Below are positions 1 to 44,421 of a stretch of DNA of 44,421 bases, in pieces. The translations under genes were made by a program, and so were the position numbers. The notes under the pieces were generated by a model. The model saw nothing but the letters and a program-made list of their open reading frames with translations, ran no database searches and was not told the origin of the DNA. This stretch comes from an uncultured Methanosarcinales archaeon (GTDB lineage: Archaea > Nanobdellota > Nanobdellia > Woesearchaeales > CAYZNE01): the NCBI GenBank assembly GCA_964405295.1, contig CAYONI010000001.1, positions 62,001 through 106,421 on the forward strand, given 5' to 3'. Each line of letters starts with the position of its first letter. Within the stretch, counting starts at the first letter, position 1.

Positions 1-771
1 ACTTTTGTTAAACCAAAAACAACAGAAACAGTTGCAGGTCCATTAATCACTGTATGGCCTAAGTTTGATAGGAAACTTGGAACTTTCGAGTTAAAATCTG
101 AAGCAGGAGAAGTTAATGACAATCAAGTTATTGGTATTCTCGGTGAGAATGGTATTGGTAAAACTAGTTTCGTAAAAACTTTAGCAGGTGTTGATTCTGA
201 TATTGTTGATGTAAAAGTTAAACTTGCCTATAAAGCACAGTATTTAGAGACAAGCGACGAAATTGTTGTCAACGTATTACAAAATGCTATTTCGAAATAT
301 ACTAACCAATTAATCAAACCTCTTGATTTAGAAAAGTTATTTGAGAGGCAATTAAATGAATTGTCTGGTGGAGAGTTGCAGAGGGTTGCAATAGCACATT
401 GTTTATCCCAAGACGCAGAACTCTTTCTTTTAGATGAGCCTTCTGCATATCTTGATGTAGAACAAAGAATTTTGGTTAGTAAAGTTATAAGAGAAATGGT
501 TTCTACATACAGTAAATCTGCAATCGTAGTTGATCACGATCTTTTATTTATAGATTATCTTAGCGATAAATTAATTATTTTTGAAGGAGAGCCTGCAATC
601 AGTGGTATTGCTAAAACTCCAACTGCACTTGTTAATGGTATGAATGGTTTTCTTAGAGATTTACAGATTACATTCAGAAGAGATGAAGAAAACAATAGAC
701 CTCGTGCAAATAAAATTGATTCTCAATTAGACAGAAAGCAGAAGAGTGATGGAACGCTGTATTATGGTTAA
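1..771 (+). CDS. ABCE1/Rli1 ribosome-recycling ATPase, C-terminal part (5' truncated by window edge)
   Basis: Frame open from base 1: Walker A GENGIGKTS, signature LSGGELQRVAIA, Walker B LLDEPSAYLD, VVDHD, and ABCE1-type tail ITFRRD..RPRANK. Confidence 0.93.
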   Translation, partial: TFVKPKTTETVAGPLITVWPKFDRKLGTFELKSEAGEVNDNQVIGILGENGIGKTSFVKTLAGVDSDIVDVKVKLAYKAQYLETSDEIVVNVLQNAISKYTNQLIKPLDLEKLFERQLNELSGGELQRVAIAHCLSQDAELFLLDEPSAYLDVEQRILVSKVIREMVSTYSKSAIVVDHDLLFIDYLSDKLIIFEGEPAISGIAKTPTALVNGMNGFLRDLQITFRRDEENNRPRANKIDSQLDRKQKSDGTLYYG

Positions 772-839
772 ATTTTATAAACAAACATGCATTCATCAAT
801 AATAAAGATTTCACAGGAGCTAGTCCTGGAGGGGTTAAC

Positions 840-1034
840 ATGAAAGTATTTATTGAAAAAGAAAACAAGCAAATAGTGCTTGATAAAGAATGTACAGCAA
901 AAGAACTTCTTGTAGAATTAGATATTAATGCTACAACTGTAATTCTAGTTAAGAATAATGAAACTATACTTTTAGATGAAGAACTCTCAAAGAATGATGA
1001 AGTAAAGATATTGTCAGTTGTCTCTGGAGGATAA
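840..1034 (+). CDS. Ubiquitin-like sulfur carrier (SAMP/ThiS/MoaD family)
   Basis: 64 aa ending VVSGG diglycine; SD-like GGAGGGG upstream; adjacent to thiolase and E1. Confidence 0.9.
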   Translation: MKVFIEKENKQIVLDKECTAKELLVELDINATTVILVKNNETILLDEELSKNDEVKILSVVSGG

Positions 1035-1037
1035 ATC

Positions 1038-1958
1038 ATGAAGTGTAGTTCGTGTTTAAAAAAAGCAGTTTATAATAATCAAGGAAGAGCTTATTGTAAA
1101 GATCATTTTCTAAACTACTTTGAGAGAAAGGTTTTTCGAACAATAAGAAAATTCTCATTAATGAAGCATGAAGATAAGATTTGTGTTGCTGCATCTGGGG
1201 GAAAAGATTCTCTGGCAGTTTTGTATATGACCATGCTTTACTGTAAAAAATATAAAATTGAATTTTTTGCTCTAAATATTGATGAGGGGATTGCAGATTA
1301 TAGAGATCACACTATTGATGACTTGAAAGTGTTCTGCAAAAGATATGACATTCCTTATCACATAATTTCATTTAAAGAAAGGTTTGGGTTTACTTTAGAT
1401 AAATTAATAAAAAAAGCATTAAAAATAGGAAAAAAGCCTTGTACGGTTTGTGGTATTCTAAGAAGAACTTTGCTTAATCGTGGTGCAAGAGAATTGGGTG
1501 CAACAAAACTTGTTACAGGACACAATCTTGATGATGAAGCTCAGGCATATTTAATGAATTTATTTTTAGGAAGCATGAAACATAACGCTGCACTCGGCCC
1601 AATCACTGGATTTAATGCTAATAATAAATTTGTTCCGAGAATAAAACCACTATATTTTATTTCTGAAAAAGAAACTAGGCTTTTTGCGTTTTTGAAAGAA
1701 TTTAGTGTTCACTTTAGTGAGTGCCCAAATATTGAACTGTCTTTCAGGGCAAAAGTTAGAGACAAATTAAATGAGCTGGAGTTGTTAAGAGCAGGGACTA
1801 AAAATGGAATAGTTAATGCTTTTCTTGAAGTTTTACCAACTCTAAAAGAGAAATACAAAAACACTAAAAGTTTTAGTTATTGTGAAAAATGTGGTGATCC
1901 CTGTGCAGGTAAAATGTGCAATGCATGTATATTAGAGGAAGAATTATGTCAGAAATAA
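1038..1958 (+). CDS. tRNA 2-thiolation protein NcsA/TtuA (PP-loop)
   Basis: SGGKDS PP-loop, PCTVCGILRR, TGHNLDDEAQ, N- and C-terminal Zn fingers. Confidence 0.9.
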   Translation: MKCSSCLKKAVYNNQGRAYCKDHFLNYFERKVFRTIRKFSLMKHEDKICVAASGGKDSLAVLYMTMLYCKKYKIEFFALNIDEGIADYRDHTIDDLKVFCKRYDIPYHIISFKERFGFTLDKLIKKALKIGKKPCTVCGILRRTLLNRGARELGATKLVTGHNLDDEAQAYLMNLFLGSMKHNAALGPITGFNANNKFVPRIKPLYFISEKETRLFAFLKEFSVHFSECPNIELSFRAKVRDKLNELELLRAGTKNGIVNAFLEVLPTLKEKYKNTKSFSYCEKCGDPCAGKMCNACILEEELCQK

Positions 1959-2626
1959 ACTCAAGAAGTGAAATTATTATCGGAAAAGAAGGAATTAAAA
2001 ATAAAGTTATTGTAATAGTTGGTGTTGGGGGATTAGGAAGTATAACCGCAGAATTACTTGCTAGAATGCATCCAAAAAAATTAATTTTAGTTGATTTTGA
2101 TAAGGTAGAAGATATAAATCTTGAAAGACAGATTCTTTATGATAAAAAGGATATTGGCAAATCAAAGGTTATTTGTGCAAAAGAAAAGTTGCAACAATTT
2201 TGTGATATTGAAATAAGAGATAATAAATTAAACAAAGAAAATATAGATTTCCAAGATATTGATTTACTTATTGATTGTACTGATAATACTGATGTAAGAT
2301 TTATAATTAATGAATATTGTAAAAAAAGCAAGATTCCTTGGATATATTCTGCAGCAATTCAACAAATTGGGTCTGTTTTTTTTATTCATCCTAAAGGCCC
2401 TTGTTATGAATGTTTCAATAAAAACAAGCAAGGAAAAAAATGTGCTGAAGTAGGAATTCTTAATTCAACTGTTTCGATAATTGCATCATTAGCTGTAAAT
2501 ATTGCAACGGAATATCTTATTTTTAATACTTATCCTAAAGAGCTATTCAGGTTTAATCTTAAAACATATTCTTTTGATAAAATAAAAGTGAATAAAAATC
2601 TAAGTTGTAGCGTTTGTAAACATTAA
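1946..2626 (+). CDS. E1-like activating enzyme (ThiF/MoeB/UbaA family)
   Basis: GVGGLG, NLERQ, DCTDN, CYEC/CSVC Zn site, catalytic C in KCAEVGIL; ATG at 1946 overlaps end of upstream gene. Confidence 0.9.
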   Translation: MSEINSRSEIIIGKEGIKNKVIVIVGVGGLGSITAELLARMHPKKLILVDFDKVEDINLERQILYDKKDIGKSKVICAKEKLQQFCDIEIRDNKLNKENIDFQDIDLLIDCTDNTDVRFIINEYCKKSKIPWIYSAAIQQIGSVFFIHPKGPCYECFNKNKQGKKCAEVGILNSTVSIIASLAVNIATEYLIFNTYPKELFRFNLKTYSFDKIKVNKNLSCSVCKH

Positions 2627-2659
2627 AATTTATAAATTGCATAGATTATAGTATTCTTT

Positions 2660-3082
2660 ATGGTGAGTCCAGATTTATTTCAAAATAAGGAAATTGATCA
2701 GCATATGGCTTCTATTAAAAAGACTGATCCAAGACATCAAGCTAATTTAATTAAAGATATAAATGATTCTTCAAGGAGACTTAAAGTTCTTGAAGATAGA
2801 TATTTGACAATAAGAAAAAAAACTCAATTGACTGATCAGAATATGCTGGAGATGAGTAAGAGATTTAATTCAGAGATTGTTGCTTTAAATGGAGAGTTAA
2901 ATAAGTTAAGGATTTTAATGAAAGATGTAACTGAAAAGGTTAATCAGTTAATTACTGAAACAGGAGGTCTTGCAAAAAGACAAGAATTAATCACGCTCAA
3001 TAAATATGTTGATCTATGGAGGCCAATGAATTTTATAACTCGAGAGCAAATGAATCGAGAGTTTGAGAATTTAAGAAAATAG
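2660..3082 (+). CDS. Hypothetical coiled-coil protein
   Basis: 140 aa ORF with upstream TTTATAAA; heptad pattern; C-terminal KYVDLWRPMNFITR. Confidence 0.7.
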   Translation: MVSPDLFQNKEIDQHMASIKKTDPRHQANLIKDINDSSRRLKVLEDRYLTIRKKTQLTDQNMLEMSKRFNSEIVALNGELNKLRILMKDVTEKVNQLITETGGLAKRQELITLNKYVDLWRPMNFITREQMNREFENLRK

Positions 3083-3085
3083 TTT

Positions 3086-3721
3086 TTATTCACCTAGTTC
3101 TTCTAATTTATCGAACAAGTTTTTGTCTTTGTTAACTTTTTGTTTAGGTTTTCTTTTTTTTATGTTTTTATGTTTTCCAAGATCGTGAAGTGAGATAAAG
3201 GTTTTTTCTCTTTTCTTTTTTAGTCTTTTAACGATGATCGGATTTGGTTTTATTAATTCTTCTTTTTTTATTTCAAACTCAGAAAGCATGTTTAGTTTTC
3301 TTGATTTTAGTTTTATTCTTCTTCTATTTTCTATGTCTTTTTGTAAAATCTTTTTTCTTTGTGTGGCTTTTTTATTAAGTTCTTTTTCTTTTTCTTTTTC
3401 TTCTAATATATCTTGTTCATATTCGTTTACAATTATCTTTGCCTTTTTAGCAATATTTTTTGCTTTTTTAATGTGTTTTTTGCCTGCTGCATAATCAACT
3501 ATAGAATAAATTACTATTGCCATAACAATTATTACTAGTATCGTAATTGCAATTGAGTTTGAATAATTTAATTCTGTCACCCTATCTGTCTCAGTAGTAT
3601 TATTATCTTCTTCTGCAAGTGCTAAACTGAATATTGTTATTAGAATTAATATTAATAATACAAAATATGTGAATAATCGGGCTACCTGTTTTTTGGCAGA
3701 TTTTGTCTTTGTCTTTATCAT
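3086..3721 (-). CDS. Hypothetical membrane protein with Lys-rich tail
   Basis: Two hydrophobic segments followed by a highly charged C-terminus. Confidence 0.7.
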   Translation of the reverse strand: MIKTKTKSAKKQVARLFTYFVLLILILITIFSLALAEEDNNTTETDRVTELNYSNSIAITILVIIVMAIVIYSIVDYAAGKKHIKKAKNIAKKAKIIVNEYEQDILEEKEKEKELNKKATQRKKILQKDIENRRRIKLKSRKLNMLSEFEIKKEELIKPNPIIVKRLKKKREKTFISLHDLGKHKNIKKRKPKQKVNKDKNLFDKLEELGE

Positions 3722-3831
3722 AATAGTGCTAAAGAGGCTTTATTTTAAAAAATTATTGTAAATATACTGAAAAATGCATAACTTTTATATATTATCATAT
3801 TATATTTTCTATAAGATTAACGGGGGGTAAA

Positions 3832-4359
3832 ATGAATAAAACTGAAGAAAATCTAAAAGCTGCTTTTGCAGGCGAGAGTCAAGCTAGAAATAAATATACT
3901 TATTATGCTAAAATTGCAAGAAAAGAAGGCTATCATTATATTGCTAAAATCTTTGAAGAAACTGCAATGAATGAAGTGCAGCATGCAAAAGATGAATTTA
4001 AGCTACTTAATGGTATTGGTACCACAGAAGAAAATTTGCAGGCAGCAATGGAAGGGGAGAATTACGAAAATACAAAGATGTATCCTACTTTTGCTAAGGA
4101 AGCTGAAGAAGAAGGCAATACTGAGGCAGCTAAACTATTTAGGGCAATTGCTGAAGTAGAAAAACATCATGAAGCAAGGTATAAAAAGCTTCTAGAAATG
4201 GTTAAAAATAAAACGGTTTACAAAAGAGAAAAGCCAGTTAAATGGAAATGTTCTAAATGTGGTCATGTTCATGAAGGAACAGAACCACCAGTAGAGTGCC
4301 CATCTTGTAAACATCCAAGGGAATATTTTGAATCAGAAGATCTGTGTTTATTATCATAA
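3832..4359 (+). CDS. rbr: Rubrerythrin
   Basis: [12 protein letters not shown], ExxH diiron motifs, C-terminal CSKC/CPSC rubredoxin domain. Confidence 0.95.
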
Positions 4360-4372
4360 TAAGGAGGTAAAT

Positions 4373-4756
4373 ATGGCAAAACAAAATACATGGTATAAAT
4401 GTGAAGCATGTGGCAATATTGTCGCAGTTGTTAATGCAGGTCAAGGAGAACTTGTTTGTTGCGGTAAACCAATGGGTGAAATGAAAGTCCAATCAGTTGG
4501 TGATGAAGGGTATGAAAAACATGTCCCGATTGTAACAATTGATGGAAATAAAGTTCATGTTAAGATTGGCGAAGTTGCACATCCAATGGAAGATGCTCAT
4601 CATCTACAAGTTGTCCAAATTATTCGAGGGGAGGTAGTTGTAGAAGGTAAACGATTATATCCAGGTCATGAAACAGAAATTACATTTATTCTTGAAGAAA
4701 CTGAAGGAATAAAAGTAAGAGTAATATGTAATATCCACGGATTATGGATGAATTAG
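4373..4756 (+). CDS. dfx: Desulfoferrodoxin / superoxide reductase
   Basis: CEACGN..CCGKPM desulforedoxin domain, EKHVP, HPM, CNIHGLW; SD AAGGAGG before ATG 4373. Confidence 0.92.
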   Translation: MAKQNTWYKCEACGNIVAVVNAGQGELVCCGKPMGEMKVQSVGDEGYEKHVPIVTIDGNKVHVKIGEVAHPMEDAHHLQVVQIIRGEVVVEGKRLYPGHETEITFILEETEGIKVRVICNIHGLWMN

Positions 4757-4768
4757 GGGTGTAAAATA

Positions 4769-4990
4769 ATGAAAAAACAAGTTATAGAAAAATTAGCAGT
4801 TTTAGTGACTACAGCTTTTGGGCTTGTTGCTGCTCTTGCATGGAATGGTGCTATTAAAGCAATTTTTTTAGAAATTTTTGGAACTTCTGAAGGGGTAGGA
4901 CCATTGTTAGTCTATGCTATTGTTGTAACAATTATTGCGGTTATTGTAACAATTAGTATTGGTAAAGCTGCAGATAAAGTAGCTAAATAA
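4769..4990 (+). CDS. Small two-helix membrane protein (DUF5654-like)
   Basis: TAFGLVAALAWN motif, two hydrophobic helices. Confidence 0.75.
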   Translation: MKKQVIEKLAVLVTTAFGLVAALAWNGAIKAIFLEIFGTSEGVGPLLVYAIVVTIIAVIVTISIGKAADKVAK

Positions 4991-4994
4991 TTTT

Positions 4995-5020
4995 GAGAAG
5001 TTTTTTCTTCTCTTTTTTTT
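4995..5020 (+). terminator. Hairpin plus U-tract terminator of rbr-dfx operon
   Basis: GAGAAG-TTTTTT-CTTCTC followed by T8. Confidence 0.55.
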
Positions 5021-5023
5021 AAA

Positions 5024-5683
5024 ATGAAAACTGACATTGATTCTATTTACAAAATTCTGAATAAAACAGTTAAAGGCTATCAGGTTCCGATTGTTGACTT
5101 AATTGAAGCAAGAACAAAAGATCCTTTTAAGATTCTTGTGGCAACACTTCTTTCTGCAAGAACTAATGACAAGACAACTTCTATTGTTTGTAAAAAACTT
5201 TTTGCAAAAGTTAATTCTGCTAAAGATTTAGAAAAGTTAACAGTTAAACAAATTGAAAAACTTATTTACCCTATCGGATTTTATAGGAATAAGGCAAAAC
5301 ACCTAAAACTGTTACCTGTTGTTCTAAAAGAAAAGTTCAACAATAAGGTTCCACATACTATTGAGGAATTAATTGAACTTCCCGGTGTTGGTAGAAAAAC
5401 TGCAAATCTTGTGATGGCTGTTGCATTCAAGATTCCTGCAATCTGTGTTGATGTCCATGTTAATAGGATAATGAACCGGTTTGGTTATATTAAGACAAAA
5501 AATCCTCTTGAAACAGAGATGGTTTTAAGAAAAAAGCTTCCAAAAAAATATTGGTTAAAAATTAATTATGTTATTGTTGCATTTGGCCAGAATCTTTGTA
5601 AACCTATAAACCCTCGGTGTGATGTTTGCCCTGTCTATAAATATTGTAAGAGAGTTGGTGTTAGGACTAAGTATAATAAATAA
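5024..5683 (+). CDS. nth: Endonuclease III
   Basis: LLSARTND, HhH LPGVGRKTAN, VDVHV, C-X6-C-X2-C-X5-C 4Fe-4S motif. Confidence 0.95.
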   Translation: MKTDIDSIYKILNKTVKGYQVPIVDLIEARTKDPFKILVATLLSARTNDKTTSIVCKKLFAKVNSAKDLEKLTVKQIEKLIYPIGFYRNKAKHLKLLPVVLKEKFNNKVPHTIEELIELPGVGRKTANLVMAVAFKIPAICVDVHVNRIMNRFGYIKTKNPLETEMVLRKKLPKKYWLKINYVIVAFGQNLCKPINPRCDVCPVYKYCKRVGVRTKYNK

Positions 5684-5709
5684 TTTAAGGTTATAGAATA
5701 GATGTTTAA

Positions 5710-5952
5710 TTAAAGTAAACCCACAATTTGATAGATTTGCGTTCTAATAAATGGTTGTAGAGAACTATCATTTGATACTTCATCAAGTATGATTTCTGCT
5801 TTATGTACTCTAGTTTCTTGTGATTCACCTTGGTTATTTAGAATTAGTATAATATTATCAATTTTTGATTTTAAATTTTTAGGGATCCCAACTTCTTGTT
5901 TTAGCATTTTTAATGCTCCTATAACTTCTGCAAATTCCATTTTCATTACCAA
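5710..5952 (-). CDS. UPF0147 family protein
   Basis: IPKN..LDEVSND..PFIRTQIY pattern; follows prefoldin. Confidence 0.75.
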   Translation of the reverse strand: MVMKMEFAEVIGALKMLKQEVGIPKNLKSKIDNIILILNNQGESQETRVHKAEIILDEVSNDSSLQPFIRTQIYQIVGLL

Positions 5953-5958
5953 TCATTA

Positions 5959-6288
5959 TTATTTCCCTTTTTCAATGCTAAGATTTGACATTATATCTTT
6001 TTGCATTTTCTCAGCTTTCTCTTTTAGCTTTTCTTCTTGCTTTTCAAAAGATTTAATTCTAACACCCAAAACTTCTTTCTTTTTTTTAATATCTTCTATA
6101 AGGTTTTTCTTGGTAGAATTTATCATTATATTACCAACAATTTTGTAAGCATTGTCGGTTTTATCGATTGCTTCAAGTGCAGATTCATATTCAGATAATT
6201 GTGTAACAAATTGTTGTTTTTGTGCGCTAATATTAGCAACATTTTGTTGTAACATTGATAGTTCTTGAATCATATTTTCATTTGTCAT
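5959..6288 (-). CDS. pfdB: Prefoldin beta subunit
   Basis: Coiled coil-hairpin (AYKIVGNIMI)-coiled coil; conserved operon position. Confidence 0.88.
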   Translation of the reverse strand: MTNENMIQELSMLQQNVANISAQKQQFVTQLSEYESALEAIDKTDNAYKIVGNIMINSTKKNLIEDIKKKKEVLGVRIKSFEKQEEKLKEKAEKMQKDIMSNLSIEKGK

Positions 6289-6289
6289 T

Positions 6290-6517
6290 TTATTCCTTTA
6301 CAACGCTTTTGGTTTGATAATAAACAGAAAGCATTGTTGTTATGCCGTTAATGCTCGCTCTTAATGAAACAATATCTTTACTTTCAATAATTATTAATAA
6401 TTTTTTGTTTTGTTCTTCAAATGTTGTTCTACTTGTTTTTGCGTCGAAATTATCCACACTTAGCAATTTCTTAATTGATTCAATATCTTCAGTAATTTCA
6501 ATTGTAGTCTTAAACAT
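6290..6517 (-). CDS. pcc1: KEOPS subunit Pcc1
   Basis: IIESKDIVSLRASIN motif; between rpoP and pfdB. Confidence 0.8.
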   Translation of the reverse strand: MFKTTIEITEDIESIKKLLSVDNFDAKTSRTTFEEQNKKLLIIIESKDIVSLRASINGITTMLSVYYQTKSVVKE

Positions 6518-6518
6518 T

Positions 6519-6656
6519 CTACCTTGCTTTTACTTTTGTTATTGTGCTTCTTGGTTTGAAGATTATTTTACTTCCACAGTACGGACATCTAACTCTTTTT
6601 TTTATATATCTGTCAGAAATTTGCTTACCGCAATTAAAACATTTATAGTTTGCCAT
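6519..6656 (-). CDS. rpoP: RNA polymerase subunit P (Rpo12); absent from the ORF track
   Basis: Manual translation MANYKCFNCGKQISDRYIKKRVRCPYCGSKIIFKPRSTITKVKAR (45 aa); SD GGAGG; follows rpl37ae. Confidence 0.92.
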   Translation of the reverse strand: MANYKCFNCGKQISDRYIKKRVRCPYCGSKIIFKPRSTITKVKAR

Positions 6657-6671
6657 ATTTGCCTCCAAATC

Positions 6672-6917
6672 TTACTCTTCAACTTTTTCTTTTAATTTAG
6701 GCATCTTATCAACGAAATATGCTTTGCTTGTAAATTTAGCATTACACTTTCCGCATTCCCAAATTCCTAAATTAATTTTTTTAACTTTCTTGAATTGACA
6801 ATAAGGACATTTATATGTTTTCTTTTGTTGCGCTTCAATTTTTCCTAATTTAAATCTTGTAGTTCTTCCATATCTAGAACCCAATCTTCTTGTTGTACCA
6901 GCTTGTTTTGTTGCCAT
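6672..6917 (-). CDS. rpl37ae: 50S ribosomal protein L37Ae (eL43)
   Basis: GSRYG, CPYC..GIWECGKC Zn ribbon. Confidence 0.93.
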   Translation of the reverse strand: MATKQAGTTRRLGSRYGRTTRFKLGKIEAQQKKTYKCPYCQFKKVKKINLGIWECGKCNAKFTSKAYFVDKMPKLKEKVEE

Positions 6918-6951
6918 TTTATTTTACCTTTTTGATAATTATTTTAGGATA

Positions 6952-7026
6952 TGGGGCTGCCCAGATTCGAACTGGGGTCTTCTGGTCCCAAACCAGAGAG
7001 GATGGACCAGGCTACCCTACAGCCCC
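6952..7026 (-). tRNA. tRNA-Pro (UGG)
   Basis: GGGGCTG acceptor, TCTGG-TT-TGG-GA-CCAGA anticodon arm, GTTCGAAT T-loop; no encoded CCA. Confidence 0.95.
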
Positions 7027-7144
7027 ATTATGAATATATGTGTAGGAATAATATTTCCTTTTAAAAGCTTTCGCTTTAGAATTTGACTTTCTATCCCCTA
7101 AAAAACCATAAAGTATTTAAAAATAGGTTGTATTTGCATTATTT

Positions 7145-8305
7145 ATGGTTAGTTCAAAAACAAATAGTAAGAATACTACTGAATCAGCTAAGGATGAGTT
7201 ATATTCCTATAGTACTGATGAGAGTGGTCTTGAGAGTGAAAACAAACTTCTTAGAGAAACAGTTATGCAACTAAGAGATGAAGTAAATAAGATGATGATG
7301 CCTCCATTGATGGTTGCAGAAGTATCTGAGGTATTAAATAATAATGTTTTAATACAAATTCCTAATGGAAATAAATTTTATGTTAACAAGTTAAATACAG
7401 TTAAAAACATTAAATCTGGTGACACAATTCTTGTTGAACAAAAGAATTTAACTGTTATTGAAAAAATAAATTCAAATAAAAAGTTTAATGTTGAAAAATT
7501 CTTAATAATAGAAAAACCAATTATTACTTTTAATGATATTGGTGGCTTAAAAAAAGAAGAGCGGGAAATAAAAGAAGTCATTGAACTTCCGCTGAAGAAA
7601 CCTGAGCTCTTCAGAAAAGTAGGTATAAAACCTCCGAAGGGAGTTTTATTATATGGGCCTCCTGGAACTGGAAAAACTTTACTTGGTAAAGCTGTTGCAA
7701 ACTCAACAAACAGCACATTTATTGAAATTGTTGGTTCTGAGCTTGTACAAAAATTTATTGGTGAAGGTGCAAAGCTTGTTAAGGAAATTTTTGAGTTAGC
7801 AAGAGAAAAGGCTCCGTCTATCGTTTTTATTGATGAGCTTGATAGTCTGGCTGCAACTAGAATGGAAGTTGGTACTTCAGGAGAAAGAGAAGTTCAGAGA
7901 ACTTTTATGCAATTGCTTGCTGAGATTGATGGTTTTAATAATCTTGATGATGTGAAAATAATTGGTTGCACCAACAGAAAAGATATTCTTGATCCTGCAA
8001 TCACACGTCCAGGTAGATTAGACAGATTAATATCTGTAAGTAATCCTGATAAAGAAGGAGTAATAGAGATATTCAAGATACACAGTAAAAGAATGAAGCT
8101 TGAAAAGGGATTTAATTACGATAAAATCTATAAAAAGTTAGAAGGTTGTTCAGGTGCAGAGATTCATGCTATGTGTACTGAGGCAGGTTACTTTGCAATT
8201 AGAAAAAATAGATTTGTTGTTTCTTTGAAAGATTTTGAAGCTGCAATTGACAAGGTTAAGCAAGCTGAAGATGATGATAAGAACTATGTTAAGATGTTTG
8301 GATAG
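7145..8305 (+). CDS. pan: Proteasome-activating nucleotidase
   Basis: Coiled coil-PP-OB fold, [38 protein letters not shown]-terminal MFG. Confidence 0.95.
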   Translation: MVSSKTNSKNTTESAKDELYSYSTDESGLESENKLLRETVMQLRDEVNKMMMPPLMVAEVSEVLNNNVLIQIPNGNKFYVNKLNTVKNIKSGDTILVEQKNLTVIEKINSNKKFNVEKFLIIEKPIITFNDIGGLKKEEREIKEVIELPLKKPELFRKVGIKPPKGVLLYGPPGTGKTLLGKAVANSTNSTFIEIVGSELVQKFIGEGAKLVKEIFELAREKAPSIVFIDELDSLAATRMEVGTSGEREVQRTFMQLLAEIDGFNNLDDVKIIGCTNRKDILDPAITRPGRLDRLISVSNPDKEGVIEIFKIHSKRMKLEKGFNYDKIYKKLEGCSGAEIHAMCTEAGYFAIRKNRFVVSLKDFEAAIDKVKQAEDDDKNYVKMFG

Positions 8306-8429
8306 AGAACATTGTAAAAGTCATTGTTAAATGATTTGACGATGTTATCTTCCGAGAACGCTTGAAAAATTAGTGTTTCAAAGTTGTCGATAGTTAAAAT
8401 TTATAAAATAAACATCTTTTTCTTAATTT

Positions 8430-9644
8430 ATGACTGATTTACAATACAGCAACATAAAATTCGTAGATTTTGATGAAGAAAGAATCAAAGTTATCTTCAA
8501 ACAAAGATACTACTTTTTTCTAGATAAGGCAATGTTAATAAAGCGTATTGGCAAGTTTGAAATAAATAAAGAAGATAGTTCTATAATTATTTTTAATGCT
8601 CCTTTAAAGCGATCGCAAACAAGATTTGAGATGTCTATAGAGCAAGGACTTGATAATTTATATAATACTAATAAAGATAAGAAAACTGAATATATCTATG
8701 ATGGCGTTGCTCCATTAATTGGAACAAATGAGTTTGGTATAGTTGATAGAAATACTTCTATTCTAGAGATAAAGATGTTGACTGGTTGCAATCTGAGTTG
8801 TGTTTTTTGTTCAGTAAGTGAGGGTGATAATGCTAAAATTGATTATCTTGTTGAGCCTGACTATCTTGTATTAGGGATTGCAGATTTGGTTAAGATTAAA
8901 AAATCTAAATCAATAGAAATTAATATTGGCCCTCAGGGAGAGCCATTACTTTATCCTGATCTTTGTTATTTAATTGAAGAACTAAAAAAAGTTCCTAAGA
9001 TTGATATTATTTCAATGAATACCAACGGCAGATTATTAACAAAAGATTTCATAGATGAATTAATTGAAGCGGGTTTAGACAGAATTAATGTTTCTCTTCA
9101 TAGTATGAATGAGGAAACTCAGAAAAAACTTTCTGGTTCTGCCATGTCTATTTCTAATTTTAAAGAGTTAGTTAATTATGCTAAAGATAGAATAGAGATA
9201 TTCTTAGCGCCAGTTTATATTCCTAAACTCAATGAAGACATTGAACCTCTTATTGAGTTTGCTAAATCTTATAAAACAGGCCCGAGATTAATGGGCATCC
9301 AGAATTTCTTAAATTATAAGGGTGGAAGAAACCCTGTTAAACAAATTAGTTTTGATGATTTCTATGCAATGCTTGCTAGACTTGAGAAAAAGCATGATGT
9401 TAAATTAAAGCTTAACCCTGAAGATTACAATATTGTTGAAGATAAGGTTTTAGAAAAGCCCTTCAAAAAAGGTCAAACAGTTAACGCAGTAATTAAACTT
9501 CCTGGCAGAAGAAACCATGAAGTGATTGCAGAGGCAAAGGATAGATCAATCACTGTTTATGATTGCAAGTTTGAAGAGGGCAAAGAAATTCGAGTCAAAT
9601 TGACTCGTGATAAACACAACATATTTTCTGGGAGCAGAGTTTAG
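8430..9644 (+). CDS. Radical SAM protein with C-terminal TRAM-like domain
   Basis: CNLSCVFC, QGEPLLY, TNG; C-terminal beta-barrel-like segment. Confidence 0.85.
   Translation: MTDLQYSNIKFVDFDEERIKVIFKQRYYFFLDKAMLIKRIGKFEINKEDSSIIIFNAPLKRSQTRFEMSIEQGLDNLYNTNKDKKTEYIYDGVAPLIGTNEFGIVDRNTSILEIKMLTGCNLSCVFCSVSEGDNAKIDYLVEPDYLVLGIADLVKIKKSKSIEINIGPQGEPLLYPDLCYLIEELKKVPKIDIISMNTNGRLLTKDFIDELIEAGLDRINVSLHSMNEETQKKLSGSAMSISNFKELVNYAKDRIEIFLAPVYIPKLNEDIEPLIEFAKSYKTGPRLMGIQNFLNYKGGRNPVKQISFDDFYAMLARLEKKHDVKLKLNPEDYNIVEDKVLEKPFKKGQTVNAVIKLPGRRNHEVIAEAKDRSITVYDCKFEEGKEIRVKLTRDKHNIFSGSRV
9603..9644 (+). repeat. Direct repeat copy 1 (3' end of radical SAM gene)
   Basis: 38/42 nt identical to 10100-10141. 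Confidence 0.9.
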
Positions 9645-9691
9645 AGGAATATATAATTAATTTTATAAATATCTACGTTGGTTAGTGTGTT

Positions 9692-10081
9692 ATGATAAGA
9701 TATATAGTTTTCTTTTTTGCATCCGGATTTTTAGGATGGTGTATTGACTCTTTATATTGTTCTTTTATTGAAAAGAAGTGGGTGTCTAATACTCATACAA
9801 AATTCTTTTCACCTACTTACGCGATAGGAGGTTTGATTTTAATATTTATCTTTGAAAATTTAAAACTGCATTTTATACTACAATTAATTATTGCAACAAT
9901 CTTATTAACTTTATTAGAATTAGTTTCAGGAATATTTTCAGAAAAGGTAATGAAGAGAAGGTATTGGAATTATTCAGATAGTAAATGGAACTATAAAGGT
10001 TACATTGATGCTTTACACGCATTCTTTTGGTTGGTATTATCTATTATTGTTAAAATAATATTCTTATATTTGCCGATATAA
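9692..10081 (+). CDS. Four-helix membrane protein (putative ABC transporter type IV / DUF1113-like)
   Basis: FLGW, P.YAIGG, LELVSG, YWNYS..WNYKGYI motifs. Confidence 0.75.
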   Translation: MIRYIVFFFASGFLGWCIDSLYCSFIEKKWVSNTHTKFFSPTYAIGGLILIFIFENLKLHFILQLIIATILLTLLELVSGIFSEKVMKRRYWNYSDSKWNYKGYIDALHAFFWLVLSIIVKIIFLYLPI

Positions 10082-10099
10082 AAATATTAGATTAAGCTA

Positions 10100-10141
10100 A
10101 CTCGTGATAAACACAATATATTTTCTGGGAGTAGGGGTTAG
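10100..10141 (+). repeat. Direct repeat copy 2 (orphan copy of radical SAM gene 3' end)
   Basis: Encodes TRDKHNIFSGSRG* versus TRDKHNIFSGSRV* in copy 1. Confidence 0.9.
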
Positions 10142-10147
10142 AATAAA

Positions 10148-10849
10148 TTAAAACAAATTCAGCTTAAAATAATCAATCAATGAAACTCCTTTCTTATCTA
10201 TTTTAAGATTAATTTGCCAGTTTTCAAGTCCTCGTTTTGTGGCTTTTTTAACTACTTTTGCTATTTCTGTATTCGAGCTTTTAGGTGGTTGAAACCTCTC
10301 TGCCTTATACACAAAACATAGTAGTGCAATTGCTCTTTGACCTTTTTTTATTTGAAGTGAGATATCTTGAAAGTGTCTGCTCAACCTTTCAAATGAATTA
10401 AACTTAGTGTTTGGCTTTTTTTTGTTTCCAAAAGGAAGATGCATCAGTGGTGTTTTGACTTCTAGAAAGCAATTGTTGTTTACTAGAAAGTCAATCCTGG
10501 AAGTGTTTAATTTAACTTCTCTTTTTACTTCTTTGGCATCAATCATTTTGCTGAGAAGATTATTTTTCAGAAAGAATTCTATGTATTTATTTGCTTTTGT
10601 TTGATTTATGCCAACCCAGATTTTTGCTTTTGGTGAAATTGCTTCCACTGTATATTTGGTTTTTCTTGCTGGGTTTTTAGATTCTGAAAGTAGGCAGGGT
10701 ATGTCTTCAAATTCTATATTGCCAATTCTGCCTGTTGATGGGCAATGACATTTTTCTAGATTGCCATCAATTTCAACCATCATTATGAATCGATTGGGTC
10801 TTGACTTAATCAATCCCTGAATCAATTCTTCATCAAATAGATATTTCAT
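10148..10849 (-). CDS. sfsA: SfsA family nuclease
   Basis: RPNRF, HCPSTGR, RKTKYT, SRIDFL..FLEVK PD-(D/E)xK core. Confidence 0.88.
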   Translation of the reverse strand: MKYLFDEELIQGLIKSRPNRFIMMVEIDGNLEKCHCPSTGRIGNIEFEDIPCLLSESKNPARKTKYTVEAISPKAKIWVGINQTKANKYIEFFLKNNLLSKMIDAKEVKREVKLNTSRIDFLVNNNCFLEVKTPLMHLPFGNKKKPNTKFNSFERLSRHFQDISLQIKKGQRAIALLCFVYKAERFQPPKSSNTEIAKVVKKATKRGLENWQINLKIDKKGVSLIDYFKLNLF

Positions 10850-10935
10850 GTATCAACTGACCTGTAAGGTTATTAATAAGTTTTTGGTTCAGAATAATCC
10901 TAAAGCTTATATACTATTCTTGATTTCTCTGTTTT

Positions 10936-11523
10936 ATGATTGATGACAGATGGTATGAAGGGCCGACTCCAGAGGAATATAATTTTGGTTTTGATATTCG
11001 GATTGAAAATGAAGATATGAAGGGAAATCCTATTCTAGTTACTAAAAGAAATATTCCTAAATTAGTTTCATCGTTAAATGAGAAAGGTATTGAGATTGTT
11101 AAATCTTTATCTGCGCTTAGGATAATAAAGCGTGGAAATGAAACCATGGCCACTTTTAAGTATAAACATCTGCAAGGTAATGTTGTCGCTAGTTGTTACT
11201 TGGATTTAGGGTTTGGTATTTTTCTGTCTTTGATTAATAATTTCCAATCGAAAAATAATTGGTTATATGGCCCGCATATTAACGCAACTTTAGGCTATGA
11301 ACTTAATCATTCATCTATGGGCAAGGTAAAGCTTAGTAAAATTCCCGATTACTTAAGGGAGTCTTTTTCTGGTTTAGAAAAGCCGGTTCTCAAATCCTTA
11401 GACGAAGTTTTCCATGGGGAGATAAGTGAATCTTTCAAAAATCAGGTAGAGTTTCATGCACAAAAAAGTCTGATATATACAGATTGTAAAATGTTAGATA
11501 CTTGTTTAGATTTGTATGAATAA
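10936..11523 (+). CDS. Hypothetical protein
   Basis: 195 aa ORF with upstream CTTATATA box; no motif recognised. Confidence 0.65.
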   Translation: MIDDRWYEGPTPEEYNFGFDIRIENEDMKGNPILVTKRNIPKLVSSLNEKGIEIVKSLSALRIIKRGNETMATFKYKHLQGNVVASCYLDLGFGIFLSLINNFQSKNNWLYGPHINATLGYELNHSSMGKVKLSKIPDYLRESFSGLEKPVLKSLDEVFHGEISESFKNQVEFHAQKSLIYTDCKMLDTCLDLYE

Positions 11524-11539
11524 TAAAATAAAAAAAGAC

Positions 11540-12460
11540 CTACTTTTTCTTTTTCTTAGTTTTCTTAATCTCTTTCTCAAGATCAAGTTTATCAAGAAGT
11601 TCCTTGTATCTGTTTCTGATTGTAACTTCTGTGACTCCTGCAATATCTGCGACTTCTCTTTGAGTTCTCTTTTCACCATTGATTAGAGCTGCAACATATA
11701 GTGCTGCTGCTGCAATTCCTGTTGGACCTCTTCCAGAAGTTAACTCAACTTTTTGAGCTTGCTCAATTATTTCCACAGATTTTGACTGAGATTCAGCGCT
11801 TAATCTTAGAGCAGATGCAAATCTTGCAATGTAATCTGCAGGATTTGAAGGTAAGATAGTAATACATAGTTCTCTTGTTATGAACCTGTAAGTTCTTCCA
11901 ATTTCTTTTCTTTCGATTCCAGAAGCTTCAGATAGTTCATCAAGTGTTCTTGGTAGCTCGAATCGTCTGCATGCAGCGTATAAAGCTCCTGCAACCACTG
12001 ATTCCATGCTTCTACCCCTTACAAGGCCTTTTTGCACAGCCATAGTGTAGATCTTTGATGCTTCTTCTTCTACTGATCCTGATAATTTCAAGAATGAAGA
12101 TACTCTTTTAAGTTCAGATAGGGCTAATTTAAGATTTCTTTCAATTGCAGTTGAGATTCTTTGTTGCCATTTTCTCAATCTCATGAATTTGTTCTTATTT
12201 CTGCCTTTTAATTGATAAATATCAGATTTATGACCAATGTCTGTTCCAAGACCTCTATCATACTGAGTATAGGTCATAGGAGCTCCAGATCTTCGTTTCC
12301 TAGCTGATTCATCAGCATCGAAGCTTCTCCATTCTTGGTCAAAGTCGATCATTTTTTCTTCTACAACTAGACCGCAGTCTTTGCAAATGATCTCTCCTTT
12401 TTCTTTATTCCAGAATAAATTTATTCCCCCACATTCGGGACATTTCTTTACAAAAGCCAT
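11540..12460 (-). CDS. tfb: Transcription initiation factor IIB
   Basis: CPECG..CKDCG Zn ribbon, EWRSF B-reader, two cyclin repeats, TEVTIRNRYKEL. Confidence 0.97.
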   Translation of the reverse strand: MAFVKKCPECGGINLFWNKEKGEIICKDCGLVVEEKMIDFDQEWRSFDADESARKRRSGAPMTYTQYDRGLGTDIGHKSDIYQLKGRNKNKFMRLRKWQQRISTAIERNLKLALSELKRVSSFLKLSGSVEEEASKIYTMAVQKGLVRGRSMESVVAGALYAACRRFELPRTLDELSEASGIERKEIGRTYRFITRELCITILPSNPADYIARFASALRLSAESQSKSVEIIEQAQKVELTSGRGPTGIAAAALYVAALINGEKRTQREVADIAGVTEVTIRNRYKELLDKLDLEKEIKKTKKKKK

Positions 12461-12707
12461 ATTTTTCTCCCCCTATAAATATAATATATGCTAAATGATA
12501 ATAAAGTTTATAAAAAGAAAAACAGAATAATTTATAAACTTTTCGGTCACTGTTGTTACGTTGCCGTTAATTCCTTTATAATCTCTGTTGTTTAATAATA
12601 TATATTTAGTAGTTTATCCTCTAACCTGGCGACAAGTAAAACTTATAAATAAGTAAGCTTTTTAGTAGTATGTAGTTTTCATAGTTAAGGGGTAGAGGGA
12701 GGAAAAA

Positions 12708-13148
12708 ATGATACTAATACAATATTTAATCATTATATTTGCAGCATTTCTAATCGCTAGAACACTTGTTAGTTTCCAAAACAATAAGTTAGATCTTAAA
12801 AAAACTATTTTTTGGACAATTATCTGGATAATTTTGCTAATTATTGGTATTTTACCAGAAGTAATGGGTGTTCCTGCAGCAATTCTAGGTATTGGCAGGA
12901 GTGTTGATGTGTTTGTATATGTCGGTATAATCGTGTTATTCTATATGGTGTTTTTATTATACAATAAAACTGAGAATCAAAGAGAAAGAATAACTAGACT
13001 AACAAGAATGATTGCAATACAGCAAGCAGAAACTGAAGCTTTAATGATTGAAAGGGCAGATAAAAAGATTAAAAAAATAACTTCAAAAAAAGTTAAGAAA
13101 AAAACTGTTAAGAAAGCAAAAAAAGCTATATCTAGAAAAAAGAAATAG
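12708..13148 (+). CDS. DUF2304 family membrane protein
   Basis: Three hydrophobic helices, LGIGRSVD, ITRLTRMIAI. Confidence 0.8.
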   Translation: MILIQYLIIIFAAFLIARTLVSFQNNKLDLKKTIFWTIIWIILLIIGILPEVMGVPAAILGIGRSVDVFVYVGIIVLFYMVFLLYNKTENQRERITRLTRMIAIQQAETEALMIERADKKIKKITSKKVKKKTVKKAKKAISRKKK

Positions 13149-13161
13149 ATTTTTTTCAGTG

Positions 13162-13183
13162 CCAATAACTAAATAGTTATTGG
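13162..13183. promoter_or_regulatory. Inverted repeat between DUF2304 gene and nucS (terminator or operator)
   Basis: CCAATAACTA-AA-TAGTTATTGG with perfect 10-bp arms, followed by T-rich tract. Confidence 0.45.
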
Positions 13184-13202
13184 ACATTTATTTTTTTATA
13201 AA

Positions 13203-13961
13203 ATGTTAACAAAAGAAGAGAGCGCAGAATTTAAGGATTCTATAGGTAATGCATTAAAAAGAAAAGAAACAATTGTTTTGTTGGCTTATTCTTCAATAAG
13301 TTATAGTGGTAGGGCAGAAGCTACATTGGATTATGGAGACAGGATAATAATTATTAAACCTGATAAAACTTTTCTTGTTCACCAGCCAACAGGAAGTAAT
13401 GCAGTTATTTATATGAAGCCAGGATCCCAAATTGAGATATCTGAAGAAGATGGTGAACTTATACTTCAATCTTCAAATATGACCCTTCATGAGCTTGTCG
13501 AAGTTAGAATAAAGAAAATAATAAATATTTCTTCTGCAAGCCTCACTGATTCTGAAAAAGTTCAATTATTTGGAACAGAAAAAGATATGTCTGATTATAT
13601 TTATGATAACCCTGAAATTATTAGCAAAGATTTTAAACCTGTTTCAAGAGAAGAACAAACAAAACATGGGTATATTGACGTTTTTGGGCATGACAAAAAA
13701 GATAATCTTGTAGTTATTGAGTGTAAGAGAGTGAAAGCAGGACCTGGTGCACCTCAACAATTGAGAAGATACATTGAAAGACTTTCAAAAAGTAAAGGTA
13801 TACCTTCAAATAGAATAAAGGGTATTGTTGCTGCACCAAATATTACAAAGAATGCAGAGCATATGTTACAAGAGTTAGGATATGAATTTAAAAAGATCGA
13901 TCCGCCTGCATATCTTAAAAGAAAGAAAGAAAGTCAGCATAGATTAGATAAGTTTTGCTAA
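13203..13961 (+). CDS. nucS: Mismatch endonuclease NucS/EndoMS
   Basis: YSGRA, IIKPD..LVH, EKDM, GYID..VIECKR, QLRRY. Confidence 0.92.
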   Translation: MLTKEESAEFKDSIGNALKRKETIVLLAYSSISYSGRAEATLDYGDRIIIIKPDKTFLVHQPTGSNAVIYMKPGSQIEISEEDGELILQSSNMTLHELVEVRIKKIINISSASLTDSEKVQLFGTEKDMSDYIYDNPEIISKDFKPVSREEQTKHGYIDVFGHDKKDNLVVIECKRVKAGPGAPQQLRRYIERLSKSKGIPSNRIKGIVAAPNITKNAEHMLQELGYEFKKIDPPAYLKRKKESQHRLDKFC

Positions 13962-14659
13962 GTTTCTATTATGCCTAATAGTTCGTAAACTAACCTATCT
14001 GCAAGTTTTCTAAAGTCTTCTGGTTCTTGTGCATTAACATGAATACAGTTGAAATCTGTTCCTTCAACAAATTCCATACTTGTTTTATTGCTATTTTTAA
14101 ATCTCATAACAACAAAGGAATCAGAGGTTATGCCGCAGTTTGTTATAAATATGCTTTCATCTCGAGTTTCATTTTGTAAGAATTTTGTAAGATTAAAATT
14201 ATCATCATATAGCCCTCCATTAATAGGGACTTTAATATAATCTATTCCATGAAGTCTTGAGATTTGTGCGGTTGCAATAACCCCAATTGGATCAATGTCT
14301 CCATCAACAGCAACAATAAGATGATCTTCCTTATCTAGAGCAAATATTCTTTGTTTTATTCTTGGATCAACACTAAGGTTAAGAACGTCTATTGGGTGAT
14401 GGTTGAGTTGTATCTGCATAACTTGGCCATTAATTTTTACGAATGTGTTCCACATATTCATTTCATCTTTAAAGAATTCATAATTATTATAGGAATAATC
14501 TTCAGGTTCTGGAGAATTTTTAGTAGATAATATAATCAAGGCAAAGATGATAATTATAACTATAGCTGAAATAATAACAATATTTTTCTTTTTACTAGAA
14601 GTATTAACGTTTTCAGTATCCTTTACAATTTCTTCGTTTACTTTAATTTCTTCATCCAT
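13958..14659 (-). CDS. Membrane-anchored hypothetical protein
   Basis: N-terminal TM; C-terminal CI...ADRLVY..LGII; paralog of upstream gene. Confidence 0.75.
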   Translation of the reverse strand: MDEEIKVNEEIVKDTENVNTSSKKKNIVIISAIVIIIIFALIILSTKNSPEPEDYSYNNYEFFKDEMNMWNTFVKINGQVMQIQLNHHPIDVLNLSVDPRIKQRIFALDKEDHLIVAVDGDIDPIGVIATAQISRLHGIDYIKVPINGGLYDDNFNLTKFLQNETRDESIFITNCGITSDSFVVMRFKNSNKTSMEFVEGTDFNCIHVNAQEPEDFRKLADRLVYELLGIIET

Positions 14660-14669
14660 CTTTAGTTCT

Positions 14670-15254
14670 CTATTGAATAACTCCTGTATAACAATACATT
14701 AATCTATCTTTTAACATCAGAAATCCCATTTGTCTTGATTCTGCAATAAGGCAGTTTCCATCAACACTAATTGAAGTATTTACTCCTTCTTTTAGAAAAA
14801 TTATTGGTAAAATTGATGTTGATTCATTACAACTTGATACTTCATAGACTGAATACTTCATAGACTCTTCTGTAATAAACGAAATTAATGGTTGTGCTAT
14901 TGTGTTTTGAAGATCGCTTCTAATAAAATCTGTATAAGTCAAGCTTTCTGATTCTGGTTCAAACAAAAACCCTATTGCGCTTGATGATTGTAAATTACTA
15001 CAAAAAGTCGGGTCTATATAGAATTGTTCAACCTCCTGAGGTAAGTAGTTAAAATTTAAGGTTTGTCCATTGATTTTTGAGACAAATCCATTTCCAACAT
15101 CCTCAAATTTAAAATCATTATATTTTGTTATACTTTGATCTTGGTTAAGCATTATTCCTAACATAGATGCAATCATAATTAAACTTAGAAATACCCCCAT
15201 AATTATTTGGTTTCTTTTTTCTTTCTTTTTTTTCTTTTGATTATAACTTGCCAT
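14670..15254 (-). CDS. Membrane-anchored hypothetical protein
   Basis: N-terminal TM; C-terminal CL...KDRLMY..TGVI. Confidence 0.75.
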   Translation of the reverse strand: MASYNQKKKKKEKRNQIIMGVFLSLIMIASMLGIMLNQDQSITKYNDFKFEDVGNGFVSKINGQTLNFNYLPQEVEQFYIDPTFCSNLQSSSAIGFLFEPESESLTYTDFIRSDLQNTIAQPLISFITEESMKYSVYEVSSCNESTSILPIIFLKEGVNTSISVDGNCLIAESRQMGFLMLKDRLMYCYTGVIQ

Positions 15255-15311
15255 TTTATAGTTTAGAAAAGCCAGAAGTTTTTATAGTTTGTGGTATTTC
15301 CTGCATGGAAA

Positions 15312-17285
15312 TTAATCTTGAGGCACTAGATCCAGTTTAATATCTGCATATAGTTCCCGAATTGCATTAAAAGCTAATTCTTCATCTTCTTTAGAAAGAT
15401 TTAGGCGGTAATATGTTGCTCTAACTCCTTGATACGCTTTTTTAGCTTCTTTAACTCTTCCTGCATTAATCAATTTTCTACAACCATCTATTAAATTATA
15501 TAATAGTGAAATATCTTCATTTGTAGGAGTTACCTTTATTCTCTTTTGTTGAGGATTTGCAAGTTTTTTAAGTTCTTCATCTATATAGCCTTGGAATCCT
15601 TCTTTTTCTAGTTCGACTTTTCTATTCTCTAGCGCTAGTTGTCTCTGTTTTATATCAAGAAGAAGATTGTTTTTTTTATCAAGATTTTTGGATAATTTTA
15701 AGTCTAAATCTTTTGATTCTATAAGTTTCTTGCTAAGTTGTGTAAGTGTTTCTCTGATTCTATTTTCTTTTTCAAGCAAACTTAATTCTTGTTCTTTTAA
15801 TTCTCTTTGTAAACTATATACCTTTTCTTCTTCAATTCGAAGTTCTTGTAACTTACTATGATATAGGGTGTCTGCTTCTTTTTGTTCTCTTGCGAATTGT
15901 TCTCTATCAAGTTTTAATCTATCTAGTCTTATTTGGTATTCTCTCTCAAGTTCTTTCTTTCTATGCAAGAAATCTTCATTAAGTTTTCTTTGATTTTTTT
16001 CTGTTTCACTTAATATTTCATTTCTAAGATTATTTAACGAACCTGATTCTGATTTTATTAATTCAATATAATCTTTCTTCTGCTGTTCAAGATGTAGTTC
16101 TTTTTCTTTTTCTGTTTCAAGGTCAAGTCCTACTTTCTCAAATTTATTGTTAATTTCAAGATCTTTTGTTTGTAATTCTTTAAGCTTTTCTTGTAGCTCT
16201 ATTCTTAGTTTTCCAAGTGATGCTCTTTCTTTATCTAATTCTTTTCTTTCTTCATTACTAACTGTTAAATCTTTTAATGATTCTTGGTGTTCTTTTAGAA
16301 TTTCTTTTTCTTTTAATTTGATTAATTCTCGAATCTCTTTCTTCTCAAGTGTTACAAGCATTGATAAAAAAGTTTCGATACTTTTGCATTTCCTTATTAT
16401 TCTAGCTAATTCTGGTTCATTGAATATTTTTTTAACCCAATTAGCAAAGTCATTTTTTCTTCCATATACGTGTTTATTGAATATGTTATCGCTCATGTTT
16501 TCTAACGAGTTTCTTAAGTCTCTAAGTGATTTTAATTTTCGGCCATCTGACAACATGAAACTATTCTCTTCAGAAACTTCTGAGTCCATGGTTATGCCAA
16601 TTTTTATGTGTTCGATTAATTCTGTTGGAGTTCCATTAACTTTTTCTCCCAGTTTTTCTTCAAGATTTAGATTAGTAATAATGTCTCCCTCGTCTTTTAT
16701 TTCGTTAGAAAGCGAGTTTGTAAAAGATTCAATCTTTAGTTTTTTATCAGATTGATTTTTTATTATACCTATTGCTTCACGCAACTTGTTAATGTTAAAA
16801 GAATCATCTTTCTCTTCTTCTGCTTTTGAGTTAAATGAGACTTCTTCAATACTTTTCAAAGAACTGTGTTTTGTTTCTTTAGGTGATGGGATAGATTTAG
16901 GTTTATTTACTTTAGGAAGAGAATTTATTTGTAAATCCTTGTCAATTTGGTTTATGTGATCTAAAGCATGTGGTTCATTTTTTGGTATGTTGAAGTGTTC
17001 TTCTTCAATTCTATCTAGAAGTGCTTTGTTTTTTTGTTTTTGTGGAATCAATAAATTATTTTTTTTATTAAATTCTGGTTGATTTATGGGGATTTCAGAA
17101 AGTATTTTTTTACTTTCTTTAACTTTTTCTGCTTTATTCAGTTTGTTTGAATGACCAAAAGATTTGTCTTTTGCTTTTTTAGCGAATAATTTACCAAGAA
17201 AACTTTTTTTGTGTTCTTTTCTAGAAGCTAAATTAACATTATTTCCTGTATTTGGTGCGCTTGGAGCAACTAAACTATCTCTCAT
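15312..17285 (-). CDS. Large coiled-coil protein with DUF5752-like domain
   Basis: FMLSDGRKLKSL..FNKHV..KNDFANWV domain, ~250 aa coiled coil, C-terminal helical hairpin; SD GAGGGGG. Confidence 0.75.
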   Translation of the reverse strand: MRDSLVAPSAPNTGNNVNLASRKEHKKSFLGKLFAKKAKDKSFGHSNKLNKAEKVKESKKILSEIPINQPEFNKKNNLLIPQKQKNKALLDRIEEEHFNIPKNEPHALDHINQIDKDLQINSLPKVNKPKSIPSPKETKHSSLKSIEEVSFNSKAEEEKDDSFNINKLREAIGIIKNQSDKKLKIESFTNSLSNEIKDEGDIITNLNLEEKLGEKVNGTPTELIEHIKIGITMDSEVSEENSFMLSDGRKLKSLRDLRNSLENMSDNIFNKHVYGRKNDFANWVKKIFNEPELARIIRKCKSIETFLSMLVTLEKKEIRELIKLKEKEILKEHQESLKDLTVSNEERKELDKERASLGKLRIELQEKLKELQTKDLEINNKFEKVGLDLETEKEKELHLEQQKKDYIELIKSESGSLNNLRNEILSETEKNQRKLNEDFLHRKKELEREYQIRLDRLKLDREQFAREQKEADTLYHSKLQELRIEEEKVYSLQRELKEQELSLLEKENRIRETLTQLSKKLIESKDLDLKLSKNLDKKNNLLLDIKQRQLALENRKVELEKEGFQGYIDEELKKLANPQQKRIKVTPTNEDISLLYNLIDGCRKLINAGRVKEAKKAYQGVRATYYRLNLSKEDEELAFNAIRELYADIKLDLVPQD

Positions 17286-17579
17286 TAACTTCTCCCCCTC
17301 TTTTTAAAAACCAATAAACCGGTTAATATTGTAAATATTTTGTTTTATGCTTTTTAAATGTTTTTGTTATTTGCAAGGGTGTTCGCGAATATTTTAACTT
17401 TAAAGTTATGTGCGAACATTCTTGCAACATACAATAATCATAAATTATTATGCATTCAGCTTTGCTGAGTATTTCAAAAATATATAAAATTGTTTTACAA
17501 TTTTTGTTAATTAGCTTGTTTTGTCCCACTGTACAGCTTATAGCAACATTTATAATATCTTTATAGCTAATCCTTATTG

Positions 17580-19625
17580 ATGAAGATAAACAAGATAATT
17601 CTTGAGAATATAAGATCTTATAAGAAAGAAGAAGTTGTTTTTGATAGTGGAATAACTCTTCTAAGTGGAGATATCGGCTCTGGTAAAACTACCACTCTAA
17701 TTGCAATAGAATTTGCACTCTTTGGCCTTATAAAAGGAAAGGTGAGTAGTGATTCCCTTCTAAGGCACGGTTCTAATCATGGAAGTGTTTTGGTTGATTT
17801 TAATCTAAATAACAAAAATATTATTATCAAACGATCGCTTGTTAAGTCAGGAACAACTATTAAGCAAGAGCCAGGAACTTTAGTTGTTGATGGTGTTGAG
17901 GAAACGTTAACACCTCAAGAACTTAGAGCAAGACTTGTTGAGTTGTTGGGTTATCCTTCTGAGTTTGTCAGTAAAAGCCCTGCAATTATTTATCGTTATA
18001 CGGTTTATACTCCTCAAGAAGATATGAAACTAATTCTTTTTGAGAGTTCTGATTCTAGATTGGAAACTATCAGAAAAATATTTGATATTGATAAATATAA
18101 AATTATAAGAAATAATGTTTCAACTTATTTGAAAGAATTAAATGCAAGGATTAGAGAGGGCAAAGCAAAAACTGCAGATGTAGATAAGCTTCATCTAAGA
18201 ATTGAAGAGATAGAAAAAGAAAAGGTTTTACTTTCTGGAAAGATTGAGGATTTATCAAAAAAGATAACTGCTAAAGATGGTGAAGTGAGAGTTTTAAATT
18301 CTGAGATAAATAAGTTAGATGAAAAAATTCTAGAACAACATACTTTAAGGCAGAAAATTGTTATATGCAACACAAAGATTTCTTCTTTTAATTCACAAAA
18401 AATTTCTATTCTTAAACAAATAAGTGATATTGAAGAAAAAATAAAACAAAAGCCAAATCTTGACATCCCTGATATTGAAGTTTTAACTAAGAGATTAACT
18501 AGTTTTGAGGAAAGTAAAAAAGAGATTTCTGATAAAAAGCAGGATTATCTAAATAAAAAAGCAGTTCTTGATTCAAGGTTAAAAGAGACAACCAATATGG
18601 TTGATAAGATTTCTGCACTTGGGACATGCCCTACTTGTAAACAAGAAGTTCTTGAAGAGCACAAGGTTTCAATTAAGGATCAAGAAAAAGAAAAGATTGA
18701 CAACATACAAGACAAATTAGATAAGCTCTCCTTAATTATTCCCAGGTTTGATGAAAAAATTGGTGTTGCAAATATTAAAATCAAAGAGTTTCAAGAGTCT
18801 ATTAACCAAGCAAAGATGGACAAATTAAAGATTGCAACTTATAGCGAGCGTTTAAGCATGAGAACTGATTTTGAGTCAACCATAGAGAAAATTAATGATG
18901 ATCTTATTGTAGAAAAAGAGAGGCTTGTAAAATTTTCTGCGAAACAGGATATAAATCTGACAAAGGTTCATGATGAGAAAAAGAAACTTTTCAAAGAAAA
19001 GCAAAATGAGCTTAAGAACTTAGAGATTAATGCAGCATCTAATAAAAAAGAGTTTGAGATGAAGCAAGAATTAATTGTTTCTGTAAAAAATGATCTTGAT
19101 GAGAAAAAACTCATACTTGAGAAGATTGTTAAGCAAGCGACTCTGAGAAATTGGTTAGATGCTTTTTTCCTGAAGCTTATGCAAACAATGGAGAGATATG
19201 TTCTAAATAGTATCCTAAAAGAATTTAATGAATATTTTAAAGAGTGGTTTGGAATGTTAATTGAAGATGAGAATCTTTCTGTAAGATTAGATGATTCGTT
19301 CACTCCAATTATTGAGCAAAATGGTTATGAGAATCTTGTTCAGAATCTTTCTGGTGGTGAAAAAACAAGTGTTGCTCTTGCATACAGACTGGCATTGAAT
19401 AAAGTTATTAATGATTTTGTTTCAACAATTAGAACTAAGGGCTTGCTTATTCTTGATGAGCCCACTGATGGTTTTTCTTCTAATCAACTCGATAAGCTTA
19501 GGGATGTTTTAATGCAGATAAAGTCTGAACAGATAATAATTGTTAGTCATGAGAGTAAGTTGGAAAGTTATGCTGATAAATTAATTAAAATTTCAAAAGA
19601 GCATCATGTCAGTTGTGTTAATTAA
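17580..19625 (+). CDS. rad50: Rad50 (SMC-family ATPase with Zn hook)
   Basis: LENIRSY, GDIGSGKTT, Q-loop, CPTC hook, LSGGE, LILDEPT, VSHE. Confidence 0.88.
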   Translation: MKINKIILENIRSYKKEEVVFDSGITLLSGDIGSGKTTTLIAIEFALFGLIKGKVSSDSLLRHGSNHGSVLVDFNLNNKNIIIKRSLVKSGTTIKQEPGTLVVDGVEETLTPQELRARLVELLGYPSEFVSKSPAIIYRYTVYTPQEDMKLILFESSDSRLETIRKIFDIDKYKIIRNNVSTYLKELNARIREGKAKTADVDKLHLRIEEIEKEKVLLSGKIEDLSKKITAKDGEVRVLNSEINKLDEKILEQHTLRQKIVICNTKISSFNSQKISILKQISDIEEKIKQKPNLDIPDIEVLTKRLTSFEESKKEISDKKQDYLNKKAVLDSRLKETTNMVDKISALGTCPTCKQEVLEEHKVSIKDQEKEKIDNIQDKLDKLSLIIPRFDEKIGVANIKIKEFQESINQAKMDKLKIATYSERLSMRTDFESTIEKINDDLIVEKERLVKFSAKQDINLTKVHDEKKKLFKEKQNELKNLEINAASNKKEFEMKQELIVSVKNDLDEKKLILEKIVKQATLRNWLDAFFLKLMQTMERYVLNSILKEFNEYFKEWFGMLIEDENLSVRLDDSFTPIIEQNGYENLVQNLSGGEKTSVALAYRLALNKVINDFVSTIRTKGLLILDEPTDGFSSNQLDKLRDVLMQIKSEQIIIVSHESKLESYADKLIKISKEHHVSCVN

Positions 19626-20364
19626 TTTCTATGTGTGCAATTATTGGAAAGTGATCTGAAACATAAGGGGCTTTAATAATTTCTTTTGAAGAGATGATTA
19701 TATTCCCCTTTTTAGTTGCTAAAACATAATCTCTTTTTGTATCAGGTTCAACATATTTATTAGCTCGAGATTTGGTGTATGGATTTAGACTTGAACGAGA
19801 TATTTCTTCTGTAGGTTTATCTGCATACTTAAATAAATTATTTATTTTCATAAATGCTTCTTCCCTCAGGTCTAAATCACCAACAAGGATTGCTTTTTCA
19901 TCTCCTATTCTTTCTTCTAATAATTTAAATTGGTCTTTGGTAATAACTTCTTTGGATTCATTTGATGGATAATATAAGTGTGTATTGTAGATAAATATGT
20001 TGCCTTCCAGCTCAATTTTATGATACCCTTTTTTGGTTACTTTTGTTGTTAATTCACTTGCGTTATTAGAAGGGAACTGGTTTGTTTCTCTAGATATGAT
20101 TTCAAGATCGCTTCTTTCTGAAGATACACCTGTAATAAGACCATCTCTTTCATACCATGGATCGTTTGATGTAACAAAGTCATATTTCTTTAATTCCTCT
20201 TTGAATAAATTAATATACTTTTTTGTCCAAACCTCTTGTAGTGTAATAATATCTGGATTGGTATCTTTTATTAAAGAAATGATTTCTGCTGCTCTTTTCT
20301 TCTTGTCTGTGGAAAGAAGACTAGGAAGAAGCCAACAATTTAGGTTGAATATCTTAACATCCAT
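19618..20364 (-). CDS. Endonuclease/exonuclease/phosphatase family protein
   Basis: NLN, DIITLQEV, NTHL, GDLD, DYV, SDHFP. Confidence 0.88.
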   Translation of the reverse strand: MDVKIFNLNCWLLPSLLSTDKKKRAAEIISLIKDTNPDIITLQEVWTKKYINLFKEELKKYDFVTSNDPWYERDGLITGVSSERSDLEIISRETNQFPSNNASELTTKVTKKGYHKIELEGNIFIYNTHLYYPSNESKEVITKDQFKLLEERIGDEKAILVGDLDLREEAFMKINNLFKYADKPTEEISRSSLNPYTKSRANKYVEPDTKRDYVLATKKGNIIISSKEIIKAPYVSDHFPIIAHIEIN

Positions 20365-20366
20365 TT

Positions 20367-20840
20367 TTAGTAGATAATCCCAACTACAACTCCGATTGGT
20401 TCTCTAACAATAACCGGATCTGTATCAGGATTATTATCTCCTTTTGTAATGAAGTATATTCCTTGATCATCATAATCTTTTGCAATTACTCTGTGGATAT
20501 ACGTTTGGGTACCTACTTTGAAAGAAATTATATCACCAACATTTATGTCATCTAAGCTCTCTGGAACTATTTCAATAACATTTGCTTCAACATCAAAAAT
20601 CGGATCCATAGAATTTGTGTTTGTAAATCCAATCCATCTTGAGTTTTCAACATTTAGAATAACTTTATCTTGGTAAACATTAACTTGTGATTCATCTATC
20701 CAATTGCTTGGAGAAGTAACATCTGCTGAATGCCCAAAGGGCATGTTAAGATTAGAACTAAATATATTACTCACTATTGCACCTAGTGCAAAGATGAATA
20801 CCAGAATTAAAAGATCTATAATTATTGTCTTTTCTTTCAT
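20367..20840 (-). CDS. Signal peptidase I-like protein (S26, Ser-His type)
   Basis: N-terminal TM, TNSMDP, VGDII, IHRV, TKGDNN..D. Confidence 0.82.
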   Translation of the reverse strand: MKEKTIIIDLLILVFIFALGAIVSNIFSSNLNMPFGHSADVTSPSNWIDESQVNVYQDKVILNVENSRWIGFTNTNSMDPIFDVEANVIEIVPESLDDINVGDIISFKVGTQTYIHRVIAKDYDDQGIYFITKGDNNPDTDPVIVREPIGVVVGIIY

Positions 20841-20882
20841 ATCTCTATGTAGGCACTTATTATTTATAAACTTTTCTATTAT

Positions 20883-20902
20883 TAGTTACTTAAAAGTAGT
20901 AA
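20883..20902 (-). promoter_or_regulatory. 8-4-8 palindromic element, copy 1
   Basis: Minus strand TTACTACT-TTTA-AGTAACTA, 12 nt, then TTTATAAA. Confidence 0.6.
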
Positions 20903-20956
20903 CAAGAAGGGTGCAATAACATTTATAAAGAAAATCGTTTTCCATAGACTTGTTAT

Positions 20957-21031
20957 AGCGGAGTGGGGCAGTCAGGAGTGCCCGGAGGGCTCATAACCCT
21001 CAGGTCAGTGGTTCAAATCCACTCTCCGCTA
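20957..21031 (+). tRNA. Initiator tRNA-Met (CAU)
   Basis: A1-U72 pair, GAGGG/CCCTC anticodon stem with three consecutive G-C pairs, CAT anticodon; TATA at 20922. Confidence 0.95.
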
Positions 21032-21347
21032 TTTCTTCTTTATCAAGTTCTTTGCGTTGTTTCCTGAGAATTTCTATTTGATCGTCTATTTGTTTTGTTA
21101 GTTGTCTCTTGTCTTCAATGCTTTCTGGCATCCTTAATATCTCTAGTCCGTTCTCTTTAAGAATCTCGTTGGCTTTTTGTATTTTTCGTTTTAGTATCTT
21201 ATTCCTTTCTGTTGCAACATCAAGTTTATCTTTAACTTGTATTATATATTCTGTTCCTAATTTTAAAAGTCCTGCGTGCACATGTCCGGGTTTTATCCTA
21301 AAACAAAAACTGTTTCCAGATCTTGCTAGTTTTGCTTTTAGCTCCAT
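21000..21347 (-). CDS. AbrB/MazE-like DNA-binding protein with coiled-coil tail
   Basis: KLARSGNSFCFRI swapped-hairpin-like N-terminus; last codons run antisense into the tRNA 3' half. Confidence 0.6.
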   Translation of the reverse strand: MELKAKLARSGNSFCFRIKPGHVHAGLLKLGTEYIIQVKDKLDVATERNKILKRKIQKANEILKENGLEILRMPESIEDKRQLTKQIDDQIEILRKQRKELDKEEIAESGFEPLT

Positions 21348-21455
21348 TTTTTGTTTAGCTCCTTGTTGTGGAATACAGAAAAGAATACTTATATATAAAT
21401 GTTACGCTGATTGTTCCTCTACTTTTTATGTTACGCTATGTGTTACCCTATATGT

Positions 21456-21683
21456 ATGGATAAAGAAGAATTTCAAATATTTTTAGCAAGAAGTAAGTTA
21501 AGACAAATTGTCTATAAAAAGCTACAAGAGAAGCCACAGATAGCTTCATTCCTTGCAAAAGAGCTAAAGAAGCACAGAGAGTCTATATCTAGAGTGTTTA
21601 AAGACATGGAGAGAATAGGCTTAGTAAAGTGCCTTAACAAAGAAGATCCTCACTTTAGGAAGTATAGTTTGGTTAAGAAGTGA
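21456..21683 (+). CDS. Winged-helix transcription regulator (ArsR/MarR-like)
   Basis: RSKLR..PQIASFLAKEL..ESISRVFKDMERIGLVKC; start moved to ATG 21456. Confidence 0.8.
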   Translation: MDKEEFQIFLARSKLRQIVYKKLQEKPQIASFLAKELKKHRESISRVFKDMERIGLVKCLNKEDPHFRKYSLVKK

Positions 21684-21737
21684 GGATTCATAGTTAATGA
21701 GATATTAGTTAATCCTTAGTTGCTAAGTAAACTGGCG

Positions 21738-22805
21738 TTAATATTTATTTATTATCTCCTTTAGATGTTCTAAAAATTCATCTGCATCTAGAAAATAATT
21801 TGGATATGCTTTTTCTAAATCCGTTGAAGTATCTGCACTTACAAGGACGACATCATATTCTTTTTTCCCTTTATTCTTTTTTTCTATTTCAGAATATTTT
21901 TTTATTGCTTCTGACTCTTCACTTTTAGTATAAGAAATAATGGTTAATTTTTCTTCTGGAATGTTTAGTTCTAATAGGTAGTATTGGTATTTTTTATTTT
22001 TTCTGCTTTCCTCTTTAAAAATTTTAAGAGCCCGTCTCCAACCTCTCATTATTTTAATTACTTTTAATTGGCTTTCTTTTTGTTTGATTTGTAAATATAA
22101 CTCTTTTTCGTCAGTGGGAGTATCTTTAATACAAGGACAATTTTCAATTAATGCAAAAGCTGAACTAACTAGTTTAAAAAAATCTAACCAATCAGTATCT
22201 GCTTCACTTGATTTAATTGCTTGACTAATAAAAAAACCTACTGTTTCAACAGCAGTTGACCATAGGTGTTGTAACCTTGATCTTATTTGGATTTCCACAA
22301 GAAGACCATTGTAAATATTTTTCCCTTTATCACTATAAAATTTATATATTAGATGCAAACCTCTGTACCCTGAGTGTCTAGGCTTTGTAATAAAATCTTT
22401 TTCAGTGTACCTTTTATGTTTTAACTCACTTTTTATAAAGTAATCTTGAGCAAATTTTTTAACCAAACTAACATCTGATAATACTGCGCGACAGCCGCCA
22501 ATATCTTGCATTTGAGAAAGGGTTAGTTTCCGCATATGACCTATTTTGCTTCTGTTTAGTTTATTTATTATTGCTGGAATACGTTTTAAACGCTGAACAC
22601 CAAACCCTTCATTGTCAATATTTGGTAATTTTCTTTTTAATCGCATCTTAAAAACATGCATTGGATAGCTATGTATTGCTCTCCAATTATCTAAAATTTC
22701 GAATGCTTTATTATACTCTTCCGCAGTATGATTGTCATTAATTAATACTTCTCCTGCCCAATCTATTTCTTTTGAATTATATCCTTTGGGTTCTCTCCAT
22801 TTCAT
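21738..22805 (-). CDS. RelA/SpoT-domain protein, fused CapRel-type toxin-antitoxin
   Basis: NWRAIH.YP, QRLKR..I..KL, MQDIGGCR, SGYRGLH, EIQIRS.LQH.W.TAVE, C-terminal DVVLVS..L..AYPNYF; no HD hydrolase domain. Confidence 0.8.
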   Translation of the reverse strand: MKWREPKGYNSKEIDWAGEVLINDNHTAEEYNKAFEILDNWRAIHSYPMHVFKMRLKRKLPNIDNEGFGVQRLKRIPAIINKLNRSKIGHMRKLTLSQMQDIGGCRAVLSDVSLVKKFAQDYFIKSELKHKRYTEKDFITKPRHSGYRGLHLIYKFYSDKGKNIYNGLLVEIQIRSRLQHLWSTAVETVGFFISQAIKSSEADTDWLDFFKLVSSAFALIENCPCIKDTPTDEKELYLQIKQKESQLKVIKIMRGWRRALKIFKEESRKNKKYQYYLLELNIPEEKLTIISYTKSEESEAIKKYSEIEKKNKGKKEYDVVLVSADTSTDLEKAYPNYFLDADEFLEHLKEIINKY

Positions 22806-22887
22806 AAGCCCAAAAGAAGATTATCTTAATTATAAATCTTTTGGTTTGCGCACTTTCCCATTTCACAAATAGAATTTTTTTTATATT

Positions 22888-23040
22888 TTAATTTGGGCGC
22901 TTATTTTTTCTGGGTTTATTCCAATAGGGGCTTTTGCATTTTGGACATATTATCGGGATTTTTCTTTTATTTCTTGGTATCCAAGTATATTCACATCGCT
23001 CACATCTATATCCTGTCAAAGTTACTTTAATTTCTGCCAT
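22888..23040 (-). CDS. Small Zn-ribbon protein; absent from the ORF track
   Basis: Manual translation MAEIKVTLTGYRCERCEYTWIPRNKRKIPIICPKCKSPYWNKPRKNKRPN (50 aa); TATA ~20 nt upstream. Confidence 0.8.
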   Translation of the reverse strand: MAEIKVTLTGYRCERCEYTWIPRNKRKIPIICPKCKSPYWNKPRKNKRPN

Positions 23041-23241
23041 ATACTTATATAAGTATAACCTATATATAAATGTTTTGGGGAAATAATTTGACTATTTGCA
23101 CATAAAGTTTATCTATCAAAACTATGTTTATATAAGTAAGGTGAAATCTTTGGTAGGTTTTCAAGTTAGTATGGCTTTCTTATTTAATAGAATCTTCAAC
23201 CAAACTATTTATAAACAAAAGCTTCATTAATAGATTATTAT

Positions 23242-23274
23242 GGCGGGTCAGTGGTTCAAATCCACTCTCCGCTA
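23242..23274 (+). pseudogene. Internally deleted tRNA-Met copy (acceptor plus T arm) / attR
   Basis: GGCG joined to tRNA 3' half; upstream sequence resembles the tRNA-Met promoter. Confidence 0.6.
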
Positions 23275-23370
23275 TTATTTCTTTTTAGATTTGAACTTGT
23301 TCCGTAGCGTATCAGAATTTGAATATTTTTTGAGAACTATTTGGCTTAATGTGTTTAGTGTTTTAGTTAA

Positions 23371-23661
23371 TTAGAAGATTTTGACTGAATTAACTACTTG
23401 TTTGATTTGAGGCATAACTGCACTATAAAATTTATCAAATCCAATTCCTAATTTTGGATGCTCTAAGGTAACTTTTTCATAAGCTTCTCCTATGTGTTTT
23501 TTGTTGTTGAAGTCACCCTTCATTCTTTCTACCTCGCTAATAAGTTGTTGATATCCACAAATTAATTGTCCGCTTACTGCGGTAGTAGAGGTCCATAAGT
23601 TAAGTCTTGCTGTTTTGTTGTTGTTGGCTATTTCTTTTAGTTCTAGTAGTTCGGGTGTCAT
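23371..23661 (-). CDS. Hypothetical protein
   Basis: 96 aa ORF with TATA ~20 nt upstream; no motif recognised. Confidence 0.6.
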   Translation of the reverse strand: MTPELLELKEIANNNKTARLNLWTSTTAVSGQLICGYQQLISEVERMKGDFNNKKHIGEAYEKVTLEHPKLGIGFDKFYSAVMPQIKQVVNSVKIF

Positions 23662-23703
23662 ACTATAGATATTTTAGCTTTTATTTATAAGCTTTTCTGT
23701 TAT

Positions 23704-23723
23704 TAGTTACTAGTAAGTAGTAA
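23704..23723 (-). promoter_or_regulatory. 8-4-8 palindromic element, copy 2
   Basis: Minus strand TTACTACT-TACT-AGTAACTA, 12 nt, then CTTATAAA. Confidence 0.6.
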
Positions 23724-23775
23724 AAAGAATCAAAAGTCCAGTTATTTTATAAATGTCACTAGCTTTACTAGGAGT

Positions 23776-24717
23776 ATGGTTCTAAAAAACAACATATTCC
23801 TTGCACCCATGGCTGGTTTTACAGATGCAGCATTTAGAAAATTATCTCAAGACTATGGTGCAACTATGACTTTTACAGAAATGGTTAGTGTTAACGCTTT
23901 GTCTAGAAGGAATAAAGCAACACTAAAATTATTATCTTTTTTCACTGATGAAAATATTGGAGTCCAATTGTTTGGTCAAGATCCAAAAACTTTTGTTAAG
24001 GCAATAGGGATTCTAGAAGAATTTGAAAAAGAAAAAAATTTCAAGTTTGCAGCAATTGATTTAAATTTTGGTTGCCCTTCTTCAAAAATAATTAGGCAAG
24101 GCTCAGGATCTGCATTATTGATAAGACCTAATAAAATAAAACAAATTGTTGAAGCAGTTGTTTCTGTTGCAAAAAGACCAGTTTATTGTAAAATAAGATC
24201 TGGAATATCTTCTAAGAAAATTAACGCAGTTGAGATTGCAAAAATTTGTGAAGAAGCTGGTGCGTCCTTGGTCACAGTTCATGCTAGAACACAAAAGCAA
24301 GGTTATAATGGTAAAGCAAATTGGTCAATAATTAAAAAAGTAAAGCAAGAAGTTAAAATTCCTATTTGTGCTAATGGTGATATAAAAGATTTTGATTCTT
24401 ATCTTAAATGCAAAAAGGAGACAGGTGCAGATTGTTTTATGATTGGTCGTGCAGCAGTTGGCAATCCTTTTATTTTTAAAGAGCTTTCTGAAGAGAAAAA
24501 AATAATTCCTTCAATAGAAATGAAGGTTGCTGCATTTATGGAATACTTAAAGTATGCAAAAGAACTAGATATTAATTTTAATCAGATAAAAGTCCATGCT
24601 CAAAACTTCACTCGAGGAATTCCCAGTTCTACAAAAATTAGAAATGCTCTTTCCAGGGTTAAAGATTTGGGTGAGCTGTTAATTATAATAAAAAATATAA
24701 AGTTTATAAAAACCTAA
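23776..24717 (+). CDS. tRNA-dihydrouridine synthase (DusB-like)
   Basis: LAPMAG.TD..FR, TEMV, DLNFGCP, GSGSALL, VHART, ANGDI, MIGR. Confidence 0.93.
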   Translation: MVLKNNIFLAPMAGFTDAAFRKLSQDYGATMTFTEMVSVNALSRRNKATLKLLSFFTDENIGVQLFGQDPKTFVKAIGILEEFEKEKNFKFAAIDLNFGCPSSKIIRQGSGSALLIRPNKIKQIVEAVVSVAKRPVYCKIRSGISSKKINAVEIAKICEEAGASLVTVHARTQKQGYNGKANWSIIKKVKQEVKIPICANGDIKDFDSYLKCKKETGADCFMIGRAAVGNPFIFKELSEEKKIIPSIEMKVAAFMEYLKYAKELDINFNQIKVHAQNFTRGIPSSTKIRNALSRVKDLGELLIIIKNIKFIKT

Positions 24718-24732
24718 TAAAATCTATTTAAT

Positions 24733-25707
24733 ATGGCAAGATTCTGTCCAAAATGTGGAAAAAGTATAGATAAAGGTGTGTTTTGTGCAGATTGCAAACC
24801 GCATGTTCTAGATTATAAACCCTCAAATGTAAAGATTTGTTGTGTATGTAAAAAAATATTTACTCATGGTTCTTGGAAAGCAACAGATGATCCTATAGGT
24901 TTAATCACTAAGGAAATTAGATCTAAGGTTAAGCAGAAAGATGTTGAAGTTAATGTTATTGGTGAGTTGCCAGAATTAAAACCTGGAATAAGACAATTTC
25001 TAACTGCAGAAGTTATACAGGATGAAGTTGTTCATGAAGTTCTTTGTGAAGTTGAGGTGACTTATTGTCTTAAGTGCGCAAAATTAGGAACACAATACTT
25101 TGAAGGAGTTTTGCAAATAAGAAATATTTCTGAAAAATCAGAGAAGATTATTGCACATGTATTGTCTAAGGCTGCAGAGCAAGGAAATGCTGTTAATAAG
25201 GTGGTCACTCACCCAAAAGGTGTTGATTATTATATGACCAATAAAAGGGCAATGCCTAAGTTGGCTCAGAAAATAATTGAAAGAGCTGGTGGTTTTTATG
25301 CTTCAAGTGCTAAACTTTTCTCTCATAATCATCAAACAGGTAAAGAAATTTATAGGTTAAATCTTTTACTTGAGTTGCCTGATTTTAATATTGGTGATGT
25401 TTTCTTTTTCAAAAATAAATATATTATTATAGAATCTTTTAGTAAGAAGATTTCTTCTAGAAATTTGTTAACTGGGAAAAAAGTAATATTCGCTTATGCA
25501 GAATTTAAGAAAATAAGAGATAAAGATTTTGATCAAGCAAAAAAAATAATTAGTTCTGAGACTACTATTATTCGTCTGAGGCCGCAACAAGAAGTTCTGC
25601 ATCCAGAAAATTATCAGCCAGTTAAAGTTCTAAATCCTCTTGATGATGCAAAAGAAGATCAAAAGGTTAAGATTATTCTTATTGATAAGGGCGCAATAAT
25701 CATTTAG
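24733..25707 (+). CDS. NMD3 family protein
   Basis: FCPKCG..CADC..CCVC Zn sites, C..C....QYFEGVLQIR, GVDYY. Confidence 0.85.
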   Translation: MARFCPKCGKSIDKGVFCADCKPHVLDYKPSNVKICCVCKKIFTHGSWKATDDPIGLITKEIRSKVKQKDVEVNVIGELPELKPGIRQFLTAEVIQDEVVHEVLCEVEVTYCLKCAKLGTQYFEGVLQIRNISEKSEKIIAHVLSKAAEQGNAVNKVVTHPKGVDYYMTNKRAMPKLAQKIIERAGGFYASSAKLFSHNHQTGKEIYRLNLLLELPDFNIGDVFFFKNKYIIIESFSKKISSRNLLTGKKVIFAYAEFKKIRDKDFDQAKKIISSETTIIRLRPQQEVLHPENYQPVKVLNPLDDAKEDQKVKIILIDKGAIII

Positions 25708-25727
25708 TAACTCCTTTATAGTAGTAA
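25708..25727 (+). promoter_or_regulatory. 8-4-8 palindromic element, copy 3
   Basis: TAACTCCT-TTAT-AGTAGTAA, 12 nt, then TTTTTAAA. Confidence 0.55.
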
Positions 25728-25770
25728 GTAAGCGAAAGATTTTTAAATAAATTCTGTTGTTGTAGCTGAT

Positions 25771-26706
25771 ATGAATGAAAAAGTAATGTTAGATTTAATG
25801 GCTGCAGTTAAATTTTCTAATTTATCGTATATTTCAGATGAATTATTAGATAAGTCAATTGATTTTGTTTCTGAGAATCCTAAGTCTTTTGAAACGAAAC
25901 TAAAAGGTATTGATAAACAACATGTTGCATTCTATCAACATTTAGCAAATCCTAGTTTAATTTATTTAACAATTAAAAATGATAACCAAATTATTGGTGA
26001 AGAAGAGTATAGGCTAATGCTTCAAGAAGCAAACGAAACTTTTGCAGAATTTCCTCTTACTCGGTCTATAGAAACAACTACTCCTGACGTAACCTTTACT
26101 TATACTGGAGAATCTGAATCAAGAGGACAAATTCTTTATGATATAGCTTTCAGTAAATATTTAAATGATTCTAAAGAGGATATAGTTATTGAGTCAGATA
26201 TGTTTCCTAAAGCAAAAAAGTTTCTAAAAAGTTTACAAAATTTCAATGATGAGAAAACTAATCTTCTTGTTAATGTCTATAAATTTATTTCTTTTTGTCA
26301 ATCAGGGTTTTTTGAGTATTTTGATAAAGCAAGAATGATAAAATTAGATCAAGAAGATTTATCTAATCCTTTAGATGCAGATCAAGCTAAGATTTCTAGA
26401 ATCTTATCAGGGAGACATTTTAATATAATAAATAAGAAAAAAGATTTTGTAAATGTTTATATTGGCACTTTAATGCCAAATAATAAACAAATACAAAGAT
26501 TTTATACTTCCGGTGCGTTGAATAGGGTATTTCTTGAAGAGATGAAACATAAAATTGTTTATACTGATATGGGCTTAGCAGGAAAAGTTAATGCAGAAAG
26601 GTGTTTTGTTAATAAGTTAAGGTTAGAGTCAGGTGTCCCGAATCATCGTGTAAGAGGAAGAGAGTATTGTCTTGATAAGAATAAATTATATACTATTGAA
26701 TATTAG
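25771..26706 (+). CDS. Hypothetical protein
   Basis: 311 aa ORF with own promoter; no motif recognised. Confidence 0.7.
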   Translation: MNEKVMLDLMAAVKFSNLSYISDELLDKSIDFVSENPKSFETKLKGIDKQHVAFYQHLANPSLIYLTIKNDNQIIGEEEYRLMLQEANETFAEFPLTRSIETTTPDVTFTYTGESESRGQILYDIAFSKYLNDSKEDIVIESDMFPKAKKFLKSLQNFNDEKTNLLVNVYKFISFCQSGFFEYFDKARMIKLDQEDLSNPLDADQAKISRILSGRHFNIINKKKDFVNVYIGTLMPNNKQIQRFYTSGALNRVFLEEMKHKIVYTDMGLAGKVNAERCFVNKLRLESGVPNHRVRGREYCLDKNKLYTIEY

Positions 26707-26757
26707 GTTATAGTTAAATATAAATTCTTATTATTTTATGAAGAAGTGTTTGTTTAT

Positions 26758-27375
26758 TTAATCAAAAGAATTATATTCTTCTTCCCATTCAATGTTGCCT
26801 TTATCAAATTCTGATTCTAATTTTCTTTTTAATATATTTAACATTTCGCTTAATTCAGGAAATTGTTTCACTGATTTGTTTGCATAATTGGCAATGAATT
26901 TCGGTTTGTCATAAGTTTTGTAGCCACTTTCTACTAGTTGTGTTAAAGTTTCAATTTTATCAAGAGCTTTTATGAATTTTGATTCTCTAGTTATTCCTTT
27001 TTCATACTCATGCCATAAATTTGAAATTTCTTCGCCAATGTTTTCTGGAAGAATATCTTTTAATTCCTTTATTGCTTTAATTTCTTGTTTATTTTTCTCT
27101 TCAATGGAAACTTTTCCTTCTGCAATTTGAATTGCATCAATATCTCCAGTTAATGCTTCTGCAAGATCATGAACTAAAGCAATTTTAATGGATTTATTTA
27201 TATCAAGGTTTAGTTTTAGCTCATCTGCAATAATGAATGTGGTTAACGCCAATCTCCAAGAGTGGTCTGCACTAGATTCTTTTCTTCCAGAAGTAACTTT
27301 ATTATACCTTAAAGTTGATTTTAAATTTTCAATCTTATGTAGAAAGTCAAATATCTTTTCTAAGTTGTTTCCCAT
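26758..27375 (-). CDS. HD-domain phosphohydrolase (YfbR/HDDC2-like)
   Basis: LK...R, ES.ADHSWR, LVHDLAEA.TGD, LDKIE. Confidence 0.88.
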   Translation of the reverse strand: MGNNLEKIFDFLHKIENLKSTLRYNKVTSGRKESSADHSWRLALTTFIIADELKLNLDINKSIKIALVHDLAEALTGDIDAIQIAEGKVSIEEKNKQEIKAIKELKDILPENIGEEISNLWHEYEKGITRESKFIKALDKIETLTQLVESGYKTYDKPKFIANYANKSVKQFPELSEMLNILKRKLESEFDKGNIEWEEEYNSFD

Positions 27376-27396
27376 TGTATATTCACATTAAGTTTT

Positions 27397-27621
27397 TCAT
27401 TCTATAAATTCAAAACGAGGCATTTCTTTCCCATCTCGATTAACCGTTTCAAGAAACATTTTCTTAGGTCTTACCCACAAAGAACCTTTTTCAAATTTAT
27501 CTGAATCATAAAGTGCTTTATAGATTACTAATTCTTCTAAGGTTTCACTATGTCTAGCAAATCCTGTAACTTCATACAGTTTTCCCTTAAAATGTTTATA
27601 TTTTCCGAGTTTTACTTCCAT
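27397..27621 (-). CDS. DUF1653 family protein
   Basis: GKYKHFKG..Y.V...A.HSETLE.LV.Y.ALY..WVRP..MF..PRF. Confidence 0.88.
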   Translation of the reverse strand: MEVKLGKYKHFKGKLYEVTGFARHSETLEELVIYKALYDSDKFEKGSLWVRPKKMFLETVNRDGKEMPRFEFIE

Positions 27622-27658
27622 TTTAATATTTACCAAGAATCATAATATATAAAACTTA

Positions 27659-28090
27659 TTATATTTTGTAGACTAATTTTATACAAAAATCCTCATCTTC
27701 AATTAAAGGCATTTTCAGAGCTTCCTTTGGTGTTGCCCATTTGAAATCTTTATGTTCTTCGTTGTTTATTGTTACGGTCTGTTCTTCAGTTAGTTTTGTG
27801 GTAAATATATGATAGATAAAATCGAATTCAGGAAATTTTACATATAATTTTGTGATATAGGAAAATTGTTCTGAGGGTATTTTTAATCCTGTTTCTTCTT
27901 GAAATTCTCTGATTACTGAATCAATAAGTTCTTCCCCTTGGTCAACTTTGCCTGCAGGAACTCCCCAGGTGTTGCCTTGAGGTTTGTGGTCTTGTCTATG
28001 AAGAAGTAACATTTTCCCCTTATGATCAACATAACAACTAACAATTTCAAATTTAGGACTAAATCCTGATGGCTTTTCTTTGTAAATCAT
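27659..28090 (-). CDS. NUDIX hydrolase
   Basis: GKVDQGE......REFQEETG Nudix box. Confidence 0.92.
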   Translation of the reverse strand: MIYKEKPSGFSPKFEIVSCYVDHKGKMLLLHRQDHKPQGNTWGVPAGKVDQGEELIDSVIREFQEETGLKIPSEQFSYITKLYVKFPEFDFIYHIFTTKLTEEQTVTINNEEHKDFKWATPKEALKMPLIEDEDFCIKLVYKI

Positions 28091-28093
28091 ATT

Positions 28094-28354
28094 CTATTCC
28101 CGTCCATATAAATAACATCCGACTAAAAGCACTGCAAATTCTAGAAGTGCAAGTCCATTCATAATTAATATAGGTGCATTCATCAATTCTATCCCATAAA
28201 GAACCCAAACAATAGATCCTGCTGCTAAAATAATATATGTTAATAGTGAAAGATCTTTTGCGCTCTTTGTTTTGTAAACTTTATAGATTTGGGGTAGATT
28301 TGCAAATCCGTTTATTACACCGAATGCTGCTGCAAGTGTCGCGAGTAGTGTCAT
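28094..28354 (-). CDS. SemiSWEET / PQ-loop transporter
   Basis: LPQIYK..KTKSAKDLS, W..YG, three TM helices. Confidence 0.85.
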   Translation of the reverse strand: MTLLATLAAAFGVINGFANLPQIYKVYKTKSAKDLSLLTYIILAAGSIVWVLYGIELMNAPILIMNGLALLEFAVLLVGCYLYGRE

Positions 28355-28357
28355 AAC

Positions 28358-28756
28358 TTATAACCCCAATCTTTCATCTAACTCTTTTGCAACTTCGTTC
28401 AGGTCAGAAAGTGTTTCATCGATATTCTTTTTAATTCTTTCAATTAATCCCTGTATATTGTCAACATTTAGAATGTATTTGTTTCTATGATTAATAACTA
28501 TTCCAGAATCCATTAGTTTATTCAGGTGATGAACAACTGTTCCTCTAGTTAATTTTGTTTTTAGTGCAAGTTCGTCGCTGGTCATTCCATCTTTTTTAAG
28601 ATTCTTTAGAAGAACAATAAATATTCTGAAGCATGATTTATCTTTATCTCTAAGATTAAAAAGCCCAAGTGAACCACCAAACAATTGTATCTGTTGATTT
28701 GTAGTCATATCTCTCGGTATTTCAGTTCTTATTATAGTTATTTTTTTGAACTGCAT
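28358..28756 (-). CDS. Winged-helix transcription regulator
   Basis: TSDELA....TRGTVVHHLNKL..SGIV; overlaps end of cysS. Confidence 0.82.
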   Translation of the reverse strand: MQFKKITIIRTEIPRDMTTNQQIQLFGGSLGLFNLRDKDKSCFRIFIVLLKNLKKDGMTSDELALKTKLTRGTVVHHLNKLMDSGIVINHRNKYILNVDNIQGLIERIKKNIDETLSDLNEVAKELDERLGL

Positions 28757-30141
28757 TTAATATTAACTCCTTCTTTGGTATCTTCTATTAGAAATCCTTT
28801 TTCTTTTAGTTCGTCTCTGATTTTGTCTGCTAATTCAAAATTCTTGTCTTTTCTTGCTTGTTGTCTTTTTCCTGCAAGAGCAGTTATTTCTGCAGGAATT
28901 TCTACTTTACTTCTTTTTAAGATTCCTAAAACTTCGTCAAAATTATGAATGCTTTCTATAACTTTCTCTGCATCTGTTTTACTAATCTTTTCATCCATTA
29001 TTAATTTATTAATAGACGTCATTAATTCAAAAATTGCTGCCATTGCACTTGAGATGTTAAGATCATTGTCCATTTCAATTTCAAATTTCTCTTTTGCAGT
29101 TTTAATTATGTTGTCTGCCTCAGGATTATTATTTTCAGATTTAACACTAGAAAGTTTATCTAGGAAGTCATAAAATCTTTGTAGAATTTTTTCTGCAGAT
29201 TTTATATTCTCAAGTGTAAGATTAAGTTGTTGTCTGTAGTGTGTTACAATAAGTGCATATCTTATTGCCATTGGATCAAAACCTTTGTCTGTAAGATCTC
29301 TTAGTGTAAAGAAATTATTATATCTCTTTCCCATCTTTTTGCCTTCAGACAAAATCCATTCATTGTGAATCCAGTAATTAACAAACTTTTTACCTGTTGC
29401 TGCTTCTGATTGTGCAATTTCGTTTTCATGATGTGGAAATATTAAATCAATTCCTCCTGTATGAATATCAAAATGTTCTCCTAAATATTTCATTGACATC
29501 GCAGAACATTCCAGGTGCCATCCAGGTCTACCTTTTCCTATTTCTGTTTCCCAAAAAACATCCCCGTCCTTTTCACTCCATGATTTCCATAGAACAAAAT
29601 CTTGTGCTTGATCTTTAGTATATTCGTCTTGATTAACTCTTGCTCCTGCCTGTAGCTCATCAAGTTTTACTTTTGAAAGTTCACCATACTCTTTGAATTT
29701 TCTGATATTAAAATAAATAGAATTATCTTCTCCTTTGTAGGCAAATCCTTTATCTAATAATTTTTTTACTAGTGCAACCATTTCTTTTATGTGTTCTGTT
29801 GCTTTTGGAAACACTTCTGCCTTATCTATATTTAGTGTTTCAATATCTTCAAAAAATGCTTTCTCATATTTTTCTGTAAATTTGTCTAATGAAAGTTTTT
29901 GTTCTTGACTATCTCTTATTGTTTTATCGTCAACATCTGTTATATTCATAACCTGTTTAACTTCAAGTCCTTTGTATTTAAGATATCTTTTTAGAAGATC
30001 AGCACTAACATATGCTTTGTAATTTCCTATATGCGCAAAATTATAAACCGTAGGTCCACAAGTATACATTCCAACTTTTCCTTTTGTAATTGGCTTGAAC
30101 TCTTGCTTTTCTCTGGTTAGTGTATTGAATAATTTTAGCAT
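28738..30141 (-). CDS. cysS: Cysteine-tRNA ligase
   Basis: CGPTVY..AHIGN, NITDVDDK, GRPGWHLECSAM, DLIFPHHENE; start moved to ATG 30141 because the longer ORF overlaps tRNA-Cys. Confidence 0.96.
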   Translation of the reverse strand: MLKLFNTLTREKQEFKPITKGKVGMYTCGPTVYNFAHIGNYKAYVSADLLKRYLKYKGLEVKQVMNITDVDDKTIRDSQEQKLSLDKFTEKYEKAFFEDIETLNIDKAEVFPKATEHIKEMVALVKKLLDKGFAYKGEDNSIYFNIRKFKEYGELSKVKLDELQAGARVNQDEYTKDQAQDFVLWKSWSEKDGDVFWETEIGKGRPGWHLECSAMSMKYLGEHFDIHTGGIDLIFPHHENEIAQSEAATGKKFVNYWIHNEWILSEGKKMGKRYNNFFTLRDLTDKGFDPMAIRYALIVTHYRQQLNLTLENIKSAEKILQRFYDFLDKLSSVKSENNNPEADNIIKTAKEKFEIEMDNDLNISSAMAAIFELMTSINKLIMDEKISKTDAEKVIESIHNFDEVLGILKRSKVEIPAEITALAGKRQQARKDKNFELADKIRDELKEKGFLIEDTKEGVNIKCSSKK

Positions 30142-30149
30142 CGTAAAAA

Positions 30150-30236
30150 AGCGAAGGGAGAGATTCGAACTCTCGATCACCGGGATCTACAAAAGTAGTT
30201 TGCAGCCGATTGCCTTAGCCACTTGGCCACCCTCGC
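30150..30236 (-). tRNA. tRNA-Cys (GCA) with 15-nt intron at 37/38 (intron 30185-30199)
   Basis: GCGAGGG/CCTTCGC acceptor, U73, ATCGG-CT-GCA-A[ACTACTTTTGTAGAT]C-CCGGT, GTTCGAAT T-loop. Confidence 0.9.
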
Positions 30237-30343
30237 ACATAAACCTAACAAGAGAAGATTTATTTAAAAACCTTTCTATAGTTTTTGGCGTTAGCAATAA
30301 ATATATAAATATGTTTGAGTATTATATTATATGAGGTGGTTTT

Positions 30344-30559
30344 ATGACTTTAAAAAGCTGGATTGAAAAAAAGATTCATAAATTAACTATGTTGGATTTT
30401 TCTGTTTTAAAGATTGCATTAGTTTTATTAGGTATTATTGTTGGTGCATATATATCTGTATTTGTTAAACAATATGTATTGTATTTTGTTGTAGTATTTG
30501 CAATTGCTTACATAATATTGTTATTTAGAATATTTAAAAAAGAAAAGGTTGCCGAGTAA
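30344..30559 (+). CDS. Small membrane protein
   Basis: Two hydrophobic helices; SD GAGGTGG; upstream TATA. Confidence 0.7.
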   Translation: MTLKSWIEKKIHKLTMLDFSVLKIALVLLGIIVGAYISVFVKQYVLYFVVVFAIAYIILLFRIFKKEKVAE

Positions 30560-30581
30560 ATATTTAAGTAGAAATAGGATT

Positions 30582-30825
30582 ATGAAAAAGAGATTTTGGG
30601 AGATTGATTTTTTAAGAGGAATTGCAATAATCATGATGATAATATTACCTTTCCTTTGGAATTTTAATCATTTCTGCAAATGGAAGAAATTTTAGATTAA
30701 GAAATCTATCAGAGAATTTAGTTGTAAGATTTGTATGTTTTTTAGGTAAGAAGTCATTAATTATTTATTTACTTCATCAAGTAATACTTTTTGGTGTGTT
30801 CTCGATGTTAGTAAATTTCTTTTAA
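30582..30825 (+). pseudogene. Internally deleted DUF1624 / HGSNAT-like membrane acyltransferase remnant
   Basis: N-terminal MKKRFWEIDFLRGIAIIMMI and, in another frame, C-terminal FLGKKSLIIYLLHQVILF; central part missing. Confidence 0.75.
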
Positions 30826-30850
30826 TGATAATAAAAAAGAAAGAAAATGT

Positions 30851-30871
30851 TCAACAAGCATAGCTTGTTGA
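30851..30871 (-). terminator. Hairpin downstream of rps15
   Basis: TCAACAAGC-ATA-GCTTGTTGA, followed on the minus strand by T-rich tract. Confidence 0.55.
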
Positions 30872-30886
30872 CATAAAAAAACTGAT

Positions 30887-31342
30887 TTAAGTTACAATTA
30901 ACTTAACTTTTTCTGGATCATACTTCCATGTTTTGTCAAGAACCCCTGTTCTTTTGTAATATTTTACAAGTCTCTTGATTTTCGATTCAGTAAGTTGCAA
31001 TCCTCTTTTACCAGTCATGTCTTTATGATTCTCTTCAATATGTTTTCTAATCATAACAGCTCTTTTAATTAGGGCCATTAAATCATCTGGAAGTTCTTTA
31101 TTCAGTTTTTTCTCTTTAAGAACTTGGCTAATTGTTTTATTTAAGATTGGTTTTACACTTGGAATACCATATTCATCTCTTAAGTAGAGCCCAATCTGTG
31201 CTGAAGTTTTACCTTCTTTTGCATATTTTAGAATTAATAATTCTATTTCTTTAGCTCCGTGAGTAACCCATGAAGGTGCTTCTTTCTTTATTGGAGCATG
31301 ACTTCTTGATTTTCCTCTTTTTCTACTATACATTCTTGCCAT
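30887..31342 (-). CDS. rps15: 30S ribosomal protein S15 (uS15, archaeal S15/S13e)
   Basis: MARMYSRKRGKSRS, IGLYLRD.YGIP, LQLTESKIKRLVKYYK. Confidence 0.97.
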   Translation of the reverse strand: MARMYSRKRGKSRSHAPIKKEAPSWVTHGAKEIELLILKYAKEGKTSAQIGLYLRDEYGIPSVKPILNKTISQVLKEKKLNKELPDDLMALIKRAVMIRKHIEENHKDMTGKRGLQLTESKIKRLVKYYKRTGVLDKTWKYDPEKVKLIVT

Positions 31343-31436
31343 TTTTTGTTACCTCATAAACAGCTTAGAGAAATCTTGCATAGACATTGTGTCTGTCAGA
31401 TATACACATGCTTTCACATTCATATTCTCTAGCTTA
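31343..31436 (-). promoter_or_regulatory. Structured 5' leader of rps15 (candidate r-leader)
   Basis: Closing stem AGCUAGAGAA/UUCUCUAAGCU enclosing AUGU-GAAA-GCAU and AGACA-CAA-UGUCU hairpins; TATA at 31458-31465. Confidence 0.55.
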
Positions 31437-31484
31437 TTCCTGGTGAAGCGGGTTTTGTTTATAAAGTTAATTATATTTTATCTG

Positions 31485-31504
31485 TAACTCCTCTAAAGTA
31501 GTAA
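31485..31504 (+). promoter_or_regulatory. 8-4-8 palindromic element, copy 4
   Basis: TAACTCCT-CTAA-AGTAGTAA, 12 nt, then TTTATAAA. Confidence 0.55.
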
Positions 31505-31552
31505 AGAATAGAAAACTTTATAAAGAACAGAGTTCTACTTACTATTGAAAAG

Positions 31553-31625
31553 AGTGTGAGGATCCTAATTATCTAGAACACCTCAAACACACACCCTTCG
31601 AAGATTTTTTTTTCTTCCTCGCACT
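31553..31625 (+). ncRNA. Candidate small RNA
   Basis: 10-bp closing stem AGTGTGAGGA/TCCTCGCACT, BRE-TATA at 31511-31524, T-tract after; no ORF. Confidence 0.45.
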
Positions 31626-31713
31626 TGCTTCATTTTTTCTATACTATAATAAACTAAGTTAATAGTTATTATTTCAGTAACTTTATAAATTTCTAATACT
31701 AAAAATTGATAAA

Positions 31714-31914
31714 ATGGGTTTTTTAAATATTAAAGCTAAAGAGAATAAAAATTTGGTTAAAAATTCAAGTTATCAAAATGTACCATTAATCTGCCCAAGG
31801 TGCCATATCTATATGAAAAAAGTTAATAAAAATGGTGTTACAATTGACTTTTGCACAAAATGCAGAGGAATGTGGCTTGATGATAAAGAAATTGATAAGC
31901 TGATGACACTATAA
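31714..31914 (+). CDS. zf-TFIIB-like Zn-ribbon protein
   Basis: CPRC..M......TIDFCTKCRGMWLD.KE. Confidence 0.8.
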   Translation: MGFLNIKAKENKNLVKNSSYQNVPLICPRCHIYMKKVNKNGVTIDFCTKCRGMWLDDKEIDKLMTL

Positions 31915-32046
31915 TTTTCTCAGTTTTCGTTGATTATTATATCTTATTTAAACTTGTTTAAATGACCAAAAAACTTTTGTTTTTTGTGTTTATTATAATA
32001 ATATTAATAAATAACCTTGTTATCTTCATAATTTAAGGGTGTTTGT

Positions 32047-34350
32047 ATGGATAAAAAAACTGATAATTCAAAATTACTAAAACTAAAGGTAGCTGAGGCT
32101 ATGCAAGATGATGTTAACAAGGGAATTGTAAGAATTGATTCTAGTTATATGAAAGAGATCGATGTCAAAGTTGGGTCTTTTGCTGAGATTGAAGGTGAAA
32201 GAAAAAGTGTTTGTATTGTAGATAGAGCTTTGCCAGGAGATATTGGTTTAAATATAATACGAATGGATGGGCTTTCAAGAAGAAATGCTAAAACTGGAAT
32301 TGGAGAAATAGTAAAAATAAGAAAGATTCAAATAAAAGAGGCTAAAAAAGTAACTATTGCTCCAGCACGAGAAGGCATTATGATAAAGGCAAACCCAATA
32401 GTCTTCAAAAATGGATTATTAGGAAGAGCTGTTGCAAAAAACGACATTGTTGCACTTGGTGGAACAAGAAGTAGAGAAGAAAGAATAAGACAAAATCCTA
32501 ACTTTGCAGATTTTGGTTCAATACTAAATAGTACTTTTTCTGGATTTGGACTTGGTGATTTAAAATTTATTGTCACTAGCGTTGATCCAAAAAACGAATA
32601 TGCATTAATAACAGAAAATACAGAAGTCATATTTGATCCAGAACCTGCAAGTGCAGAAGAAGAAAAAGTAATAGATATTTCTTATGAAGATATTGGTGGA
32701 TTAGAAGATGAAGTTGCAAAAGTTAGAGAAATGATAGAGCTTCCTCTAAAGTATCCCCAAATATTTCAGAGATTAGGCGTTGAACCTCCAAAGGGAGTTC
32801 TTCTACATGGTCCTCCTGGAACGGGTAAAACTCTTCTTGCAAAAGCAGTTGCAAATGAGACAGATGTTCATTTCATAAATCTAAGACCGAGCGAGTTAAT
32901 AAGTCCTTTACCTGGTGCAACTGAAAAAAAGTTCGAACAAATATTTCAAGATGCTGAGAAGAATTCTCCAACAATAATTTTTATTGACGAGATAGATTCT
33001 TTTGCATTTAAAAGAGAATCAAGAGGTGCAAACGAATTCTTAAATACCCCTGTAATAGAATTGTTGAGACAAATGGATGGTCTCCAATCTAGGGGTGGTG
33101 TTGTTGTTATTGCTGCAACTAATCGTCCAAATGCAATTGATAATGCACTTAGAAGACCTGGAAGGTTTGATAGAGAAATAGAGATTGGTGTTCCAGATAA
33201 AGAAGGGAGAAAAAAGATATTAAAGATTCACACAAGAAATATGCCTCTTGCAAAAAATATAAATTTAGATACTCTTGCAGATGTAACTCACGGATTTGTT
33301 GGTGCAGATGTAGAATCACTTGCAAAAGAAGCTGCAATGATTGTTATGAGAAGACTTCTTCCTGAATTGAGAAAATTAAAAGAAGGGGAAGCATTATCAG
33401 ATAATGTTCTTAATAATTTATTAATAGCACAAGAAGATTTTGTAAATGCGCTTAAAGTTGTTAGGCCATCTGCAATGAGAGAAGTTCTAATTGAAATTCC
33501 AAAAGTTAAATGGGATGATGTTGGCGGTTTAGGAGATGTTAAACAAGAATTAATTGAGGCTGTTGAGTGGCCTTTAAAAAATAAAGTTGCTTTTGAAAGA
33601 TTGGGAGTTAATCCTCCAAAAGGGGTTCTATTATATGGCCCTCCTGGAACAGGTAAGACTCTTCTTGCAAAAGCAGTTGCGAATGAAAGTGGTGCTAATT
33701 TCATTTCAATTAAAGGCCCTGAAGTTTTGAGTAAATGGATAAATGAAACACCAAAACTTATTATGAATATTTTCAAAAAAGCAAGACAAGCAAGTCCTTG
33801 TATTATTTTCATAGACGAGATTGATAGTATTACTGCGAGAAGAGATTCTCCTAATGCTGCAAAAATGGGAATGGGTGCAGTTGAAACGTTACTGACAGAA
33901 ATGGATGGGTTAGAGGCGTTGAATGATGTTATTGTTGTCGGTGCAACTAATCGTCCTGATATTGTTGACACTGCGCTTCTTAGACCTGGAAGATTTGATA
34001 GAATTGTTTTAGTTGGTGTTCCAGATAAAGAATCTCGTAAAAGTATTTTTGAGTTACATTTGTCACCAATGACTATTTCAAAAGATGTTAAAGTTAATAC
34101 TCTTGTTGAGTTGACTGAAGGATATGTTGGTGCAGATATTGAATCTGTTTGCAGAGAAGCAGCAATGCTTACTTTGAGAAAAGACATGGGTGCAAAAGAA
34201 GTAACAATGGAATTCTTTAAAGAAGCATTGAAAAAAGTTAGGCCTTCAGTTAACAAAGAGATTGAAGATGCTTACAAAGAATTAAAGGCTCAGTTCTCTC
34301 AAGCAAAAGGAGAAGAATTTAAAAAAGAAAAGCCTAATTATTATGGATAG
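32047..34350 (+). CDS. cdc48: Cdc48/VAT AAA+ ATPase
   Basis: Double-psi N-domain, two AAA modules ([21 protein letters not shown]), C-terminal HbYX-like YYG. Confidence 0.95.
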
Positions 34351-34358
34351 TGATAATC

Positions 34359-34961
34359 ATGGATGAAATCGAAATTAAACAACTTATGGAAAAAGGATAT
34401 CTGAAAGTAAGGGTATTTTTTGAAATGCTTGGTAAACCAAAAGAGCATGTTGAAGAAACTTTAAAGAAATATATTGAAAGAATCAAGACTGATGAGAACA
34501 TTAAGTTTATAGAGGAAGATTATGTAGAAGCTGAAGAAAAGGAAGACGGTCTTTGGAGTACTTTTGTTGAGGCAGTAATACTTGTTAATGGAATGGATAA
34601 AATGACTTGGTTATGCGTTAATTTTATGCCTGCATCTATTGAAATTATTGAGCCAGAAGAAAAAAAGTATACTAATAAACAAATAGGTTTTTGGATAAAT
34701 GATGTTCTATCAAAGTTGCACGAGATTAGTCTTATGACAAAAACTTTGGCTAATAAGAATAAACAATTCGCAGGTGCACTTGGAACAATGTTAAGAAACA
34801 TGATTTTACTTAGTTTAGAAACAGGTGATTTAACTGCTGAAGATTTAGTTAGAAAAACAGGTATAAGATTGGATCAGGTAAATGATACTATTAAAGTTCT
34901 TATAGAAGAAAAAAGAATTGAAAAAGAAGGAGATTTGTATAAAAGAATTGTTAAAAAATAG
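34359..34961 (+). CDS. Conserved hypothetical protein with C-terminal wHTH-like segment
   Basis: EMLGKPKEHVE..WSTFVE..FMPASIEIIEP; directly follows cdc48. Confidence 0.7.
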   Translation: MDEIEIKQLMEKGYLKVRVFFEMLGKPKEHVEETLKKYIERIKTDENIKFIEEDYVEAEEKEDGLWSTFVEAVILVNGMDKMTWLCVNFMPASIEIIEPEEKKYTNKQIGFWINDVLSKLHEISLMTKTLANKNKQFAGALGTMLRNMILLSLETGDLTAEDLVRKTGIRLDQVNDTIKVLIEEKRIEKEGDLYKRIVKK

Positions 34962-35989
34962 AAAATGAAAACAAAAAATAAAGTTTTTGATCATTCATCT
35001 ATAAAGATGGATAAATCAAAAAAACCAAAGAAGAGTGTGAGAAAAAAGGGTAATTCTGAACAGAAAACTATTAAAAAATTAAATAAGCCTGATTTAATGG
35101 TTTTAAAACACAATGTTGAAGCAATTCTTTTTGCTGCAGGAAAATCTTTAGAGTTAAAATTTATTTCAGAGTTATGTAATTCAACTGAGTCTCAAACAAA
35201 AAAACAATTATTAAAATTACAAGAGGAATATAGCTCTAATTCTGTATTAATGATTATGGACCAAGATACAACGTGGAAAATGACTGTTAGAGAACAATAT
35301 CTAGACGTTGTTATTAAAATAGTTGCAGACACAGAACTTAGCAAATCTCAACTAGAAACTCTTTCTATGATTGCATTTAGAAGTCCTGCTTTACAAAGTG
35401 ATGTTGTAAAGGCAAGAGGAATTGTTACTTATGATCATGTTGCGGAACTTGTAAGATTGGGATTTGTATAAAAGAATTGTTAAAAAATAGAAAATGAAAA
35501 CAAAAAATAAAGTTTTTGATCATTCATCTATAAAGATGGATAAATCAAAAAAACCAAAGAAGAGTGTGAGAAAAAAGGGTAATTCTGAACAGAAAACTAT
35601 TAAAAAATTAAATAAGCCTGATTTAATGGTTTTAAAACACAATGTTGAAGCAATTCTTTTTGCTGCAGGAAAATCTTTAGAGTTAAAATTTATTTCAGAG
35701 TTATGTAATTCAACTGAGTCTCAAACAAAAAAACAATTATTAAAATTACAAGAGGAATATAGCTCTAATTCTGTATTAATGATTATGGACCAAGATACAA
35801 CGTGGAAAATGACTGTTAGAGAACAATATCTAGACGTTGTTATTAAAATAGTTGCAGACACAGAACTTAGCAAATCTCAACTAGAAACTCTTTCTATGAT
35901 TGCATTTAGAAGTCCTGCTTTACAAAGTGATGTTGTAAAGGCAAGAGGAATTGTTACTTATGATCATGTTGCGGAACTTGTAAGATTGG
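34932..35989 (+). repeat. Exact 529-bp tandem duplication
   Basis: 34932-35460 matches 35461-35989; GATTTGT at 34932, 35461 and 35990. Confidence 0.92.
34965..35471 (+). pseudogene. Truncated duplicate of scpB (first 168 aa)
   Basis: Identical to N-terminus of next ORF; stop arises at duplication junction. Confidence 0.8.
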
Positions 35990-36585
35990 GATTTGTTGTA
36001 AAACAAAGAATTGGTAGGAGTTATATTTTGAAATTAACTGAGAAATTTTATGAATATTTTGAAATAGATGGAACAAAAATAAAAGAAGTTTTTCAACCAG
36101 TTAAGGATAGGGTCGATGAGCAATTGCTTTTAGGGAATATGAAAATTATTAATGCAAAAGCAGATGTTAATGAAACAAAAGGGATATTTGAGAAAACCAA
36201 AGAAGAGCGTCTTGGTGATTTAGAAGTTATTAGAATTGAAAATCAGCAGAAAGCAGAAAATATTAATTCAATAAGGGATTCTCACAGGGAATTTCTTAAC
36301 TCTATTGATAATGAGATTGTTGCTATTTCAGAAAGAACCGATACTGAAGAGCAAGAAATAAATTCAATAAGAACTTCTGATGTTCAAGATAAAATTAATT
36401 CAATAAAGTCAGATGAGTCTGGTGAAGAACAGATTGCTGTTGATGAACCAGAAGGTGGTATAACTAAATCTGAAAGTGCAACAGAGATGCTAGAGGAAAC
36501 TGAAAACGAGATTCAACAGCTAACTGATAAAATTGAAGCAGATAATACAGAATCTGAAAAAGTTGAAGAAGATAAAGAAAAATAA
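35494..36585 (+). CDS. scpB: SMC-Scp complex subunit ScpB with acidic tail
   Basis: VEAILFAAG, ELSKSQLETLSMIAF..P..QSDV..RG, GR....LTEKFYEYF. Confidence 0.88.
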   Translation: MKTKNKVFDHSSIKMDKSKKPKKSVRKKGNSEQKTIKKLNKPDLMVLKHNVEAILFAAGKSLELKFISELCNSTESQTKKQLLKLQEEYSSNSVLMIMDQDTTWKMTVREQYLDVVIKIVADTELSKSQLETLSMIAFRSPALQSDVVKARGIVTYDHVAELVRLGFVVKQRIGRSYILKLTEKFYEYFEIDGTKIKEVFQPVKDRVDEQLLLGNMKIINAKADVNETKGIFEKTKEERLGDLEVIRIENQQKAENINSIRDSHREFLNSIDNEIVAISERTDTEEQEINSIRTSDVQDKINSIKSDESGEEQIAVDEPEGGITKSESATEMLEETENEIQQLTDKIEADNTESEKVEEDKEK

Positions 36586-36758
36586 TGGCAAAAATATTTA
36601 CAGTAAAATGTCCCAAATGTGGGAACACAATGAAGTTCTTACCTTTACATTTAGATGATTTTTCTAAGAAAAAAAAGAAATGTGTTTATTGTGGGCACTC
36701 TTTTCTAGTTCAAAAACATGTTAACCAATCTAGAATTGTTGATGTTGAAAAGACATAA
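36585..36758 (+). CDS. Small Zn-ribbon protein; absent from the ORF track
   Basis: MAKIFTVKCPKCGN..KKKCVYCGHSF (57 aa); TAATG coupling to scpB. Confidence 0.75.
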   Translation: MAKIFTVKCPKCGNTMKFLPLHLDDFSKKKKKCVYCGHSFLVQKHVNQSRIVDVEKT

Positions 36759-36800
36759 AAAACCAAACAATTTTAAATAACTTGTTCTATTTGTATTAAT

Positions 36801-37409
36801 ATGGAATCACAACCAACTCAAGAAGAGCTTAACAATATGTCTCCAGAACAAATTGCAGAGCTTCAGAAAAAGAATTGTATCTTTTGTAAGATGAGTGCAG
36901 GTGAGATTCCAACATATAAAATTTATGAAGACAGTAAAGTCTTTGCAATTCTTGATATTAACCCTGCAAATGATGGGCACGTTTTATTGTTACCTAAAGA
37001 TCATTATCAAATGGTTCCTATGATGCCTCCAGAATTACTTAGTCACATGATGATTATTGCTAAAAAGATAAGTCAAATCATGTTATCTGTTCTTAAAGTT
37101 AGAGGTGTAAGTTTAATGTTTGAGATAGGTGAAGCAGCCGGGCAAAAAGCACCACACGTTATGTTGCATATTATTCCTAGTTCTCATGATAAGAAGATTC
37201 TTCAACCAGATTTAGTTGATCAAGACGAAACTAAATTTCAAGAAATTCTTAAAAAATTGCGAACAAAGACAGGGTTTCAAGTTGAAGAACCAAAAGTAGA
37301 TGAAGAAAAAAAGGTAAGTGAACAAGAAGTAAAATCTGAAGAGAAAACAAAAGTTAAATTAGAAGACAATAAGGAACTTAATTTAGATTCAATAAGTAAA
37401 TTATTTTAA
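36801..37409 (+). CDS. HIT family protein (degenerate triad)
   Basis: CIFC, LDINP...GH.L..PK.H, AGQ..PHVMLHIIP. Confidence 0.85.
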   Translation: MESQPTQEELNNMSPEQIAELQKKNCIFCKMSAGEIPTYKIYEDSKVFAILDINPANDGHVLLLPKDHYQMVPMMPPELLSHMMIIAKKISQIMLSVLKVRGVSLMFEIGEAAGQKAPHVMLHIIPSSHDKKILQPDLVDQDETKFQEILKKLRTKTGFQVEEPKVDEEKKVSEQEVKSEEKTKVKLEDNKELNLDSISKLF

Positions 37410-37410
37410 A

Positions 37411-37914
37411 ATGGCATGTATAATTTGTGATTTAATAAATGAGAAAAAAGAAACAATATATCAAGATGATAAAGTTGTTGTCTTATTAGTTCACAAAGGT
37501 TTTGTTGCTGGTCATCTAAAAATTGTTTCTAAAGATCATTTTAATATTTTAGAACAAGTTCCTAATGAAATATTATCTTACATGATGACAGTTGCAAATA
37601 AGTTTGCCACAATCCTTTTCGATACTTTTGGATTACACGGAACAAATATTTTAATTCAAAATGGTGTTGGTGCAGGTCAAACAATTCCACATTTCTCTAT
37701 TGATATTATTCCAAGAAAATCAGGTGATGGTTTAAATTTAAAATGGGATATGAAAAAAGCACCACATGAATCTCTTGAAGGAATGAAAGCTATTCTTATT
37801 GATGCGTTAGACTCTGTGGCAAATAAAAATGAGCCAGAAGAAAAGCCTAAGCAAGAAGAAGAGATTTCTGGTGATGACAATGATATGGTTAAACATCTGA
37901 AACATATTCCTTAA
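37411..37914 (+). CDS. HIT family protein (degenerate triad)
   Basis: CIIC, GH...K.H, NG..AGQTIPHFSIDIIPR..DG. Confidence 0.82.
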   Translation: MACIICDLINEKKETIYQDDKVVVLLVHKGFVAGHLKIVSKDHFNILEQVPNEILSYMMTVANKFATILFDTFGLHGTNILIQNGVGAGQTIPHFSIDIIPRKSGDGLNLKWDMKKAPHESLEGMKAILIDALDSVANKNEPEEKPKQEEEISGDDNDMVKHLKHIP

Positions 37915-38147
37915 ATTTCGAAAATCTTTCAGATCTAGATAATTTACAATCTTTATTAATATACAAAAACCCACACTAATATCTGTTTTCATTTTTTGCA
38001 AATAGATAATATTATATACTTCGTAACTATTCTAACTATCCATTAGGGGTGATAACTAGATTAAATTGCATAAGTTAGCAGTTTAATTTATATCATAATT
38101 TAAAGAATAATACATTAAAATGTTATATGTTTGGGGGTTTAAATAAA

Positions 38148-41100
38148 ATGAATAATAATTTTATAAAAGTTTTTTCTATGCTAATCGCATTCTTAATGCT
38201 GGTTGGTTTTGCAAGTGCTGCTTGTGAAGTAACTGTTACTTCTCCAACTGTAGGAGCTATCTGGAAAGGTACAAATTCTATCACTTGGACTAATAATGGT
38301 GAATGTGGTTCAAATGTTATTCAAACAATAGAATACTATGACGCTGCTATTCCTACAACAATATATAATGCGGGAACATTAGACGTTAGTGTTGGAACAT
38401 ATTCATTCGATACAACTACTGTAAGTGATTCTGCTCTTGCTAAAGTAAGACTTATTCCTAATGGTGGAACTTATGATGAATCTGGTGTTTTTACTGTTGA
38501 TAATACTATTCCTTNNNNNNNNNNNNNNNNNNNNNNNNNNNNNNNNNNNNNNNNNNNNNNNNNNNNNNNNNNNNNNNNNNNNNNNNNNNNNNNNNNNNNN
38601 NNNNNNNNNNNNNNAATGGTGGAACTTATGATGAATCTGGTGTTTTTACTGTTGATAATACTATTCCTTTAATTGCTATTAATGATGATGCAGATGCTTC
38701 ATGGACTAATAATGATACAATTTCTGTTACTGTTTCTGATCTAACTTCTGGAATTAAAGAAACAAAATGGATTGTAGGATCAACTAATACTTGTGATACT
38801 ACAAAAGATACTCTTTTAGATGTTGGAGCAACAGGAAATTCAATGAATGCAGATGATGATTCTATATATTTAAATAAATACATTTGTTTTAGAACAGAAG
38901 ATAATGCAGGCAATCAAAATTATGCTGTATCTTCTCAAATTTTAAAACTTGATACAACTGCACCTACTTTTGTAGTTAGTCCAGATGCTAGTACTTCTTG
39001 GTCTACATCTGATACTATTGTTGCAACTATGAGCGATTCTGCTTCATTAGTTTCAAGTAATGCTTATGATTTTGTTACTGATTCTGCTGATTGTGATGTT
39101 GCACATATGGGAAGTGCAAGTGCATATATTTCTGGTGCTAATCTTAATGTTAATAGTGATCATAATGATTATATCTGTTTTTCATCAACTGATAATGCGG
39201 GCAATACTGGTTATCAAGCAAGTTTACAATTACATGTTGATCAAAGTGTTCCAACTTTGAGCTTTACTGATAATGTTGAGAATGGTTGGGTTGATGAAGA
39301 ACATATTAATGCAGATGGGAACTTTAATATTTCAGGAAGACAAAGTTTTCATCGTTTGTATATAGCTGATGTAGCTGTTTGTAGTGGGTCTTCGGCATGG
39401 GGAAGTTCAACTCCTATAGCTTCTGATACTATTGGATTAAGCATCTATAGTCTAGATAAAAATGATAAAGATATATGTTTTAGATTAATTGATAATGCAG
39501 GTAATACTAATTATTATACAACTGCAAATAAAATTCAAGTTGATCCAAACGCACCAACTATATCGATTACTGATAATGCTGGTGTTTCATGGACAAATTC
39601 TGAAACAATTTCTGCAACTATGGCAGATACTGAATCTGGTGTTAATGCTACAAGTGTTATTTATGGTTATGTAGACACTGCTGCAGAATGTGATGCTACA
39701 GGAATGGCTTCTGGAACTTTTGCATATACTTCAGCAAGTACTCTAACACTTAATAGTGCTGATCATAATGATTACATTTGTTTCTATGCAGAAGATAATG
39801 TTGGAAGAGAAACTTACCAAGCAACTTTACAATTACATCTTGACGTTACAAATCCTACTTTAACATTTACTGATGACGTTGAAGATGAATGGGTTACCCA
39901 AGAAGATGTAACAGTTGATTCTGATTTTGATATTTCTGGTAAAAAAACATTTGATTATGTTTTTGTTGCTGAAGCTTCTGCTTGTGATAGTGGTAGTGGA
40001 TGGGCTGGAACAAACATTAATGATGGTGATACTGTTAGTTTAACTAATAATGCACAAAATGGCGATGATTTTTGTTTTAGATTAATTGATAATGCAGGTA
40101 ATACTATTTATCAAAGAACATCCTACATGATTCAAATCGATACAACTGCACCGACTATAACTATTACTAATGATGCAACTGGAACAGGAATCTGGGTTAC
40201 AGCTGATACTATTGCTGCAACTTTTGCAGATGTTCCTTTAGAATCTGATGTTGCAACCATGGCTTGGAAGTTTTTACCAAGTGCAGGTGCTTGTAATGCA
40301 GGAAATATGGCTTCAGGTACAACTACAATTACTACTTCTCCATGGTTAAGTGTTGTTGGAACTTCTCATATTGATTATATATGTCTTGAAGCAATAGATA
40401 ATGTTACTAATGCAGCATATCTTTCAACTATACAATTACAAGTTGATACAACCAATCCTAATGTTGATGCTGGTGCTGATCTTTATAGTAATGCTTTATT
40501 TACTCAAGATGCAACTACAGATGATGTTGATGCAACTCTTGCACAAACTCTTTCAGGTATTGTAACTTGGTCATGGACTCAACAAAGTGGCCCAGGAACT
40601 ATTACTTTTGGAACTGCTGCTATTGAAGACACAACTGTTAGTGCAGATACTGATGGTAATTATACAATTAAATTGTTAGTAACTGACAAGGTTGGTAATA
40701 TAAATTCAGACACTTTTGTTCTGGCTTGGGATACAACCCTACCAGTAACTAGTGGTGTTGAAGTTTCACCAACCCCAGTTAGAGCTGGAAGTCAATTCGT
40801 AGTAACTGCTGTTGTAACAGAAACAAATTTTGATGATGCTACTGCAGATATCTATGATGAATCTAATGTATTAGTTGCAAGTTTAACTGAAATTGCAAGA
40901 ACAAGTAATGATGTTGTTGCATTCGACTTTGTTGATAGTGATTTTATGGCAGGAACTTTTGTTCCAGGTAGTTATAGAGTTGTTGTTGCTGGTTTTGATT
41001 TAGCAACTAATCAAGAAGTTGAAGATGATAATAATAGAGAAACTTTTGAAGTTATTCAACCAGAAGAAGGAGACCCAATTATTACTAGTTTTACTTTATC

Positions 41101-42616
41101 AAAAACTAGTGGAGTAACACCAGGTGAAACTATTACTGCAAATTGTTCTGCAACTTTTACAAATAATGGTCATTACGAAATTAATGGGCTTTATTCAAGT
41201 ACAGGTGTTATGGATATTATTGCAGATTTAACTGATGGACCTCATAGTGTAACTTGTAAAGCAATTGATAATGTTAACGAAAGATCAGTTTTTGCTGTTG
41301 ATAAAGTGTATACTGTTGGTGCTGTTCAAACTGCAACAGCTGCAGATCTTATAACTTATTATAAGGGAACTATTGCAATGACTGTTCAATCTGCTTTAGA
41401 TTGGTTATATGCTAATACAATAAAAACTATCGCAGCAGGTGATGGACTTAGTTCAACTGGAACAAATGATCCAACACTTAGTGTAAATGTAGATGATGTT
41501 ACACTTGAAATTAGTACAGATGCTTTAAGAGTCAAAGATGGTGGAATTACAACAGCTAAACTTAATGCTAATGCAGTTACATCTTCTAAAATATTAGATA
41601 ATACTATAACTTCTAGTGATATTGGTTCTAATGCTGTGGATTCTGATGAACTTTCATCAAGTGCTATTGTATTTGGAGATATCCAATCTGTAGATTTACC
41701 TACTGATGGTTATGATGGAACTTATTACACTGAAACTGAATCAAACACTAATTTTGTAAGTAGAAACAATTGGGCAGATCTTGATGATTATCCTATTTCT
41801 TGTGCAATGGGTAAATATGTGGGTGCAATTGGGGATACATTAAGTTGTATTGATGATGTAGATACAACATATACTGCAGGAAGTGGTTTAAGTTTAAGTG
41901 GAACCGTATTTAGTCATACAGATACAAGTTCACAATCTAGTTTAAATAACGTGGGTAGAACTTACATTCAAGACGTAAGTCTTGATAGTTATGGCCATGT
42001 TACAGGTTTAACTACTGCAACTGAGACTGTAATAGATACGACATTATCACAAGAAGAAGTTGAAGATTATGTTGGTGCTATGACTTCAGGAGTAGAGACA
42101 CATATTTCTGTTTCTTATAATGATGCTACCGGCAATATTGATTATGTTGTTAGTGATGAAACAGATCCTGTTTTTAGTGCTTGGAATAAGTCTACAGGTA
42201 TTAATATTACTGAATCTCAGATTTATGATTTAGATAAGTATACTCAATCTGAAGTTGACGCATTAAACAATAACATCTCAGGAATTAGAGAAACAGATAG
42301 TGGTGTAAAAATACATTTAACTAAAGGTTGGACTGAGTTTAGATTACCTGCACATGTATTAACTGGAACAAAGGTTAATAATTATAGTGGATTAAATCTT
42401 TCATATAATTATAATGTTACAAATGTATTAGCAAGTATTGATGGTAACTATAGTTACATTGCATACTATAATGTGCAGGACGCAGAATGGAAAGTCTGGC
42501 AAGATAATCTAACAACAAATAAATTTACCGAATTTCCACATGGTGAACATGATCCAAACTACGTGTTTAGTATACATATGAAGAATACAGATACATTAGT
42601 AATAGAGGAGCAATAA
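38148..42616 (+). CDS. Giant secreted/surface protein (~1437 aa after gap closure) with Ig-like repeats, PKD-like domain and fibre-like region
   Basis: Signal peptide after SD GGGGGT; gap flanks overlap by 55 nt and removing 155 nt gives one in-frame ORF of 1438 codons. Confidence 0.8.
38515..38614. other. Scaffold gap (100 N)
   Basis: Run of N; 38460-38514 identical to 38615-38669. Confidence 0.97.
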
Positions 42617-42642
42617 TTAGCTTATAGGCGAGGAAAGTTAAA

Positions 42643-43833
42643 ATGAATCCTATAAAAACTAAATGGAGATTGAATTTATTTTTATTTTTATTTTTATTAA
42701 TTAGTATTAGTTTGGTTTCAGCTCTACCTGTAACTTATTATGGAAATATTATTATTGATGGAAATAATGGTTCTGATGTTGATTTAAGAGTTGAATCTAA
42801 TTTAGAAGAGTATAAATTTAATTTTGATGAATCTTACATAGTTAATATTGCAGGAACCCAGAGCACAAATACTTATTTTTATATTTGGGATGAAAAAGTT
42901 AATACTGAAATTCAGCCTATACAAACATCAAGTGTAGAATTAAATCTTTCTTTTAATAAAATAAACGATCATGATGCCTGTGTTGGCGGTAATGATAAAG
43001 CATGTTCAAATAATAATTGCTTATATGATATTTGTAAACCTAATGGTTGGGAATGCTACGATAACTCTCATTGCAGTGGCTATTGTGGTAGTGATCATAA
43101 ATGTAAAACTTATTCTGGAGGCGGTGGCGGATCTGGTTACTTTGGTCCAAATATCTATAATATTTCAACAGCAGATTTAGTTGATGGTATATCCCGAACA
43201 TTAAATGTTGATGATCAAATAATATTTTATATTGATGGTGAAGAGCACATAATTACCATACTAGAAATAACTGAGGATTATGTTATTTTTGAAGTTAGAA
43301 GTGATATTCAAGAATTTACATTAGACTCCGGAGAGGACGTTGATGTTGATGTTACAGGTGATGGTTATACTGATGTTAATATTAAATTAAGTGATATTAC
43401 TGCTGCAAATAGGGCGGTAATTACAGTAAAAGAAGATAGGCAAGCTGTTCCTTCTGTAGTAGAAGTAGAAGAATCTCCTGAAGAAGAACAAATTGAAACT
43501 GTAATAGAAGTAGAAGAAGAAAAAGAACCTTTTACTATTCCTTATCAAGAAGAAATAAGTAAATTTACTGGAGCTGTTGCAGGTGTTGTTGGTGATGAGC
43601 CAGAAATTAGTTTTGGTTTAATTGCAGTTATTATTCTTGTAATTATTGCTTTAATAGTAACATCTATTTATGGTGGATTTCCCTTGCCTCTTAAAAGTCG
43701 TTTTGATAGAGCTACATATTTTCATAGAAAAGCAGAGATTGAGTACAGAAAAGGTAATCATAATAAGTCTCACGCATTTCATAGAAAAGCACAGCGTTTA
43801 AGAGAAGAAGCAGAGAGGAGGAAAAGACATTAA
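42643..43833 (+). CDS. Secreted, C-terminally membrane-anchored surface protein
   Basis: Signal peptide, Cys-rich segment, SGGGGGSG linker, acidic beta domain, C-terminal TM and basic tail. Confidence 0.8.
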   Translation: MNPIKTKWRLNLFLFLFLLISISLVSALPVTYYGNIIIDGNNGSDVDLRVESNLEEYKFNFDESYIVNIAGTQSTNTYFYIWDEKVNTEIQPIQTSSVELNLSFNKINDHDACVGGNDKACSNNNCLYDICKPNGWECYDNSHCSGYCGSDHKCKTYSGGGGGSGYFGPNIYNISTADLVDGISRTLNVDDQIIFYIDGEEHIITILEITEDYVIFEVRSDIQEFTLDSGEDVDVDVTGDGYTDVNIKLSDITAANRAVITVKEDRQAVPSVVEVEESPEEEQIETVIEVEEEKEPFTIPYQEEISKFTGAVAGVVGDEPEISFGLIAVIILVIIALIVTSIYGGFPLPLKSRFDRATYFHRKAEIEYRKGNHNKSHAFHRKAQRLREEAERRKRH

Positions 43834-43924
43834 TCTATTTTTTATTTTATTATAAAAAAAAGAATATTAAAAACTTATTTCACTCTAGAGTGATACTAAA
43901 ATAGGATGTTAGACGAGGAAAAAA

Positions 43925-44421
43925 ATGGTATGGTTCAAAAAATTTGGTTTCAGAAAAAATCCTTTTGATGTTAATACATTAAAAACTAAGTTTAAGATTA
44001 TTGGTAGAGAGTTTGAGGCAAAAGAAATAATTTATAGAATTGCTTCAGGTAGTATGCTTTTAATTGAGGGAAAAAGTGGCTTCGGAAAAACTGCTTTACT
44101 AAAACACGCTATTGACAATTTTAAAGGCAAAGGAAAGGTTGTTTATGTCGACGCTTCGTCTTTAAATAAGAGATTGGATATTGCAAAGTTAATATATAAA
44201 AAGCCTAAAGGAATGATAATTTTACTTGATAATGTGCAATATCTTTCTAAAAAGAATAATGATAAAATAAAGTATTATTATGATCAAGATAGAATAAAAT
44301 CTGTTGTGTTTACAACAAACTCTTATGAGTTGGTTAATTTTAGTGATTCTATTATTGATAGAATTGGGAATAATGTGATTAAACTAAAAAATTTAAGTCA
44401 GTCTTATGTTGTTGAACTTGC
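43925..44421 (+). CDS. P-loop ATPase (AAA-like), 3' truncated by window edge
   Basis: MVWFKKFGFRKNPF..IIGRE..IEGKSGFGKT Walker A..ILLDNVQ Walker B. Confidence 0.8.
   Translation, partial: MVWFKKFGFRKNPFDVNTLKTKFKIIGREFEAKEIIYRIASGSMLLIEGKSGFGKTALLKHAIDNFKGKGKVVYVDASSLNKRLDIAKLIYKKPKGMIILLDNVQYLSKKNNDKIKYYYDQDRIKSVVFTTNSYELVNFSDSIIDRIGNNVIKLKNLSQSYVVEL

Follow-up and report, generated by a model that had tools for sequence, protein, structure and literature searches.

Gene and domain organization

The DNA analysed here (the window) is a 44,421-nucleotide stretch of an archaeal contig. On its reverse strand lies a gene encoding a protein of 355 amino acids, in which a toxSYNTH toxin domain is fused to a pseudo-zinc-finger antitoxin/sensor domain. 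According to the ORF analysis, the ATG at 22805 is the first start within a 360-codon open frame. The gene, its parts and its upstream element are arranged as follows.

21738..22805, minus strand: CapRel-family gene, 355 amino acids plus stop
22611..22805, minus strand: N-terminal three-helix extension, residues 1–65 (predicted helices 11–22, 28–43 and 46–63)
22221..22610, minus strand: toxSYNTH catalytic core, residues 66–195, with R72, R106, the G-loop tyrosine Y147 and E171-x-Q173-x-R175
22002..22220, minus strand: linker or "anchor" helices, residues 196–268 (predicted helices 204–220, 233–247 and 249–267)
21831..22001, minus strand: pseudo-zinc-finger domain, residues 269–325 (in the model, strands 273–281 and 286–293, helix 294–310, strand 317–323)
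21795..21806, minus strand: YPNY, the YXXY neutralisation motif (Y334-P-N-Y337), in the hinge joining the two C-terminal helices
22829..22836, minus strand: TATA-like box TTTATAAT, at −31 to −24 from the ATG, with an A-rich stretch before it

All the motifs quoted in the original prediction are present in the reading frame: QRLKR (71–75), MQDIGGCR (99–106), SGYRGLH (145–151) and EIQIR (171–175), the last followed by QHLW, as well as DVVLVS (318–323) and KAYPNYF (332–338) near the C-terminus. The RelA_SpoT synthetase domain (residues 71–184, E = 6.6e-15) is the only Pfam domain detected in the protein, in agreement with the predicted absence of a hydrolase domain. The C-terminal domain, expected to comprise about 90 residues, corresponds in the model to a strand-strand-helix-strand unit (273–323) followed by two helices (327–333 and 341–354), or about 85–90 residues in total. 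Residues 269–325 contain no cysteine, and this pseudo-zinc-finger domain is presumed to be the sensor.

The TATA-like box TTTATAAT lies where an archaeal TATA box had been proposed. A TTTAWAW element is found at −40 to −18 in 15 of the 50 ORF starts of the window, compared to background frequencies of 9.6% in random intergenic and 3.0% in all random 22-nt windows. This enrichment at local gene starts makes TTTATAAT plausible as a promoter of the kind used locally, but does not prove that the CapRel-family gene is expressed. Among the sequencing data sets searched for the locus, no RNA set was found, whereas two DNA runs that may be its source were.

Family assignment and predicted fold

The closest characterized relative is CapRelSJ46 from Salmonella phage SJ46 (373 residues; PDB 7ZTB, and 9ERV in complex with Bas11 Gp54), which is also a single polypeptide. 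The PADLOC profile PDC-S33 spans residues 1–353 of the archaeal protein (E = 5e-114), and this same single profile is matched by CapRelSJ46 (E = 7e-87). BLASTP aligns the two proteins with 29% identity over 95% of the length (E = 1e-42), and a phmmer search of the PDB returns 7ztb/9erv with residues 11–349 aligned (E = 2.3e-40). PHROG 4773 is also matched over the full length (E = 6.8e-91). The N-terminal extension aligns with residues 15–73 of CapRelSJ46, with NWRAIHSYP in the archaeal protein corresponding to NFRELHLYP, and the linker region with residues about 205–280.

The AlphaFold model (pLDDT 79.9, pTM 0.77) has CapRel structures 7ZTB and 9ERV as its best PDB matches in Foldseek (357 columns, TM 0.70–0.75, E about 4e-23), with a TM of 0.72–0.75 to 7ZTB across the whole chain. 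Confidence in the model is lowest at the hinge around YPNY (residues 329–337, pLDDT<50). RelQ/RelP-type synthetases (YjbM/YwaC; PDB 5DEC, 6EWZ) share the RelA_SpoT core by sequence and fold (E between 1e-6 and 1e-8). However, they have neither the N-terminal helices nor the C-terminal antitoxin module, and the match is restricted to 182–217 columns of the 355 residues. The nearest NCBIfam model, NF053588 (GTPPhKinYjbM), scores 47.2 bits, below its cut-off of 320. Two of the checks suggested with the original prediction, an HMM comparison with a CapRel profile and a structural comparison with CapRelSJ46, give end-to-end matches. The profile match, the pairwise alignment and the predicted fold all identify the protein as a fused, full-length member of the CapRel family (toxSAS subfamily), with the layout that had been proposed.

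The order of parts is the same as in CapRelSJ46, namely N-terminal helices, toxSYNTH domain, anchor helices, cysteine-free pseudo-zinc-finger, YXXY hinge and C-terminal helix. The archaeal protein differs in its sequence (29% identity), in a sensor that is shorter by 4 and 6 residues in two places, in its archaeal host, in being carried by a tRNA-linked mini-insert as opposed to a prophage, and in its placement in a distinct, mostly archaeal clade. Bicistronic toxSAS systems, such as PhRel/ATphRel of mycobacteriophage Phrann (gp29/gp30), actinobacterial CapRel/ATcapRel and FaRel2/ATfaRel2, also have a toxSYNTH toxin and, as reported, a pseudo-zinc-finger domain whose YXXY motif blocks the ATP donor site. 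Their toxin and antitoxin are separate genes, whereas the two are fused here and no conserved partner gene is present.

Conservation of functional residues and of the sensor domain

The roles of the mutated CapRelSJ46 residues, the anchor helices and the pseudo-zinc-finger topology are taken from PMC9712102. Residues of the ATP site and G-loop are retained in the archaeal protein: R79, R116 and Y155 of CapRelSJ46 correspond to R72, R106 and Y147. Three of the four scaffold residues are identical (V338, L339 and A351 correspond to V320, L321 and A333), while A341 is replaced by S323. The two tyrosines of the YXXY motif (Y352 and Y355) align with Y334 and Y337, within a KAYPNYF segment that is identical in both proteins. 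A77 of CapRelSJ46 is V70. The alignment thus bears out the proposed autoinhibitory YXXY arrangement, in that the residues shown to mediate autoinhibition in CapRelSJ46 are kept.

Across 37 homologues, R72, R106, Y147, E171-x-Q173-x-R175 and YPNY are invariant, and V320, L321 and A333 are invariant or nearly so. V70 and S323 are not conserved, with glycine found at position 323 in most clade members. Mean pairwise identities of 55–71% over the length of the protein, in very different hosts, imply purifying selection.

The sensor domain has a mean pairwise identity of 0.585 within the clade, compared to 0.708 for the toxSYNTH domain and 0.55 for the N-terminal helices. Hypervariability of the sensor within the clade was therefore not found, its identity being no lower than that of the N-terminal helices. 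In bacterial CapRels, the sensor domain is described as the least conserved region, which has been read as pointing to an arms race. The weaker contrast between sensor and toxSYNTH domain in this clade gives less support to an arms race driven by viruses. Compared to CapRelSJ46, the archaeal sensor has 4 fewer residues before strand β6 and 6 fewer in the β6-β7 loop, and the trigger-contact residue L280 falls in a deletion. With L280 lost and the loop shortened, the interface for the bacterial trigger has not been conserved.

The insert at the tRNA-Met gene

The CapRel-family gene is carried by a 2.2-kb insert at the 3′ end of a tRNA-Met gene. The features of this region, besides the gene itself, are listed below.

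20956..21032, plus strand: tRNA-Met (CAT), the integration target (ARAGORN)
21003..21041, plus strand: left copy of the direct repeat, attL-like, consisting of the last 30 nt of the tRNA and its flank
21000..21347, minus strand: 115-residue ORF whose 3′ end extends into the tRNA repeat; insert cargo or spurious
21411..21683, plus strand: 90-residue winged-helix-like ORF, insert cargo, convergent with the CapRel-family gene
22888..23040, minus strand: gene for a 50-residue CxxC...CxxC zinc-ribbon protein, insert cargo, just upstream of the CapRel-family gene
23061..23070: TATA box TTTATATATA of the zinc-ribbon gene
23246..23284, plus strand: right copy of the direct repeat, attR-like, keeping the downstream flank found after tRNA-Met in the closest relative genome

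The direct repeat is 39 nt long and 95% identical between its copies, with a 31-nt exact core that occurs only twice in the genome. Homology with the closest relative genome (G002) ends exactly at 21032 and resumes at 23682. The right repeat region (23246–23286) matches positions 4714–4753 of G002 at 92.7%, and G002 carries other genes at its tRNA-Met site.

No integrase or recombinase was detected by Pfam among the four ORFs between the repeats, with Zn_ribbon_recom reaching a sub-cut-off score of 17 bits. Pfam zinc-ribbon families match the 50-residue ORF below their respective cut-offs in every case. Similarly, the 90-residue ORF has sub-threshold matches only to Pfam winged-helix families (HVO_A0261_N at 20.3 bits, TrmB, MarR), and a search of 83 related loci did not recover it. 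The 115-residue ORF has no family at threshold in Pfam, PHROG or PADLOC.

A tRNA-linked cassette as the general vehicle of these genes was considered and rejected. Of 80 related loci, 16 have a tRNA gene no more than 3 kb away, which by a rough estimate is about the frequency expected by chance in such small genomes, and a tRNA-derived repeat of at least 14 nt bracketing the CapRel gene was found in none of these 16. The att-like arrangement is a peculiarity of this window.

Distribution, phylogeny and horizontal transfer

Matches to the protein occur in 30 of the 401 genomes of the phylum (about 7%) and in 4 of the 61 genomes of the order. Two of the four genomes of the genus carry a copy, and the two copies are merely 55% identical. 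A 5′-truncated remnant of the gene is present in another genome of the phylum. In an unrooted tree, the archaeal protein belongs to a subclade dominated by archaea (support 99), whose members come from DPANN lineages, Methanoperedens, Nitrososphaera and some ultra-small (CPR) bacteria. The CapRel tree is discordant with taxonomy. The gene arrived by horizontal transfer, as the original prediction had proposed, since it lies in a repeat-bounded insert at tRNA-Met, the closest relative has different content at this site, and the distribution is patchy.

Relatives on hundreds of public archaeal contigs are already labelled "RelA/SpoT domain-containing protein", and the public records of some bear the name "(p)ppGpp synthetase". 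Of the 80 IMG/VR viral contigs listed among the matches, 79 carry more distant relatives (32–40% identical). Viral carriage of the archaeal clade itself was examined on one IMG/VR contig that encodes a 59%-identical copy. The candidate was rejected: its 13 scanned ORFs, which include UDG, CARF-like/wHTH, RNase H and HEPN proteins, have no virus hallmark, and the contig is probably cellular DNA.

Gene neighbourhood and genomic background

The search for a conserved partner gene covered 728 ORFs located up to 4 kb from the CapRel genes in 80 related loci. After clustering, no family was present in more than 5 loci, which argues against a separate antitoxin partner and for a stand-alone gene, in line with the proposed single-protein toxin-antitoxin. 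The zinc-ribbon gene was considered as an obligatory partner. Homologues are located directly upstream of the CapRel gene in loci L023 (72% identical) and L051; another is partial (L016), and a fourth is distant and on the opposite strand (L036). Because just 2 of 72 loci have it as a full ORF next to the CapRel gene, this candidate was rejected. A recognisable defence island was rejected as well, as the PADLOC matches among the 50 ORFs of the window were read as generic (ATPase, SMC-like, radical-SAM, E1-like, HIT and nuclease-type proteins), plus two others several kb away.

The HD_4 alarmone hydrolase domain (PF13328) has no match in the organism's own genome, which is 96.8% complete; the same search gave matches in 10 of 14 reference genomes used as a control. 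Archaea generally lack a canonical stringent response. The RelA_SpoT domain of the 355-residue protein is the only one in the genome. Together, the missing hydrolase and the single synthetase domain indicate that the protein is not part of an alarmone system.

Proposed function

We propose, with a probability of roughly 0.7, that the archaeal protein is an autoinhibited tRNA pyrophosphokinase, a fused CapRel-type toxin-antitoxin that would be released by a virus protein. Its toxicity, tRNA target and virus-protein trigger are inferred by analogy with the bacterial relatives, as is the switch between closed and open states. The N-terminal toxSYNTH domain would be a RelA/SpoT-type pyrophosphokinase. 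At rest, the C-terminal pseudo-zinc-finger module would fold back onto it and place Y334 and Y337 between R72 and R106, thereby blocking the ATP donor site. Binding of a foreign protein to the C-terminal module, by analogy a structural or early protein freshly produced by an archaeal virus, would open the enzyme, which could then transfer pyrophosphate from ATP to the 3′ CCA ends of tRNA. Translation would halt and the infection would be aborted. The gene itself was delivered by horizontal transfer on the integrase-less 2.2-kb insert at the 3′ end of tRNA-Met. Tyrosine-mediated blocking of the donor site by a pseudo-zinc-finger domain is reported to accompany tRNA-targeting toxSAS enzymes (PMC11782079), and pyrophosphorylation of tRNA is reported for FaRel2, PhRel2 and CapRelSJ46 (PMC9712102, PMC11782079 and bioRxiv 575399).

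A broader reading, which we hold only tentatively and would not bet on at even odds, is that the archaea-dominated subclade of fused CapRels as a whole constitutes a virus-protein-sensing abortive-infection switch. The unusually strong conservation of its sensor may mean that a single structural feature, common to the viruses of very different hosts, is recognised.

The conservation of the sensor in such different hosts could also fit a conserved cue that is possibly non-viral. The protein might then have no antiviral role and be a selfish or conflict module, one that stabilises the mobile insert or responds to another signal, such as stress, a plasmid protein or a protein of host-symbiont contact. 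That the gene is part of a mobile insert beside a tRNA gene, with no defence island around it, is compatible with such a role. Post-segregational killing, as in type II systems, relies on the antitoxin being less stable than its toxin, a difference that a single polypeptide cannot provide. CapRelEbc is reported to need host FtsZ for activation (PMC13423816), which suggests that host factors can take part. On the other hand, all experimentally studied fused CapRels act in phage defence (PMC9712102, PMC11578894), and the distant relatives on IMG/VR viral contigs resemble the prophage-borne bacterial CapRels in this respect. We consider this explanation unlikely.

The intact catalytic motif of the RelA_SpoT domain, the YjbM GTP diphosphokinase as the nearest NCBIfam model, and the "(p)ppGpp synthetase" name in some records would be expected of a regulatory small alarmone synthetase, producing (p)ppGpp or (pp)pApp as the signal of a minimal stringent-type response. 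This function is very improbable, as the YjbM score is far below its cut-off, RelQ/RelP structures fit the core while CapRel fits the whole chain, no hydrolase was found in the genome to clear the alarmone, the distribution is patchy with divergent copies even within the genus, and the YXXY donor-site lock is reported with enzymes that target tRNA (PMC11782079). Still less probable is an inactive leftover from an earlier transfer, whose frame has ceased to be expressed or to function. In its favour, any integrase that the insert once had is gone, and another genome of the phylum holds a truncated remnant. Against it, the frame here is full-length and intact and retains all catalytic and autoinhibitory residues, a local-type TATA box lies at the right distance, and the clade retains substantial identity in very different hosts.

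Implications

The CapRel studies consulted all deal with bacteria; the subfamily has been described as bacterial, and the word "archaea" does not occur in the 2022 Nature paper. Among the titles and abstracts of CapRel and toxSAS literature on archaea that were examined, no archaeal CapRel was found. Likewise, a literature search gave no link between CapRel and DPANN archaea; the text of one survey does not connect them, and its supplements may list archaeal CapRel counts. The archaeal homologue described here is intact, its mechanistic residues are kept, and its clade is present in about 7% of the sampled genomes of the phylum. By analogy with the bacterial system, the same one-protein logic, combining a sensor with a tRNA toxin, is thus probably at work against archaeal viruses.

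An archaeal CapRel extends a known system and is not a new mechanism. The clade documents gene flow among ultra-small archaea, methane-cycling archaea and CPR bacteria. If the broader reading of the archaea-dominated subclade is correct, archaea would possess direct protein sensing by an abortive-infection switch. The protein that opens it would be a virus protein, and the switch would provide a handle on the nearly unknown viruses of uncultivated DPANN archaea and a means of naming their proteins.

Family and fold of the window protein

The gene and its upstream element are:
21738..22805, minus strand: CapRel gene, an ORF of 355 residues
22829..22836, minus strand: TATA-like box TTTATAAT, at -31 to -24 relative to the CapRel ATG

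The ATG at 22805 is the earliest start codon of a 360-codon open frame, and this start is taken as correct because homologues align from residue 1. All motifs quoted in the original prediction were found in the 355-residue translation, and its claim that a hydrolase domain is missing also held, with Pfam reporting a single domain (RelA_SpoT, residues 71–184, E 6.6e-15).

By four independent comparisons (profiles, PDB sequence matches, pairwise alignment and fold), the window protein belongs to the fused CapRel family rather than to the ordinary small alarmone synthetases. The PADLOC candidate-defence profile PDC-S33 spans residues 1–353 (E 5e-114). To find out what this unnamed profile represents, we scanned CapRelSJ46, the characterized fused CapRel, from the GenBank record of Salmonella phage SJ46; it matches one profile, likewise PDC-S33 (E 7e-87). 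We found no mention of PDC-S33 in the literature. A full-length match was also obtained to PHROG 4773, a phage family whose function is unknown (E 6.8e-91). The top PDB sequence matches are the CapRelSJ46 entries 7ztb and 9erv (E 2.3e-40, residues 11–349), and RelQ/RelP-type entries are weaker (E 5e-8 and worse), covering only residues ∼68–194. BLASTP aligns the window protein with CapRelSJ46 over 353 columns at 29% identity (E 1e-42).

An AlphaFold2 model was built with 37 homologues (mean pLDDT 79.9, pTM 0.77). In a Foldseek search of the PDB with this model, ‘Salmonella tRNA pyrophosphokinase CapRel’ ranked first, and 7ZTB/9ERV align over 357–361 columns (TM 0.70–0.75, E ∼4e-23), compared to just 182–217 columns for alarmone synthetases (TM on query ∼0.4). 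The modelled C-terminal part, which is cysteine-free, contains strands at 273–281 and 286–293, a helix at 294–310, a strand at 317–323, and helices at 327–333 and 341–354; this predicted topology is the same as that of the ‘pseudo-zinc-finger’ described for CapRelSJ46 (PMC9712102). The CapRel layout originally proposed thus agrees with both the profile classification (PDC-S33) and the predicted structure (7ZTB). Grouping with non-toxic (p)ppGpp synthetases, named beforehand as an outcome that would speak against it, was not seen: the protein scores 47 bits against the NCBIfam YjbM equivalog, below the cut-off of 320.

A small insert at the tRNA-Met gene

The CapRel gene lies in an insert flanked by a tRNA-Met-derived direct repeat. 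Besides this gene, the features are:
20956..21032: tRNA-Met gene (CAT), identified by ARAGORN
inside the insert: 115-aa ORF, which runs into the tRNA
inside the insert: 90-aa ORF, winged-helix-like
inside the insert: 50-aa gene, zinc-ribbon

The last 30 nt of tRNA-Met and its flank are present a second time at 23246..23284, forming a 39-nt repeat (95% identical), the 31-nt exact core of which occurs at two sites only in the entire assembly. Between the copies are four ORFs; those other than the CapRel gene have no match at a Pfam cut-off, and Pfam identified no recombinase among them. The flanks are 77–88% identical in nucleotide sequence to G002, the closest relative genome and a member of the same genus, and the gene order (Rad50, signal peptidase, tRNA-Met ... 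Dus) is common to both. Homology stops exactly at the 3′ end of tRNA-Met (21032) and restarts at 23682, and G002 carries two unrelated ORFs (206 and 110 aa) between these points. The right-hand repeat copy retains the 10 nt found directly after tRNA-Met in G002. As read from the sequence, this structure is the signature of site-specific integration into a tRNA 3′ end, at a spot that also varies otherwise.

Further repeats are present in this region. A 49-nt direct repeat (88% identical) occurs in two divergent-promoter regions, at 20860–20908 upstream of the signal-peptidase gene and tRNA-Met, and at 23681–23729 upstream of a 96-aa ORF and Dus. It contains a TATA box and the inverted repeat GTTACT...AGTAAC, and could act as a promoter or operator common to both sites; its second copy is exactly where homology with G002 restarts. 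Inside the insert, a 17-nt TATA-containing motif (94% identical) is found in two promoter regions (21387–21403 and 23058–23074), and a 23-nt unit (ATGTTACGC...) is repeated in tandem at 21399–21450, ahead of the 90-aa winged-helix ORF. These may be insert-specific regulatory sites. Less than 2 kb from the insert, the interval between the Rad50 and signal-peptidase genes is a second variable spot, holding an endonuclease/exonuclease/phosphatase-family gene (19618–20364, Pfam E 5e-7) where the corresponding G002 locus (L015, 3589–4095) has an unrelated 168-aa ORF.

Genomic neighbourhood

No defence island was seen by PADLOC among the 50 ORFs of the window. The matches obtained are read throughout as generic protein types. 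They comprise HIT proteins, AAA+ ATPases, a Rad50-like ATPase, an E1-like enzyme and a radical-SAM protein, as well as partial PDC-S11 matches at 13203–13958. To these are added a 143-aa ORF about 5 kb from the CapRel gene (27662–28090, minus strand), which matches the candidate-defence profile PDC-S07 (E 2.5e-17), and a 219-aa ORF that does not adjoin it (5024–5680, plus strand), which matches a type II nicking-endonuclease profile (E 4e-20).

In 80 related loci (728 ORFs within 4 kb of the gene), no neighbouring family recurs in more than five; judged by sequence, the neighbours include ribosomal-protein-like and housekeeping-looking genes. The gene stands alone. The zinc-ribbon gene was considered as a required partner and rejected, since beyond the window it lies directly upstream in just two MAGs, one of Methanosarcinales (L023, 72% identical) and one of Aenigmatarchaeota (L051), with a partial match in L016 and a distant one in L036. 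By its occurrence, it is an occasional travelling companion.

Distribution and phylogeny

Of 8000 candidates from a word-indexed protein search, 5835 reached E≤1e-3. Every one of the best 120 is 353–385 aa long and shares 55–69% identity with the window protein, with named sources in Woesearchaeota, Nanoarchaeota, Pacearchaeota, Micrarchaeota and one Patescibacteria. In an exhaustive search of 50%-identity representatives, 4384 clusters reached E≤1e-3, of which 1303 also reached E≤1e-30; close kin occupy very few clusters, followed by a large full-length tier at 36–45% identity. Relatives are encoded in 521 stretches of species-representative genomes, and the top 80 of these are 49–64% identical. 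By record titles, in which MAG labels can be wrong, these 80 comprise DPANN lineages (Woese-, Nano-, Pace-, Micr-, Aenigmat-, Nanohalo- and Iainarchaea), ∼12 Methanoperedens or Methanosarcinales MAGs, one Nitrososphaera, and nine bacterial records, including Patescibacteria, Gracilibacteria, Saccharibacteria and two ‘Gammaproteobacteria’ MAGs (L062 and L070). One bacterial copy lies on a complete 1.9-Mb Gracilibacteria chromosome (L078); this copy and those of L062 and L070, all members of the archaea-dominated clade, share 52–54% identity with the window protein. This points either to transfer of the gene across domains among ultra-small organisms or to errors in some of the MAG labels.

Occurrence is patchy. 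Matches were found in 4 of 61 genomes of the order (host included), 2 of 4 of the genus, where the two copies are only 55% identical, and 30 of 401 genomes sampled from the phylum (completeness at least 90% throughout). These 30 hold 31 matches, one genome having two; 27 span at least 340 of 355 residues, and the remainder are one 5′-truncated remnant and three short, weak ones. In another genome of the phylum (L180, G223:C1, 2527–2841), a thermosome-like gene is closely followed by a 104-aa ORF that comprises only the C-terminal anchor, pseudo-zinc-finger and YPNY part (51% identical to residues 236–354), beginning at a Met invariant in the clade (M253). Its frame is open for ∼40 codons further upstream, where part still matches (residues 236–252), and it is thus probably a 5′-truncated remnant, or, less probably, a free antitoxin-like domain.

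IMG/VR contains 155 stretches with a relative; of the 80 listed, 79 are 32–40% identical. The sole close copy among these 80 (59%) is on a contig labelled GVMAG (L096, 1–11572), whose ORFs include UDG, CARF-like/wHTH, RNase H, HEPN and DUF genes, with no virus hallmark in the 13 scanned; it resembles cellular DNA of an archaeon that was binned as a giant virus. The phage GenBank collection matches only SJ46 (two records) and one Escherichia phage, at ∼30% identity.

In a 259-row FastTree phylogeny, the window protein falls within an 80-row set (support 99) of 68 archaeal and 8 bacterial rows, 2 representatives, 1 viral-collection contig and itself. On the other side are CapRelSJ46, 136 representatives, 40 viral contigs, and two of the 78 archaeal and bacterial rows, one from each domain. 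A quick IQ-TREE run on an 88-row subsample (9/9 bacterial, 30/69 archaeal, 35/138 representative and 12/41 viral rows, sampled rows being drawn randomly) recovered the archaea-dominated clade (SH-aLRT 99), with the window protein adjoining a Woesearchaeota sequence and this pair sister to two Methanoperedens sequences. Both trees are unrooted; their departure from taxonomy indicates that the gene moves between lineages.

Mechanistic residues and predicted function

In CapRelSJ46, the adenine of the donor ATP is coordinated by two arginines (R79 and R116), between which the YXXY motif (Y352 and Y355) is inserted in the predicted closed state. The tyrosine of the G-loop is Y155; substitutions of the scaffold residues A77, V338, L339, A341 and A351 cause constitutive toxicity (PMC9712102). 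Equivalents were taken from the PDB sequence match and the BLASTP alignment.

Table. Residues of CapRelSJ46 and their equivalents in the window protein.
R79: R72
R116: R106
Y155: Y147
Y352: Y334
Y355: Y337
V338: V320
L339: L321
A351: A333
A341: S323 (Gly in most clade members)
A77: V70

The KAYPNYF segment is identical in both proteins. The YPNY hinge (residues 329–337) is the least confident stretch of the model, with pLDDT below 50. Among toxSAS enzymes, those targeting tRNA are controlled by a pZFD/YXXY element that blocks the donor site, whereas in alarmone producers the acceptor site is blocked instead (PMC11782079). This supports tRNA as the presumed substrate of the window protein.

Most likely, with a probability of about 0.7, the window protein is an autoinhibited tRNA 3′-end pyrophosphokinase opened by a foreign protein. 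The analysis shows its family, fold, key residues, lack of a partner gene, mobility and patchy occurrence; its toxicity, substrate, switch and trigger are inferred. At rest the enzyme would be autoinhibited; binding of the foreign protein to the C-terminal module would open it, tRNA 3′ ends would be pyrophosphorylated, translation would stop and the infection would abort.

Table. Mean pairwise identity within the clade (79 sequences; two of 80 loci were dropped as truncated).
toxSYNTH core: 0.71
C-terminal helices: 0.65
Anchor helices: 0.59
Pseudo-zinc-finger: 0.585
N-terminal helices: 0.55

The sensor (pseudo-zinc-finger) is less conserved than the enzyme, yet it is no outlier. In bacterial CapRels, the C-terminal region is described as the outlier (SJ46 and Ebc are 70% identical overall and 47% in this region), so the contrast is weaker in the archaea-dominated clade, and this is the chief argument against a simple arms race. 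L280 of CapRelSJ46, which is needed for capsid binding (PMC9712102), falls in a 4-residue deletion of the window protein, and the b6–b7 loop of CapRelSJ46 is 6 residues longer; the trigger is not inferable from the bacterial examples. An alternative to the pyrophosphokinase reading, unlikely but the most probable of the rivals, is a conflict or addiction module responding to a cue of non-viral origin.

A regulatory alarmone synthetase is quite improbable. The host genome (1.27 Mb, 96.8% complete) has zero matches to the RelA/SpoT hydrolase domain HD_4, for which a control search was positive in 10 of 14 reference genomes, and its one RelA_SpoT domain is that of the CapRel gene; by gene content, the window protein is not a stringent-response enzyme. 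The least probable reading is a relic: the mapped residues except V70 and S323, as well as E171-x-Q173-x-R175, are invariant or nearly so in 37 homologues.

The TATA box had been put forward as suggesting expression. It lies at a fitting distance, and TTTAWAW is found at -40 to -18 of 15 of the 50 ORF starts in the window (70% A+T), compared to 9.6% of 22-nt windows placed at random in intergenic DNA and 3.0% of those placed at random overall. Because of this enrichment, it is a credible promoter of the local type, but not evidence of expression; the mRNA is probably leaderless or nearly so.

In bacteria, much work has been done on CapRelSJ46 and related proteins (PMC9712102, PMC11578894, PMC13423816, PMC11782079). 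Surveys of RSH proteins give CapRel as bacterial and archaeal RSH genes as only sporadic (PMC3153485, bioRxiv 575399). No archaeal CapRel is mentioned in the titles or abstracts listed for CapRel/toxSAS with archaea or DPANN, though a 2024 preprint on defence systems across 8,973 archaeal genomes may count CapRel in its supplements; public records label close relatives ‘RelA/SpoT domain-containing protein’. The CapRel family was thus already known, and what the sequences add to it is a distinct, mobile clade dominated by archaea.
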